From assembly GCA_030264375.1 (NCBI GenBank), contig JASCQW010000072.1, positions 28,730,789-28,794,788 of the forward strand: DNA of 64,000 nt, given 5' to 3'. The notes beneath the pieces were generated by a model. That model was not told where the DNA came from. It searched no databases and saw nothing but the letters and a program-made list of their open reading frames with translations. Both the position numbers and the translations under genes were made by a program. The stretch's first letter is position 1; the number at the start of each line of letters is the position of its first letter. Origin of the DNA: Carcharhinus longimanus (taxonomy: Eukaryota). Of this stretch, positions 1-64,000 are shown one piece after another.

Positions 1-127
1 AGGTTTATGGACGAAAAGGGATTGGTTTAGATTAGTGGGTCAGTGTTTTTTTTTAAAAAACTGGTCGGCGCAACATCATGGGCCGAAGGGCCTGTTCTGC
101 GCTGTAATGTTCTATGTTCTATGTTCA
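1..127 (+). mobile_element. CR1/HER1-type LINE 3' end
   Basis: gggccgaagggcctgttctgcgctgt hairpin followed by (gttctat)n tail. Confidence 0.8.
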
Positions 128-381
128 AACTGTAGACAGTTCAGAAAGACTACATCATAACCAATTCCGACCTAACTTAAATCTAGAAGGTAGGCTGAAT
201 ATTGCCCATTCTATTTTCCTCCAGGTCCAAGTTATACAAGGACCACAGTGCCTGTAGTCAGAAGCCAAAATATTTATCGTGTAGTTAACATCGTGGTATA
301 AAAGATTCTTAAAATATGACAAAACATATCCGGAACATATCTAAGCTTCACTCTTTACATGGCAGTCTTTCTCACTTCCAG

Positions 382-590
382 GTATCTATTGTAGACATTT
401 ACAATGAAGCTATTCAAGATCTTCTGTCAAAACAGTCAAACACTCAGTTGGAGATAAGAACCCAGGGAAAGACTGTTGTCATCCCTGGATTAACAGAAAT
501 TGAAGTGAAAACTGAAGATGACATTAAGAGAGCGATGCAGCTTGCAAACCAAAACAGGACAGTTGCATTGACAAAGATGAACTCTGAGAG
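382..590 (+). CDS. Kinesin-14 (KIFC3-like) motor domain, internal exon A; the gene starts upstream of the window
   Basis: cag|GTA acceptor and AG|gtacaa donor; translates VSIVDIYNEAIQDLL...PGLTEIEV...NRTVALTKMNSE, matching kinesin EIYNE/DLL and NR...T.MN motifs. Confidence 0.92.
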
Positions 591-857
591 GTACAATGTA
601 ATAAAAATAAACCATCCCACTAGTTAATGTAGTCAACTCTGTAATTTGAAATACAATTCTGTATCCACCGAATACCGCTTAATAAGGGGAGATGGTAAGT
701 GTTCACAAATGATTTTTCTTGTTCTTATTATATTCTTAGTGATAGAATCAATTTATTCATACAAGGAGGTTAGACAACGGAATTGCCTACTCTAATTTCA
801 TTTTTTCATTCTCTCTTCTCATATACTAATCTAATCTAAATTGGATTTAAAGGATGC

Positions 858-1158
858 TATAGAATCATACAGTGCAGAAAGAGGCCATTCAGCCAATCAA
901 GTCTGCACCAACCACAATCCCACCCAGACCCTATCCCCACAACCCCATGCATTTACCCTAGCTTGTCCTCCTGACACCAAGGAGCAATTTAGCATGTCCA
1001 ATCCATCTAACCCACACATCTTTGGATTGTGGGAGGAACTCGGAGCATCCAGAGGAAATCCACACAGACACATGGAGAACGTGCAAATTCCACACAGACA
1101 GTGACCCAAGTGGTGCTGTGAGGCAGCAATGCTAACCATTGTACCACTGTGTCATCCC
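858..1158 (-). mobile_element. HE1-type tRNA-derived V-SINE
   Basis: Reverse complement has the tRNA-like head (agtggtacaatggttagcattgctgcctcacagc), central tgtgtggaatttgcacgttctcc domain and CR1-like tail. Confidence 0.85.
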
Positions 1159-1549
1159 TATGATCTCTCTCTGTGGTCAATTGTTGTAAAAGTTGCTGCC
1201 CCTGTCTAAGTACAATCAATGTACCTTCTCCTATTTATTAGTAAGAACCCTTGATTGCTGCCCCGATCTTGTTAACGGCTTGCCAATTTGCAGAAGAAGA
1301 CTTTACCTTCTCAAAACCTTCCATAATCTTAAACTCCTTTGAGTTCCCTTTTAACCATCTCCGTTCCAATGGAAAAAAATCCTAATTTGGATCCATTCCT
1401 CAGAACTAGATTTCATCCTGATATCCTATTGAATATTTCCTTTGCAGAAAATGGCAGTTTTGGGTTTGCGATAAAACTGTCACCTCAAGCTTTCAGCCTT
1501 AAATCATTCATTTATGATATTGATAGTTGGATGTGATTTGTCCTGTTTT

Positions 1550-1832
1550 CAGCACAGTGGTTAACATTATGCCTCATTGTGCCAGAGACCCAGGTTCAAT
1601 CCCTGACTTAGGTCATGGTTTGTGTGAAGTTTCGACGTTGTCCCTGTGTCAGTGTGGCTTTTCTCCAGGTGCTCTGGTTTCTGAAAGATGTGCTGATTCA
1701 GTGCATTAGCCATGCTATATTCTCCCTCAGTGTACCAGAACAGGCACTGGAGTGTGGCAACTCGGGGATTTTCACAGTAAATTCATTGCAGTATTAATGT
1801 AAGCCTACTTGTGACACTAATAAAATCAACTT
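1550..1832 (+). mobile_element. V-SINE with alternative 3' tail
   Basis: Same head and core as HE1 but tail ggggattttcacagtaa...aagcctacttgtgacactaataaa. Confidence 0.75.
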
Positions 1833-2084
1833 TAAATTCTTCAATGCAGTCTTTTTTGGCAAACAGTAGCAAGATGAAGCAACTGTGTCAGGCTAGCTAT
1901 GCCACTCAATATACTTTGCTGGCTTATAAACAATATGTTCTATTGCATTTGATGACAGCTTTCCTCTTCTGTAAACTCACAACAAAGAAAACTGAATTGA
2001 ATTTGGAATTGGAAATTTGTGATGTTGGTTATTGTACATTTTATAGAGTACCATAATATAATAATTCTGCCTTTTAAACACATA

Positions 2085-2700
2085 GGACAGAATTTTCCTG
2101 GGATTGCACAAAAATAATAGGGAGCCTCATAAGGATGGCTCTTTGGTATTGTCCTGCTACCAGGAAGTTTCCTAGGGCAGTCTGCAAAACAAATCGGCTG
2201 CCTGCACCAGAGGCTGGCAGTCAGTTGTGATCATTAAAGCCTCAATTAAGATGATTATCCCAGCTTGCCAGCAGTGGAGCATCCAACCTCCCACCATGTG
2301 CCGAAGCCACCAGCTTAATGGGGACAACCTCCGAGGAGGTCACCTGAGCCAGATATCCCAGAAAGAAAGGGGCCGGCGAAGGAAAGACTGGCCTGTGTCC
2401 CCATCAAGTCATATGGAGGAGTTTTCCCACCAATCATACCTGCTGGCTTTCCTCATATTATATTTCATTTCACCCCCTACTGACTCTTACCTGCCTCAGC
2501 AGTGCCCAATGGGACCGCTGATTTCTAGAGGTGTCCACCCTCTAATTGGTCTAACAGTATCTCAATCCCAGAAGGATTGCTGTGCTGGTCTCGCTGCCAG
2601 CAAGTGCGGACTTGGAACTTCACTTTGTCCCAACAAGGGGGTTTCAAAGCCTGCTGTAACATTCCACCTATTACTGAGAAGTATCTGCTACCTGTTAGTA
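2085..2700. mobile_element. Decayed non-autonomous DNA-transposon-like repeat
   Basis: GC-richer block beginning ggacagaattttcc; resembles blocks at 4600-4945, 15850-16300 and 45415-45990. Confidence 0.35.
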
Positions 2701-3356
2701 CACTTTGTGCACCATGAGATGAGGAGTTTTAGTTATTGGAAATGGAGTATAGACTTAATATGACCATCCAGCGTCAGTATAAAACTTTAATGTCGGACAA
2801 GGTGCAGTTACATAATCTCCTGCTATTCTGTCATAATACAACCTCTGAAGAGTAATCTTTAAAAATTGGGCAATAAATCTTGGACGAGTCAAGACTGCCC
2901 ACACCCCGTGAAGGAAGATTTTTTAAAAAATGAACGAAAAATACATTCGGGGGCTGTCATTGTGCTTTTGCTCACTGAAAACAAAGTTGAAACTTTCCAA
3001 AGTCATTTCATGAAAGAGTTTTGCAGTCAATTGACAAAGGAGATTTTAATTTTATTAAGTGGAATGGATTAAAAACAGGACCAAAGTGCTAACCCTGTGT
3101 ACTCAGCTCTCAACCTTGCTCACCTGAGGGCAGACAATTTAAATGGATTGAAAACTATCTCAATGAGAACACATTTCTCTTAATAAAAGGAAATTATCTC
3201 AGCGGGGGTGGGAGGGGGATGGGGGGATGAACGTAAGAAAACACAGAATGAGGAAAATGTGCTCTTTACAGAGAACATTTTACAACCCGCCATATAAAAT
3301 TTATTGAATGATTTCCTTAACCACAGGTAATCATGTGAAACTCCAACATTTTTTGC

Positions 3357-3675
3357 CATCATAGAATCATAAAATCTACAGTGCAGAAAGAGATCATTTG
3401 CCCCATGGAGCCTGCACCGACAACCAATCCACCCAGATCCTATCCCCGTAATATATTTACTCTCCTGGTCCCTCTGACACTCAGGGGCAATTTATCATGG
3501 CCAAACAACCTAACCTGCACATCTTTGGACTGTGGGAGGAAATTGGAGAACCCGAAGAAAACCCCATGCAGACACAGGGAGAATGTGCAAACTCCACACA
3601 GCCAGTGATCCGAGGACAGAATCAAATTCAGGTCCCTGGCGCTGTGAGGCAGCCACTGTGCCACCGTGTCACCAT
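3357..3675 (-). mobile_element. HE1-type V-SINE
   Basis: Full head, core and CR1-like tail on the minus strand. Confidence 0.85.
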
Positions 3676-3977
3676 TCTTCCAGTCAACATCTTCACTATT
3701 AAATCATAACCATATCATGCAGATGGCATGTGCATGATCTGTGAATGAGCTGAATTACTTTATGCCATTTATTCTGCAGGACTAATTCAAGTTTGATCCT
3801 CTTCAAGCTCTTAAATTCTTTTGATCTACCTGCATAAATTTCCTTTATTGTTGTCACGTGAGAAATAGTTACATAGTTACGCATAACTTCAGGAAAGGAC
3901 ATTCAGCCATTAAGCATTTTTACAAACCAGGTTGTTACAAAACTCTAATATCCATGTCCTTTCTCTTTGACCTCCAG

Positions 3978-4164
3978 TTCATGTTCTCATCTGCTGCTAA
4001 TACTACATGTAACAGGAGTGGATGATGTCTCTGGGGCCACATACCGTGGCACACTCACACTATGTGATTTGGCAGGATCAGAGTGTATCTCCAAAACAGA
4101 AGCTACTGGACAGAGACTTGTAGAAGCAGCGGCCATTAACAAGTCCCTGACTGCGCTTGGACAA
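3978..4164 (+). CDS. Kinesin-14 exon B (switch I end, switch II, alpha4)
   Basis: ctccag|T acceptor and CAA|gtaaat donor; phase 2 joins exon A; SSCSHLLLILHVTG...LTLCDLAGSECISKTEATGQRLVEAAAINKSLTALGQ. Confidence 0.93.
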
Positions 4165-5274
4165 GTAAATGTATTTTGTATTTGCAAGCATACTGTTGTA
4201 AGCTACCAACAACTTATTGAAATGTTGCTTGCCTGTTTTTATGATTTGGGGTTGCTGATCTAATTAAATATTTAGAAACAAATTTGACTCGTTGAAATTT
4301 TGGAATGTAAATTGGAAATTCATTCATATCAGGCAGAGTAGTTGCAATAAAAGATACAAGATTCTTCAGAAGTAGAAAAGCATGGGGCTGAGTCTTTAAC
4401 CAGTGGTTGGGAACCAGACATTGCGGGATCATTATGGATTCCAACTCCATGTATTGTACATTACATCCACCGTTATTTTCAAAGCTCCAGCCAATGAAAG
4501 GCTATAGAGTGAGCTTGCCATCCCCAACACTTAGAGATTGGCAGCTCCATTGGATGAGGTGGGAGATACAGATGTGAAGCAGCAGACAGCCAGGTAAAGT
4601 TAATTCAATTTTTCTAAATGCCACTGTTGCTTGGCAGTGATCCTGGAAGGACATTCTTGGAGCATTGTGCCCCCAGTTCCTTTCTGCCTGAGCCCACCGT
4701 ATTGGCCTGAATTGGGAACGGCCTGTGTTGCATGAGGACAAAATCTTAAAAGACCATTAAATCTAATTTGCTTCAATTGAGTACCCGCTGTTTGCTGGCG
4801 GACAGCCAATCGGCACTGAGTGTCTTCTCTCAAAATGGCTTGGCATTGGATTCACGGTGGGAACCAGCACAAAGACCAGAGGCACAAACTTGCGTGCCCG
4901 CCCACCACTGATCCAGACCTCGATCTTCCTAAAAATTCAGCTCATAATTACTGATAATTAATAGAATGTAGTTAATGTGTGTTGCCATCTTTACAAATTT
5001 AATTATTTTCCCTCTTTGACGAAGATGGCAAATTCACCTCATTTTCTATAGTCTAAAATAAGGCATAACGCACTGAAAAAAACCTTCTGTAATACACCAC
5101 CTCCTGTCAATGTGGTTATGTTTAATCATGGCTGCTCAATTAAATTTGCTTCATCTCTTGTTCCTGATGGCTTGAAGATGAACAAACAAATATTGTAATG
5201 CAATATTAGTTCTTATATTTCCTTTCCTCCATGTAAAGTGAGGTAGTTAAGATAACAAAATAAATCAAAATGAC

Positions 5275-5340
5275 AGCGCGCAAGAAACAATACTTTTCAC
5301 TGTTTGCTAATGCATGCGACAATAATAAATCAAATCAAAT
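5275..5340 (+). mobile_element. Short LINE 3' tail
   Basis: caagaaacaatacttttcactgt...gacaataataaatcaaatcaaa, shared with 31480-31540. Confidence 0.65.
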
Positions 5341-5581
5341 ATCCATTCTCTTTTTGGCAAAACTGGATTTACTGTAGGATTGATTACTTGCACACTGAGG
5401 CCTTTACACCAGTTTTATCTATCTATATATGCAACTTCCCTTTACCTGTATCTTTCTCGAAAGTAGCGTCAGACCTATTCAACAATAAAATCTACCCATT
5501 TTTACATTTTGTCGTAAAAAGAGAAATGTCATGTCAACATGTTTTGCAACTGATTTGATTCTGTTCCTCCAAATTTTGTAG

Positions 5582-5677
5582 GTTTTTATAGCCTTGAAGA
5601 GTAATGCACTTCATGTGCCATATAGAAACTCCAAGCTCACACATCTACTTCAACCAGCTCTTAGCAGAGATGCCAAG
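5582..5677 (+). CDS. Kinesin-14 exon C (microtubule-binding HVPYR motif)
   Basis: tttgtag|GTT acceptor and AAG|gtaatg donor; 96 nt, phase 0; VFIALKSNALHVPYRNSKLTHLLQPALSRDAK; absent from the ORF track. Confidence 0.93.
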
Positions 5678-6339
5678 GTAATGTGTAATTGAGACTTATC
5701 TTTTGTTTATTGAATAATGACTAATTAATATACATTTGTTTCTTTGAATAATGTTAAAAATACATTATGAAATAATTAAGGAATAAATTATTTAATCCAA
5801 CTGCTCGCATGCCCCTCCATTTCATTTCCAGGCAAGCTTCAGTAATAAATGATGAATTTGCTACACTTGTGACTGATTATATTTTAAACCTCAGAAAGAT
5901 CAAGGTGGGAGGTTGGGCAAGAGATGAAGCTGCAATCTGGTTAGTCTGACCACAAATTAAATAGTGGCCTTTGTCATTTTGTAGATAATGGGTGATCAAA
6001 TCTTGACATTACCAGTTTCAACATCAATTAATGGAATTTCTGGAATGGCAAATTGGGAGTAATGCACCTTCATTGCATGCAATCACTTTTAACTCAGGTT
6101 GTATGGGAAATGGCAAATCATTGATACAAAATAAAGCTGCTGTAAAATGTCTCTTATTACTGGGCATGAGTAAAAAGCTGAAGTGATGTTTAGTAAGTCT
6201 GTGGGGTGACAATAAATGGCCAATTCCCTGCATGGTAACAGTGGATATGTCATGTACTTGATATATACCAGTTAGACTATCTGAATCCCTTTAATCTGAG
6301 TTCCACTATGTCACAACAATATGACTGCCCAAGGCAAGT

Positions 6340-6582
6340 ACAAGGCAAGTTTTTTTACACAATGGCGGGTGCCTGGAATTTGCTGCTGGGGGAAGTAGTG
6401 GAAGCAGATATAAAAGTGACTTTTAACAGGCGTCTTGACAAATGCATGAATAGGATGGGAATAGGGCGATATGGTCCCCAAAAGGGTAAGGGATTTTAGT
6501 TCAGATGGGCAGCATGTTCAGTGCAGGCTTAGAGCACCGAAGGGCCTGTTCCTGTGCTGTAATTTTCTTTGTTCTTTGTTCA
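6340..6582 (+). mobile_element. CR1 LINE 3' end
   Basis: FF.....AWN.L..EVVEA....TF...LD C-terminal motif, then gaagggcctgttcctgtgctgt and (ttctttg)n tail. Confidence 0.8.
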
Positions 6583-7291
6583 AAACATAGTTAGTAGGCA
6601 TTGTGGACATAATGTTCTGTATCTCCTTGAGCATGATCGCTTACAATATTCTAATTTATTTTGCATTCCAATGTAGCCAACAATATTTTTTCTAGTTTTC
6701 TCCCACTTCCAGTGCACATGAATTCAACTTTTTTTTCTCTCATTCTCACCTACTCCCTCTCTCCTTCTCTCACTCCCACTTTTACTCCACCCCCTCAGTG
6801 ATCTCAATAGTTAAGTGGTTAGTTTCCATATATTTGTTGGCAAAATCCAGATCTACCTCTTCCCCGACTGTTGATTTATAAAGGTAATTTTTGTGTGTGT
6901 TACTAGATTGTCTGTATGATATCATTGGTTAGACCAAAACCATTTCATTTACCATCACCAAAAGCTTCATCCCCTGTCCCCAGCTGTTCGTTTAGGTTTA
7001 GACATCCAAGCTGAATTTTCCTGCTGTTGAATGTCAGGAAGTGCGGTGATCTTATTCAATTCCTATCAAAAACAGACCCACAGCTGAACTGAATTTCGAA
7101 CCCCATATCCTCGCTTTCCTCAATACTTCATTCTACCTCTGCAATTTTGCAGTTTGCACTCTACCGTTGGACTTGTTCAATGTCAATTTTACTTCTAGAC
7201 TTGACTCCTTCAATGCTTTCTTCATTGGTCTTCCAAAATGCACAAATGCCAGCTTATCTAAAACCCTACTGCTGACATCCTCAAGACACTA

Positions 7292-7506
7292 GGGGCGGGA
7301 TTTTCCAGACCTCACCCCCTCCTCTCATGGTAGGGGCAGCTCATCATTGGCCTCTCCACGTGGGTTCTTCTGGTCCTGCTGATGTCTGTGGAGCTTTGCG
7401 TGTCTTGCCTGTCCCACTGCTGGGGAACCTGCCAGGAGGAAGCAGGGGGGCTGCCTTCCGCAGGACCAGAATATCCCACCAGCAGGCAGGATTGGAAAAT
7501 CTATTC
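7292..7506. mobile_element. MITE with imperfect terminal inverted repeats, inserted in an L2-like fragment
   Basis: gggcgggattttcc at the left end and ggaaaatctattc at the right; related element near 54215-54410. Confidence 0.5.
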
Positions 7507-7609
7507 AACCTTATTCATCCATCACCCCTGCATTCACTAACTCTTGTCTCTCAAAGCATCAAATTCAGAATTCTCCACCCATTTTATAAATTCTTCTACA
7601 GCATGAAAG

Positions 7610-7833
7610 ACTTGACTAACTGTAAAGACTCGCCTTCTAAATCAGTATTCTGTAAACCATGTGCGTGCCTTTATATGCACTGTTTGTGGTCAGAACTCCC
7701 ACTCACCTGATGAAGGGGCAAACCCGAAAGCTAGTGGCGTTTACTACCAAATAAACCTGTTGGACTTTAACCTGGTGTTGTGAGACTTCTTACTGTGTTT
7801 AACCCAGTCCAACGCCAGCATCACCACATCATC
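7610..7833 (+). mobile_element. Penelope-like element pseudo-LTR remnant
   Basis: Hammerhead core followed by aataaacctgttggactttaacctggtgttgtgagacttcttactgtg; the same sequence recurs twice at 25022-25167. Confidence 0.7.
7703..7737 (+). ncRNA. Minimal type I hammerhead ribozyme motif
   Basis: TCAC-CTGATGA-A-GGG-GCAAA-CCC-GAAA-GCT-A-GTGG; stem I TCAC/GTGG, stem II GGG/CCC, palindromic AGCT stem III. Confidence 0.7.
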
Positions 7834-7949
7834 ATCTTCACCGCCAGTGGTGGCAGAACCTTCAGCAATCTCACTCTTGCTCTCTAAAATTTCTTCCCTT
7901 AATTCTCCTCCTTTCTATAGTTCTTCCCAATTTTAAAATACTTTCCTTT

Positions 7950-8910
7950 TCATTTGTGTTTGGATGCGTGCATTGTTGTTATGATTAGCATTGCCTCTCC
8001 CAAATTACCCTCGAAAAGGTGGCGGTGACCACCACCTTGTGATAATGTTGTAAAATTATTTCCACAGTGCAGTTAGGAAGGGTGTTCCAGGACCTTAATC
8101 TAATTACAATGAAGCAACATATATATAATTCCAACTAAGTATGGTGAGAGACTTGGAGGGAGCTTGGAGTTGGTGGTTTTCCATATGCCTATTACTCTTG
8201 TTGTCCTGAATGGACAAGATCAAGGGTTTAGATGGGATTACCAGAGCAGCTTTGACCAGTTGCTGCAGTGCAGTGAATCTTACACAGTGAAGGGAATTAA
8301 TGTGTAAAGTGGTGGATTCCAATCAAATGTATCGTTTATGCTGGATGATGTTGAATTTCTTGAGTATTATTGGAACTGCACTCATCCAGACATATGCCAG
8401 AGAATATTCCATCATTTGTGCCTTGGAGATGGTGGACTGATTTTGTGGAGAATTAGAAGCCAAATTGCTTGCCCCTGAATTCTCAACCTTTGACATGCTC
8501 TTGTAACTGCAATATTCATGTGGCTAATCCAGCTAAATTTCTGGTCAATGTTAATTTCCAGGATATTGATGGCAGGGGTTTCAGTGATGGTGCTGCTGTT
8601 GGATGTAGCCTGGCACTTGTATGGTATGAATTTTACTTGTCACTTATAAGCCCAAGCCTAAATGTTGTCCAACACTTGCTGTGAGAGGGCATGGACAACT
8701 CCACATTTGAGGAGCTATGAGTGGAATGGAACATCACAATCATTACTGAGTATACCCTCTCCTGCCCTTATATTGGCAGGCAGGTCATTGATGAAGCAAC
8801 TGAAGATGATTTGGCCTAGCATACTATCCTGAGGAACACCAGCAGCAAATGTCCTGGAGCTGAGATGAACAATCACAACCATCTCTCTTCATGTTAGGTT
8901 TGATGCCAAC
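7950..8910 (-). mobile_element. Old CR1-clade LINE 3' fragment
   Basis: Diverged reverse complement of the family at 18135-18668 and 40240-40810. Confidence 0.6.
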
Positions 8911-8994
8911 CATTCTTTTTAAAAATTATCTTTCCAACATGCTTTTGATCACCTCTTCTACTATTGCTGAGTGAGCATTTTCTCCTACATGAAT

Positions 8995-9256
8995 ATCCTT
9001 GTGATAGTCAGCATGGATTTGTCAAGGGCAGGTCGTGCCTTACAAGCCTAGTTGAATTCTTCGATAATGTGACTGAACACNNNNNNNNNNNNNNNNNNNN
9101 NNNNNNNNNNNNNNNNNNNNNNNNNNNNNNNNNNNNNNNNNNNNNNNNNNNNNNNNNNNNNNNNNNNNNNNNNNNNNNNNTGGTAGGTGTTGACGTGATC
9201 GGCGCAACTCGTGGGCCGAAGGGCCTGTTTGTGCTGTAGTGTTCTATGTTCTATGT
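8995..9256 (+). mobile_element. Young CR1 LINE collapsed around an N-gap
   Basis: SQHGFVKGRSCLTSLVEFF reverse-transcriptase motif before the gap and a CR1 3' tail after it. Confidence 0.85.
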
Positions 9257-9379
9257 TTTCAATGTTAAAGGAATCTGCCATAGCCTGCAGCCATAACTGT
9301 GACTCAGAAAAGTAAGGTCAGCATTACCAGTGGCTGTGAAGGGGACTGTGGCCATGACCATTTATGCTTCTATTTCCTT

Positions 9380-10760
9380 ACAAGCTAGAACTGGGGGTAT
9401 TTACCACATCTCAGTTTGCCATCTTCTGTTGCATACAGGAAACCTCAATGGAAACTGGTTACATTTTATTGTCTCTTGCTGAAGAACAGCAGGCTGGGAG
9501 AGAATATATCTTCACAAAGGTTGCAGGCTTTTCCATGATACTGAGTACAATTGACTGCATGCACATTGCCTTGTGGGTGCCGCATATCAACTCTGAGTTC
9601 TACCACACTGAAAGTGTTTCCACTTTCTTAGTTTGTGTGCAATCATAGGAACAAATTATGCAGCAAAATATCCTGGCAACATTCAGGACACCTTCATTCT
9701 GCAGATGTGAGCTGTGCCGGCTGCATTTTAAGCCACCATGACAAATCAAAGGGTGGTTATTGGATAACAACAGCTATTCACTGACAACATGACTTCAGTG
9801 TGCTATCCATGCACATGTCAACAGTGTCCATTCATAGATGGCTCCAGGTAGTCTGAACTTTGGAGAATGAGGCAGATAATTGGGGTCTGAAAATGGACAG
9901 TGGCCCACAATGCACAATTTCCCAGTATCTACTCAATGTGAGGAGAGCAGTATGCCAACTTCAACCTGCTTGCTCATTCTCATGTTTGTATCCTGCAGCT
10001 AGTGTTAATCGCACTAGTGGTGGTTGCATGAGGATAGTACATTGAAGCTAGCTGGCACCTCTTAAAGGGAAGGTACATTGTAACTGGAGCAGGCAGAAGT
10101 CCTTGTTCAAACCACTTTGACTTGGAAGAGGATAAGATGGTAGCACAACCTAGGAGAGAGCATGTTCTAAGGAATTTGAACCCTGCACTGGAGAAGTGCT
10201 GTTTCTAAAAACGGTAGGAGGCCCAGATAGACATACTGTCAGAGATCAGATTAACATGGCAATCCATGGTAGAAATCAACACCCAAAGACTTGAATGCAT
10301 TGTGGGAAAATTTCAATAACNNNNNNNNNNNNNNNNNNNNNNNNNNNNNNNNNNNNNNNNNNNNNNNNNNNNNNNNNNNNNNNNNNNNNNNNNNNNNNNN
10401 NNNNNNNNNNNNNNNNNNNNAACCTTACACAAATGATCAAGGTCAGAGAATGTCATAGCCCATCAACTGCACTGCTAGACTCACACACTGCTCAATATAT
10501 CACACCCCTCTCACTCATTGACCAAATGTTTCCATGAGGAATCTTACTTAACATTCAAGTTAATGTATTAATGTACCTCACTCTCTCACACTTAGCACTG
10601 TGGCAGGTACCCACATTTCACAGGTTGCACACACTGTCAGCTATTGAACCAGATTACACCAAACAGATTGCATAACACTCACTAACATTTCCCTCTCCCT
10701 TGCAGCTCAAGGCCACGTACAATCTCAAACAAGTAGCAGCCAATCAGAAGGATTTAGGCG
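9380..10760 (+). mobile_element. Decayed PIF/Harbinger DNA transposon: transposase plus probable Myb/SANT-like second gene
   Basis: AGF...IDCMHIAL (about 9520-9575), YPGNIQDTFIL (9669-9701) and GWLLDNNSYSL (9751-9783) match HARBI1-type motifs; FNNLTQMIK across the 10321 gap. Confidence 0.7.
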
Positions 10761-11048
10761 TGTCTGATTTGCAGCAGTGACAGCATTTTTGTTATCAATC
10801 ATTTCTTGGAATTAACTGTTTATAAAAGATATTTCATTTAAAATCGGTACAGCATCAAATCATTTGGACAGAAATGTTATAGCAACATTTAGATTTGTAG
10901 GAACTTGGCACTTTAATCCAGGTGAACAGGTTTTCAAATCTCATGCCAGAATCAAGCAAAACACTCCTTGTGTAAAGTTACATTTTCTTTGACTATTTGT
11001 AGGCTTAAAGATGCAATGTGACTGAAGTTTTCTATTTTTACATTTCAG

Positions 11049-11174
11049 GCTTGTATTTTTATGAATATTAGTCCAGAAAGCAGGAAACTGGATGAAACAT
11101 TAAGTACACTTCAGCTTGGTGCCTTAATTGGGCAAACGAGTCTTGGAAAAAAACATACAGCACTTAACTGCTAA
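11049..11174 (+). CDS. Kinesin-14 terminal coding exon D
   Basis: tttcag|GCT acceptor; ACIFMNISPESRKLDETLSTLQLGALIGQTSLGKKHTALNC then TAA at 11172-11174; a motor ending at the C-terminus is the kinesin-14 architecture. Confidence 0.88.
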   Translation, partial: ACIFMNISPESRKLDETLSTLQLGALIGQTSLGKKHTALNC

Positions 11175-11285
11175 AACCAGCAATTGAAATGATTTACTGA
11201 GCTTTGCGAGGAACACTAGATGAATTAAATGCTTCAAAATGATTTATAAAACGTATTTTTATTCATACACAACTTTCTATAACTG

Positions 11286-11291
11286 AATAAA
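11286..11291 (+). promoter_or_regulatory. Candidate polyadenylation signal of the kinesin gene
   Basis: AATAAA about 110 nt after the stop codon. Confidence 0.5.
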
Positions 11292-14224
11292 GCAAGTTTT
11301 GTGGCAAAATACTGCCATTTAATTGCAAAAATTATGACTTCAAATGCCAAAGGCTAGCAAAGTGAAGTCAACCCTGCTGGTTATAACCGAGAGCAAGTGT
11401 GTATTTGCAAAACAAGCACTGACATTGGAAATAGAATTCAGTAAACAGGCAGCATATTCACTCTGAGGATAACAAATACATCACATGTTGGAATTGTCTA
11501 GTTTCATTGGAAAATATTAGTCCACATTTTGTTGTCAGTGGTGAATAACCAGTTCTTGCTGGTGATTTGGAAGAAAGCTGCCCACAAAAATCTGGCAAAG
11601 TCTGCGGTGTTGATTTCCCCTGTTATGGAACCAGTTTCGCATTGGCACCAACTATAGAGAATGCTGGTGTCTGGAAACAATGTAGTTATTACACAACTTG
11701 AATAGTCAATCAGGAAATGAAGAGCACTGATTATCTTTCACATTGTAACCATTTTACAAAGTGCAAAATAAAGATTGCGACATTCATGTGGGATGAAGGT
11801 GATATATTTAAATATCTTCAAGTTTTTTTTCATTAATTTAAAAATCTACAGACTCTTAATCATGAAATGGAAGGAATGACGCACTAGACTTCTAAAATTA
11901 GATTTTTCGGGCCAGTGACATTCTTCAGCAGTAATTGTGACTTAGTGCACCATCATAAACTCAGTTACATCTTATTCAGCAAGGCACAACATTTTTGTTT
12001 TTACAGTGGGAATAATTTGTAAAATATTAAGGTTTTTGCCAAATTACTGATTTCTGTGCTGTTTGTGCCTGTGAGGACTGCAAAAGCACATCTTGTGGAG
12101 GCATAGGTAATCTCTGGCAGCAACTGCTGGATTTAACTACAGGTGGATGCCAGAAGCAGCTGCAAGTTTCACAGAGGAATGACGGTGACCACCGACAGTT
12201 TCATTGTCGATTGCAAAATTTGGTTCATTACTTTGCTACTTTGAGCCATTGGAAATTATGCACTTAATGTATTCCTGCATTGAGATTCAGTTATGTGTAA
12301 ATGCAGATTACTTGGTGAATATTTTAGCATAACTACATATTCACCTATAACACTCAGGAGCATTTTAACGTTTCAAATCCCAATAGATCTGGGGGACTTT
12401 ACAGTCTAAATCTAATTCTTTTTCTTCTCTGACAAAATGAATATTGTTACAAACTATTTTACTTCAGTACAAAATAATAAGTGTCAAGAATAAGCTTCTG
12501 CAATATCAAATTCTATTTTGGAACCTTAAACCACAGTGAAAAAATGGCTCTGAATCAACTTTCATACAAACATATGAAAATAATGGACAAGAACAGGGAT
12601 CTATTGAGGCTGCCTCATATATTCTGTGTATCATGATCCCCTTTGGTTTTCTCCGCCAGCCCCTCCACCTCCCCCACTGCCCACCTTTGCCATCTACCCA
12701 CTGGTAGCCACATGATCTTCTGGGTCTGTCAAAAGGAAGGGAGGAGAAACATTCTGCCAATTCAGTAGGACAAAAATATGGGAAATTCCTCTCTGATTGC
12801 TGACTACAATCAAATTAAGTATTATGAGATTTCCATGCATAATGATGCAAGCTCATATACTTTGTCTTAAATACAAAAGGAATTAATTAATAAAAGGGAA
12901 AACTATACAAAAGCTAACAGACTACCAGCTGCCCCAGTCCCTACATGTCTTCTAGATGCTTTCTGCCCGAGAGAGACTCACTCTTGGTCCTACTTCGTCT
13001 TTCAAGCTAATGATTTTGTTCTGCTGTGTCGCCCTTTTAGCTTCAATCACCACGCCATGTCAGCAGTCAGTGATTGGTATCCCATCTACCTTTTATACAC
13101 TGTGATGTCAGACACGGCTAAGAACTCACTCAGTTCCCTTTAGAATATCTGCAGTGAATCAATTCTTATTGCTTGTGCCAGCAACGTACTGTCAGAGGTC
13201 AATGGCACTCTGAAAACAAAAACCTCCTGATATCTAACCAAGTTCCATGCTTATGTAATTTACACCAATGTCCCTTGATTTACCCTAATCTACCTGATTC
13301 ACATTATTCATTTATCTCCAGATAAGAAAGTCCAGTTCTTTAATTATTCAATCTCAAATGCTTTTCTAGTTTTCCAATCTGAGATGAGGACCTTTCAGTT
13401 AGGCAGAGGAGAGACACCCTTTTTCAAGGCCCACCTGCCAAACATTTGAGAAATGCAATGATTTACCAAGTAGTGTCACAGATTTGATTAGCATGTTCCT
13501 CAATATTTTTTTGTCAATCTCCTGAAAGTTAGTTTTGCTATAGCACTAACAGTCATATTGTTCCCTGACTGAGACATTTGTTCCTGTCGGAGATACTAAA
13601 ATAAATCTGTGATACTTTCTAAAGGGTTGTCATTTGAAAAGTTCTTGATGTTCTATTTAAAAGGTGCACAGAAAATAGATGAAAGTGGATTTGAAAAGAT
13701 TTGTCCCAGTTAGTTCACTGAAATCTGTTACGTTTCTCCTGCTCCAAACCAAAATCCCCAACTACTTGTAGAATTAGTCAGTTTCCACTGAACACTTCAA
13801 CTGAGTTAGAATTTATTACACTAGGTGGCAGTCTATTCCACAAATTAATGACTGATCACATAGATTATGGTCCTCAAGTTTAGTTCATATCACAATCATG
13901 CTGTCATAGTTTTGCACAGAATACATGACTAATTCTTTTAAATTTAAAACTCAAGTTGTATCTCCATTCCTTATTTTTATAAGTAATAGCCGTGGACAAT
14001 TCTAGTTCTTTTCCTGTAGTTTTGCTCTGATATATTGCAATAATGAAGCATCATTTTTTTGTAATGCACTTTTTCCTCTCTGCTACTACGTGTGCTAAAC
14101 AATTATTGTGTGTGTTTGGAAAATGTCAAAGCTATTATGATAAATGAGCAATAAAGGAAATTGAATAATTGATGAGTTAATTAACTGTTGCTTAATGTTG
14201 ATTTTTTTGAACATTATGATTTGC

Positions 14225-15050
14225 ACCTTATATAGCTACCATCATTAATACAGTAAAATTTCCCAAGACGCTTTTCAGTTGCAATATCAACCAAACCACA
14301 TAAGGAGATATCGAAACAGTTGAGATAGATTCTATGCAGCAGGCATCTTAAAGGAGAGAGAGAGATCCAGAAAGATGGAGAGGCTTAGGAAGGAGTTTCC
14401 AGATTAGGCAGTTGAAGCAATGGCTGCCAGTTTTAAATAAAAGCAAATTAAAATTGAGGATGTGCAAAAGATCAGAATTGGAGATCTCAAAAGGTTGCAG
14501 GATTTGAGAAGGTTACAGAGACAGGACAGGGAAGGCTACAGAGGCAGAGACAGGAAGAGGCCAGACAATGGAAGGATTTGAAAGCATTTTAAAATAGAGG
14601 AATTGTTTAACCGGCAACTAAAACAGGTCAGCAAGCACGGAGACGATGGGCAAATAAGACAGGGTGCAAATTAGGATATGAGCAGCAAAATTTAATCAAA
14701 TTCAAGTTTACAAAGGATTGAAAATGAGAGCCCAATAAGGCTGAACATTGGAATTGTCAAATTTAAGATAAATCATCAATGAAAGTTAAAGCAGCAGAGA
14801 GCTGAGGTAGCGGTAGTGCCGAACAATGCTTTCAAGATGGAGGTTTTGGTGGTGGAGCTGCCATATGTCTGGAAGCTCATCTCACAGTCAAATAGAATGC
14901 AAAAACTGCAAGTGGTCTGGTTCAAGCTCAGACAGTGGGCAGGGAGAGCGTGATGTGGATGCTTAAAGAATTTATGGAAGAAATTTATGCCCAACTGGTG
15001 CTGCATATCAGTCGAGTTACATGATAAATCAGTTACAGCCAAGAGACAAT
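14225..15050 (-). mobile_element. L2-like LINE 3' fragment
   Basis: Purine-rich plus strand after ttatatagc...tcccaagacgcttt; complementary in character to 58600-60030. Confidence 0.55.
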
Positions 15051-15214
15051 GTAATGATCCTAGATGCAAATAATTCCGTGAAGATGACATTAATGTTAAT
15101 CACTGGGCTGCACAGTATTACTGAGAATACTGTAGTGAGCAGTAAAGTGACAAATACCCATGTTCTTTAATTTTCACAGTATTTGTGCTTAATTTCAATA
15201 CCATGTTTCGCCGT

Positions 15215-15495
15215 AGAAGCCCTGCAGTGCAAAAGGAGGCCATTCGGCCCTTTGGACCTGCAGTGACAACAATCCCACCCTATCCCCATAACCCCACATA
15301 TTTACCCTGTTAATCTCCCTGAAACTAGGACCAATTTAGTTTAGCCAATCAACCTAACCTGCATATCTTTGGACTGTGGAAACCCACACAGATATGGGCA
15401 AACTCCACACGAACAGTGACCCAAGTCAGGAACTGAACCCAGGTCCCTGGTGCTGAGAGGCAGCAGTGCTAACAACAATGCCAGCATGTTGCCAC
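15215..15495 (-). mobile_element. HE1-type V-SINE
   Basis: Head, partly deleted core and CR1-like tail. Confidence 0.8.
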
Positions 15496-17056
15496 AACAC
15501 AAAAACGCATGGGAATGGTGGGAAAATTTTTTTTTTTGAGGGGACTCACTCTATGCCTTTTACAAATAAAACAGCTGAAAACTATGAATATATTTCTTTT
15601 CTCTTTGGATATGAAAAGCATTGTGCAAAGTTTTGGCTTCTGCACATTACTGCACATCGAGGCTTAGAGAATGCATCGGCCTGACATTTGCTATCTGCAT
15701 GGAGGGTNNNNNNNNNNNNNNNNNNNNNNNNNNNNNNNNNNNNNNNNNNNNNNNNNNNNNNNNNNNNNNNNNNNNNNNNNNNNNNNNNNNNNNNNNNNNN
15801 NNNNNNNTTGCTATCTGCATGGAGGGTGGAGAGGAGGGGGAAGAGAATATGAAATTGCTTACAGGTCTCAGTGGGGCAACAAGGCCTCAGACAGGAAGTG
15901 GCCATTTTCCACAAATGGCCACTTAATGGCCTTTTCCTGCCTAGTTTCAATTTCAGCTGGTAGGCACTAGATAAATATGAGTAGGAAATAGAAAAATTTC
16001 ATATTCTTGATTTTGGGCAGGAAGGTGGGGGAGGCTTCATCAGAAACTCCTCTTCTGACTGGACAGCCCTTCATAGACTGGATACCTCCGTACATCCCTT
16101 CCACCCAGTACATTTGTCAATAATCTAAGTGACCATCCTCAGGCATATTCTGCTGCACGCCACCGCATCCCCCCCCACACACACACACACCATCTGCCAT
16201 TTGCTTTTACACCAGCTCCCTGCACTTGGTCCCAGGATCAGCACCAAGTGCCTCTTCTGACAGTACGTGGAAGTAAAAATTCCCCAACGCATTACATTCA
16301 TTAACCCTGTTACTTCATCAAAAAACCTCAAATCGAGTTCAACACTATTTGTATTTAACAAATCTATGCTGCTTTTCCTTTACTAAATCATACTTGTCCA
16401 AGTGATTATCAATTTCGTCCAAGATTATCGGTTCCAAAAGATTCCCACCACTGAGGTTAATTAATTAAACCTTCATTTAGTCAGCTGAGTCATTTGACAG
16501 CCAATTCGCTTTTACAATAATGATCTGGCCATTATTGGCAGCAACAGCAACAGAAATTACACAATAACACAATTTGTTTAAACACTAAGAACAATAAAAT
16601 ATAAATTAGTAGTACAAGATCATTGATAGTTTAGCAGGTACAAGTCAACTGATGCTTAACCCTTCAGCAAAAGGCATCCACAGTGTTAGGGAGAAATATA
16701 CAGCTATTCAGCTACACTGTTCTGATACCAAGCATTTTGCAGTGCTCACATAAGCCAGGCCCTCCTCATGGGTCATATATCTCCTTAAAGATTTAATAAT
16801 CACGCAAGTTTAAAAATCATAAGCTGCAATCTGTTAAACTCAGTCACACAAGGAAAACTATGAATAAACCATGGGGCTTGATTAAAGCAGATCCAGATAA
16901 GAGTCAAAGACCATAAACTCTCAGTTACAAGGGAGGCCTCAGTCACACAGCATACACACAAGATATCCATTGAACAATGCATAGAGTGAGAAAAGCAGGA
17001 CTTACTGCAATACAGGAAACCAAGTCTAGACTAACCTTTAGCTTGTAAAATGTCAT

Positions 17057-17418
17057 GGGTAAGTAATGGCATAGTGGTATTATTGCTAGACTATTAATCC
17101 AGAAACTCAGCTAATGTTCTGGGGATCTGGTTTGAATCCCACCACAGCAGATGGTGAGATTTGGATTCAATAAAAAAAACTCTGGAATTAAGAATCTATT
17201 GATGACCATGAAACCATTACCAATTTTTGTAAAAACCCATCTGGTTCACTAATATCCTCTAGGGAAGGAAATTGCTGTCCTTACCCGGTCTGGCCTATGT
17301 GTGGCTCCAGAGCCACAGCAATGTGGTTGACTCTTAACTGTCTTCCAAGGACAACCAGGGATGAGCAATAAATGCTGGCCAGCCAGCGACACCCATGTCC
17401 CATGGATGAATAAAAAAA
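17057..17418 (+). mobile_element. tRNA-derived SINE with a LINE-derived tail, distinct from HE1
   Basis: A-box-like tggcatagtgg, B-box-like ggtttgaatccc, tail gcaataaatgctggccagccagcgacaccca plus polyA; decayed copy near 31900-32140. Confidence 0.75.
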
Positions 17419-17944
17419 GGCATAATGTCAAATGCCAGATTATCAGACATCTGTAACTGGAAATTTACTCAAATTCAGAGTTATCAATTAAAATTTTGAG
17501 ATCAAAGTTAGAGAGTAAGACTGACTTGTAGTTGCTGGGTTTATGTTTGGACTTAAGTGTAACACTGCAATTTACCAGNNNNNNNNNNNNNNNNNNNNNN
17601 NNNNNNNNNNNNNNNNNNNNNNNNNNNNNNNNNNNNNNNNNNNNNNNNNNNNNNNNNNNNNNNNNNNNNNNNNNNNNNATCTAAGGAGGATCGGAAGATT
17701 TTTTTATTCCATCTTTAAAGTTAAAAAGTCAATGCTCAGAAAGGACCAATCAAATCTAAATCCATTCCTTGCTTGCTCCGAAACCAAATTCAAAATCCCA
17801 CCTATCCAACTCATGGTCCCCACAAGAAAGTGTGTTGGGGAGAAAAAACACAGCTATCAAACTGTAATGTACTTCACATGCTCATTCTTGAGAGTCCCCA
17901 CAAGATCCAAACTGACAAGTTAAGGCATTGTACCCCATCTTGGA

Positions 17945-18065
17945 TAAAGGCAAAATACTGCAGATGCTGGAATCTGAATCAAAAGCAGAAAATGTTGAAA
18001 AATCTCAGCAAGTCTGACAGCATTTTTGGACAGAGAAGAGTCAACGTTTCAGATCTGGATGCCCC
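17945..18065 (-). mobile_element. Penelope-like terminal repeat remnant, second family
   Basis: aaaatactgcagatgctggaatctga...ctcagcaagtctgacagc...aacgtttc; related pieces near 49410-49460 and 53580-53635. Confidence 0.5.
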
Positions 18066-18134
18066 AAGATACTACCAGCGTGAATGGGCAGAAAATTCTG
18101 ATCTATGGCTACAAGACCAGGTCACAGGCTAGGA

Positions 18135-18668
18135 TTCCTGCAGTGAGTAGTTCATTTCCTGACTCTCCAAAGCCACGCATAAGACACAAGTCAGGAATGT
18201 GATGGAATGCTCTCCACTTGCCTGGATGAGTGCAGCTCCAACCACACATAAGAAACTCAACACTACCCAGGACAAAGTAGCCCTCTTGAGTGACACCCCA
18301 TTGACCACATTAAACATTAACTCAGTCCACCACAAATGCACAGTGGCAGCAGTGTGTATCATCTACAAGATGCATTACGGCAACCCCCTACCATCGAAAA
18401 GGACAAGGGCTACAGACGCCTGGGAGAACCATCACCTACACATTCCCCATCATACCACACAACATGCTTATTAGGAACTGTATTGTCATTTTTTTTCACT
18501 ATCAGTGGGACAAAATCATGAAACACCCTCCTTAACAGCACTCTGGGTGTATCTACATCACATGGACTGCAACAGCTTAATATCACCTTCTCAAGGCCAG
18601 TTAGGGACAGCAAATAAATGCTGGCTCAGCTAATGATGCTCACGTCCCAGGGACAAATTAAAAAAAAA
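18135..18668 (+). mobile_element. CR1-clade LINE 3' end
   Basis: QVRNVMECSPLAWMSAAPTT.KKL coding remnant, aataaatgctggc tail and polyA. Confidence 0.75.
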
Positions 18669-19147
18669 TGCTTGAAGAGAAATCTTTCTAAAATACATTC
18701 TGGCCAAACATAAAGGTTCATTATTGGCTATCAGGTAAACATAGCCTAATGGATGGAGAAAATTCAGTTTATTGAAAGCACAATTGCTTTAAATTACACT
18801 GAGCTACAAGAGAACAATTGAGGCTGAAACTTTATTAATTCTACAAATAATTTGCAGAACATCATCTTTCACTTCCATGTTTCTAACCATGATACTAATA
18901 AGAACTTTCGTAATGGTTTTAAAAATAATTATGCCAAACATAACGGAAATAGTTCATGGTTCTGACACTGTAATACTGGAACAAAGATTTAATACCACCT
19001 TTGCTGGCATGGCCTTGAAACATACTTGCTGCTTGAACTTTTATTAAGACATAAACGCCTTCATGGAAACAGCTTGAATTGTTCAATTGCTTCTGAATTT
19101 ATTTTTAATCAAAGTTAAACTGAAGATCATACAACTGTTTCTGTTGA

Positions 19148-19420
19148 GCAGCACAGTGGTTAGTACTGCTGCTTTACAGCACCAGGGACCTGGATGCAAT
19201 TCCTGCCTCGGGTGACTGCGTGGAGTTTGCACATTCTCCCCAGTTTCCTTCTACAGTCCAAAGACATATGGGTTAGGTTGATAGGCCATGCTAAATTGCC
19301 CCTTAGTGTCAGGGGGATTTGCAGAGTAAATATGTGGAGTTATGGGGAGAGGGCCTGGGTGAATTGTCAGTGCAAGCACAATGGGCTGAATGGCTTTGTT
19401 GTGCGCAGTAGGGATTCTAT
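19148..19420 (+). mobile_element. HE1-type V-SINE
   Basis: gcacagtggttagtactgctgc head through gggattctatg tail. Confidence 0.8.
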
Positions 19421-19748
19421 GGTCATCATATGGTCACCAAAACTGCTGCCTGCTTCATGTATTTGATACTTATAATTGATGTAATCTTTCAGATATGCAT
19501 AGACACGCATCATGTTTGCTTAATGTGAAAAGCTGGAGTACAAACTTTATTTTTAAAAATCTGAGAATTAAGTGATCCAGTAAGATAGAAAACTCACAAC
19601 CACTTTAACATTAGACTTTTGTAATTGTCATAAGAATATTTCAGCAAAAATTTCAAACAGCTATATTTGGGAGACTTCCTCCTTGAACTGCCTAATATTA
19701 AGACATGAATAAATAAAAGTCAGTCTTACAATACATACACTACTTATG

Positions 19749-19754
19749 TTTATT
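19749..19754 (-). promoter_or_regulatory. Candidate ZNF277 polyadenylation signal
   Basis: AATAAA on the minus strand about 940 nt past the stop; another at 19546-19551. Confidence 0.4.
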
Positions 19755-20692
19755 AAATCTTTCAAAGGCCAATTTGCACTTTGGGATAATGTGCCCATTA
19801 GTCACTTCCTGTGCTCATTTTCAGAATGCCACAGCACAGCTGCCAATGTGCGATGACACAGAAATGCAACACTTTTCCATCTACAGTGTAAAATGACAGT
19901 AACATTTAATTACAATGGTAAACTGTTTTCCATATGTGCCGTACCACATACGTTTTCAGGACCTTTTTCATTCCTCTTGCCTGTGATATTTTAAAATTTG
20001 TTATCTCGAGTGAGTTCACAACTTTGTGCAGCAAAGTTAGGAATTCATGCAAACATGTTAAATTAGCAAGTTTAAAAAAAATGCTGCCATGTTTAAGGTA
20101 TTCTGTTGTTAAAAATAACTTTTCACTTCATTCACAAAACTGCTGCAGTACTGCAGAAAACTGCCCTGCTAAATAATGACTGCAACTGTCCCAAAAGGTG
20201 GGCAGACAATGGAAGTTTAAAAAAAAACTTTAAATTTAATTCTTCATTTCAACATCCGGCAAATCACCAACATAATTTGAGCACAATTTGAATCTCTGGA
20301 GCTGAGGCATTCTTTCACCTTCCTCTCCTTATCTGGGGTGAAGGGAGAAGCAATCCACAAACTCAATGAGAAAGATTAAAATATCTGACACATTACAATA
20401 AAATAAATTACTTCAAAAGTTATTTTGTTCTCGTATAAACGAGAGCAGTGCTTTGTGATTATCATGCAGCTTTGTTGCTCATGTATTGTTCGATCAACTT
20501 CAAGTGCACAAACACTCATCAATGGTACTACCTACCAGAATTTCTGTTTTCTTCACCAGAAAAATAAATTAGTTACCCCAGTAAGGTTAAAATTGGCATG
20601 GTATTTTCATGAGGCCATTATACCAGTAGATTGCTAGGAGTTTTTGCTATTAAATTGTGGATATTTCTTTCCGTACTGAGAAAAAGTGAATG

Positions 20693-20876
20693 TTAGTTCT
20701 TGGTATCTGAATGCTGCAGGGAATTTAGAATACTGCTTTTTTTTAAAGCTTGCAAGTCTGAAATATCTTCTGCTATGACGGGAATGTTGGTTATCTGGTT
20801 GTCAGCGACAGATTCACTCTCACAGTCAGATAGCGAGCATAGCAGAGCATCATTTTCATAGGTAGGAAAGTAATAT
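20693..20876 (-). CDS. ZNF277: ZNF277 exon 12, terminal coding part
   Basis: ttgtag|A acceptor; YYFPTYENDALLCSLSDCESE...IPVIAEDISDLQALKKSSILNSLQHSDTKN then TAA; exons 2-12 total 1277 nt in one frame. Confidence 0.96.
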
Positions 20877-21509
20877 CTACAAACAGAAACAATAAAATCA
20901 ATGCATTAGATAATATTTAAACATGATATCTTAAATTAACAACTGTAGACTACATATAGTTCACAAAGTGGTGGTTTGACGAAAGTGTTGCGAGTAAAAC
21001 CCATTGTGAAATAATATTAGTGACAGTGTATCACCACTAAACCATTAAGTTCTGTTGTTCAAAGATGGTTAAATATTTAACATACATATGTGGAAATGCT
21101 AACAAGGCATGAAATGCTTTGCTCAATCTTATATAGATAACCTGCCTTCATTGTTGTGCTCATTCATTCAAAGAAATTGATGAATAAAAGAAATCCTCAG
21201 CAACAGCAGGTTTAGTTAAAAAACACTTGGTTTTTTTCAATAAATATTCCATTCCATTCCATCAACTTCAATATTCTGAAAGAACTATGTCCTTAACTAA
21301 CTTGTTTTTTTTTAGGCCAGCTGGACCAAATTTATGTGGGAAAACAAAAATTAACGATTAAACGCCTTGCAAAGAATGAGTTAGAATTTGCCAGGTGATT
21401 ATGTGATACAGTGTCAAATGCTTTCCTGCCAATTTGATAGGGTATCTGGCAGATATGCAAATTCCTGGAAGGACGTTGGTACATTGATCCGACATAACTT
21501 GCTCCACTA

Positions 21510-21800
21510 TCTTGAGTGAAATCTGCCCGAAAAAATGGCAGCGTGTTGCTTTCTGTCCAGTGAAACTGGTCGGTTTAGTCTCCAGATTCCACCACACTGC
21601 CAAAAAACAAGGAGACATGACTCATGCCGCCTTAGAGGGAGGGACAGGACCTAATGTGTCAGCAAAACTCAGCTGCAGAGATTGAGACGTCGTCTTTAAA
21701 GGATGCCCTGATCAAAAGTGCAATAACCCTCCCCCGTCCCACCACTGAGACCCCTGAGGCTCCTCTCCATACCCCCGACCCAGCATTCACACCAACACCT
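21510..21800 (+). mobile_element. Non-autonomous repeat, probably DNA-transposon derived
   Basis: Alignable by eye to 50905-51120 (gtgaaatct...aaatggcag...gaaactggt...tctccagattc...tctttaaagg). Confidence 0.55.
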
Positions 21801-22519
21801 CATTACCATCCCGTTGGAAATTCTTCCAGCTACCAAGATGGGAATTGAACTTTCTACAGAGGGCAGCATGGTGGCACAGTGGTTAGCGCTGCAGGAACTC
21901 TACAATTCCATGTCAGAGGGCAATTACGTTTACGGAAGGAATTTACATGAGTCCAAAAAAACAGTGGAACAATAACCGATGCAATTTAACATGAATAAGT
22001 GCAAAAAGGCAGAGAAACGAAATGGTGCAAACGCTACACAAATGTTGGCAAAATTGTTAAGGGTGAAGTTAAAAAATGCTTCGGGGTTCCAGTAAATCCA
22101 GCACGTTCTCCATCTCAGCATAGCAACAATCAATAACACAAACATATTTCTGAACTACTTGGATGAGAGAGTAGGAAACAAGTGGTGGGAGTCATGCTCA
22201 GATTGTGGAGAGCTCTGGTCAAGATAGCAGCTTTAATGTCATGTCCAATTCTGGTCACTAAGAGAAATGAAGAATAAAATCTTGGATGGAGTTCAGAAAG
22301 CAGATACAGCATCGATCCCTTGGCATCAGAGAACCAAGTTAAAGGAAACAACTCGGGAAATGTGTTCTTGAGAGAAGACAAATGGAGTTGATGTACAAAG
22401 ATATAGGGTAAAAACATTACAATCCATAAACCTGGAACATTTCTTCAAACATAAACCACGACAAAAGTTAAAATATCATATGATCAAACTAATGAAAAGC
22501 AAATTCAGGACAGATGCCA

Positions 22520-22730
22520 GTCATACAGTCATAGAAATTTACAGCATGGAAACAGGACCTTTGGCCCAACTTGTCCATGCCGCCCTTATTTTTTTAAATC
22601 CCTAAGCTAATCACAATTGCCTGCGTTTGGCCCATACCTCTCTATACCCATCATATCCATGTAACCATCTAAATACTTCTTAAAAGATAAAATTGTCCCA
22701 GCCTCTACTACTACCTCCAGTAGCTTGTCA
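22520..22730 (-). mobile_element. CR1 LINE 3' end
   Basis: catagaaatttacagcatggaaacaggacctttggccc is the reverse complement of a CR1 tail. Confidence 0.7.
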
Positions 22731-22864
22731 GGAAGCTATTTAGATCGAAAGTTATCAATACTTCGAGCATATTTCCAAATGAACAAGTGGAGGTGAAAAA
22801 CCTACCTGCAGGAAGTCAAAGCAGTCCTCCTGCTTCTCGCTGCTCATCTATAGAGCCCTCACTC

Positions 22865-23085
22865 AGTGAGGGTGCAGGAGAGGGGAGTGGCAAGCAGATG
22901 AGTTGGTGAGCAGGAAGTTTGGCAAGAGGATCTCAAGAGGAAAGACTCAGGAGTCGCAGAGGCTGCAGAGGGTCAGTTAAGGAGCGGTGAGAGGCCACAA
23001 ACTAGAAGGTTGGCAGTGAGAAGGTGGGTTAGGCAGCAAGAGAGGTTGGCAGCGAGAGAAAGGGTCACAGAGCAGGAGGGACTGC
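22865..23085. repeat. Purine-rich degenerate tandem repeat
   Basis: Recurring ggttggcag(c/t)gaga(g/a)g-like units. Confidence 0.45.
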
Positions 23086-23370
23086 TCCAAAATGGCAACA
23101 ATCAGATCATATGACCCTCTTATCAAAACAACATGAAACTATTTTAACATGAAAAATGCAACACTGAATGAGAATACAGGTCCCATTAAATGACTGATGC
23201 CGAAGTGAAACAATGTAAATAAAATGGGGCAACATAAAATGGGGACTTANNNNNNNNNNNNNNNNNNNNNNNNNNNNNNNNNNNNNNNNNNNNNNNNNNN
23301 NNNNNNNNNNNNNNNNNNNNNNNNNNNNNNNNNNNNNNNNNNNNNNNNNGTATTTGAATTCAACACTTAC

Positions 23371-23545
23371 TGTGGCTGATCCCAGGCAGATCTGTCCAGC
23401 AGTGACATTATGTGGCTTGTTTCTGTCATATGACTTACAACTTCTGATTTTGAGCTAAATGTTTTCCCACACTCATTGCAACGACACTGGTGAATTTCTC
23501 TTCTGATAAAATTCACTAATTTGACCTGCTGGTAGAAGTTTAAAC
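23371..23545 (-). CDS. ZNF277: ZNF277 exon 11
   Basis: tcacag|GT acceptor and CA|gtaagt donor; 175 nt; LNFYQQVKLVNFIRREIHQCRCNECGKTFSSKSEVVSHMTETSHIMSLLDRSAWDQP. Confidence 0.96.
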
Positions 23546-23616
23546 CTGTGAAAAGTGAAAAAAATTACTGCTTGTCCAGCATGTTCAGGATGAAATACAT
23601 TTTGGCTCTGAATGAC

Positions 23617-23975
23617 CGGGTGGCACGGTGGCACAGTGACTAGCACTGATGCCTCATAACATCAGGGACTTGGGTTTGATGCAGGACTTGGGTGACTGCC
23701 TCTGTGAAGCTTGCACTCTCTCCCTGTGTCTGTATGGGTTCCCTCCGGATGCTTCGGTTTCCTCCCACAGTCCAAATGTGTGCAGGCTAGGTGGATTGGC
23801 CATGGTCAATTTCTTCTTAGTGTCTAAAGATGTGTAGTTTGTATGGATTAGCCATGGTAAATGCAAGGAGTTATGGGAGAGCCTGGATGGGATGTTCTTT
23901 CAGAGAGTTGGCGCAGACTAAATGGGGCGGATGGCCTCTTTCTGCACTGTAGGGATTCGATGATGATTCTATGGA
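23617..23975 (+). mobile_element. HE1-type V-SINE
   Basis: Full-length head, core and tail, about 70 nt from the ZNF277 exon 11 acceptor. Confidence 0.85.
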
Positions 23976-25021
23976 ATGTTATGATGCATCTCAAATTAGC
24001 AGTTGGAGTACTTTATTATAAGCTAACAAGGGACTTCCTCAGAATTTTGGAGATTGCACTGTAAGCAGAATGCAATGTTTCCTTTCGTTTCATACTTGGC
24101 AAAAACTGCCAATAATATAAAAGTGTGTTTCATTACCAACGCAACATTCACGAAACTCTCAGGTAACACCAGCTGTGAAGAATTCACAATCAAGGCCAAT
24201 CAACATCTTAGTCAACACACACTTTCAGCAGGCATTACTTGGTAAGTCAGGAACAGGAAGTGTTTTTTTTCCTCTTCTATTCTGAGCCCACTAGTGCAGA
24301 GGTCCTCTATGCCACCTTGACGAGGATCCCTGCTGAAACCAGATAACTCAGAAAAAAAATCAAATATTGAACTTTGAATTTTATTGGGCTGTATCAGATT
24401 GAAAGATTTTTACTCATTTGGCCTAAAGGGGATTTTCAGGTTGAGTTATCTTATAATGATGCCACAAAGTTAATTCTGGGTCATAGGAATGTGATTAGGA
24501 CAAAGGCTACCAGGCAATAGTTTAAAAAGAATTATATTTCTCATATTCAAAGGTTGATTTAAATTCTGCCTACATAGACAGTCAATTAAATGTTACAGAA
24601 CAATTCACTCACTTTGTCTCAGACTGGTCCCACAGTCTTGTGATTTTAATCTGCTCTCCTGCCAGGCCAGAAACTGGAAGAACCTTTCTGGAAAGATGCA
24701 GATTGAGCTGCTATTACACTACTGAAGCTTGGCTGCCATTTTAATCATGGGCCTGATAAAGGAAGAGGTTATAGTTATCTCAACAGGCCAACTCTGTCTA
24801 CAACAGGGAAGGAATTGTCCAATTTTAAACAAAATATTTATCTTTCGCTTTTTTTTTTGTTTATTCCTTTTTTTCCTACCTGAAAGGTTTTAGGTGCCAC
24901 AAAGACGATGTGCTGAGGTTTACTGCTCAGTGGTGGACAACTAGAAATTAGAACACAGTAGGCAACTTATTGTTCCTTCCTTTACTGTTGGGGATCACTC
25001 ACTGTCCACTGGACACCTGCA

Positions 25022-25167
25022 TTGGACTGGGGTAAACACAGTAAGAAGTTTCACAACACCAGGTTAAAGTCCAACTGGTTTATTTGATAGCAAAAGCTAG
25101 TGGTGTTTGCTACCAAATAAACCTGTTGGACTTTAACCTGGTGTTGTGAGACTTCTTGCTGTGTTTA
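25022..25167. mobile_element. Head-to-head Penelope-like fragments forming a palindrome
   Basis: 62-bp arms 25033-25094 and 25106-25167 with 4 mismatches; loop agctagtggtg. Confidence 0.8.
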
Positions 25168-25335
25168 ACACATTTGAGGACAGGAACACTACGTAGGAAA
25201 ACTGTGGAAGCAAACTGAAGATCCACATTTCACAGATTGCATCACCATGCCATCCCAATCAATAGCAGAAAGCATCAAACTGATGAAGTACGGAATAGTG
25301 TTTGCAAATATAATGGATTTAATATGTATACATAC

Positions 25336-25378
25336 CCATGTCTGATTTCAATTTCAGAAGATCAAAGTTATGAGCTAC
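25336..25378 (-). CDS. ZNF277: ZNF277 exon 10
   Basis: ttatag|GTA acceptor and G|gtatgt donor; 43 nt; VAHNFDLLKLKSDM. Confidence 0.93.
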
Positions 25379-25839
25379 CTATAAAACAGGACATGCAGCT
25401 TAATGTCGAACATTAAAAAAAAAACACAGCAGTAAGAATAAAACTGCAACCACACCAATCCTAATAAAATGTAAATTATATGTACCAAGTTAAATGTGAA
25501 TCTATGTGTTGTCAGAACAAATAATCTTTATCCTTTTTTCCAAACATATTGACAGTCATCTATTCAACATTATGTCTTATTTTACATACATAAGTAGGAT
25601 ATTTCTGGATTAGTGCTTCATGAATCCATGAATTATCATGGCAGTTAAATATATTTATAGGTCAGATGTATGTGTTTTACAACAACGATTAAAAACTATT
25701 ACTTTTGGTGTTTAAGTGCTAAAGTTATTAGAAAATTACTTTGTGACAAAGTCTACAAAAAGGAGGTAGGATGGTAGTTCATAAAAATGATGCAACAAAT
25801 TATTCCTTCAAATATTTGGGATATTATTTTAAATAGTAA

Positions 25840-26650
25840 ACTTGGCAGACGGAATACAATGAAGGAAAATGTGAAGTTACACACTTTGGTAGGAAAAATT
25901 GAGGAACTGATTTCTTAAATGGAGAAAGACTGCAAAAAGCTGCAGTACAGAGGGATTTGGGTGTCCTTGTGCATAAATCACGAAAATCTAGCTTACAAGT
26001 TCAGCAGGTAATAGAGAAGGCAAATGGAATATTGGCCTTTATTTTACAGGAAATGGAGTATAAACATTGGGGAGTCTTGCTGAAACTATACAAGGCACTA
26101 ATTAGACCACACCTGGAATACTGTGAAGAGCTTTGGTCCCCTCACCTAAGGAAATATATACTTGCATTGGACTCAGCAAAAGTTCACAAGGTTGATCCGG
26201 TATGGAGGGATTTTCCTATGAAGAGAAATTGAGTAGGTTGGGCCTGTCCTCACTGGAGTTTAGAAGAATGAGAAGTGACCTTATTGAGACAGATAGAATT
26301 TTCAAAGAGGTTGACAGGATAGATGCTGAGAGGTTGTTTCCCTTTGAAGGAAAGTCTAGGACCAGAGGGCATTATCTCCGAATGAGAAGTTGCCCATTTA
26401 TGACACAGATGAGGAGGAATTTTGTCTTTCAGAGGATAATGAATCTATGACACCCTTTACTGTACAGGATTGTAAAGGTTGGCTTGTTAAGAATGTTTAA
26501 GGCTGAGGCAGACAAATTTTTAATCAGTGAGGGAATTGAGGGTTATGTGGATAAGTCAGGAAAGTGGACTGATCAGTCATGATCTCATCAAGTAGCGGAG
26601 CAGACATGATGGGCCTAATAGCCTACTTCTGTTCCTATATTTTCTCGTCT
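25840..26650 (+). mobile_element. CR1 LINE ORF2 3' portion
   Basis: DLGVLVH...KANGIL...LYKALIRPHLEYC...WSP, then SYEEKLSRLGL.SLE.RR.R.DLI and TRGH; frameshifted. Confidence 0.92.
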
Positions 26651-28121
26651 TCAGAAGCTTAATTGATATGCTGTTAATAACTCAGTCTGAAATTTAGACG
26701 CACAAAATACATATGGTGAGAATCTGCCTTTCTTCAATGGTATTAATGAAGAATGCTGCGCAGGTCGTGCTGTTAACGACCCACGGTGCAGACTGCCTCC
26801 CTGGTGGGAATCAACACAAATTAAAGACATTTTAAAGTTAATTTAAGAATGATGTTTTCCATTTGCATTTCAAAAGCTAAAATGTAACTTCTAAATAATG
26901 TTTTTTTTCTATTTTGGGGATTTTTTTCTTGAAATATCCAACTGATCTTTCTAATACGTGATATGATCTAGAGTTTATTTGATGTACTGAAATGTGGATG
27001 CTCTCTCTGTCCATAACCTTGACAACATTTACAGATTGGTGCCTGGGATCAAGGTTCTCCATGAATTTGTAACAGCAATCCTTAAGGACCATGCTGAATG
27101 AGATTCCAAATCTGTCAAAAATTAAGCTATTATGCTGTGTTTGCAGGTGCAGTTGTAATTCGGTTGAAACTGTACAAGCTTTTTTTCCTGCAACCTCACA
27201 TGCTAACAGATCTTCATCCCATAAATCTAAGGTGGATTTAAATCCAGCAAAAAGAATATAACACTCCTAATTCTCTTCACTCTACCCCCTCCTTCCAATC
27301 AGCTAGCCCACTTAAATATATTCTGTGTCAAGATTACAATTAATCAAATTGACAGACGTATAATAATTTCACAAAATGGTCTTATTAAATATCAATGCAA
27401 TGGAATTATTTCAAAATTTTCGACAGGAACAAAGTTGAATTGATGTTAACTAATACACACCTTAATAGTCATATTTAGCTCCCTTTTTAGTACTCTCAAG
27501 TTTTCTCAAGTGCTGTCTATTTTTCCTGTAGATATGCCATCCAGTTTCTTGAATGATGAAATAAGCAAATTTTATGAATGACCGATTCAACAGGCTAAAT
27601 GGCACATTTATGCTCCTATGTCTTATGGTTTCATGGACCTCCAATTGAACAAATTACAAACAAGGTTTCACTTAAAGGTTAATAGGGATCAGATCAAATG
27701 CAAATTAAACATGAATTGACAGGCAAATTAAAAGACAAATTTCACTTTGGTCAACATGACAAAGAAACACCTTACTGTTACAAGCAGCCCCAGGTGAGGT
27801 TCCCCGAAAGTTGTTGATCCCTGCTAGAGCCCTCGATTTGTTACCACCTGGCTGGGATACCCCACAATTGTTACAACCTGAATGAGATGGGATGACTAAT
27901 TCTGTGTCTTTATTCAACCCCCCCTCTCTGCAGGTAGCAACAATGCTTCATCTAACAAGGTTCCCTTTCCCAGACACAATAGTTATGTTTACAAGGAAGC
28001 CAATTTAACCAGGCTTTTTTGAGTTAAGAGNNNNNNNNNNNNNNNNNNNNNNNNNNNNNNNNNNNNNNNNNNNNNNNNNNNNNNNNNNNNNNNNNNNNNN
28101 NNNNNNNNNNNNNNNNNNNNN

Positions 28122-28195
28122 ATCTTATTGAATGACGGGGCAGGCTCGAAGGGCTAGATGGCCTACTCCTGCTCCTATTTCTTATGTTCTTATGT
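28122..28195 (+). mobile_element. CR1 LINE 3' end after a gap
   Basis: ggctcgaagggctagatggcctactcctgctcctatttcttatgttcttatg. Confidence 0.8.
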
Positions 28196-29529
28196 TGTTA
28201 CAGACTGATTCCAGCATCATTGGCTTCTGTAGGCGAATAGCTGATTCTTTGATTCAGGTGTTCTGTAGTTTGGTGGGGCAATTTCAGTTAATTTTTAAGC
28301 TGCGTCCTTCTGCTGGCTGACTGACTTCCACAGTGTTTGAAGTGAGTTTTTAGATATTCGTGCAAAAGATGCTACTTCCATTTTGCACAGGCATTTCTTC
28401 TGTTATTCTATCTCACATGTACAATGTTTTTCCTCACAGCATGCACACACATACAGGGCAGACAGGCCTGGAGCCCCTTTCTTTGTATATTCCAAGAGGA
28501 AACCAGAATACACTAGTTCATCCAGGCAATTATACCAGGGTCTTCAAGATAGGCATAATATCCCTTTGTCTTTACCAGAGATGGTAATCAGTCTTTAAAT
28601 GATTTTAAAGCATCTCATCTGGAAACACAGGGAGGGGTTCCATTGTCACTTGGAGAATCACCACGCAGCAATTCCTGCCAGTCTTTGGCATCTTTGGGAT
28701 TTGTGTCCATTTTAAAATATACAAATCAAAGTCCAATACTCCTGTGTATAATTTCATTGTTTCTTCATCTTCATTGTGTCACTTACACAACCACAACCAT
28801 GCCCATCACTCCCCAGACATACATAGCACTGTGTAGCTGCACAGTTACACAATATGCTGCCCTTTATTCATGAAGGGTAAATCAGGAGTCCTATCCTTGA
28901 TTTCACATGTACAATTATCATCAGCAATGCACATTTCTATGCATCTTCTCTCCCTTGGGGAATGACAGTCTGGATGATGCAATATTCCAGAGTTCCTTTT
29001 CAACCAGCCAACTAAATCACAGTTTTACCACTGCTGGGGAAATACCCAGCCCTTTAGCTCATAAAATCTCAAAATCTCTGAGCTACTCACAGCTTTCCAG
29101 ATTTGAGATCTTTTTTGTAAGTTTGCACATTACTCCAAGAGCTCCAGTCTCCTTTCCTGTCAAATTGAAAATCTGAAAAGGATATCGTCGTCTCACAAGA
29201 GTTGCATTCATCTTTCAATCTCTGTCTGCTTTCTCTTTGTGTCTGCATCCATGTACTAATTATCTTCACCCTTCAGATCAAATGCTAACAGTCGTCCTTT
29301 ATATTTGCCAGCCATACAGCTTCTTTCTCAACTTCCTTCCTGGTGCAAATTGTTTTCAGGTCAAGAATCATCAGATACCATGCACAAATATTTCTTGTTA
29401 TCAAGTAAATGGCCATTGATCCCTTTCCAATGATACAAATCTTAAAAGTCCTTGTCAAACATTCTTTAAACAATTAAAGATGCAAATAGTAGTTTGGTAG
29501 TACAGAACTTCAGTATTGTTGAAGAAAGA

Positions 29530-29830
29530 TAATTTTGTTACCAATTTTGTCTTGCACTCATCAGGACAATCACAAAAATACCAGTGTCAAGGGAAACAAA
29601 GACTTCATACTTCATGAGAAGAGAGTAATGATAGAATGGCAAGTGAACTTAGATTGGTAGAGGCATCACCTTGGAGAATGCATCAGTTGATGATGATTGA
29701 CAGTTAACACCAAGCATTTGGTGAAGCTATAACACAGGATGACTAGCATGCCAAACTGTATGTACAATAAATTAGACAGAGGTAAACAATTCCATAACCA
29801 ATGGATCAGTTCTAAACTCCGCAGTCCTGC
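29530..29830 (-). mobile_element. Old Penelope-like remnant with a decayed hammerhead
   Basis: Minus strand reads gtc-CTGATGA-GT-GCAAG-AC-AAAA. Confidence 0.45.
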
Positions 29831-30611
29831 CACATCCAGCCGTGAATGGTGATGGATAATTAAATACTTCATTGCTATAATTGTTAACTTTCACACAACC
29901 ACCCCAGGAAGTAAAACTTGATAGGCTAAACATTCATCTTCTGTATTGTATTATTTTGTAAGTGGGGCATATGGAAGTGAAATCTGCCAGGAATCTGGGC
30001 CTTGGCTTTCTTGTTCATGTATGAAGGGGACATTGATCTTCAATGGGGAAAGGAAATCCTGTTCTGCTTGTGAAGTAGGTGTCTGAATTTTCCACAATTC
30101 TTCATTATGATCCTATGGAACTTTGGGCGGTAATCTGGGAGAGAACTCTGTCGTACATGCCATTCCAATGTTACTTTTAGTGATGTGCATTGGATTACGT
30201 GACCTGGAAGCAAATTGCTTGATGCTCTTTCCAGTCAGAAATTGTGTATTGCAGTGAAAAAGACAATGAATAAATAATACCTTTAAAAATGTGTATAATA
30301 AAAGTTGGTAGTTAACCAGATCAAATACATATTGCTTCAACTAAATCAAATTTGAGATTTTTATTTTTTTCTTAGGAAATACAGTAGCTCATTTTCACAA
30401 TGTAACTTAAATGTGGTTAGAAGAAACCACCATCACACATTTATATTGTTTTTCTCCCCCAAAAATTGGTGATTTGATTTAAAAAAGACATGTTCAGACT
30501 GTAGGATAATGTCACTAGGGGAATGTAATAAAATCCCATAGATTACGTGGTGTTTTCATTTGTTAATTGGAGAAGTTACATATTCTATGCTGTTCTTTTA
30601 CTGAGTTTTAC

Positions 30612-30708
30612 CTTCATGTGAAGTTGCAGTTTTTCAGTTGTATCTTGTGCTTTCTCACAGAAGAGGCAAACAGCACACACTGGAGGGCCTTGCCAATCAG
30701 ACCAATCA
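30612..30708 (-). CDS. ZNF277: ZNF277 exon 9
   Basis: ttacag|T acceptor and AAG|gtaaaa donor; 97 nt; DWSDWQGPPVCAVCLFCEKAQDTTEKLQLHMK. Confidence 0.95.
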
Positions 30709-31109
30709 CTGTAAAAATAATGTAAAAATAAAGCTACAGAAAATGACAACATATTTGTTAAATGCAATAGTCCATAATGGCTCAATAAAACAATCTACTC
30801 TTGTTCCTAATGCTCTGATTAAATACCACCTGAACTGTCGAAGGCATAACAGGATGACAACTGGAGCCCAATCTAAGGTATTAGCTAGTTGCAATTATTT
30901 ATGGTACTTGCATAATTTAATTTATAGTGAAACAGATCCCAAGAATCCACTTTACTTTAGAACATGTATCTATTTCACTTCTTCGTTAGGTGTAACAAAA
31001 ATCAAGGTTACAGATAAAAACAATGCAAGAGGAGAAAGAAGAAACTGCAAATGGTAATCTTATTAGAGTTTATGGAGACCAACCTGAGAAGTATTTTGTA
31101 CCATGTTAA

Positions 31110-31540
31110 CCATAACAACTGCAAGAAGCTACAAAGGGTTGTGAATCACCCAAACCAGCCTCCCGTCCATTGATTCGGACAAGACTTCCTCGGAAAAGTA
31201 GCCAGCATAATCAAGAATCCCACTCACCCTGGACATGCTCTCTCATACTCTCTTCCATCTTCTTCAGTCGGGAAGATGATGCAAAAGTCTGAGATCATGT
31301 ACCAACCGATTCAATAATAGTTTCTCCCCTACTGCCATCAAACTTTTGAATGAACCTACCTTACATTAAGTTGATCTTTCGCTACACCCTAGCTGTGACT
31401 GCAACACAACATTCTGCACCCTCTCCTTTTCTTCTCCCCTATGTATTCTATGAACGGTATGCTTTGCCTGTATAGTGTGCAAGAAACAATACTTTCCACT
31501 GTATACCAATACATGTGACAATAATAAATCAAATCAAACA
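31110..31540 (+). mobile_element. LINE 3' end, Rex/L2-like
   Basis: KVASIIKNPTHPGH.L and RFNNSFSP coding remnants; (aaatc)n tail. Confidence 0.7.
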
Positions 31541-32759
31541 AACTGGTTGCCAACTTGGCTTCAGAACAAATAAAACTAAAGCTTATTATCCAAAAATTTA
31601 CTAATTTTATGGACAAGTTTGCAGCCTGAAAAAAAATCTTTGACATTTTACTGCCTTTGAGTATAATTTTAGTCTCACTGGCAGGCTTCTTGTGACATAC
31701 CCAGTGAGCTGCTGAATGAGAAATAGGACTTTCTTGCAAAAAGGTTTCCTTTTGTGCACCCATCTGTTCCTTTCTTTCCAGGAAGGTGATCCCAGTTCTC
31801 CAATAACATTCCTCATGAGCCAGCCACTAGAAAATGAGGGACTGCTGACTCTCCTAATCTTTATCCTTGTGTTCTCTTGATGCCTCCCAACATAATGACT
31901 AGCAAGTAGTAGAGTGGTCACGATGCTGGACAATTAAAACCAGAGGTCATGAATTCAAGTTGTGAAATTGAATTTGTGCACCAACACTAGTAACCATTAA
32001 AACATCTGGACTGATATAAAAAACCCCAGCTGATTCATTGCCATCTTCCAGGGAAAGAAGTCTATCATTCTGACCTAGTCTGACTTGCAAGTGATTACAG
32101 TAATTCTTGATGCCCACTCAAATGTCCTAGCAAGCCACTCAGCTGAAATGTGACAAGTGATGTTCCCCAGGGATCTATATTGGAGCACCAGAGCAGAGCA
32201 GAGGCTTAGCACTCTGTGATGAGTGGTTCCCTACCTGAACCTTTAAAGTCTTTATTTGTCCAATGATTACTATAACTTTTTGTGCCAGACTGGGGAGAAA
32301 TCTCTTTTTTGTGTTAGAGTTAATGTATTGTAAAGCCACAAAAAACAGTGCATTGGTGGCAATGCCACACCAGTGTCCTCTCACTACCTTTTACTACAGG
32401 TGGAGAATGTTGCTAGGCTTTCAATCCTCTTGATGAGTAGAACGCAAACACAAGAGATGCTCATACTTAAATCCAACCCTCATACTTCTATCAGGAACAT
32501 TAGAACTGCTGGGCTGTAGTGATATCTCAACATTTTATTCAAGTCTAATTAATCTATGATCATACAGTAAAACTTGACATACTATTTATCTTGTCAATGA
32601 TACCCTTTCCCACAGAGCCATCACCTGGAACCCATAACTTATTCAAATGCAAAGCTAGTTATAGCTTGCTGAACCAGGTATTTTGAGTATTATGTTCAAC
32701 AATGGAAATTTCTGACATGTTCCACTACAGTTCCTCCACATGTTAGATTTTGGGCAAGG

Positions 32760-33010
32760 GATGCAGGCTGGATGTGAAGTACTTTCTCTAATGCAGTGAG
32801 TGGTAATAACCTTGAATTCACTGTCTACGAGGATGATGGAAGGGGAGACAATGAATGATTTTAAAAGAAAATTGAATGGGCACTTCAGGGAGATAAACTT
32901 AAGAGAGCTATAGGGATACAGCAGAGGAATGAGACTAATTTGATTGTCCTATAAAGAGCTGGCGTAGACTTGATGCACTGATGGCCTCTTTGTTTTGCAA
33001 AGGTTCTATT
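32760..33010 (+). mobile_element. Decayed CR1 3' end
   Basis: Diverged final ORF2 region and ggcctct...ttctat tail. Confidence 0.5.
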
Positions 33011-34086
33011 TTTGTATTGCCAACCAACTCAGTCAAATTCTAACAACATCTTTTCCATATTACAATTGCCTTTGGTTCTCCTGAATTTCTGCAATTCTGC
33101 AATTTTTTTCCATGAGGGAATTTTAAAAATTTCACCACAATTACAAAAATTGTTTCTGCCAATAATAAGTATACAAATGTACTCGAGAACCAGGCATGCG
33201 TGTTGTCCTGACAGTTTATGAATTGCAACTGAATGAAAATGAATTTATTGCAAACTGCTCCATTACTGTTTGATGCTGAAAAATCACTATGAAATTGCTC
33301 TGAAGTATCATGGTTACATCATTTTCTGCGACATGAATTGGGAAGTTTAAAAAGTTTATAAACACCAGGAAAACTAGAGGTACAGATCATGAAGGGTGGA
33401 GTTTGATATAATCGCCATTGATGATTTTCATTGGCAATGTGCTCATGCAATACAAATTTCTTTTGACAGAAATATAAAATGGCTCACCAGGATGAGAAAG
33501 ATGGAAAAGAAATGAAAGCTACAAAGCTATCACTGAGTCAATAATATATAGCATGTGAAGCAGCTCATAAACACAACAAATGTAACTGTCAGGGCTTGTC
33601 AACATTTCACCAGCTCCAAGTGTATTCTGTGCCAAGGCATGGCATGCTGTTAGTGAGATGCCACTGTGCAGAGGGAGAAACAAGCTTACATCATTCATTA
33701 TTTTTTTCCCCCTCTATTGGCTGATGAAAGAGAGGAATGAGTCAAGAGTCAGGAAGCAATCTCTTCTTCATTCTATTTTTCTCATGAACAAATCTGAACA
33801 TCAGTTACTAATTTTCAGACTGATTGAATTAAAAAAGTTCTTAATGGTATCAAAAATAAATAGGTGGAGTAAGGCTGCAGATGGAAAGTATAAACTTCAG
33901 TCTTGTGGTGTATGACTTAATATGAATCACAANNNNNNNNNNCTTGCACATCTTTGGACTGTAATACCTCTGCTTTGTAATTTCCTCCCAGTTCCTTTGA
34001 TTTATTTGCAAAACAAAGTTAATTTACCCACTAAGAACATGCACAACGTGATAATGGCAGCAGTTTGAAACCTTAAAACCACTTAC

Positions 34087-34154
34087 TCATTTTGCTCTTC
34101 TATCATTTCTCTGTCATCTTCAGACTGAACCTCCTCCCAGTTCTTCCCAAGCTC
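34087..34154 (-). CDS. ZNF277: ZNF277 exon 8
   Basis: ttctag|GAG acceptor and GA|gtaagt donor; 68 nt; ELGKNWEEVQSEDDREMIEEQN. Confidence 0.95.
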
Positions 34155-35910
34155 CTAGAATAATTAAACATTAGTTTTTCCAGATGTGAGGAGAAATCTG
34201 AAGTGTTCTTGTTTATTTGATTAACCAGACCATCCCTTTAGAATCTTACTGATATATTGAGGTGGTTGCACAGTTTTAAGCCATAAAACTGCATTAAAGC
34301 ACAAGTATCCCAACTCTTTCGCTTCAAATTTGTAAGTTTTCTGTTGTATATACTTTCTTCAGATTATTTTACACAATAAATGGAAATATACTTCACAGTA
34401 CAGCAAATTATTTTGACATGAGCAGTCAGCTCAGTTTTAGGTAACCAACATGAGCTCCTTAGGTTACTGTCCTTGGCCCAACCTCCTTCAGCTGCTTCAG
34501 TGACCTTCCTACCACCGTGAAGTCAGAAGTGAGAATGTTTACTAATGATTGCACAATGTTCAGCATGAAAAATGATCTTTATGATTGTATTGAATAGCAC
34601 AGCAAGCTCGATGGGCTGAATAGCTTAGTCTTGTTCCTATTAAGGCTATTCTGGAAGTAAAACAGGGCAGTCCAGTGTAAGTGAAGGGATTATCAATCTG
34701 ACTTGAATTGTTATTTCTTCATATCTCTTTATATTGTAATAATGTTGGTTTATAGCCATTATACATAGGATATTATGATTCAAAAATTACAATATGTTAA
34801 AATGATGACCATTGAACTTTTGAATGGCAACTAACCCTCATAGCACTGGCAGGTTTTAATGTTAAGTAGCCACATGCCTAATGATAAAACGTTTGGAGGC
34901 ACACTGTTGCAAGCTTATTTTTGGATTTCACAGCAGGTTCAACATTATAGGTGCAAGGTTATCAGCTAATTTTGCAAAAGGAAAACATTTGGCTAAAACA
35001 TTATCCTTTTTAATTAGAGTTTAGAATCATTCTGGTGCTCAATGATACAGAATCAAATACAAGACTTATAATTAGTAGTTTCACTTTGTGAAACAGCAAT
35101 TATTGTGATGAGAGAAGTTTGTGATAACAAAACAGGGCATTATAGAGAGCTTGTTAACCGATGGAAAGATAGGTATTTGGAAAAGCTGAATGGTAATGAA
35201 GTGAATCCAACTAGGTCCACTCATGTAATGTAATGTGGAATTGTCAGATAATAGTTGTAAGAGAATGCAAGTATCATATTGCATTGTGGAACAGGATTCA
35301 AAGTGGTCATCAGCCTTAATGTTGCAGCCAGAATGGTAAGGTGTTTTAGTTGCCAACCATCAGATATGGTTGTAAATCCTATATTTTAAGAGTATGCTTA
35401 AGCATTATTCCATCTACTTGATAAATCTATGACTATCTGACATAAACTTTTCAAAAACTTTATTGGTTTTGAGGGACAGAACATCTAATCATTAATAAAA
35501 AAGCATCCTTGAAAACACATACTATCAGTCTGAGGGACAGCCAGCAAAACATTAATCATGAACATCTGATGAAGCAGTTCTCAATAACACCATGGGCTTA
35601 CTAAGCAATTTAACTTAAATCAGTTTTAAATATCCCATGACTGCTCTTTTACAACCAACCTAGTCAGAGTAATACTGAATAAAATTATTTCCTTGAGTTC
35701 AGTCAACATTCCAAATCTAGTTGTGTCAAAATGACTTTTGCTGATAACAGCTGTGGAGATGTTTGAGTTATTCTATTATGTTAATTGAGATATTAACCCA
35801 TTTAAAATATATTGAATTTCTTAAACGTGTGCACCGATCTCACCGACAGTAAATTTTTACCTTCATATTGTTTTAAAAAATTGGTCTCTAAAATTACACA
35901 AAAATCTTAC

Positions 35911-36043
35911 CAAATAGTTGATGGTATAAAATTTGTCATATTCATGATTTCTGGCATTGATTCTGCGATGCTGTTTTTTCCTCATGTGATCTTTGAGGGT
36001 ATTCTTGTCACGGAATGTTTTCTCGCAATATAAACATTGCAAA
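35911..36043 (-). CDS. ZNF277: ZNF277 exon 7 (C2H2 finger)
   Basis: ctgcag|T acceptor and TTG|gtaaga donor; 133 nt; LQCLYCEKTFRDKNTLKDHMRKKQHRRINARNHEYDKFYTINYL. Confidence 0.97.
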
Positions 36044-36849
36044 CTGCAGGAAAAAAGGCATTTGCCGATAACACATTTTGCAAATTCAAAACTCTTACTT
36101 AAATACTCATTGAGCAAATAGCTGTAATCAACCATGAAATCATGTGAAAGATCAAAAACCTTAAATTCTTCTTGCAGGTAATTAGCAATTATTTCTCTGT
36201 AGCGGTGTAATTGAATTGAGGCCAAGATAAAAATAACTATAGACAAAGTAGACATCACTCTTTAATGCTTCATTGATATTGATTCAATATCACAGTCAAG
36301 TGCTATCTGAAAGTCTCATAGGAACAACAGCTAAGTAATTCAACAGAATACATAAATTCATCAGCAAAGAATCAGCATCAACATGAGGAGAATAAATTCC
36401 AACAAGTTTTGATCTAGGATGTATTGCATGAATGAATAATGAAAACAGAGTGAATTGTAAAGGGACTTGGATAAATGCTCAAAAGGAAAAAAAATTGCAG
36501 GGTTGTGAGGAAATATTGCTCTTTCAAAGAATTGATATGATGGGCTGAATAACCTCCTTCTGTGCTGTAGCATTCTGTCATCTCATTTACATTTAATTCC
36601 TGGGGAGACATGTTTCTGAATCCGTTGGGAAGAAATAAGGGAGGGCTGGTGGCAGTGTTAGGTTTGTCTGGACCCTTGGACAATTTGTCTGAATACTAAT
36701 TTGGTAATGCAAGTAAGTAGTAAGAAGTATTGGGCAATTTCAAAAGCTACTAGGGAATTAACATGGTAGCACTATAATGCAATATATTTTCAGTTTATTT
36801 TTCTCAAGATACTCTAGAGCAATAAGCTACTTGTCACCAATCACATCCT

Positions 36850-37150
36850 AAGAACATAAGAAATAGGAGCAGGAGTAGGCCAACTAGCCCCTCGAGCCTG
36901 CCCCGCCATTCAATAAGATCATGGCNNNNNNNNNNNNNNNNNNNNNNNNNNNNNNNNNNNNNNNNNNNNNNNNNNNNNNNNNNNNNNNNNNNNNNNNNNN
37001 NNNNNNNNNNNNNNNNNNNNNNNNNCCAGAGATTCACCACCCTTTGAGTGAAGAAGTTCCTCCTCAACTCCATTCTAAACTGCCCCCCCTTTATCTTGAG
37101 GCCGTGCCCTCTAGTCCTACTGTCCTTTCTGAGCGGGAAGAGCCTCTCCT
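36850..37150 (-). mobile_element. CR1 LINE 3' end with gap
   Basis: LFP....RTRGHGLKIKGGQFRMELRRNFFTQRVVNLW plus tail. Confidence 0.88.
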
Positions 37151-39685
37151 CACTCATTCAGAACTTCACCCGTACAATTTCATTCATCAGTCCAAGAAAT
37201 CCATTTGAGAAATGTAGGTTGTTCCGAAGAAGGTTTTTCACTGTATATGACAAAAATGTGGAATAAGAAATAAAATACATTAGGCACAGGAGTCATTTGG
37301 CTCAGCCAGATGCGAAAGCAGGCTCCAAAAGTGGATAGTGGAGGCTCCAGAGAGTCAGCAGCTGACTTTATTGGTACAGGCATGGATCTCTGGATGCTCC
37401 TTAAAGACAAAAGATGATGCACGAACAGCAGACTGATACAAAAATGCTGAGGCTCATATTCTACGGCCAGAAACAGATGGTAGGGATCATTGAACCAGAG
37501 GCATCTGCATCTGTCCATCCAACAAAGAGGCTTTGAAACCAATCAGTACAAACAATATGGATGTTTGATTACTGGCAATCTGGCCCCTGGGGTGGTTAGT
37601 CCTCTAGGACTCTCACACTCTGAGATGAGTCCCACCTGGGTCTCAAAATATCAAACTTATACCAAAACAGAGCCAAGTCCCACTGATGCCTCACCTTGAG
37701 GCAGGTCTGGGTGCACAACACCAGAATAGGTTTTAAAAGGGAACGGAGTGGCAAAATTAAGTGCCATTCATTAGTGTGAACACACATTAAAACCACTTGG
37801 TAACATATGAAATGTGGTACTCTGAAGTAAGTGTATTCTTTCTTTTCATTGCTTTTCAAAGGAAGCTTGGAGGTCAGTTTGCAATACAGACATATTTAAA
37901 TCCATGTCACCTTAAGCTGGCCCCTTCAAAGGGACATCATCAAAGGAGCAGTGTTGTATGTGGACTCAGCTGGGAGTGTAACACTGGTTTAAATTTTCTT
38001 CTGTTGTGCAGCCTTATCAGTGAATCACTACCATTTCCTCTTCGTACTGCTCTTGTTCTTTCTCTATTTATACCCACTGAGAGTCCCATGGGAAGGATTT
38101 TATATCAGGAGGCTAGGAAGAAAAGATTTCCCTCATAATACTGGTGAAAGGCAGCTTGTAAAATCTTTTCTGTCATAGCCAAGATGAGATTTTTCTAATT
38201 GTTTCAGTCAAAGCTGATGTTTCAAAATGTTTGTGGACATTTATTTGTAGCCTGTGAACTCAACTNNNNNNNNNNNNNNNNNNNNNNNNNNNNNNNNNNN
38301 NNNNNNNNNNNNNNNNNNNNNNNNNNNNNNNNNNNNNNNNNNNNNNNNNNNNNNNNNNNNNNNNNCCAGAATCAATTCAAAATGTAGTAATTTATTAAGT
38401 AACACTTCTGTGAACTCAACTACTTCTTGATTGGCACGTGATGTTTAGCGCTCGGTCTAAATTTAATCTGTTGCAATTCTGCTGTAAATGCAGAAATTTT
38501 AGGAAAAGCTGGTTTTGCCCTCATTTGTATTTAAGCACTACTACAGGCTGGCTGCATCCTCTGCCAGCGCACAACTCTGTTGGAATTTACTATGTATTCT
38601 GGAATGGATATTAACTTTAGTATATCCAATCTTCACCTCAAAGTCACAAATCTGAACCCAAAAACCATTGGAATTCCAGGCCCTCAATTTTATGTGCATC
38701 AGTATGGCATTATTTTCAAAGGTCTTAATCATTGAAACAACCTACAAAACATTAATTGTAAAAATCATTCTGAAAAGGAAAATTTGTAACAAAGTGTAAG
38801 CTAGAGAATTTTTAAAAATTATTAATTTGTGGAATGTAGGCATTGTTGGCAAGGCCAGCACTTAATACCCATCCCTCGTTGCCCATAAGGTGTTGGCAAG
38901 CTGTCTTTTTAAAGCACTGTAGCTGGTGTCCAGATACAATAAAACAGACAGGATCAACATGGAGTCAATGCGCATACTTTTTACCAGCTGACAGGTGCAG
39001 TAGCAACAATGTCGGCATCACGTGGATTAACACTTATTTTCAATATTGGAAAGGTTGAAATGGCTTGAAAGTTAAGAGAACAAAGCTGCACTGATGCCAT
39101 CAAGTTTGTTTACTAATCCATTAGGATCCGGACATTTGTTGGCCACCACCTTTTCCGATTTTTCGAGGATGACAGAGAAAGATTCAATAATTCTACATAT
39201 TGATAACTCGAGGCAAAATACATTTTTGGATCACTGGGATTTATTTATATTGTCAGATTTCCTATTCTTCTCGTCATGGTGAGGTCGGGCTGTACTGTTG
39301 CAAAGGGGGAGGGAGCATATTTCCACTGAAAAGCTTTGATGATACGTTTGTGGAAATGTGCTCTGAGACAAGGGAAATAAGTGACTTTTGATTGGTTAGT
39401 GGAACATCAACCCATTGCAGACAGACAAAAAAATAAATTTGCTCCACCGACAAATTATTATTGACATAATATGTATATGCAAATAAACTGGAAGAAAATG
39501 GCTGTTTGGGTGAATAGTGGCTTAGGTGCATATGCTTTCATTGGCTTTAAATCACACAAAGACCATCCATTTGCACAGAATTAAAACTTGGCCCGTTGTG
39601 TCTGCCTGGTCAAGTGTGTAGGAGCACATTGGCAATGGATTCCAATCACTGAACAAGTATACAGAGAATAAAAGGAGACCTTTCA

Positions 39686-39975
39686 GGTGGCATGGTGGCA
39701 TAGTGTCTAGCACTGCTGCCTCACAGTACCAAGGACCCTGGTTCGATTTCCAGCTTGGGTTACTATCTGTGCGGAGTCTGTATGTTCTCCACTGTCTGTG
39801 TGGGTTTCCTCCCACAGTCCAAAAAAATGTGCTAGTTAGGTGCACTGGATATGTTAAGTTCTCCCTCAGCGTCCATGAACAAGTGCCAAAGCATGGCGAC
39901 TAGGGGATTTCACAGTAACTTCATTGCAGTGTTAATATAGGCCTATTTGTGACACTAATAAATAAACTTTAAACT
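39686..39975 (+). mobile_element. V-SINE with alternative 3' tail
   Basis: Head and core as HE1; tail as at 1730-1832. Confidence 0.8.
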
Positions 39976-40239
39976 TCAAATAAACAGATAAATAGGCCCT
40001 ACTTTGCTGTGGGTAAGGAACAAAAAAAATTCTGTTCCTTAGAGAGGAGAAATAAGACAGAAAGTGGGTCAACCTTATCCCAGACAATACATAAGCACAT
40101 GGTTGCTTTAACAAATATAAATTCCATTAAAAAATATCTTTACACATTTATTTCACCATTTATGTTGCTTTTGCTACCAGAACATATACAAAAAGACCCC
40201 AAAAAGTTAATGTTTGATGGTATTTCCTGGTTTAATGCT

Positions 40240-40810
40240 GTTACTCACCTCCTGACTCCACAAAGCCTATCCACCATCTACAAGGCACAAGTCAGGAATG
40301 CGATGGAATACTCCCCACTTGCCTGGATGGGTGCAGCTCCAACAACACTCAAGAAGCTTGACACCATGCGGGACAAAACAGCCTGTTGACTGGAACCACA
40401 TCTATAAACATTCAATTCCCCCAACACCGATGTTCAGTAGCAGCATGTGTACTATCTACAATTGATTGCACTGCAGCAATTCACCAAAGATCCTAAGACA
40501 GCACCTTCCAAACCCACGACCACTTCCATCTAGAAGGACAAGGACAGCAGATAAGTTGGAACACCATCACATGCAAGTTCCCCTCCAAGTCACTCACCAT
40601 CCTGACTTGGGACTATATCACCATTCTTTCGCAGTTGCTGGGTCAAAATCTGGAATTCCCTCCCTAACAGCATTGTGGGTCAACCCGCAGAACACAGACT
40701 ACAGCAATTCAAGAAGGTAGCTCACTACCACTTTCTCAAAGGCAACTAGGGATGGGCAATAAATGCTGGCCAGCCAGCGACACCCACGTTCCACGAATGA
40801 TTAAAAAAAA
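40240..40810 (+). mobile_element. CR1-clade LINE 3' end
   Basis: THLLTPQSLSTIYKAQVRNAMEYSPLAWMGAAPTTLKKLD; tail ending in polyA. Confidence 0.85.
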
Positions 40811-41233
40811 CTTGTGCATCAACCTGAAGGGCTGACAACAATCAAATCTTAGTGCACTTGATTAACGGCCTATCAAAAGAGTTTTAGAAATTGTTTGTAG
40901 CTGTTATGTTAGGAGCAGTGGCTTGCTACTGGGAGCCATTTTAAAGTTTATTTATTAGTGTCACAAGTCGGCTTACATTAACACTGCAATGAAGTTACTA
41001 TAAAAACCCCTGAGTCACAACACTCCAGTTCAGCTATCAGCTTTAGGGTCGAGGAAACTGCATGAACATCAGGTAAACTACAGCAACATGATTTTCCATC
41101 CCCTTGAGATGAAACTGTGATCAGAAACTCAGCAATCCGGGACTAAATCTGCATGTCAGTACCCTGCCACAATATCGAATGGAGCTCTATCCTTGCTTCA
41201 ACATCTGTATCAAAAATATTGAAACATGCATAC

Positions 41234-41344
41234 TTATCCATTTTCTTCTGCACCAAATCCAGGAATTCATTGCAGTACACAATATTGTCTGGTAGGCCCA
41301 CATTGAAAGAATGATCTTTAGCCATGTGATTGAAGAGAATAGCC
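41234..41344 (-). CDS. ZNF277: ZNF277 exon 6
   Basis: gttcag|G acceptor and AA|gtatgc donor; 111 nt; AILFNHMAKDHSFNVGLPDNIVYCNEFLDLVQKKMD. Confidence 0.95.
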
Positions 41345-41744
41345 CTGAACATATATTTAAAATAAAACTGAAATTAATATTTTTCATTCAAGTCCTTACC
41401 TTCATTATCACTTCTATGATATAAAGTTGTATTAACATTGGCAAGTTATTTTATTTGCACTTTTGGAATGGAGTTAGTTTCTAAAATGAACAAAAGTGTA
41501 ACAAGTTCAACTCCTTTTAAGCTTGGACATTTAATGACTTGAAAAGCTTCATGAAATAAATTTTGTTCACCAACCCTTTGTTTCAGAAAGTCCTAATTTC
41601 CGAAAAAAGTTTTAATCAAATTAAAAACAAAAAGAACACATATTGTGCGCTGTATTTTAATTTAATCATATTGTGCATTTTTAAAATTCTCTTCATTGGA
41701 AGTACTACCTGAAGACCCCATCATCACAAAAAAGCCTAAGCATA

Positions 41745-41748
<4 letters not shown>

Positions 41749-41782
<34 letters not shown>

Positions 41783-41796
41783 CGCGCATGCATGCA
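41749..41796. repeat. (TG)15 microsatellite extended by alternating pyrimidine-purine sequence
   Basis: (tg)15 followed by tatgcgcgcatgcatgca. Confidence 0.9.
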
Positions 41797-42455
41797 AGAG
41801 AGAGATAGCAAGGTGAGCAAAGACCACAGAACTTGGAGAGCTATTTATGTAATGACCCAAATTTGTCTTCCAGAGGAGAAAAAAAATCTCATATACATGA
41901 TAATTTATTAAAATGTCAACTTAGTCATGTGTGCAGGTCTTTGCCTCTGTCTTCTGGTGCTTCAACCTGAACTGTTTGCTTGGCAGTTTTTATTAGTGGT
42001 GACTTGCAATTGCCTTCCATTCCCAGGTGCAGGGTGAGGAAGCGTATTCATTAAGTGATCAGAATGCATGAATGACAGAACAGAGGTACAGATGATTAAG
42101 GGACTGCCTGGGGATTATGGCAGTTGCCCTGAAAGGGGGAAGGAGGGGGCATCTAACCAACTAAGCAAATCAGCCCCCCAGCGTAATAACCTATAAATAT
42201 ATGAAAATATATTTTAGAATTCTCTCAGTAATCAGTGGAATATGGTACAATGCTGTGCAACAATGCAACGTCGTTCTCTTGGTCACAAGTGGCAATTAGT
42301 TTAACATTCAGCAATTTGAATCTCAGAAAAGGCGTGTGTTTGAGGAAAAGAAAGTTAAAAGAAAGTTAACTATTAAAAAAAGGAACTTGAAAATTTCATA
42401 GTCACTTGAATATTCTCAGGATTTAAAAAACACAGCTGCCTCAGAAAGTACAGAC

Positions 42456-42547
42456 CTGTTTCCTGAAAATTCTTCATTACAGAACATACATATACGAGCA
42501 AAGCTGCTGTCATTCCTTTCCTGCTGCTGCTGTTCCAAAACCTCTTC
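42456..42547 (-). CDS. ZNF277: ZNF277 exon 5
   Basis: ttacag|GAA acceptor and AG|gtctgt donor; 92 nt; EEVLEQQQQERNDSSFARICMFCNEEFSGN. Confidence 0.95.
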
Positions 42548-43062
42548 CTGTAAAAGAGGAAACAAATCAGAAAATTCATGCTGACCATGTTATATTTTTC
42601 ATAGAGAACAGCAAAGGAAAAAAATAGACGAGACAAGCAATCTGTAAAATTATTGCTGACTGGGTGATATTCAATTTTAATTATGTTCATGTTCTTACAG
42701 ACTATGTAAAGAATACTCATAGAAACAACGAATGATCTATACTTACTGCGAGAGAAAAAGAGCTAACTCATACAAGTAAAAAAAAAATTCTATTTCAAAC
42801 ATATCTTTAACATAGAAAATGTCCTGCATTCATTGAAAGATGAGAAGCAGATATCAAATAGAAGAAGAATTAGGAGAAATGATGGAGTGATGCTCAAAAC
42901 GCTAGTTTTAAAGAGGCCCCTGCAGGTGAAGGGAAAAGCAGTGAGAAGGGTTTTCAAGAACTTCAAAGATTAGGTGACAAAGATTAAGATAGCTAAGGCT
43001 GCAGCACCATTGTGTGGTGGAGGACAGAGGGTTCAGAATCAAAAGACCAATGCTGAGAAATT

Positions 43063-43240
43063 AAGAACATAAGAACTAGGAGCAGGAGTAGGCCATCTGG
43101 CCCTTCGAGCCTGCTCTGCCATTCAATAAGATCACAGCTGATTTTTTTGTGGACTCAGCTCCACTTACCCGTCCATTCACCATAACCCTTAATTCCTTTA
43201 CTGTTCAAAAATTTATCTATCTTTGCCTTAAAAATATTCA
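43063..43240 (-). mobile_element. CR1 3' end inserted in an L2-like fragment
   Basis: aagaacataagaactaggagcaggagtaggcc. Confidence 0.8.
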
Positions 43241-43339
43241 ATTGGATTGGTGGAGTTTGAAGAGATATAATAGGGAAGGCCCTGGGGAAGAATTTAAAAT
43301 GAAGATGAAGCCTTTTGAATTTGTTGTTTAAAATTTAAG

Positions 43340-43620
43340 CATATTTATTTATTCATCACAGGTAGGCTGACATTAACGTTGCAATGAAGTTACCGTAAAA
43401 ATCCCCTATTCACCACACTCCGGCACCTGTTTGGGTACATTGAGGGAAAATTTAGCATGGCCAATCTACCAAACATACACATCTTTGGACTGTTGGAGGA
43501 AACCCACGCAGACACAGGGGGGAAGTGCAGACTCCACAGAGACAGTGACCCAAGCCAGGAATCAAACCCAGGTCCCTGATGCTGTGAGACAGCAGTGATA
43601 ACCACTGTGCCACCATGCCA
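43340..43620 (-). mobile_element. V-SINE with alternative 3' tail
   Basis: Reverse complement of the 39686-39975 family. Confidence 0.8.
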
Positions 43621-43879
43621 CTCCCATAAGAGTGATGGATTAGTGTCTGAAGAATTAGGAGAAATGATGACAATGATTTCAATGATAGCAAGTGAGGCAC
43701 GAATGGGAGTGAACAATACTGCGGAGATGGAAATAAAGAAGTCTTGGTGATGAACAGAAAATTACATTTCAAGCTTAGCTTAGGTTTGAGAAGCACAGCA
43801 AATCCCAACAGGTAATTCAAAGAGCAGAAGGTGACGATTTCAAGCCTCACTGTCTTGAACATCTATTTTACAGTGATAA

Positions 43880-44200
43880 CTAGTGCACAACTGACAGGAT
43901 GCTGTCATGTCTGACCTGTTTTTGGATGAGACATAAAACAAAGTCTAGTCTGTTTCCTTGCATGGACAAAAAAAGAATTCAGGGTACTATTCAAGAAGAA
44001 TTAGGGGAATTCCGTATTCTGGCCAATAATTCTCCAAACAAGAAAACAAAAAAAAAGAGTGCTCAGTTATTTGCTGGTTGTGCAACTTTGTTGTTTGTAT
44101 ACCGGTAGCAATGCTTACCTGCAAAATAATAGTCACAGCACATCAACAAGTAATTTATGGTTTGTACAGCACTGAGGCTGAAACAAGGTGCTACGTTTGA
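43880..44200 (+). mobile_element. Ancient Deu-domain SINE, SacSINE1/AmnSINE1-like
   Basis: ttttggatgagacataaaac...actattcaagaaga...ggggaatt...ctggccaata resembles the recalled Deu-domain consensus. Confidence 0.55.
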
Positions 44201-47200
44201 GAGAAAAAAAATTCTTGTTTTTCATTGTATATTTTAAAAAGTTCCAGGAATATAATGCAAAACTCATGCTTTGTGAGTTATGCTTTCATATCTTTCAACA
44301 CTGACTTAAGCAATTTAAAAATCAGACCATGGGCTTTAGTCCAAAAACTAATGGATAACAGGAAATTCCTGTTATTCCAGGCTAGACAAAAACAATTTTT
44401 GATGAGCAGTTTGTACTTTGTGAACCACTATAATACATTTTTTTTTAAAGAAATGGAAGTTATTAATGATCAGTTTTCATTTAAAAGGTGTCATCAAGTG
44501 AGATGCTATTTGTATTTAAAAGATTATGTTCATTTTCTGTCAGTAGCTTTAAACTTGTAATTATTTACATCTGTGCTAGTTATCAGAATAGAATTTTTGT
44601 TGTGAAATCAGGATACACTATGTCATTTCTGGATCTGGTCCACATTTCTAAACACAACTTGATTTGAGTCATTACAGAGTAATAATGCAGCAAGCCTACT
44701 TCAATAATCAGATTTATTTTCTATTAAATTACATTTTAAAACATGGTTTTTTGCAGATTTTGCTTTTTTTTCCCTCAGTGGGTGGTTGGAGTGATGGTTT
44801 CAGACATTGAAACCAATCCTTTAGGCAAGTGTTTGCTCTGTTTTTACCATAAAATGCTTTTACTTATCCAAATAAGGTATCTATGTAATTTCTACTCGAA
44901 GAATTGTAGTTGAAAGTCAAGAATTGCACAGAGAACCCAGTTAACTGCATTCCTAACTTGCTGATATTATCAAAAGAAAAACTGCCTTTGCAAAGCATCT
45001 TTCAAATTCTCAGTATTCCAAAGTGCTCTGCAGTCAATTAACTATAAGTTTAATTATTTTTCTGCAGGAAAATGCAACAACCAATCTGTGCATAGCAAGG
45101 CACCACAAGCAATGAAATAAATTATACCGGAGGAACTATCCATGTCCTTTCTAGAAACCTTTCTTTTGTGGAGTTCAGGCTTTAGAAATGATGGTGCTGT
45201 GTTGTGTTTACGATGATGCGCTCTGTGAAATATGCTACAAACAAGGAGTTCTACCACTTTACAATCTCTTGGTCTGGTCCACGTTAATCTGAAGCAATGT
45301 GTTTTGACGTGACAAGTCCAAGTGCAGATCAACATCCAACTCAGACACCTCGTTCAAAGTTGGCACCTTTACACAGAACCTGAAGCCAATCTGCAGTCCA
45401 TGAAGATCTGATGTAGAATCTGATCTTGGCAATGGAGTTCTTGCCTGCTGGTTGGAAAATTAAGAGTCCTGCAGCACCTCTCTTTGGAAATGCCTAATAG
45501 GATTAAGTGACTGTCAGGCCAATTTCAGGCCATGTCTGGGATTCAGGACCCCAGGAGCATAAATACTGCCCACCAAGAGGTGAAGTCAATTAGAGGCTGT
45601 CAGCTCACCAATGCCAACAAGTCTGGTTGCTGCTGGTGAAGAACACTGGGAGATGCCTAAAATCGCTGAAGGACCTGGGCCACAGATAAGAAAGAGTGGG
45701 ATGGGAGTGCTGCGAAGAAGGTTACAGGTGAGCTGGGGAGTAAATGTCAGTAGTGGTGTTCAACAAGGAACCTCTTCTCAATGCTGGGTTTCCCAATCAG
45801 GTGCTATGCCTTAGAACAAGAGATGCCTCTCGTGAGGCTGCAAGCAAATCAGTGGCAGTGGAATGACGCCCTAAAGTGGGTATTAATGGCCTACTTAAGG
45901 GCCATAATTACTGTCCGGATCTAATCGGATGGGGATGTGGAGGTACTCCCCAGCAACGTCTCACCAAGTAAATGTCACCCTGTCTCCAAACATGCCACTG
46001 GTTGGGGACTGTGTGTGTGTATGCGTGCGCGCTCAGAACATCCAGTGGTCAAACCGCCAGAAATGTCTTTAACCAGAGTTGGCAACCTAAAAGTAATACA
46101 ACATTAGCATCTTCTGATCATGAACTGTGGGTAGTGGTTCATAAACCATGTTAATTAACTAAATTTGCCCTAACATTTGTACTTACATTTTTATATGTTT
46201 GTACTCAATGTATCAGCTACTTTTCTCGCTTTTTATTCTACAGTATATTTACACAAAATTAATACAAAATGGACAGTGAAATGGAATTTACTTTCAAACT
46301 CTGAGCAAAAGCCTATTCCAATGTGCCCTTCATTTCCAGTAGTTCACAAATGTCTGGTTATTATAAAACTTTCCAGATGATTTCTACTTCCAAGAATATG
46401 AAAAAAATACATAGCAAAACACAAGGAAGGGATTATAAATGAAAAATTGTTTAAAAAACGATGGCTGTTTGTTTTAGTACAGCTGTATCATATCGAGAGA
46501 GAAATCATTGTAAAACTCGAATGTTGTAACAATATCTGTTCACACTGCTTTTAACCAAATCTCGTTCAGTTCAGCATCAACCTGACGCAGTTTCTCCCAT
46601 TCGATGCTGTAGTCAATAAGGTCATATGTAGATGGGGGCCAGGGGAGTCCTTCTTTTTAGCAGTCAACTGGGATAGGATGCACAACAAGCTTAAGGTCTG
46701 GTAACAGGACTGCTGTGTGCAGAAGAGCTGTAAGGGTCAAATATCAGTTAAGGACACACTTTTAAAGGTGAAAATAAATGCAACTAAATTGGCATAGAAT
46801 TTTTCAGACATTCCGTTGAAGCACGATTTCATTTTTATATGTTGGCTTTAGAAACAGTGGTATTTATGGTAAATCATGATCTTCTTTATAAACTGACCAG
46901 TCCTCTGAAATAAAAAAAGAATGAGGCCAGGGTTAATCTTATAAGAGGCTATTTTTTCTACTCCGTGCCAGAGAGCAATTGAGTACAAATCAGACGCATG
47001 TGACTTTTTTGAGCTTTCACCAGTTTCTGTTCTGTAGCCAACCACTGTAATATATAAAAGAGTGTTTTGCACTAGCAACTTCCTTAGCTGTTTGTTCATA
47101 GGAATCCCACTTCCAGGAGAAAGTATAGGCACAATCCGAGATCGTGCCAATTTTTGTCACAGCACCTCAGAACACAAGGATGTTCCAACACTACTGCATC

Positions 47201-48439
47201 CCAATCCAAGCAGTTACTTTTTTAAACAACAGATTTGCCTTGACCTTTTCATCTTTTATTTAAACAACTTAAAAAACTTTGAAATAAAACAGGAAGCATA
47301 GCCAATGCAAATTTCACTCAATTTCTGCTACTTGCAGAAGAATTACAATATATATTTGAATTAATAAAGTACTGACTACTTTTTAATAATCTTCTTTGCA
47401 TTTGTGTATGTTAATTGCTTGGTACAGGTGCCAATTAACTGATAAATATGAGCTGTTTAGGGATGATGCTGCAATGATTCATTGCACAGCTCATTCTCAA
47501 TCTCAGACGTGCTGTCTGCTGTCAGACATGTGGCTGCATAATCTTTTTACGTAAGGCTTTAAAAAAAAACTAATGCTGGTCACAATTTTTAATCCTTAGA
47601 GGGGAAAACATTTTGTACTTGGTAAATGTCAATGTTGAAATCTCTTTGGCAATGAGACTCCATTAAGATATTTGTCAGTGCAGGACCACACAGCCAGCTT
47701 GGGGGACTGGACAGATGAAGGTAAAATCACGTTACTGGATAAAGAACAGAGAATCGATCTACACTGTGAACAGTAAAAATGTCACAGGAGCTGGAAACAG
47801 CGAGAGCAAGAGATGCAAATACACAAACTGCATGTGAAGAAAAGGTAAATATATATATGTATATATATAATACAGCAGTGACAAATAAAGTGAAGCAATG
47901 TTAAATCTACATTGGTTTGAGAATTGCCTGTGATTTTGGGTAAAGAACTTTGAAGGCATGAAAAGTGGGCTATCAGATTAACTTGGCCGATACCAGACAG
48001 AGGTTAGCTACAATAACAGACTTGAAAAACACAGGCTATACACAATGCATCAGGGAATGTTAACAGGATATCCAAAACACGTTTAAAGGTTGAAAAGGCT
48101 TTGAGATGGTAAACAATGAAAAAACTATTTCCACTGCTTGTACATCAGGGTAAGTGATCATAAACTGGTGGTCAAATCAAAGCAGGAGGATAGAAATATT
48201 AGAACATGAAACGTATTATGACATTTGGTGATTGAAGCAGAAATGTTCCCAGAGCGAACTGAAAAATAAGAATATTAATAATTTCAGGGAAGAGCTCGTA
48301 AATGGTATTACAGTAGATGGCACCAATGGGAAGTTGATATTTGAAAAGGCAAAAATGTTGTCACATAATTGTGAATTCAAGATTATTTTCTGTTCTAAAA
48401 GTTTATTTCTCAATGATTGCTGTCTTCAATTCCATTCAC

Positions 48440-48860
48440 AGCTCCTCAAATGATGAGGCAAAATCTGCCCTGCAGCAAGAATTGAACAATATTCAGGCCT
48501 GGGCTGGTAAGAAATGGCAAGTAACATTCGTACCAACAAGTGCCAGGCAATAAATATCTCCAATAAAAGAGAATCCAACCATCTTCCATTGATATTCAAT
48601 GGCATGATCATTGCTGAATCCCACTCTAATAACATCCTGGGTTGTCACTGACCGAAAACTTAATTGGACCAACCAAATAAACACTGTAGCTACAAGAACC
48701 AGGTCAAAGTTGTGAACTCTGTGGCAAGTAACAATCCCATCTTATTACCCAAACCTTGTCCACCATCTACAAGGCAATAGTGTGTTGCAATACTTTCCAC
48801 TCACCTGAGTGACACGCAGCTCCAACATTCAAGAAGCTCCACACCATCCATGAAAAAGTC
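48440..48860 (+). mobile_element. CR1-clade LINE RT fragment
   Basis: LQQELNNIQAWA..WQVTFVP and STIYKA remnants. Confidence 0.7.
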
Positions 48861-48889
48861 GACAAGATAATGACCAGAATTTATTTTCA

Positions 48890-49132
48890 TGTTGACTGAG
48901 GATGAACGTTAGCCAGGGACCCATGGATAACTTTTTTTAAATAGCGGTATGGAATCATTTCTATCTACTTTAGAAAACAGACCAGAGGCCCTGGTTAAAG
49001 CCTCATTCAAAAGATGCAATTTCAGTCGAGCAGGACTCCCATAGTACTGCCTAGATTTTTGTTTTTAAGTCTTTGTAGTTGGCATCGAACCCATAGCATT
49101 ACTTGAAGTAGGAGTGCTTTCAACTGAACCAT
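48890..49132 (-). mobile_element. Ancient Deu-domain SINE
   Basis: Minus strand has a tRNA-like head (tggttcagttg...gggttcgatgcc) and cttttgaatgaggctttaaccagggcc core. Confidence 0.55.
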
Positions 49133-50904
49133 GACAGTGCTTGAATATTTCCTGCTGAAATTTCTCCACTGCATATGTGATCTATGTACACAAACCTTCT
49201 TACACTATGGTGTAGAGTTCCCCTTGCATTTGTGCTTAGATATACCCTTAATATGGACACAAACAAATGAGAGACTTGAAAGATCACAGCATTTTGTCAT
49301 GGGTTACATATGTAAAATATGTCCAAGTGACCTTGGTCTTCTATATTTGTTTACGAAACCTACTGTTGCTAAGAATCTGACCATAAAACTAATTATATGC
49401 ATAAAATAAATAGATGTTGCCAATCCTGCTGAGTTTTTCCAGCATTTTCTGTTTTTATATTAGTTTTACCCCAACTCTCAATTGCAAGCATCTTTCAAAT
49501 GCATTTCTTTGGGTGAAACGGGGTGGGTCTTTCAACAGCATCTCCTGCTATGCCTAAAAATGTTGTTGCAATGTCACTGTCCTGGTCTTTTAACTGCATA
49601 TTTGAGCATTATTTAAGGGCTGATCCAAATGGAGACCTTTTCTCAATTTTTTATTTATTTTAACGAAGAATAAGTCACATTAAAGATTGAAGAGATTCCT
49701 CATTTATAGGTATATAAAAAGTTGTGCATGATGTATATGAATGATGGTTCAGTGAGTCGACACTTAACTTTCAGATTCAAGTAAGAAATATGCTACTAGG
49801 TTATTTAAGAACTATAAGGTCAGGAGTATAATTATTCCCTTCCATTGTTATTTTCTCCATTCCTCTGCCAAAGTTGCTAATACAGGGGTACAGTTCTAAG
49901 GAATTTAACCATTACTGCCAACTCAGGCAGATGGCTATATTTTAGAAATTAATCCAGATAAAAAAAAGTGATGACAGGCCATTCAACTACAATGAGCATT
50001 CAAAGTTGGCCCCCGTCCAATCCAGAAGTTCACTTTCCCGCAGTGATGATTGGACAATCATCAGGAGCAAAAGCTGCGGCAGATTGTCCTCTCTCTACCT
50101 TCAAGGTATGGAAGCTAGCTGTAGCACCCTTACTGCAGTCAATTGAGATCAATATATCCAGGGAAGAGAAAGAAGGCCTATTTGAACCAAGCACATTCTT
50201 ACGGAAATAGACTACTATAGTTGTGTTGACATACATGAATCTCAATTTCGGGCAAGCTGAAAAATCACAGTAGTAGATTCAGTTGAAAAATGATGAAAAA
50301 TCATTGAATGAGCTATGGCAAATGCAACATCAGCATTTTTGTAAAATACCAGTATCGTTAATCTAATTAACTTAGTTCCAACAACTGCATTGCTGGGAAA
50401 CAAAAATCTAAACAGGCTATAAATACATTTAGCAGTACAATCTGCGCTGTAGAATTAATTCCATTACAGATTCACATGTCATGCTGAATAATAATAAAAC
50501 TTTTAGATTCGAATCAATAGTTTTCAGCTACACAAGAAAAAACATTACCTTCTTCCAGCGTCTACCTGCTTGCTCACTGCACAACTCTGTTTTATCTTAA
50601 ACATAAGTATGCCTCAGTAGACACTCTTAATCCCAATGGTAAGCTTTCATTAGGAGGTTGAGTTCCTTTTGTTTCTGAATTAGTTTATTTGCAATTATAT
50701 AAACTGTAACATTGGCTCGCTTGCAATGTTTTGCAAATGTTTCATTTTTAAAGAGCATAACAGTCAGATAATGCAAAAAAATTAAATTGCATAATATTCA
50801 AGAGTGCTGGATAGGCCATTGGATCTTAACTGGTTTGAGCTTAAAATCTTTTCACACTCTGGATGAACACAGATTTTAAGTCTGATTAAGGGATATGAAA
50901 TGAC

Positions 50905-51790
50905 TGGGTGAAATCTTACCAAGAAATGGCAGAGTGTGGTTTTTGGCGAGAAAATTGGCGTGTTTCTATCCAGAGAAACTGGTTGGTTTTCTCTCCAGAT
51001 TCTACCATGCTCTGCTAAACAAAAAAATTAAGGGGCGTGATTCACGCCATCATAGAGGTGGCAGGGTTTAAACACGCTGACAAAACCTGGTTGACTCAGA
51101 TCTCTTTAAAGGGTGCTTTGGTCAGAAGTTCAATAAACCTGTCGTCATTGAAGTCTCGGGGCTCCCCTCCCCACCCTCGATTGGAGTGAGCGTTCATTCT
51201 GCCCTCCACGATAATCGGCCCCCTTCCTTTCTCCCACCATCCTCTCTCTCTGCCATGACCGTTGGCCCAATCCCCTCCACAGTCGGAGACAGCATCCCAC
51301 AACGTCCACTGCCCTCCAGCATCCCCTGCACATCGGGATTATGCCCAGCATACAGCCACAGCTGAATTAATCCCAACAATGAGGCTCCAACTGTGGCTCG
51401 TCCCTTGGCAATGCCAGGGTAGCACATGATGCCAACCTATGCCGAGGGCATTGCCAGAGCACTGCCTGGCTACGCCCCTCCCCGGGGGCTATATGTAGCT
51501 TTACACTCCTGGGGGGACCCCCACGACAGATTCACATCTGTGTGAACAGTTGTGAAACACGTCGACATGATGTCACGTTGGTGTGGTTTGAAGGTATGAT
51601 GTGAGGTTGTGGAGGGAGAGAGAAGGCGGGTTAATAATATTGAAATGCATGCAAATACATGCAAAGCAGGTTCACAACCCTTACAGGCATGAACCTGATG
51701 ATGTCGCTGGAGTGGGGCGGGGAATATCCAAAGTCATGTTTGCACCAACAAGAACTGCGACTTCTAGATCTTGAGCCTCCACTGGCAGCC
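50905..51790 (+). mobile_element. GC-rich non-autonomous repeat
   Basis: Left end matches 21510-21710; internal short inverted repeats (ggcaatgcc, ggcattgcc). Confidence 0.55.
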
Positions 51791-52001
51791 TCACAGACAG
51801 CGAACACAGACTCAAGACTTGATGCACTAGATTTGATTAGATTGCAGTTCCCAGAAGATAGACAAATCGTGCATCTTAAAAAAAACATAATTAATGGATG
51901 GCTTAAAGTAAAGTCCACAAAGTAAGGTTAATTAAACCTATTTTTGATGATCCATGTTCATTTTTTTTCATTTTAACTGATGAATTACTGCAATTACTTA
52001 C

Positions 52002-52084
52002 TAGTCTTTTTTGCTGAAGCTGCTCTCTAAGTACTCGGTCTTCAGGTAAAACATCACACAAAAGGTAGTAAGCTGTTTGTTCCT
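52002..52084 (-). CDS. ZNF277: ZNF277 exon 4
   Basis: tgctag|AG acceptor and CTA|gtaagt donor; 83 nt; EQTAYYLLCDVLPEDRVLREQLQQKRL. Confidence 0.95.
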
Positions 52085-52344
52085 CTAGCAAACAAAAAAT
52101 ACTTTCAGTTGTTCAGTATTTGTAAATTTGTTTTTGAATTCCATCTTCCATTGCATTTTTAATTGCTCTATTTTATCTTTAAAAGATTAAATTTAAAATT
52201 TACATCTTGTAAAATTACACTTTGCCACTTTTATTTTACTTTTGCAATCTCTTGCTTGGTACGAGAAAATATATTCAAAATCACAGATTTGCAACAAATC
52301 CATTCATTAGTAAACTTTAACGGACAAGAATCTGCTACACTTAC

Positions 52345-52433
52345 CTTCAGGAGCTTGGGAGTTGGTTCTTATTACACTACAAAAATCTGTTATTGATTGC
52401 TCAATAAACCTTTTCTTCCAATACAAAACGTAC
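52345..52433 (-). CDS. ZNF277: ZNF277 exon 3
   Basis: ttcaag|G acceptor and G|gtaagt donor; 89 nt; YVLYWKKRFIEQSITDFCSVIRTNSQAPE. Confidence 0.95.
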
Positions 52434-52554
52434 CTTGAAAAAATAAAAATAAGTCACTCCCTCATTGTATACCATCTTTTTGCCTGTTCATTACAATTAA
52501 TATCTCTACGCACACACACATACGAAGAGACTAATAAGCTACAAAGTATATAGG

Positions 52555-53510
52555 GAGGGGCGAAGTGCCAGAGGATTGGGGAGTGGTGAATGTGACACTT
52601 TGTTCAAGGGTCCAAGAGCATTCCTATCAACTACAAGCAGGTCAACTTAACATCAGTTTTGGGTAAGGTTCTTGGTAATATAAATCAGGCAAAAAGACAA
52701 CAGACATTTGGCGAGGCATGAGTTAATTAAGGAGAGCAGGCACAGATTTGTAAAATGCAGATTGTATTTGACTAATTTAATTCAATTCTTCGATGAAATA
52801 ACATAAAGGGTTGATGACGGGAATGCAATGGGATGTTGTCTAGGTGGATTTTGAGTAAGAATCTGATGACTAGTGGAGTGCCCCAGGGGTCGGTGCTGGG
52901 GCCTCAGCTTTTTACCATTTATATAGATGATCTGGAGGAGGGANNNNNNNNNNNNNNNNNNNNNNNNNNNNNNNNNNNNNNNNNNNNNNNNNNNNNNNNN
53001 NNNNNNNNNNNNNNNNNNNNNNNNNNNNNNNNNNNNNNNNNNNATCTTATTGAATGGCGGGGCAGGCTCGAAGGGCCAGATGGCCTACTCCTGCTCCTAT
53101 TTCTTATGTTCTTAAAAGGTGGTTAACAAAATCGGGCACATGGAATAGAAGGGTCTATTGACTTATGGACAAGAAACAGTGAGTTGCAGTAAATGATGGC
53201 TTTTCATACTGGAGTCAGTGGTGCTCCCCAAGGTTCAGTGCTCAGACCACCATTTTTTTAAATATACAATACATAAATGATTCAGATATTGGAATACAGA
53301 GTAAAATTTCAAAATATGCCAATGATGCCATAACTGGAGTTAAGGCAAACATTTGATTGTAACAGGACATTGATAGGTTAGCAGAAAGGACAGACAAGTG
53401 GCAGGTGGATTTAATACAGAGAAGTGTGACATGATGTATTTTGGCAAAAGGGATAGAGAGGCAAGAAGGCCTTACAGGCACAGTTCAAAAGACTGTGCGC
53501 AGATAGAGGA
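52555..53510 (+). mobile_element. Nested CR1 fragments
   Basis: [23 protein letters not shown] motif, gap and 3' tail at 53044-53113, inside an older CR1 RT remnant. Confidence 0.85.
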
Positions 53511-54477
53511 ATCAGTTTCAAGGGATCAAGTTTAAAAAAATCATTCACGCTAAATCTAATGTAATTTGAAACCTAGGGCCTGGAATCATGCGAGAAACAA
53601 AATCTGCTGGAAGCACTCAGCAGGCCAGACATCAAGGACAGGATTTTACATCGAAAACAACGATAAAACCAACATGATTCACCTTTAACATGCAGTAAAT
53701 CAAAAAGCAACTTCTGGAACATTCACATGTATGTGGTGGTATGTTGTGGTAAAAGTCACCCTGCTCCTCCACAGGCTGTGTTGATAGAATCTGGCTGATG
53801 TCCTCGGGATTGAAATCAATGTAACAGCTTAAAATGTGCTGGCAGTTACTCATCACGTCAGACAAAGTTAAAACTGGTGCATTTAGCAATGTGTGAATTT
53901 TTAATGCTTTGACCAATCATAATAACTGACAACTTCCATGGCACTTAGAATTTAATTTTATAAGTGTGGAGTTTCATTGTTTCAGAATTTAATTAATGCT
54001 GGAAACCTTTTCAAATATCTTTTTTAAAAACCTATTCTGCTTAAGTCTTTTATCCCTCTCATTAACAAAATCATTTTATCCCATTTTTGTGATTTCTGTA
54101 CAAAATTGAAACTTAATTTACAATTCCTAGTTTATACTTGCTGGTTTAAACTCTGCATGCCTCAGCTCAAAGATGCTAGTTACCCAGTAGAGGCCACCAC
54201 GCTGGATCAGGCACCTCGGCTGGAATTCTCCAGCTGTTCACGAGTGGCGGATTCTCTGGTCCTATTGGCAGTGCACCCTTGCCGCTCCTTTCCCAGTGGC
54301 GTTGGGTGGCTTCAATGGGAAATCCCACTGACAGCAATGGGACAAGAGACCGCCGCTTGTGAATGGCCATCATCTTGTGCTATTGATGGGAGGCCGCAGA
54401 ATTCCGACCCTGATTACAGAAAGACTCGGCTTAAAAACTTGAAAAAACCGTATGGACAGCTTTCAGAAATAGAAACA

Positions 54478-56203
54478 GTTATGTAAAGTGTACTTGTGGG
54501 AGTTAGGAATAAGGTATAGCTTTAAGTTTAATTTATATTTCTGTATTTGTGTGTTCAGAAAGAGGGAGAACTTTAGTTTTTGTTTCACTTTCATAAAAGT
54601 ACCTGTAAGTTTGTTTGTATATTGCTTCGTTACTGAGGTTTTACAAGCATTTAAGTAGTTTAGGAAAATTAAAAAAGTAGAGGAAAAAACTGTGCTGTTG
54701 CCTAGCAACAGGGGTTCCTAGAGGGGAAACTGCAGACACTGAACAGGAGATTTTAATTCAGTTGATAATTATATTCTAAGGTGGAAAGAGCAGTTCAAGT
54801 CTCTTTCTAACTGAGCACACTAACAGATTGGAGAGGAAAACACGTCTATGAATCGTGGATAGATTGCTCTGAAGTAAAAGTCATAGTGAATGTTGAGTGA
54901 GTTCTGGAGCTCAAGGGAGATACCAAGTTGCTAGCTGTCTACTGGGAGAGGTGAACTGCAATAGACAAGTCCTAAAGGAAAAGGAGAAAGGTCCGAAGAA
55001 GATCTTTAAGTTAAGCCAGGAATCTGAAAAACATCCTGTTAAATGAAAACGAAAAGAGTGAAAAGTAGAGGGAGACTCCAAGTTTAAAATGAAAAAACCG
55101 CAAGAAACAGACTTAAAATAAAATAAACCTGTGAGAAGCTGGAGATCCAAGGGGACAGCCAAAGGCCTGTAACTCATTACTGTGGGCCTATGAAGCAGTA
55201 CTGCTCTGTTGGTATGGCTGAATACTTGAGAAGGTATATGGAAGGTGAAGCTTGGATGCATGTGATGAGAAAGGAATCTCTCATGGGAAAGGAATATTGG
55301 AAGGAGAGATTGAAACCCTGAAGTATACTCTTGTGGAAAGCGTCTGGGAGAAAGCTATGTTTGGCAGAAGATTCCAAAGTAAGTACTTTGAGCAATGAGA
55401 TTGGAAACTGTCTTGAGAAAAACAGCATTCCAGTGGGTTACAATGTGACAAGCATCTGGAGGGCATGGGGAGTTGATGAGAGATCCATAGCATCGATTTG
55501 GGGTGGCAGCTGTCACTTGGCTTCAGAGTGTGCTGTGTCTAACCACACTGCCTGTTGGTTTACTCAACTGTGTACTTTGTGGGCAGCATGGTAGCAGTGG
55601 TTAGCACTGATGCTTCACAGCTCCAGTGACCTGGATTCGATTCCCGGCTTGGGTCACTGTCTGTGTGGAGTTTGCATATTCTCCTTGTGTCTGCGTGGAT
55701 TTCCTCCAGGTGTTCCTGTTTCCTCCCACAGTCCAAAGATGTGCGGGTTAGGTTCATTGGCCATGCTGAAATTGCCTCTTAGTGTCCTGAGATGTGTAGG
55801 TTAGAGGGATTAGCGGGTAAATATGTAGGGATATGAGGGTTGGGCCTGGGTGGGATTGTGGTTGGTGCAGACTCGATAGGCCAAATGGCCTCTTTCTGCA
55901 CTGCAGGGTTTCTATGATTTCATTGTGAACATTAGAGTACATGGTAGATTTTGTAACTTGTGAAATCCTCACAAATCTGTACATGTCTGTAAAGGTATTG
56001 TAATGGATGAAGGAATAGTGTAATATTGTTCATCTTTTCTTGTTTAATAAATGTCTTACTCTTTCGTTAAAAGTTCATCAGCGAATTCTGCGATTCTGTT
56101 CAGCAGCTGCTCTCCATGTTTTTAAACAAAAAATATTCAAATCTATCAGGCCTAGTTCCACCTTAGGATCTGACTTGCTCAAGAGGTAGGAAGGGACTAT
56201 AAC
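54478..56203. mobile_element. Possible solo LTR interrupted by a SINE
   Basis: Block bounded by gttat and ataaca with an internal aataaa at 56045; no clear target-site duplication. Confidence 0.25.
55580..55921 (+). mobile_element. Near-consensus full-length HE1 SINE
   Basis: A and B boxes (tagcagtgg, ggattcgattccc), V core and CR1/HER1 tail ggcctctttctgcactgcagggtttctatgattt. Confidence 0.92.
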
Positions 56204-58599
56204 AGCAGCCATCAACATCATAAAACACACTGCTGATTGCAACATTTGGACCTTCATATGCAAATAAATTGTTTCTGACATATACTTTTCATCAGAACTG
56301 GGAGATTAATTAATTAAAAGCTTAAATCTTAGTTCCTGGAATAATGTTACTTTGGATATCTGGCCAACAATCACGATGGTTTAGTAGCCTGACCTTGGGT
56401 GAGTCAGATTGTGGAAGATAAACATGAACAGACAAACATTGTCCAACGCATGCTCTGTGGCACAGTATGTTGTATTTGCAAAAGAACTTTGGAACTAAAT
56501 GATGAACTAAAGATTCAAAAGAGAGCAAGTGTTTTTTAACTTCAATTCTCTGTGCAATCTAACTGTAAATATTTATTTGAGGGTTAGGCGAGTGAGCCAC
56601 AGGGACAGACTGGAAAGGCAAAAACAATTACAGAGTATGGAAAATGCATGACGTTAGTTGTCTGTCAAGATGCAACATTTTGTTTCTGTACAGCAAAAGG
56701 GACCTGTACCCAAGATACACATAAGTGAATTTGTAAGCAAGTGTACTATTTGTACTCCCAGATCATAATATAATTTCAATTACTGCTCTTTTTATTGCTA
56801 AATTTATGTTGTCACCCATATCCAATCTGTTCAATTTGTCATCTGAATTGCTTCACCATAGAGGTGCTTGTACATATTATTGTCAATTCAACAAATTCCG
56901 AGGAATCTGAGTACTGTAAAATGACACACAAAATAAAAGTGTCACATGAAAAATAATGATGTCTTGGCCAGAAATAAATAGAATCTTGGGAAAAGAAATA
57001 TGACCCACGGGAGGAACAATGTTGCTCTTTAGGGTTGTTAAACAGATTTGTAACAGGCACTTGAAGCTATCTACAAACCTTAACTGCAAATCACAGAAGT
57101 CAACTGATACGATAGGTGAATAATTTAAAACAATCTGCAGCGTAAAATGGAAATGTGGCTGAATGTTCCTGTGTGAAGGATCAGATTCTGTGCATTGAGT
57201 GAAACTTAAGTGCATTTTCCCTAGAATTCAAACTAGCTCAAGATTAAGGTAAGATCCTGGGAAACTCCTCAAAACAATAAAATTTCACTTAAAGCCAGCA
57301 TTTGACCCATGTATCACGCTGTGCATCCTCCACTTTTTTTGTTATTTAACTATCTGTGTGCCATGGGTTAAACCTAATTAAGAGCATTAGCTCCAGTTGA
57401 GTCTTGAAAGTAATTTATCTTATAATTATCTTGTCTAACATGGCCAACTTTTACAATGGCCATCAGGAAAATGATGTTAACCAACCAACAAGTTGTTTAA
57501 TAAACAAGCAGCAGCACACAGCTGAATAGAATGTATCAAAATAGAACAGAACTTGTTTGGATTAAAGTAGGACATCAGCCTAGCAGAAGGCCTCAATGGG
57601 GTAAACTTTACTTCTTGAAACAAGTACAATTTTATGCATGTTGATATTGCTTCAACATATCCAAAAACATGCACAGTATTGGTCCATTAAAATTGCTGTT
57701 GCAAGTAGATTGTGCAATATCATGACTTAAACTCTTAAGTATGTAACTGCTGTTTGTTTTTAAATAAGGGATCTCACCAATGTAGGACTAGCATTGTTTC
57801 AATGTTTCTAAACTTCAGTGCATAAATAAATATTACTTCTTAACCTCAATTCCTATTTTCCACATTTTGAAGTTAAATGGTGTACATCAACTTTTTGCAC
57901 CCAGCATTGAAAGTTGAAGTCCAAATTGAGCTATCAGCCACCTTGTGGTGAAACATTAAAAAAAAACTCAGCTTAATAATTGCCTTTCAGAAAACGTTAT
58001 TCCTGCCTGTACCATTAACGATATGTTATTTCTTATCTTTTTTGTATAAAAAGTGAAAGTAGAACACTATCTACACGATTTTAAACATGTAGTTTCTAAT
58101 CTAAGATCGTGTATGAAAACATATAGAATGTTTGAAAGAAATAATTAAATTATTGCTTGCATCTGGAATGGCTAGTTGCTTGAATTTCAGAAAAATTGTG
58201 AACACGTTGAAGTACCAAGAAATAGTCTTAGGTTCTTGCGGTTCACATTTATTTTTGCAGGTTTCATGTGATATTGTGCATCCATTGCCAGGGTCCTAGA
58301 ACAATTTTAGATATATACCTAAGTGCTGTTTCAGAATTTAGGTGGATATTTAGTCACAGATGTTTCACTCAAACTAGGTGCCCAGAATAGTCTCCGAATC
58401 ATGAAGATGCAACTTTCATAACAGTATTAGCCAAGGCTGCTTTCCTCTGTTAGGTGCTACAAACTGATTGGCCCATGTGTTACTCCGAGACCATTCTTAA
58501 ATTAAAAATAAACCCTGGATTTTGCTGTCTGCTACCAAAGTGTCTTTAAATCTTTCCTTCCCCTCCTTTTTTATCTACAAAAAGTGCTAGAAGTTCAAG

Positions 58600-60030
58600 G
58601 ACATCTCCATCATTGGGACTGATACGATTAGGACAGTTTTCATTTCTGCTTCCCCATTCTCACTGCACCAGCGTCCCACAACTTCCCCTTACCTAAGTTT
58701 TGTTCTCACAGCTTTCTCCAGTTTCTTTCCTATCTTCCCTCATATCCTCTCTGAGCTCATGATGACCACATGACACATCTCCAGCACTTTCAACTCAATT
58801 TCTGCTGAACTGTTGACCATCCAACTTCCTTTACTGCCTGCACCACTACCATTCATGCTAGCTGATATTGTAAATGGTTCCCTATCATCAGGTACTCTTC
58901 TAACTTTTGAAAACTGCCATGATCATTCTGCTCTTCAAAAAAAAACTCTCTCAACCTTTCTGGAGTTCCTGCAACTCCAGGAGTCTCCCCAATCAGTATT
59001 CTTCCCATTTCACAGCACTGAAATGAAACCATGTCACGAAATGGCATTCTTTATGACTTTGGTGCACTACCTGTCCTGACCACTCTGCAGTCTTTAACAT
59101 GATTGGGCATACTCCACCAACTTCCTACGTTTATTGCCCAGCTGAGACAGCCCTCATTTAGTTCCATGAGATCCACTTTGCAATCACAGCCAGAACAAGT
59201 TCAGTAGTGGCTTCTCTTTCTGCTCTCAACTCCATTACTTCGGAAGTCCTCAATGACTTATCTTTGGCTCCTTCCCCATCTACATGTTGACTATTTGCAT
59301 ATATAAAGATATGGTTCCAAATGCATTTTTATGACACCGAGCTCAAACTCTTCACTACTTCTTTCAATACCTATACTCCTTCTGTTTGTAGTACTGAATG
59401 AGCTGCAAATTCCTCAAATTAAACATTGGAAAGACTGAAGCCATCATTGTTGGCCCCATCACAAACTCTGTATTCTTGTCATCAATTCCACCCCCCTCTT
59501 TGGGCACAACCCCAGGTTGAGGCAGGCTGTTTTGTAGCTTCAGTATCCTATCTGGCACCAAGTTAAACTGCAGAATTCATAATCTCTATATCAGAAAGAT
59601 CACATACACCTGCTACTATAACATCACTTGCCTCCATTCTTGTCTTATCTCATCTTCTGCTGCCACCCTCTTCCATGCTGGTCAGCTCAAGAGATAACTA
59701 TCTTAAACTCCACCATCCATAATCTTGATCTTGTCTAAAATCATGCTGTGTCCTGTCATACCTCTCTGATTGCTGGCCTACATTTGAGGCACTAGTGGTG
59801 CGAGTCACTGTAAAATTCTCAACTGCATGTTCAAATCCTTTCATAACTTCGATCCCTCCCCATCTCCATCAAAGTCTCCAGCTTTATCATCATGCTCACC
59901 CAACCCAGAAGAATACATTCTTCCGCCAGCTCTGGCCTCTTGTGCATCCACCTACCTGTTTACCTCACTCTTGGCAATTGTACTTTTAGCCATTTAGGCT
60001 GTTAAGGTTTATGAATCTCTCTGCTTTCCA
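58600..60030 (+). mobile_element. L2 LINE fragment
   Basis: MSCKFLKLNIGKTEAI at about 59398-59445, typical of the L2 RT end; pyrimidine-rich decayed ORF2. Confidence 0.7.
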
Positions 60031-60693
60031 ACCTCGCTTGTAGTTTATTTAGCAAATTATGTAAATATCATTTCCTGTCAACTGAAAATTACCCTGGGCT
60101 AAAAACTAGGTTGCACAGAAGAGAAAAAAATAGCAATGGTCTACATCATTGCTGCTGCACCCACTCCCATTCAACTGTAATTTATGACTAATGCGCCTAC
60201 ATGTACTGTTGCAGTGTTTCTCCAATGTGGTCAAGGGATTTCAAAAAATTTTACACATTTATAAGTCTTTGCGCATATCACATGGGAAGATTAAAAATAT
60301 ATATAGGCTATTCCCATACAAGCTTCTTACGTCAGGAGCAAAGACTTGTACTGGGATAGAAGCATTACATGGGGACATTTAAATGAACTTTGGTTGCCTT
60401 TACTTCTTCAGGCTCAATTGCTTACCGTAATTAACACAGTTACAGCAGCCTTACAACAGGCCTTGGGTGACTTACATTAAGATTAATGCCTGAATACGAG
60501 AGGAGCATTATAAATTGTCAGCTCACTTTTTTTGTACATTTTAGAAACAAGTGAGCTCTACAACTTTGTAATTTGCAATATATTTGAAGTGAAACTTATA
60601 ATCTCCACTCCTATTCAATACATAATAATATAGATTTAATCAGTATCGTCTTAAAACAGAGTGAGCCCATTAATAAAATGTAAATGATCAAAC

Positions 60694-60895
60694 CTTCTAA
60701 AATCTACAATGAGCTTCACATCAGCTATCACCAGTTTGTGTTCAACAATCATATGCCCAAGTAGCTTTTCCTGCTCTTCTGCAGGATAGCAATCTTCACA
60801 AAATATGCAAGGCAACACCAGTGATGTAAATCCATCAGTAATGCAACATGAAGGTTCTGGCAAGGAGAGGGGCTCCAATATCGAGTCTTTTTTCC
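60694..60895 (-). CDS. ZNF277: ZNF277 exon 2
   Basis: ttcag|GG acceptor and AG|gtttga donor; 202 nt; KKDSILEPLSLPE...PCIFCEDCYPAEEQEKLLGHMIVEHKLVIADVKLIVDFR. Confidence 0.95.
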
Positions 60896-61379
60896 CTGAA
60901 AATAACACAAATTCACTGTAATAATTACATGAATACCAATTTCAATCTGCACTATTCAATCATTTCATTTATTTATAATTCTATCTACTGGAAGAAAGAA
61001 AAATTGAAACATTTTGGATCATATGGGATCAGTACCACCAACACAACTGTGAAATGCACGAGTGCAGCAAGGGCTAGGGTGGGTGTTGACTCCTGCTCCA
61101 AATAACAAGAGGTGCCTGAAGTCAACACCACCTTACAAGTTTTAAAACATCTCTGTTCATAGGACACGTCATGGACTGCGTTCTGAAAATGACAAGTTAG
61201 ATTTTTTCTTTATGTTGATGAAGGAGGAACATTTTGCACACTAAGAGTAAATTTGTTTCATTAACATGAGGCATATGGTTTATTATTTTTTCCAAAGTTA
61301 CAGTAAGCAACTGCTTCATAATATGGGAATGTTCAGTGAACAATTTATGTTTTTGAAAAGTTAGAACTCCTCCACAACT

Positions 61380-61475
61380 GGGAATAGAGGGATACAAACG
61401 GATGGTCTAGTTAGGAACACGTGATCAGTTCAGGCTTGGAGGGCCGAAGGGCCTGTTCCTGCGCTGTATTGTTTT
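61380..61475 (+). mobile_element. CR1 3' end
   Basis: gggccgaagggcctgttcctgcgctgtattgt. Confidence 0.75.
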
Positions 61476-63414
61476 TTGTATTACACCATTGTTGTGTGAT
61501 GTAAAATTCCTGTATTTTGCACATGTGCAGCGGAAGAAGATTAATTTTGATTTTGTATAGACGCTGGAGAATATGTACGTGTGTGCGTAAAATATATATC
61601 ATTTTCAAAAGATACCATCTCTGTCTCCTTTTTCTTCCACAATTCATTTACAAGATAAATCAACAAACCTCCAAAGAGAAAACAAGACGAAGACTAATCA
61701 TTCATAAAAATGCTAATAATAGGATGAGGGTAAGGAGATTTTTTGCCTTCCATAAAAGATGATAGGAAAAGGTAGGAAATTGGAATTTGAAAAGATGTTC
61801 GAAGTTAAAGAGTCAACATTGGAAGATGACAGACAGGATAGCCTCCTATAAATTTTGATTTTAATAACATTAAAAAACTCTGAACAATTTTCTTGACTTG
61901 TTCCTCTCTCGAGATATTTGCTGGACTATTGTTCCATAGGAAGTCTTTTAGTATCTTGCACCAACAAGTCTTATTCATCAACGGGAAAGAATCAACAGAC
62001 TATTTGATCATGGGCAATTAGTGTTGAGCCTGATTTTGACTTCACATTTTTATTTTCAGCAAATGTCATGAGATAGCAGTCAAAGCAATCTGACTATTTC
62101 CTCGTCTCATAAAACCAAGATGCCGAGGAAAATTAGAGCTGTGTACAATTGGATCAGCAAACTCAGACCAGACTTGGGATTGAATCATATCCTTTCTGAT
62201 CTGTGTGACACAGCTTTCCATTGAATTATCAGATAAGCCAATATTTGTAAAATAAATGCGCATCAACAACAGTGACTTAAAACAAAACAATGTTCACTTC
62301 AAGTATATTATGTAACAAAAGTAGGTTTGCATTTTGGTATCCATAGCCATTTAGTTTCTTACACTGCAAGTCCTAATTCCACATTTGCTTGGAAAAAATG
62401 ACTGATATTAAAGACTATAGTATGTGCACTCATTAACACCTATGTTAATTCATCCCAGATACAATTGCAACATGCTTGCACTCAAAATATATTTTAAGAA
62501 AAAGCAAACCAGGGAATCCATTCTTTTCACAGGCATTCAAAATGTTTCTAAGGCTTCCCAAAGGGATTCGGGGCAGGGGGTTCTGCATGGGCTGAAGACA
62601 TGATGTTTATCAATTTGGATCTCAGTGATTTCCAATTCAATTTGAGGAATAATCTGGGACTCTGAAACATATCTCTTCCTTTCTCTCTTTGCATTGAAAC
62701 TGTACTGTACATAAACGTATCTTTGGTAGCCAAACACTCACCATCCCTCACAGACTTTACCATGTTCTGGCTGCTAAACTGATCTTTTGTGTGCAATGAA
62801 TGTAGTGTTGCAATTCTCACTTATCTTACATTCTTTTCTATCAAGTCTCACTGCAGCTTTGTCATTGATGGTATCAGTGGTCAGTGCAGAACTGACTGGA
62901 AAGGTAGAATAGGAAAACTTACTTGACAATGGAGATTGAGATTTGTACTTTTAATTGCACTGGCACAAAAGCAACCTAAAGCTTCCAAAAACACCAGAAT
63001 AATACAAAATCTAAGATAACTGAGTAATGAGACCTGTTACAAATTGTACATTTCAAAATGCTGGGGATATTCAACACCATGCAAGCTGATTAGATAGCAT
63101 TTAAAAGTCATGCACATAGGAGCTTATGCGACCTTTAGAATTCTTTGCCCCAGAAAACTGGGATGCTTAGTCATTGCATATATTCAAGACAGAGATTAAG
63201 AAATATTCAGAAACTAAGAGAATTGGGAGAAATGGCAATCATGCAGCAAGGTGGAAAAGACCAATCATGATTTCACTGGGCCAAATGATTCACGTTCTTT
63301 GATTCCATATGCTGTCATGGACGCCACCCATATTCTTTAAACACCAAATGAACGCCAGATCCTGGGAAGTAATCGTCATGAACTGCAGGACATTTATTCC
63401 TTACCCAGCTTAAA

Positions 63415-63706
63415 GAGCAGCAGTGGTTAGTGCTACTGCCGCACAACGCCTAATGACCCTGCTTCAATTCCGGCCTTGGTGACTGTCTCCCCATGTCTGC
63501 ATGGGTTTCCTCTTCCCAAAGTCCAAAATGTGTAGGTTAGGTAGATTAGCCTTGCTAAAATTGCCTCTTTGTGTAGGTTAGGGGGATTAGTGGGATAAAT
63601 ACATAGGGATAAGGAGAGAGGGCAAGAGTAGGGTGCTTTGTTAGAGACTTTCAGACTTAATAGACCGAATGGCCTCCTCCTCCACAGTAAGGGTTCTATG
63701 AGATTC
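63415..63706 (+). mobile_element. HE1-type V-SINE
   Basis: Head, shortened core and tail ggcctcctcctccacagtaagggttctatga. Confidence 0.8.
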
Positions 63707-63864
63707 CAACTACTCTCTGCTGGGTTATGGTGCTCTACATGTCACCTTCTAGCCCTCAATAGCACAAGATATTCGGTCACCTTGGCCTTTGACAGGTCAA
63801 TCAATACTTGGAGTGAATTCCCTTTCATTTGAGATGTCTAACTTTTGCTGTTTTAACAGAGTTT

Positions 63865-64000
63865 CCCCGTTGTGTACACGGCCTGGCCTTTCCCCTACAC
63901 CGACTGTGGCCACAGTCTAATGGCGGCGCTAAACGCGCCGTGGGCCGTTTTCCCCCGCGCTCCCTAACATCGTGAACAACTGGAAATGTAGGATATCCCC
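63865..64000. promoter_or_regulatory. Edge of a CpG-rich region, probably the ZNF277 promoter/exon 1 island
   Basis: Abrupt CpG density (ggcggcgctaaacgcgccgtgggccg, cccgcgc) in otherwise CpG-depleted DNA, on the side where the missing exon 1 must lie. Confidence 0.55.

Follow-up and report, generated by a model that had tools for sequence, protein, structure and literature searches.

Kinesins that have ceased to walk are, to our knowledge, known only as finished products; Vik1/Cik1 are natural non-motile kinesins. KIF26A and KIF7/Costal2 are likewise non-motile by nature and employ the motor fold as a scaffold, as far as the accessible parts of the respective reports go (PMC13510395, PMC12919046). 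Counterparts at the level of single residues exist among engineered and disease mutants. According to the accessible text of one study, human KIF1A R216C abolishes motility and R216H nearly does so; R216C homodimers are immobile and dwell on microtubules for ~1 s vs. 6.4 s for the wild type, heterodimers with a normal head move, and mutants of the switch II arginine R254 keep moving (PMC12109325). Replacing the switch I arginine by alanine in Kar3 and kinesin-1 is reported, again in a partly accessible source, to uncouple the binding of microtubules from the release of the nucleotide (PMC2064809).

Here, we describe a kinesin gene of Carcharhinus longimanus whose motor half lies in a window of 64,000 nucleotides (contig JASCQW010000072.1), the whole stretch of DNA that was analysed. 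Its switch I cysteine aligns to the mutant alanine of yeast Kar3 R598A (PDB 1f9v), and cysteine and histidine, the two KIF1A R216 substitutions above, are also the two found in sharks. In contrast to the engineered and disease alleles, however, the change in the window is fixed in natural populations, and unlike KIF26A and KIF7/Costal2, which are whole families, the loss here is recent, has occurred repeatedly and is confined to single lineages, other orthologues having remained canonical.

Results

The motor half is encoded by four exons, with the following features:

382..590, plus strand: coding exon 1 with its donor GT at 591, covering beta4 (DIYNE) through the first half of switch I (Pfam Kinesin E 2e-16)
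394..396, plus strand: Glu>Asp of EIYNE, GAC, common to Mustelus (frame, alignment)
3978..4164, plus strand: coding exon 2, remainder of switch I, beta6-beta7, switch II, L11 and alpha4 (Pfam E 4e-14; 98% to Mustelus asterias XP_078077234.1)
3982..3984, plus strand: codon TGT of the switch I Arg>Cys change (run X20 has CGT), the sole catalytic change private to the clade (frame, alignment, run contigs)
4084..4086, plus strand: Cys after the switch II Glu, TGT, old (frame, alignment)
5582..5677, plus strand: coding exon 3, intact L12/alpha5 microtubule-binding motif and Gly>Arg (frame, alignment)
5666..5668, plus strand: Gly>Arg codon AGA, giving LSRDAK (in all full elasmobranch models)
11049..11174, plus strand: coding exon 4 (last), beta8, alpha6 (Phe>Leu) and stop codon (frame, Pfam)
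11115..11117, plus strand: Phe>Leu codon CTT, giving ETLSTLQL (frame)
11172..11174, plus strand: stop codon TAA (frame)
11286..11291, plus strand: AATAAA, located 112 bases 3' of the stop and a candidate polyadenylation signal (sequence only)

Spliced, the exons form a frame of 618 nt and 205 residues without internal stops; each acceptor AG and donor GT is present, the intron phases are 2, 0 and 0, and the four intact GT-AG exons with SSCSH and DLAGSEC are thus as the original prediction had read them. Pfam Kinesin (PF00225) matches all four in order over profile positions 128-322 (exon 4 only at E 0.009). Ten other long frames in the window match no Pfam family above cut-off. Switch I reads NSESSCSH, its Ser being split across intron 1, and switch II reads DLAGSEC, with the Glu kept and only the following Arg replaced by Cys. 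The L12/alpha5 motif HVPYRNSKLTHLLQ is intact, and DIYNE, the arginine in LxG and the leucine at the end of ETLSTL are likewise present as claimed. The stop codon stands 20 codons past alpha6, which puts the motor at the C-terminus; the P-loop exon is located upstream of the window. An ATTAAA also occurs at 11224, 3' of the stop.

Contigs of run X1 (the best match and possibly the source of the assembly) equal the window over 3720-4568, both TGT codons included, with no differences, and runs X6 and X13 from other studies cover 3982 with no letter but T. Run X20 reads CGT at this position, in line with the proposed CpG transition; overall, the switch I Cys occurs under three organism labels, A, B and D (1.2-2.4% apart), and CGT under a fourth. 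Elsewhere, the switch I Arg is found in 118 of the 120 listed best matches of exon 2 (one His, one fragment beginning past the motif) and in 146/150 family and kinesin representatives, the remainder being two without the region and two with Cys, both from the same kinesin-14 family as the gene described here. The switch II Arg is present in 115/120 listed best exon 2 matches, and every exception is an elasmobranch.

Phylogenetically, the gene is a member of an unnamed kinesin-14 lineage ranging from choanoflagellates to amphibians: in the tree, it shares a single clade with proteins of choanoflagellates, sponges, annelids, molluscs, lampreys, fishes and amphibians. Together with the Pfam match and the C-terminal motor, this agrees with the earlier assignment to kinesin-14. 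Orthologues are automatically annotated as "KIFC3-like", "klp-3" or "KIN-14E/R/S" (e.g., Mustelus XP_078077234.1, Xenopus tropicalis XENTR_v10008640). The 95%-identical Mustelus protein, the closest full model, features a coiled coil and an ELxGNIRV neck ahead of the motor, and its P-loop and switch II Glu are intact. The C-terminal motor following a coiled coil resembles KIFC2/KIFC3 (kinesin-14B), and among solved structures, exon 2 matches that of human KIFC3 (5wde) best (E 2.5e-11). Both differ, however, in their N-terminus and canonical switches, and identity with KIFC2/KIFC3 was rejected as the tree, in which KIFC3 itself is absent, separates turtle KIFC2 from the clade (SH-aLRT 99). Human KIF25, also a kinesin-14, carries DLAGSEC, a string that we found for KIF25 in no paper of the literature searched. 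Membership of the KIF25 family is improbable: the one kif25 in the tree, a truncated gastropod sequence with a long branch, does not join the clade.

Amniotes, chimaeras, carpet sharks and the white shark have no orthologue among the best 120 matches listed, and a search for short N-terminal fragments gave no further shark protein in the best 120 of 1297; absent species may be unannotated or rank lower than these 120. The literature searched (few subscription papers, no supplements) contains neither a functional study of this family nor a description of its decay in sharks.

The catalytic changes differ in age. The switch II Cys is common to Mustelus, two Scyliorhinus species and Cetorhinus, Gly>Arg is present in 9/9 full elasmobranch models, and Phe>Leu in all five other shark models reaching that site, a Heptranchias fragment retaining Phe. 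Against Mustelus asterias XP_078077234.1, 195/205 residues of the motor half are identical. On this alignment, the switch II Cys arose from Arg within sharks, and only the switch I Arg>Cys is young, a true CGT>TGT change. Of the changes originally read as recent decay, only the one in switch I is recent; the switch II Cys, Gly>Arg, Phe>Leu and DIYNE are common to other sharks. A single recent burst does not fit, as most changes are older and occur in intact models (Mustelus and two Scyliorhinus, 793-802 residues). Plain decay is rejected for these older sites because the Cys and the other changes are conserved across shark species. Further events occurred independently: Pristiophorus has His at both switch Arg positions, Hemitrygon has Gln in the same switch motifs, and S. 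torazame shows a two-residue insertion in switch I.

A comparable case is found in bony fishes. The Electrophorus and Prochilodus orthologues carry SSCSH plus nine other common changes at otherwise fixed sites and form sister rows (100/99) inside teleosts, which indicates that the switch I Cys arose independently in otophysans and sharks. The two differ at 84/252 motor residues, and Prochilodus retains L12/alpha5 (19-21/23) and the N-terminal module. Among otophysan fishes, a form with the switch I Cys seems to have persisted for a long time.

Between Mustelus and S. canicula, 168 aligned residues differ, yet their models are intact; about 17 stops or frameshifts would be expected in the Mustelus and Scyliorhinus models under neutrality (P ~3e-8 for intactness). 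At the same time, the tree-length ratio of the motor to residues 191-281 is 4.8 in carcharhiniform sharks (100 bootstraps 1.5-27) and 2.7 in batoids (1.2-7.5), compared to 0.91 in amphibians (maximum 1.39) and 0.82 in teleosts (maximum 1.19); relative to the coiled coil, the corresponding motor ratios are 0.91 vs. 0.24 and 0.52. Parsimony changes in L9 plus switch I and switch II amount to 13/98 in six sharks vs. 9/324 in 20 bony vertebrates (Fisher P 2e-4), with region limits drawn by eye after viewing the alignment and the partial Electrophorus and Prochilodus models left out of the bony set. Measured against the remaining motor half, the switch loops of sharks evolve at roughly five times the pace of those of bony vertebrates, in keeping with the relaxed selection on the motor that had been proposed. 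L12/alpha5 shows no such difference (7/98 vs. 24/324, P 1), although sharks show relaxation in alpha4, which contacts microtubules as well (7/98 vs. 7/324), and Hemitrygon has Arg>Lys inside the L12 motif. Departures at 157 conserved columns, defined from teleosts and amphibians only, number 12-18 in elasmobranchs, 8 in coelacanth and 21-25 in molluscs, lending mild support.

Within the clade, exon 2 differs from X20 by two silent changes and one replacement, the switch I codon itself, whereas an intron divergence of 5.8% would predict 7.3 replacements (P 0.006, or 0.03 if the local rate is used). The motor half shows 10 residue changes vs. ~24 under neutrality, assuming Mustelus to be as distant as organism G; this below-neutral change could also mean residual motor function.

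The orthologues begin with a myristoylation-like Met-Gly start, followed by two beta-meander units, a UBA/CUE-like bundle and the coiled coil. Most top structural matches of the frog model are UBA/CUE domains at Z 5-5.9, below trust level (rmsd ~2 over 45-50 residues), and the Mytilus orthologue matches Pfam CUE at E 0.009, under the cut-off. Foldseek with the N-terminal model returned no match at E 0.001, and the ESM Atlas gave no usable match for the N-terminal region and generic kinesin clusters only for the Prochilodus protein. In close relatives, the UBA-like module and L12/alpha5 are conserved while the switches drift, whereas elasmobranchs show no better conservation of the first beta unit (113-160; 76% vs. 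83% and 79%).

Discussion

We lean, somewhat beyond even chances, towards a live gene of the unnamed kinesin-14 lineage whose motor came under relaxed selection and now acts as a non-walking microtubule adaptor; that the switch I change is common to relatives and repeated in two bony fishes makes survival in this form likely. Loss of the salt bridge between switch I Arg and switch II Glu would leave a head that still binds ATP, provided the P-loop is as in Mustelus, hydrolyses it poorly and contacts microtubules briefly or diffusively. The protein would be retained for its N-terminal part, which may loosely tether membranes or ubiquitinated cargo to microtubules, and methylated CpG codons in the switches, with selection no longer guarding them, would be the first to decay. 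Impaired hydrolysis, as foreseen originally, is probable by analogy with the immobile KIF1A R216C, although its effect is transferred here to a kinesin-14 of another subfamily; the switch II Arg>Cys, in turn, need not be disabling, given the moving R254 mutants (both from the partly accessible PMC12109325).

A less probable but serious option is a dying gene, long dispensable-leaning in elasmobranchs, which lost its importance no later than the switch I change and whose frame is still open because too little time has elapsed. The window exons contain no stops, frameshifts or lost splice sites, which would be cheap by chance alone (P 0.2-0.5), and shark mutation is slow (7e-10 per base per generation, from an accessible excerpt of PMC10587355). 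Many conserved Arg and Gly are now CpG-decay products, the Heptranchias model is split at the switch I junction and those of Cetorhinus and Pristiophorus are without N-terminal parts, so that all three look broken, and the gaps in distribution among the best 120 matches would fit as well. However, the window's branch since D has 0 exonic vs. 14 intronic changes (P 0.13 for no replacement), none of 10 indels relative to other runs falls in exons, neither being significant, and exons 2-3 are free of indels in three other runs. Intactness of the whole 2.4-kb gene would cost a calculated P 0.001-0.06, the gene is complete in close relatives and its N-terminal module strongly conserved there, and the Cys form apparently persisted in otophysans.

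An active but slow minus-end motor, in which the Cys is tolerated or compensated and cargo still moved, is unlikely. It would accord with the intact P-loop and switch II Glu of Mustelus and the below-neutral change of the motor half, and the moving R216C heterodimers imply that movement could be restored if the protein paired with another kinesin-14; but a partner kinesin is not known, R216C homodimers stay immobile (PMC12109325, in its accessible part), the Kar3 and kinesin-1 Arg>Ala mutants are decoupled (PMC2064809, likewise), and the only two Cys among the 150 representatives belong to the unnamed family. Even less can be said for the static, hydrolysis-dead cross-linker suggested originally, a very improbable reading: L12/alpha5 is intact and the coiled coil would imply a two-headed dimer, but we found no second microtubule-binding tail, the UBA/CUE-like bundle occupying the N-terminus instead, and the R216C analogue dwells only ~1 s (PMC12109325, partly accessible). 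Finally, an assembly or base-calling error in this gapped draft with ten N runs has a negligible chance in view of X1, X6 and X13 at contig level and the switch II Cys in four annotated sharks.

Returning to the non-walking adaptor, its kinesin-14 family has been retained from choanoflagellates to amphibians but is wrongly labelled KIFC3 or klp-3 in databases. It is conceivable, albeit with a little less than even odds, that this ancient kinesin, with its membrane-anchor-like start and ubiquitin-binding-like module, turned its motor into a non-motile adaptor more than once, via Arg>Cys in the shark clade and in otophysans and via Arg>His in the sawshark. Within one orthologue group, there are forms 95% identical in the motor half that are canonical, half-changed (Mustelus, with the switch II Cys alone) or doubly changed, and fishes add an independent series; how a motor turns into a scaffold, or its gene is lost, is consequently directly testable. 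The Arg>Cys and Arg>His substitutions are the very alleles causing human KIF1A disease, and, if repeated conversion is true, the family would offer a series of pseudo-motors that nature is still making, for which the canonical orthologues serve as controls.

Results

The window carries the last four coding exons of an unnamed kinesin-14, its motor half, i.e., the 3′ part of the gene, while the 5′ part with the P-loop falls outside:

382–590, forward strand, coding exon, kinesin-14 motor half, GT-AG
3978–4164, forward strand, coding exon, kinesin-14 motor half, GT-AG
5582–5677, forward strand, coding exon, kinesin-14 motor half, GT-AG
11049–11174, forward strand, coding exon, kinesin-14 motor half, GT-AG

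Spliced, these exons give 618 bases and 205 residues with zero stops, as in the original prediction, and all four match Pfam Kinesin in order. The motifs also read as described there, namely NSESSCSH in switch I (Cys codon TGT, 3982–3984), DLAGSEC in switch II (TGT, 4084–4086), DIYNE, LSRDAK and ETLSTLQL, together with an unbroken HVPYRNSKLTHLLQ. The switch-motif observation is real. An assembly artefact at the TGT codons was excluded as far as contigs allow, those of sequencing run X1, possibly the assembly source, showing 0 differences over 3720–4568.

Intron 3 contains two 100-N assembly gaps (9081–9180 and 10321–10420), and the exons on either side join with no residues missing. Three short interspersed repeat copies (868–1110, 1684–1733 and 3377–3614; 70–84% alike), one inverted, lie in intron 1, and all four runs compared show a short element at 5273–5343 in very high copy number. 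Tail to tail with the kinesin stand exons of a C2H2 zinc-finger gene (35866–36261 and 60654–60941, both reverse strand; Pfam zf-C2H2_2), presumably ZNF277, a synteny anchor by which the kinesin, or what is left of it, could be located in other vertebrates.

The closest relative among the matches listed is Mustelus asterias XP_078077234.1 (794 residues; 195/205 identical over the window part), whose P-loop, GQTGSGKT, is intact; the window would thus come from a shark close to Mustelus. Motor trees place the gene in one clade with ray, coelacanth, amphibian, ray-finned fish, lamprey, mollusc, annelid, sponge and choanoflagellate proteins, which databases name KIFC3-like, klp-3 or KIN-14E/R/S. 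Turtle KIFC2 and a gastropod kif25 fragment fell outside this clade in trees that sampled neither KIFC3 nor full KIF25; DLAGSEC is presumably found in KIF25 as well. Amniote orthologues were absent from the matches listed (best 120 per list), and a search of the open literature found no study of the family. Full members start with Met-Gly and have Ser or Thr at position 6, the consensus for myristoylation, here putative, followed by two beta-meander units, a three-helix bundle, a coiled coil and the C-terminal motor. In the frog orthologue model the bundle matches mostly UBA and CUE domains at a modest score (Z 5–5.9), and the Mytilus orthologue gives Pfam CUE at E 0.009.

The two Arg>Cys changes had been taken to fit CpG decay; of the changes listed, only the switch I Cys is young. 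Runs X1, X6 and X13 (organisms A, B and D) read T at 3982 and X20 (organism G) reads C, so the change is the predicted CGT>TGT and is common to several organisms. X6, X13 and X20 differ from the window at 19/1583, 27/1145 and 84/1582 bases, respectively, in a comparison covering 3720–5800 in 4 of 23 listed runs, with 40/146 difference rows seen and private changes of X6 and X13 left out; contig depths were 7.8 (X1), 2 (X6) and 3.9 (X13). Even if the mutation rate of the epaulette shark is taken at its upper bound (PMC10587355), the 1.1% divergence of the window branch since organism D would correspond to several million generations.

The remaining changes are older. Gly>Arg occurs in all nine full elasmobranch models (AGC AGA at 5663–5668 may reflect CpG decay across the codon boundary, from AGC GGA), and DIYNE in Mustelus. 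Mustelus, both Scyliorhinus and Cetorhinus share the switch II Cys and Phe>Leu, the latter present in Pristiophorus as well; among the catalytic-core changes listed, the switch I Cys alone is absent from the other shark models. Of the best 120 exon 2 matches listed, 118 keep Arg in switch I and 115 keep it in switch II, all exceptions being elasmobranch; Pristiophorus has His at both sites and Hemitrygon Gln. Switch I of S. torazame (P0162) is two residues longer at the exon junction, which an acceptor shifted six bases upstream would fit, and the Heptranchias perlo gene is annotated as two proteins (P0129, P0015) split at the intron inside switch I, possibly a lesion or an annotation error. 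Nearly every elasmobranch model has Cys in place of the neck Arg, and the Mustelus RVFCR motif shows Arg>Cys too (P0005 residues 471 and 479). Gar and sturgeon (P0194, P0278) share the neck Cys and have long tree branches, so that relaxation may be more widespread.

The same residue was lost in a second lineage. Among the 150 best representatives of the family profile, 146 have the switch I Arg, two lack the region, and two read SSCSH. The latter, both partial models, come one from Electrophorus voltai and one from Prochilodus magdalenae. These are sisters within teleosts (100/99) and have ten changes in common at sites fixed in seven other non-shark rows, including P-loop Thr>Ser (GQSGSGK) and an eroded L9; both also show EIYVES and an alpha4 Gly>Arg as in S. 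torazame and Pristiophorus. They differ at 84/252 motor residues, and Prochilodus retains L12/alpha5 (19–21/23) and the N-terminal module. An open frame across this divergence without selection has P about 2e-4, which, given stop-avoiding gene predictors and odd junctions in both models, supports but does not prove constraint.

The Mustelus and S. canicula models are full length despite 168 differing aligned residues, where neutrality would predict some 17 frame-breaking stops or shifts (P about 3e-8); the older changes are thus not plain decay, contrary to one of the original readings. With 31 proteins on an assumed, fixed topology, tree length of the motor relative to residues 191–281 reaches 4.8 for three carcharhiniform sharks (1.5–27 over 100 bootstraps) and 2.7 for four batoids, as compared with 0.91 for 12 amphibians and 0.82 for 8 teleosts; relative to the coiled coil it is 0.91, 0.67, 0.24 and 0.52. 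Special conservation of the first beta unit was not found. Within the window part of the motor, with region limits drawn by eye, L9 plus switch I and switch II took 13/98 parsimony changes in 6 sharks vs. 9/324 in 20 bony vertebrates other than Electrophorus and Prochilodus (P 2e-4), L12/alpha5 7/98 vs. 24/324 (P 1), and alpha4, also relaxed, 7/98 vs. 7/324.

Exon 2 shows one replacement and two silent changes against X20, where intron divergence predicts 7.3 replacements (P 0.006, or 0.03 if the local rate is used; complete X20 rows up to 4460 are assumed). For the time since the switch I change, selection data are thin. The window branch since organism D has 0 exonic and 14 intronic changes (P 0.13 for no replacement), 0/10 indels fall in exons, and the four exons would be open by chance anyway with P 0.2–0.5.

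Discussion

In KIF1A (PMC12109325), the counterpart of the switch I Arg is R216, the partner of the Glu in switch II. Motility is lost altogether in R216C (dwell 0.97 s vs. 6.4 s, Table 1), R216H leaves 4% speed, and changes at R254, counterpart of the Arg after that Glu, retain motility. Switch I Arg>Ala uncouples microtubule binding from nucleotide release (PMC2064809), and Kar3 structure 1f9v has Ala at the position of the Cys. Carried across families, these data suggest a motor that was probably weakened first, by the old switch II Cys, and probably stopped later, by the young switch I Cys.

With L12/alpha5 and the N-terminal module conserved, the likeliest role, which we favour by a little over even chances, would be a loose, non-walking tether linking microtubules to membranes or ubiquitinated cargo. 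Of the two options originally offered, a gene that has been dying ever since switch I changed still stands as a less probable but serious alternative, in line with models that look broken in three other sharks. A slow or heterodimer-rescued motor is improbable, with less support than the non-walking link or a dying gene. The other original option, a static microtubule cross-linker, falls behind both in the same way and is very improbable.

KIF26A and KIF7 are established non-motile kinesins (PMC13510395, PMC12919046). The loss in sharks and fishes differs in being lineage-limited and repeated, with canonical orthologues beside it; what is new is that the same residue has been lost repeatedly, in limited lineages, within an unstudied kinesin family.
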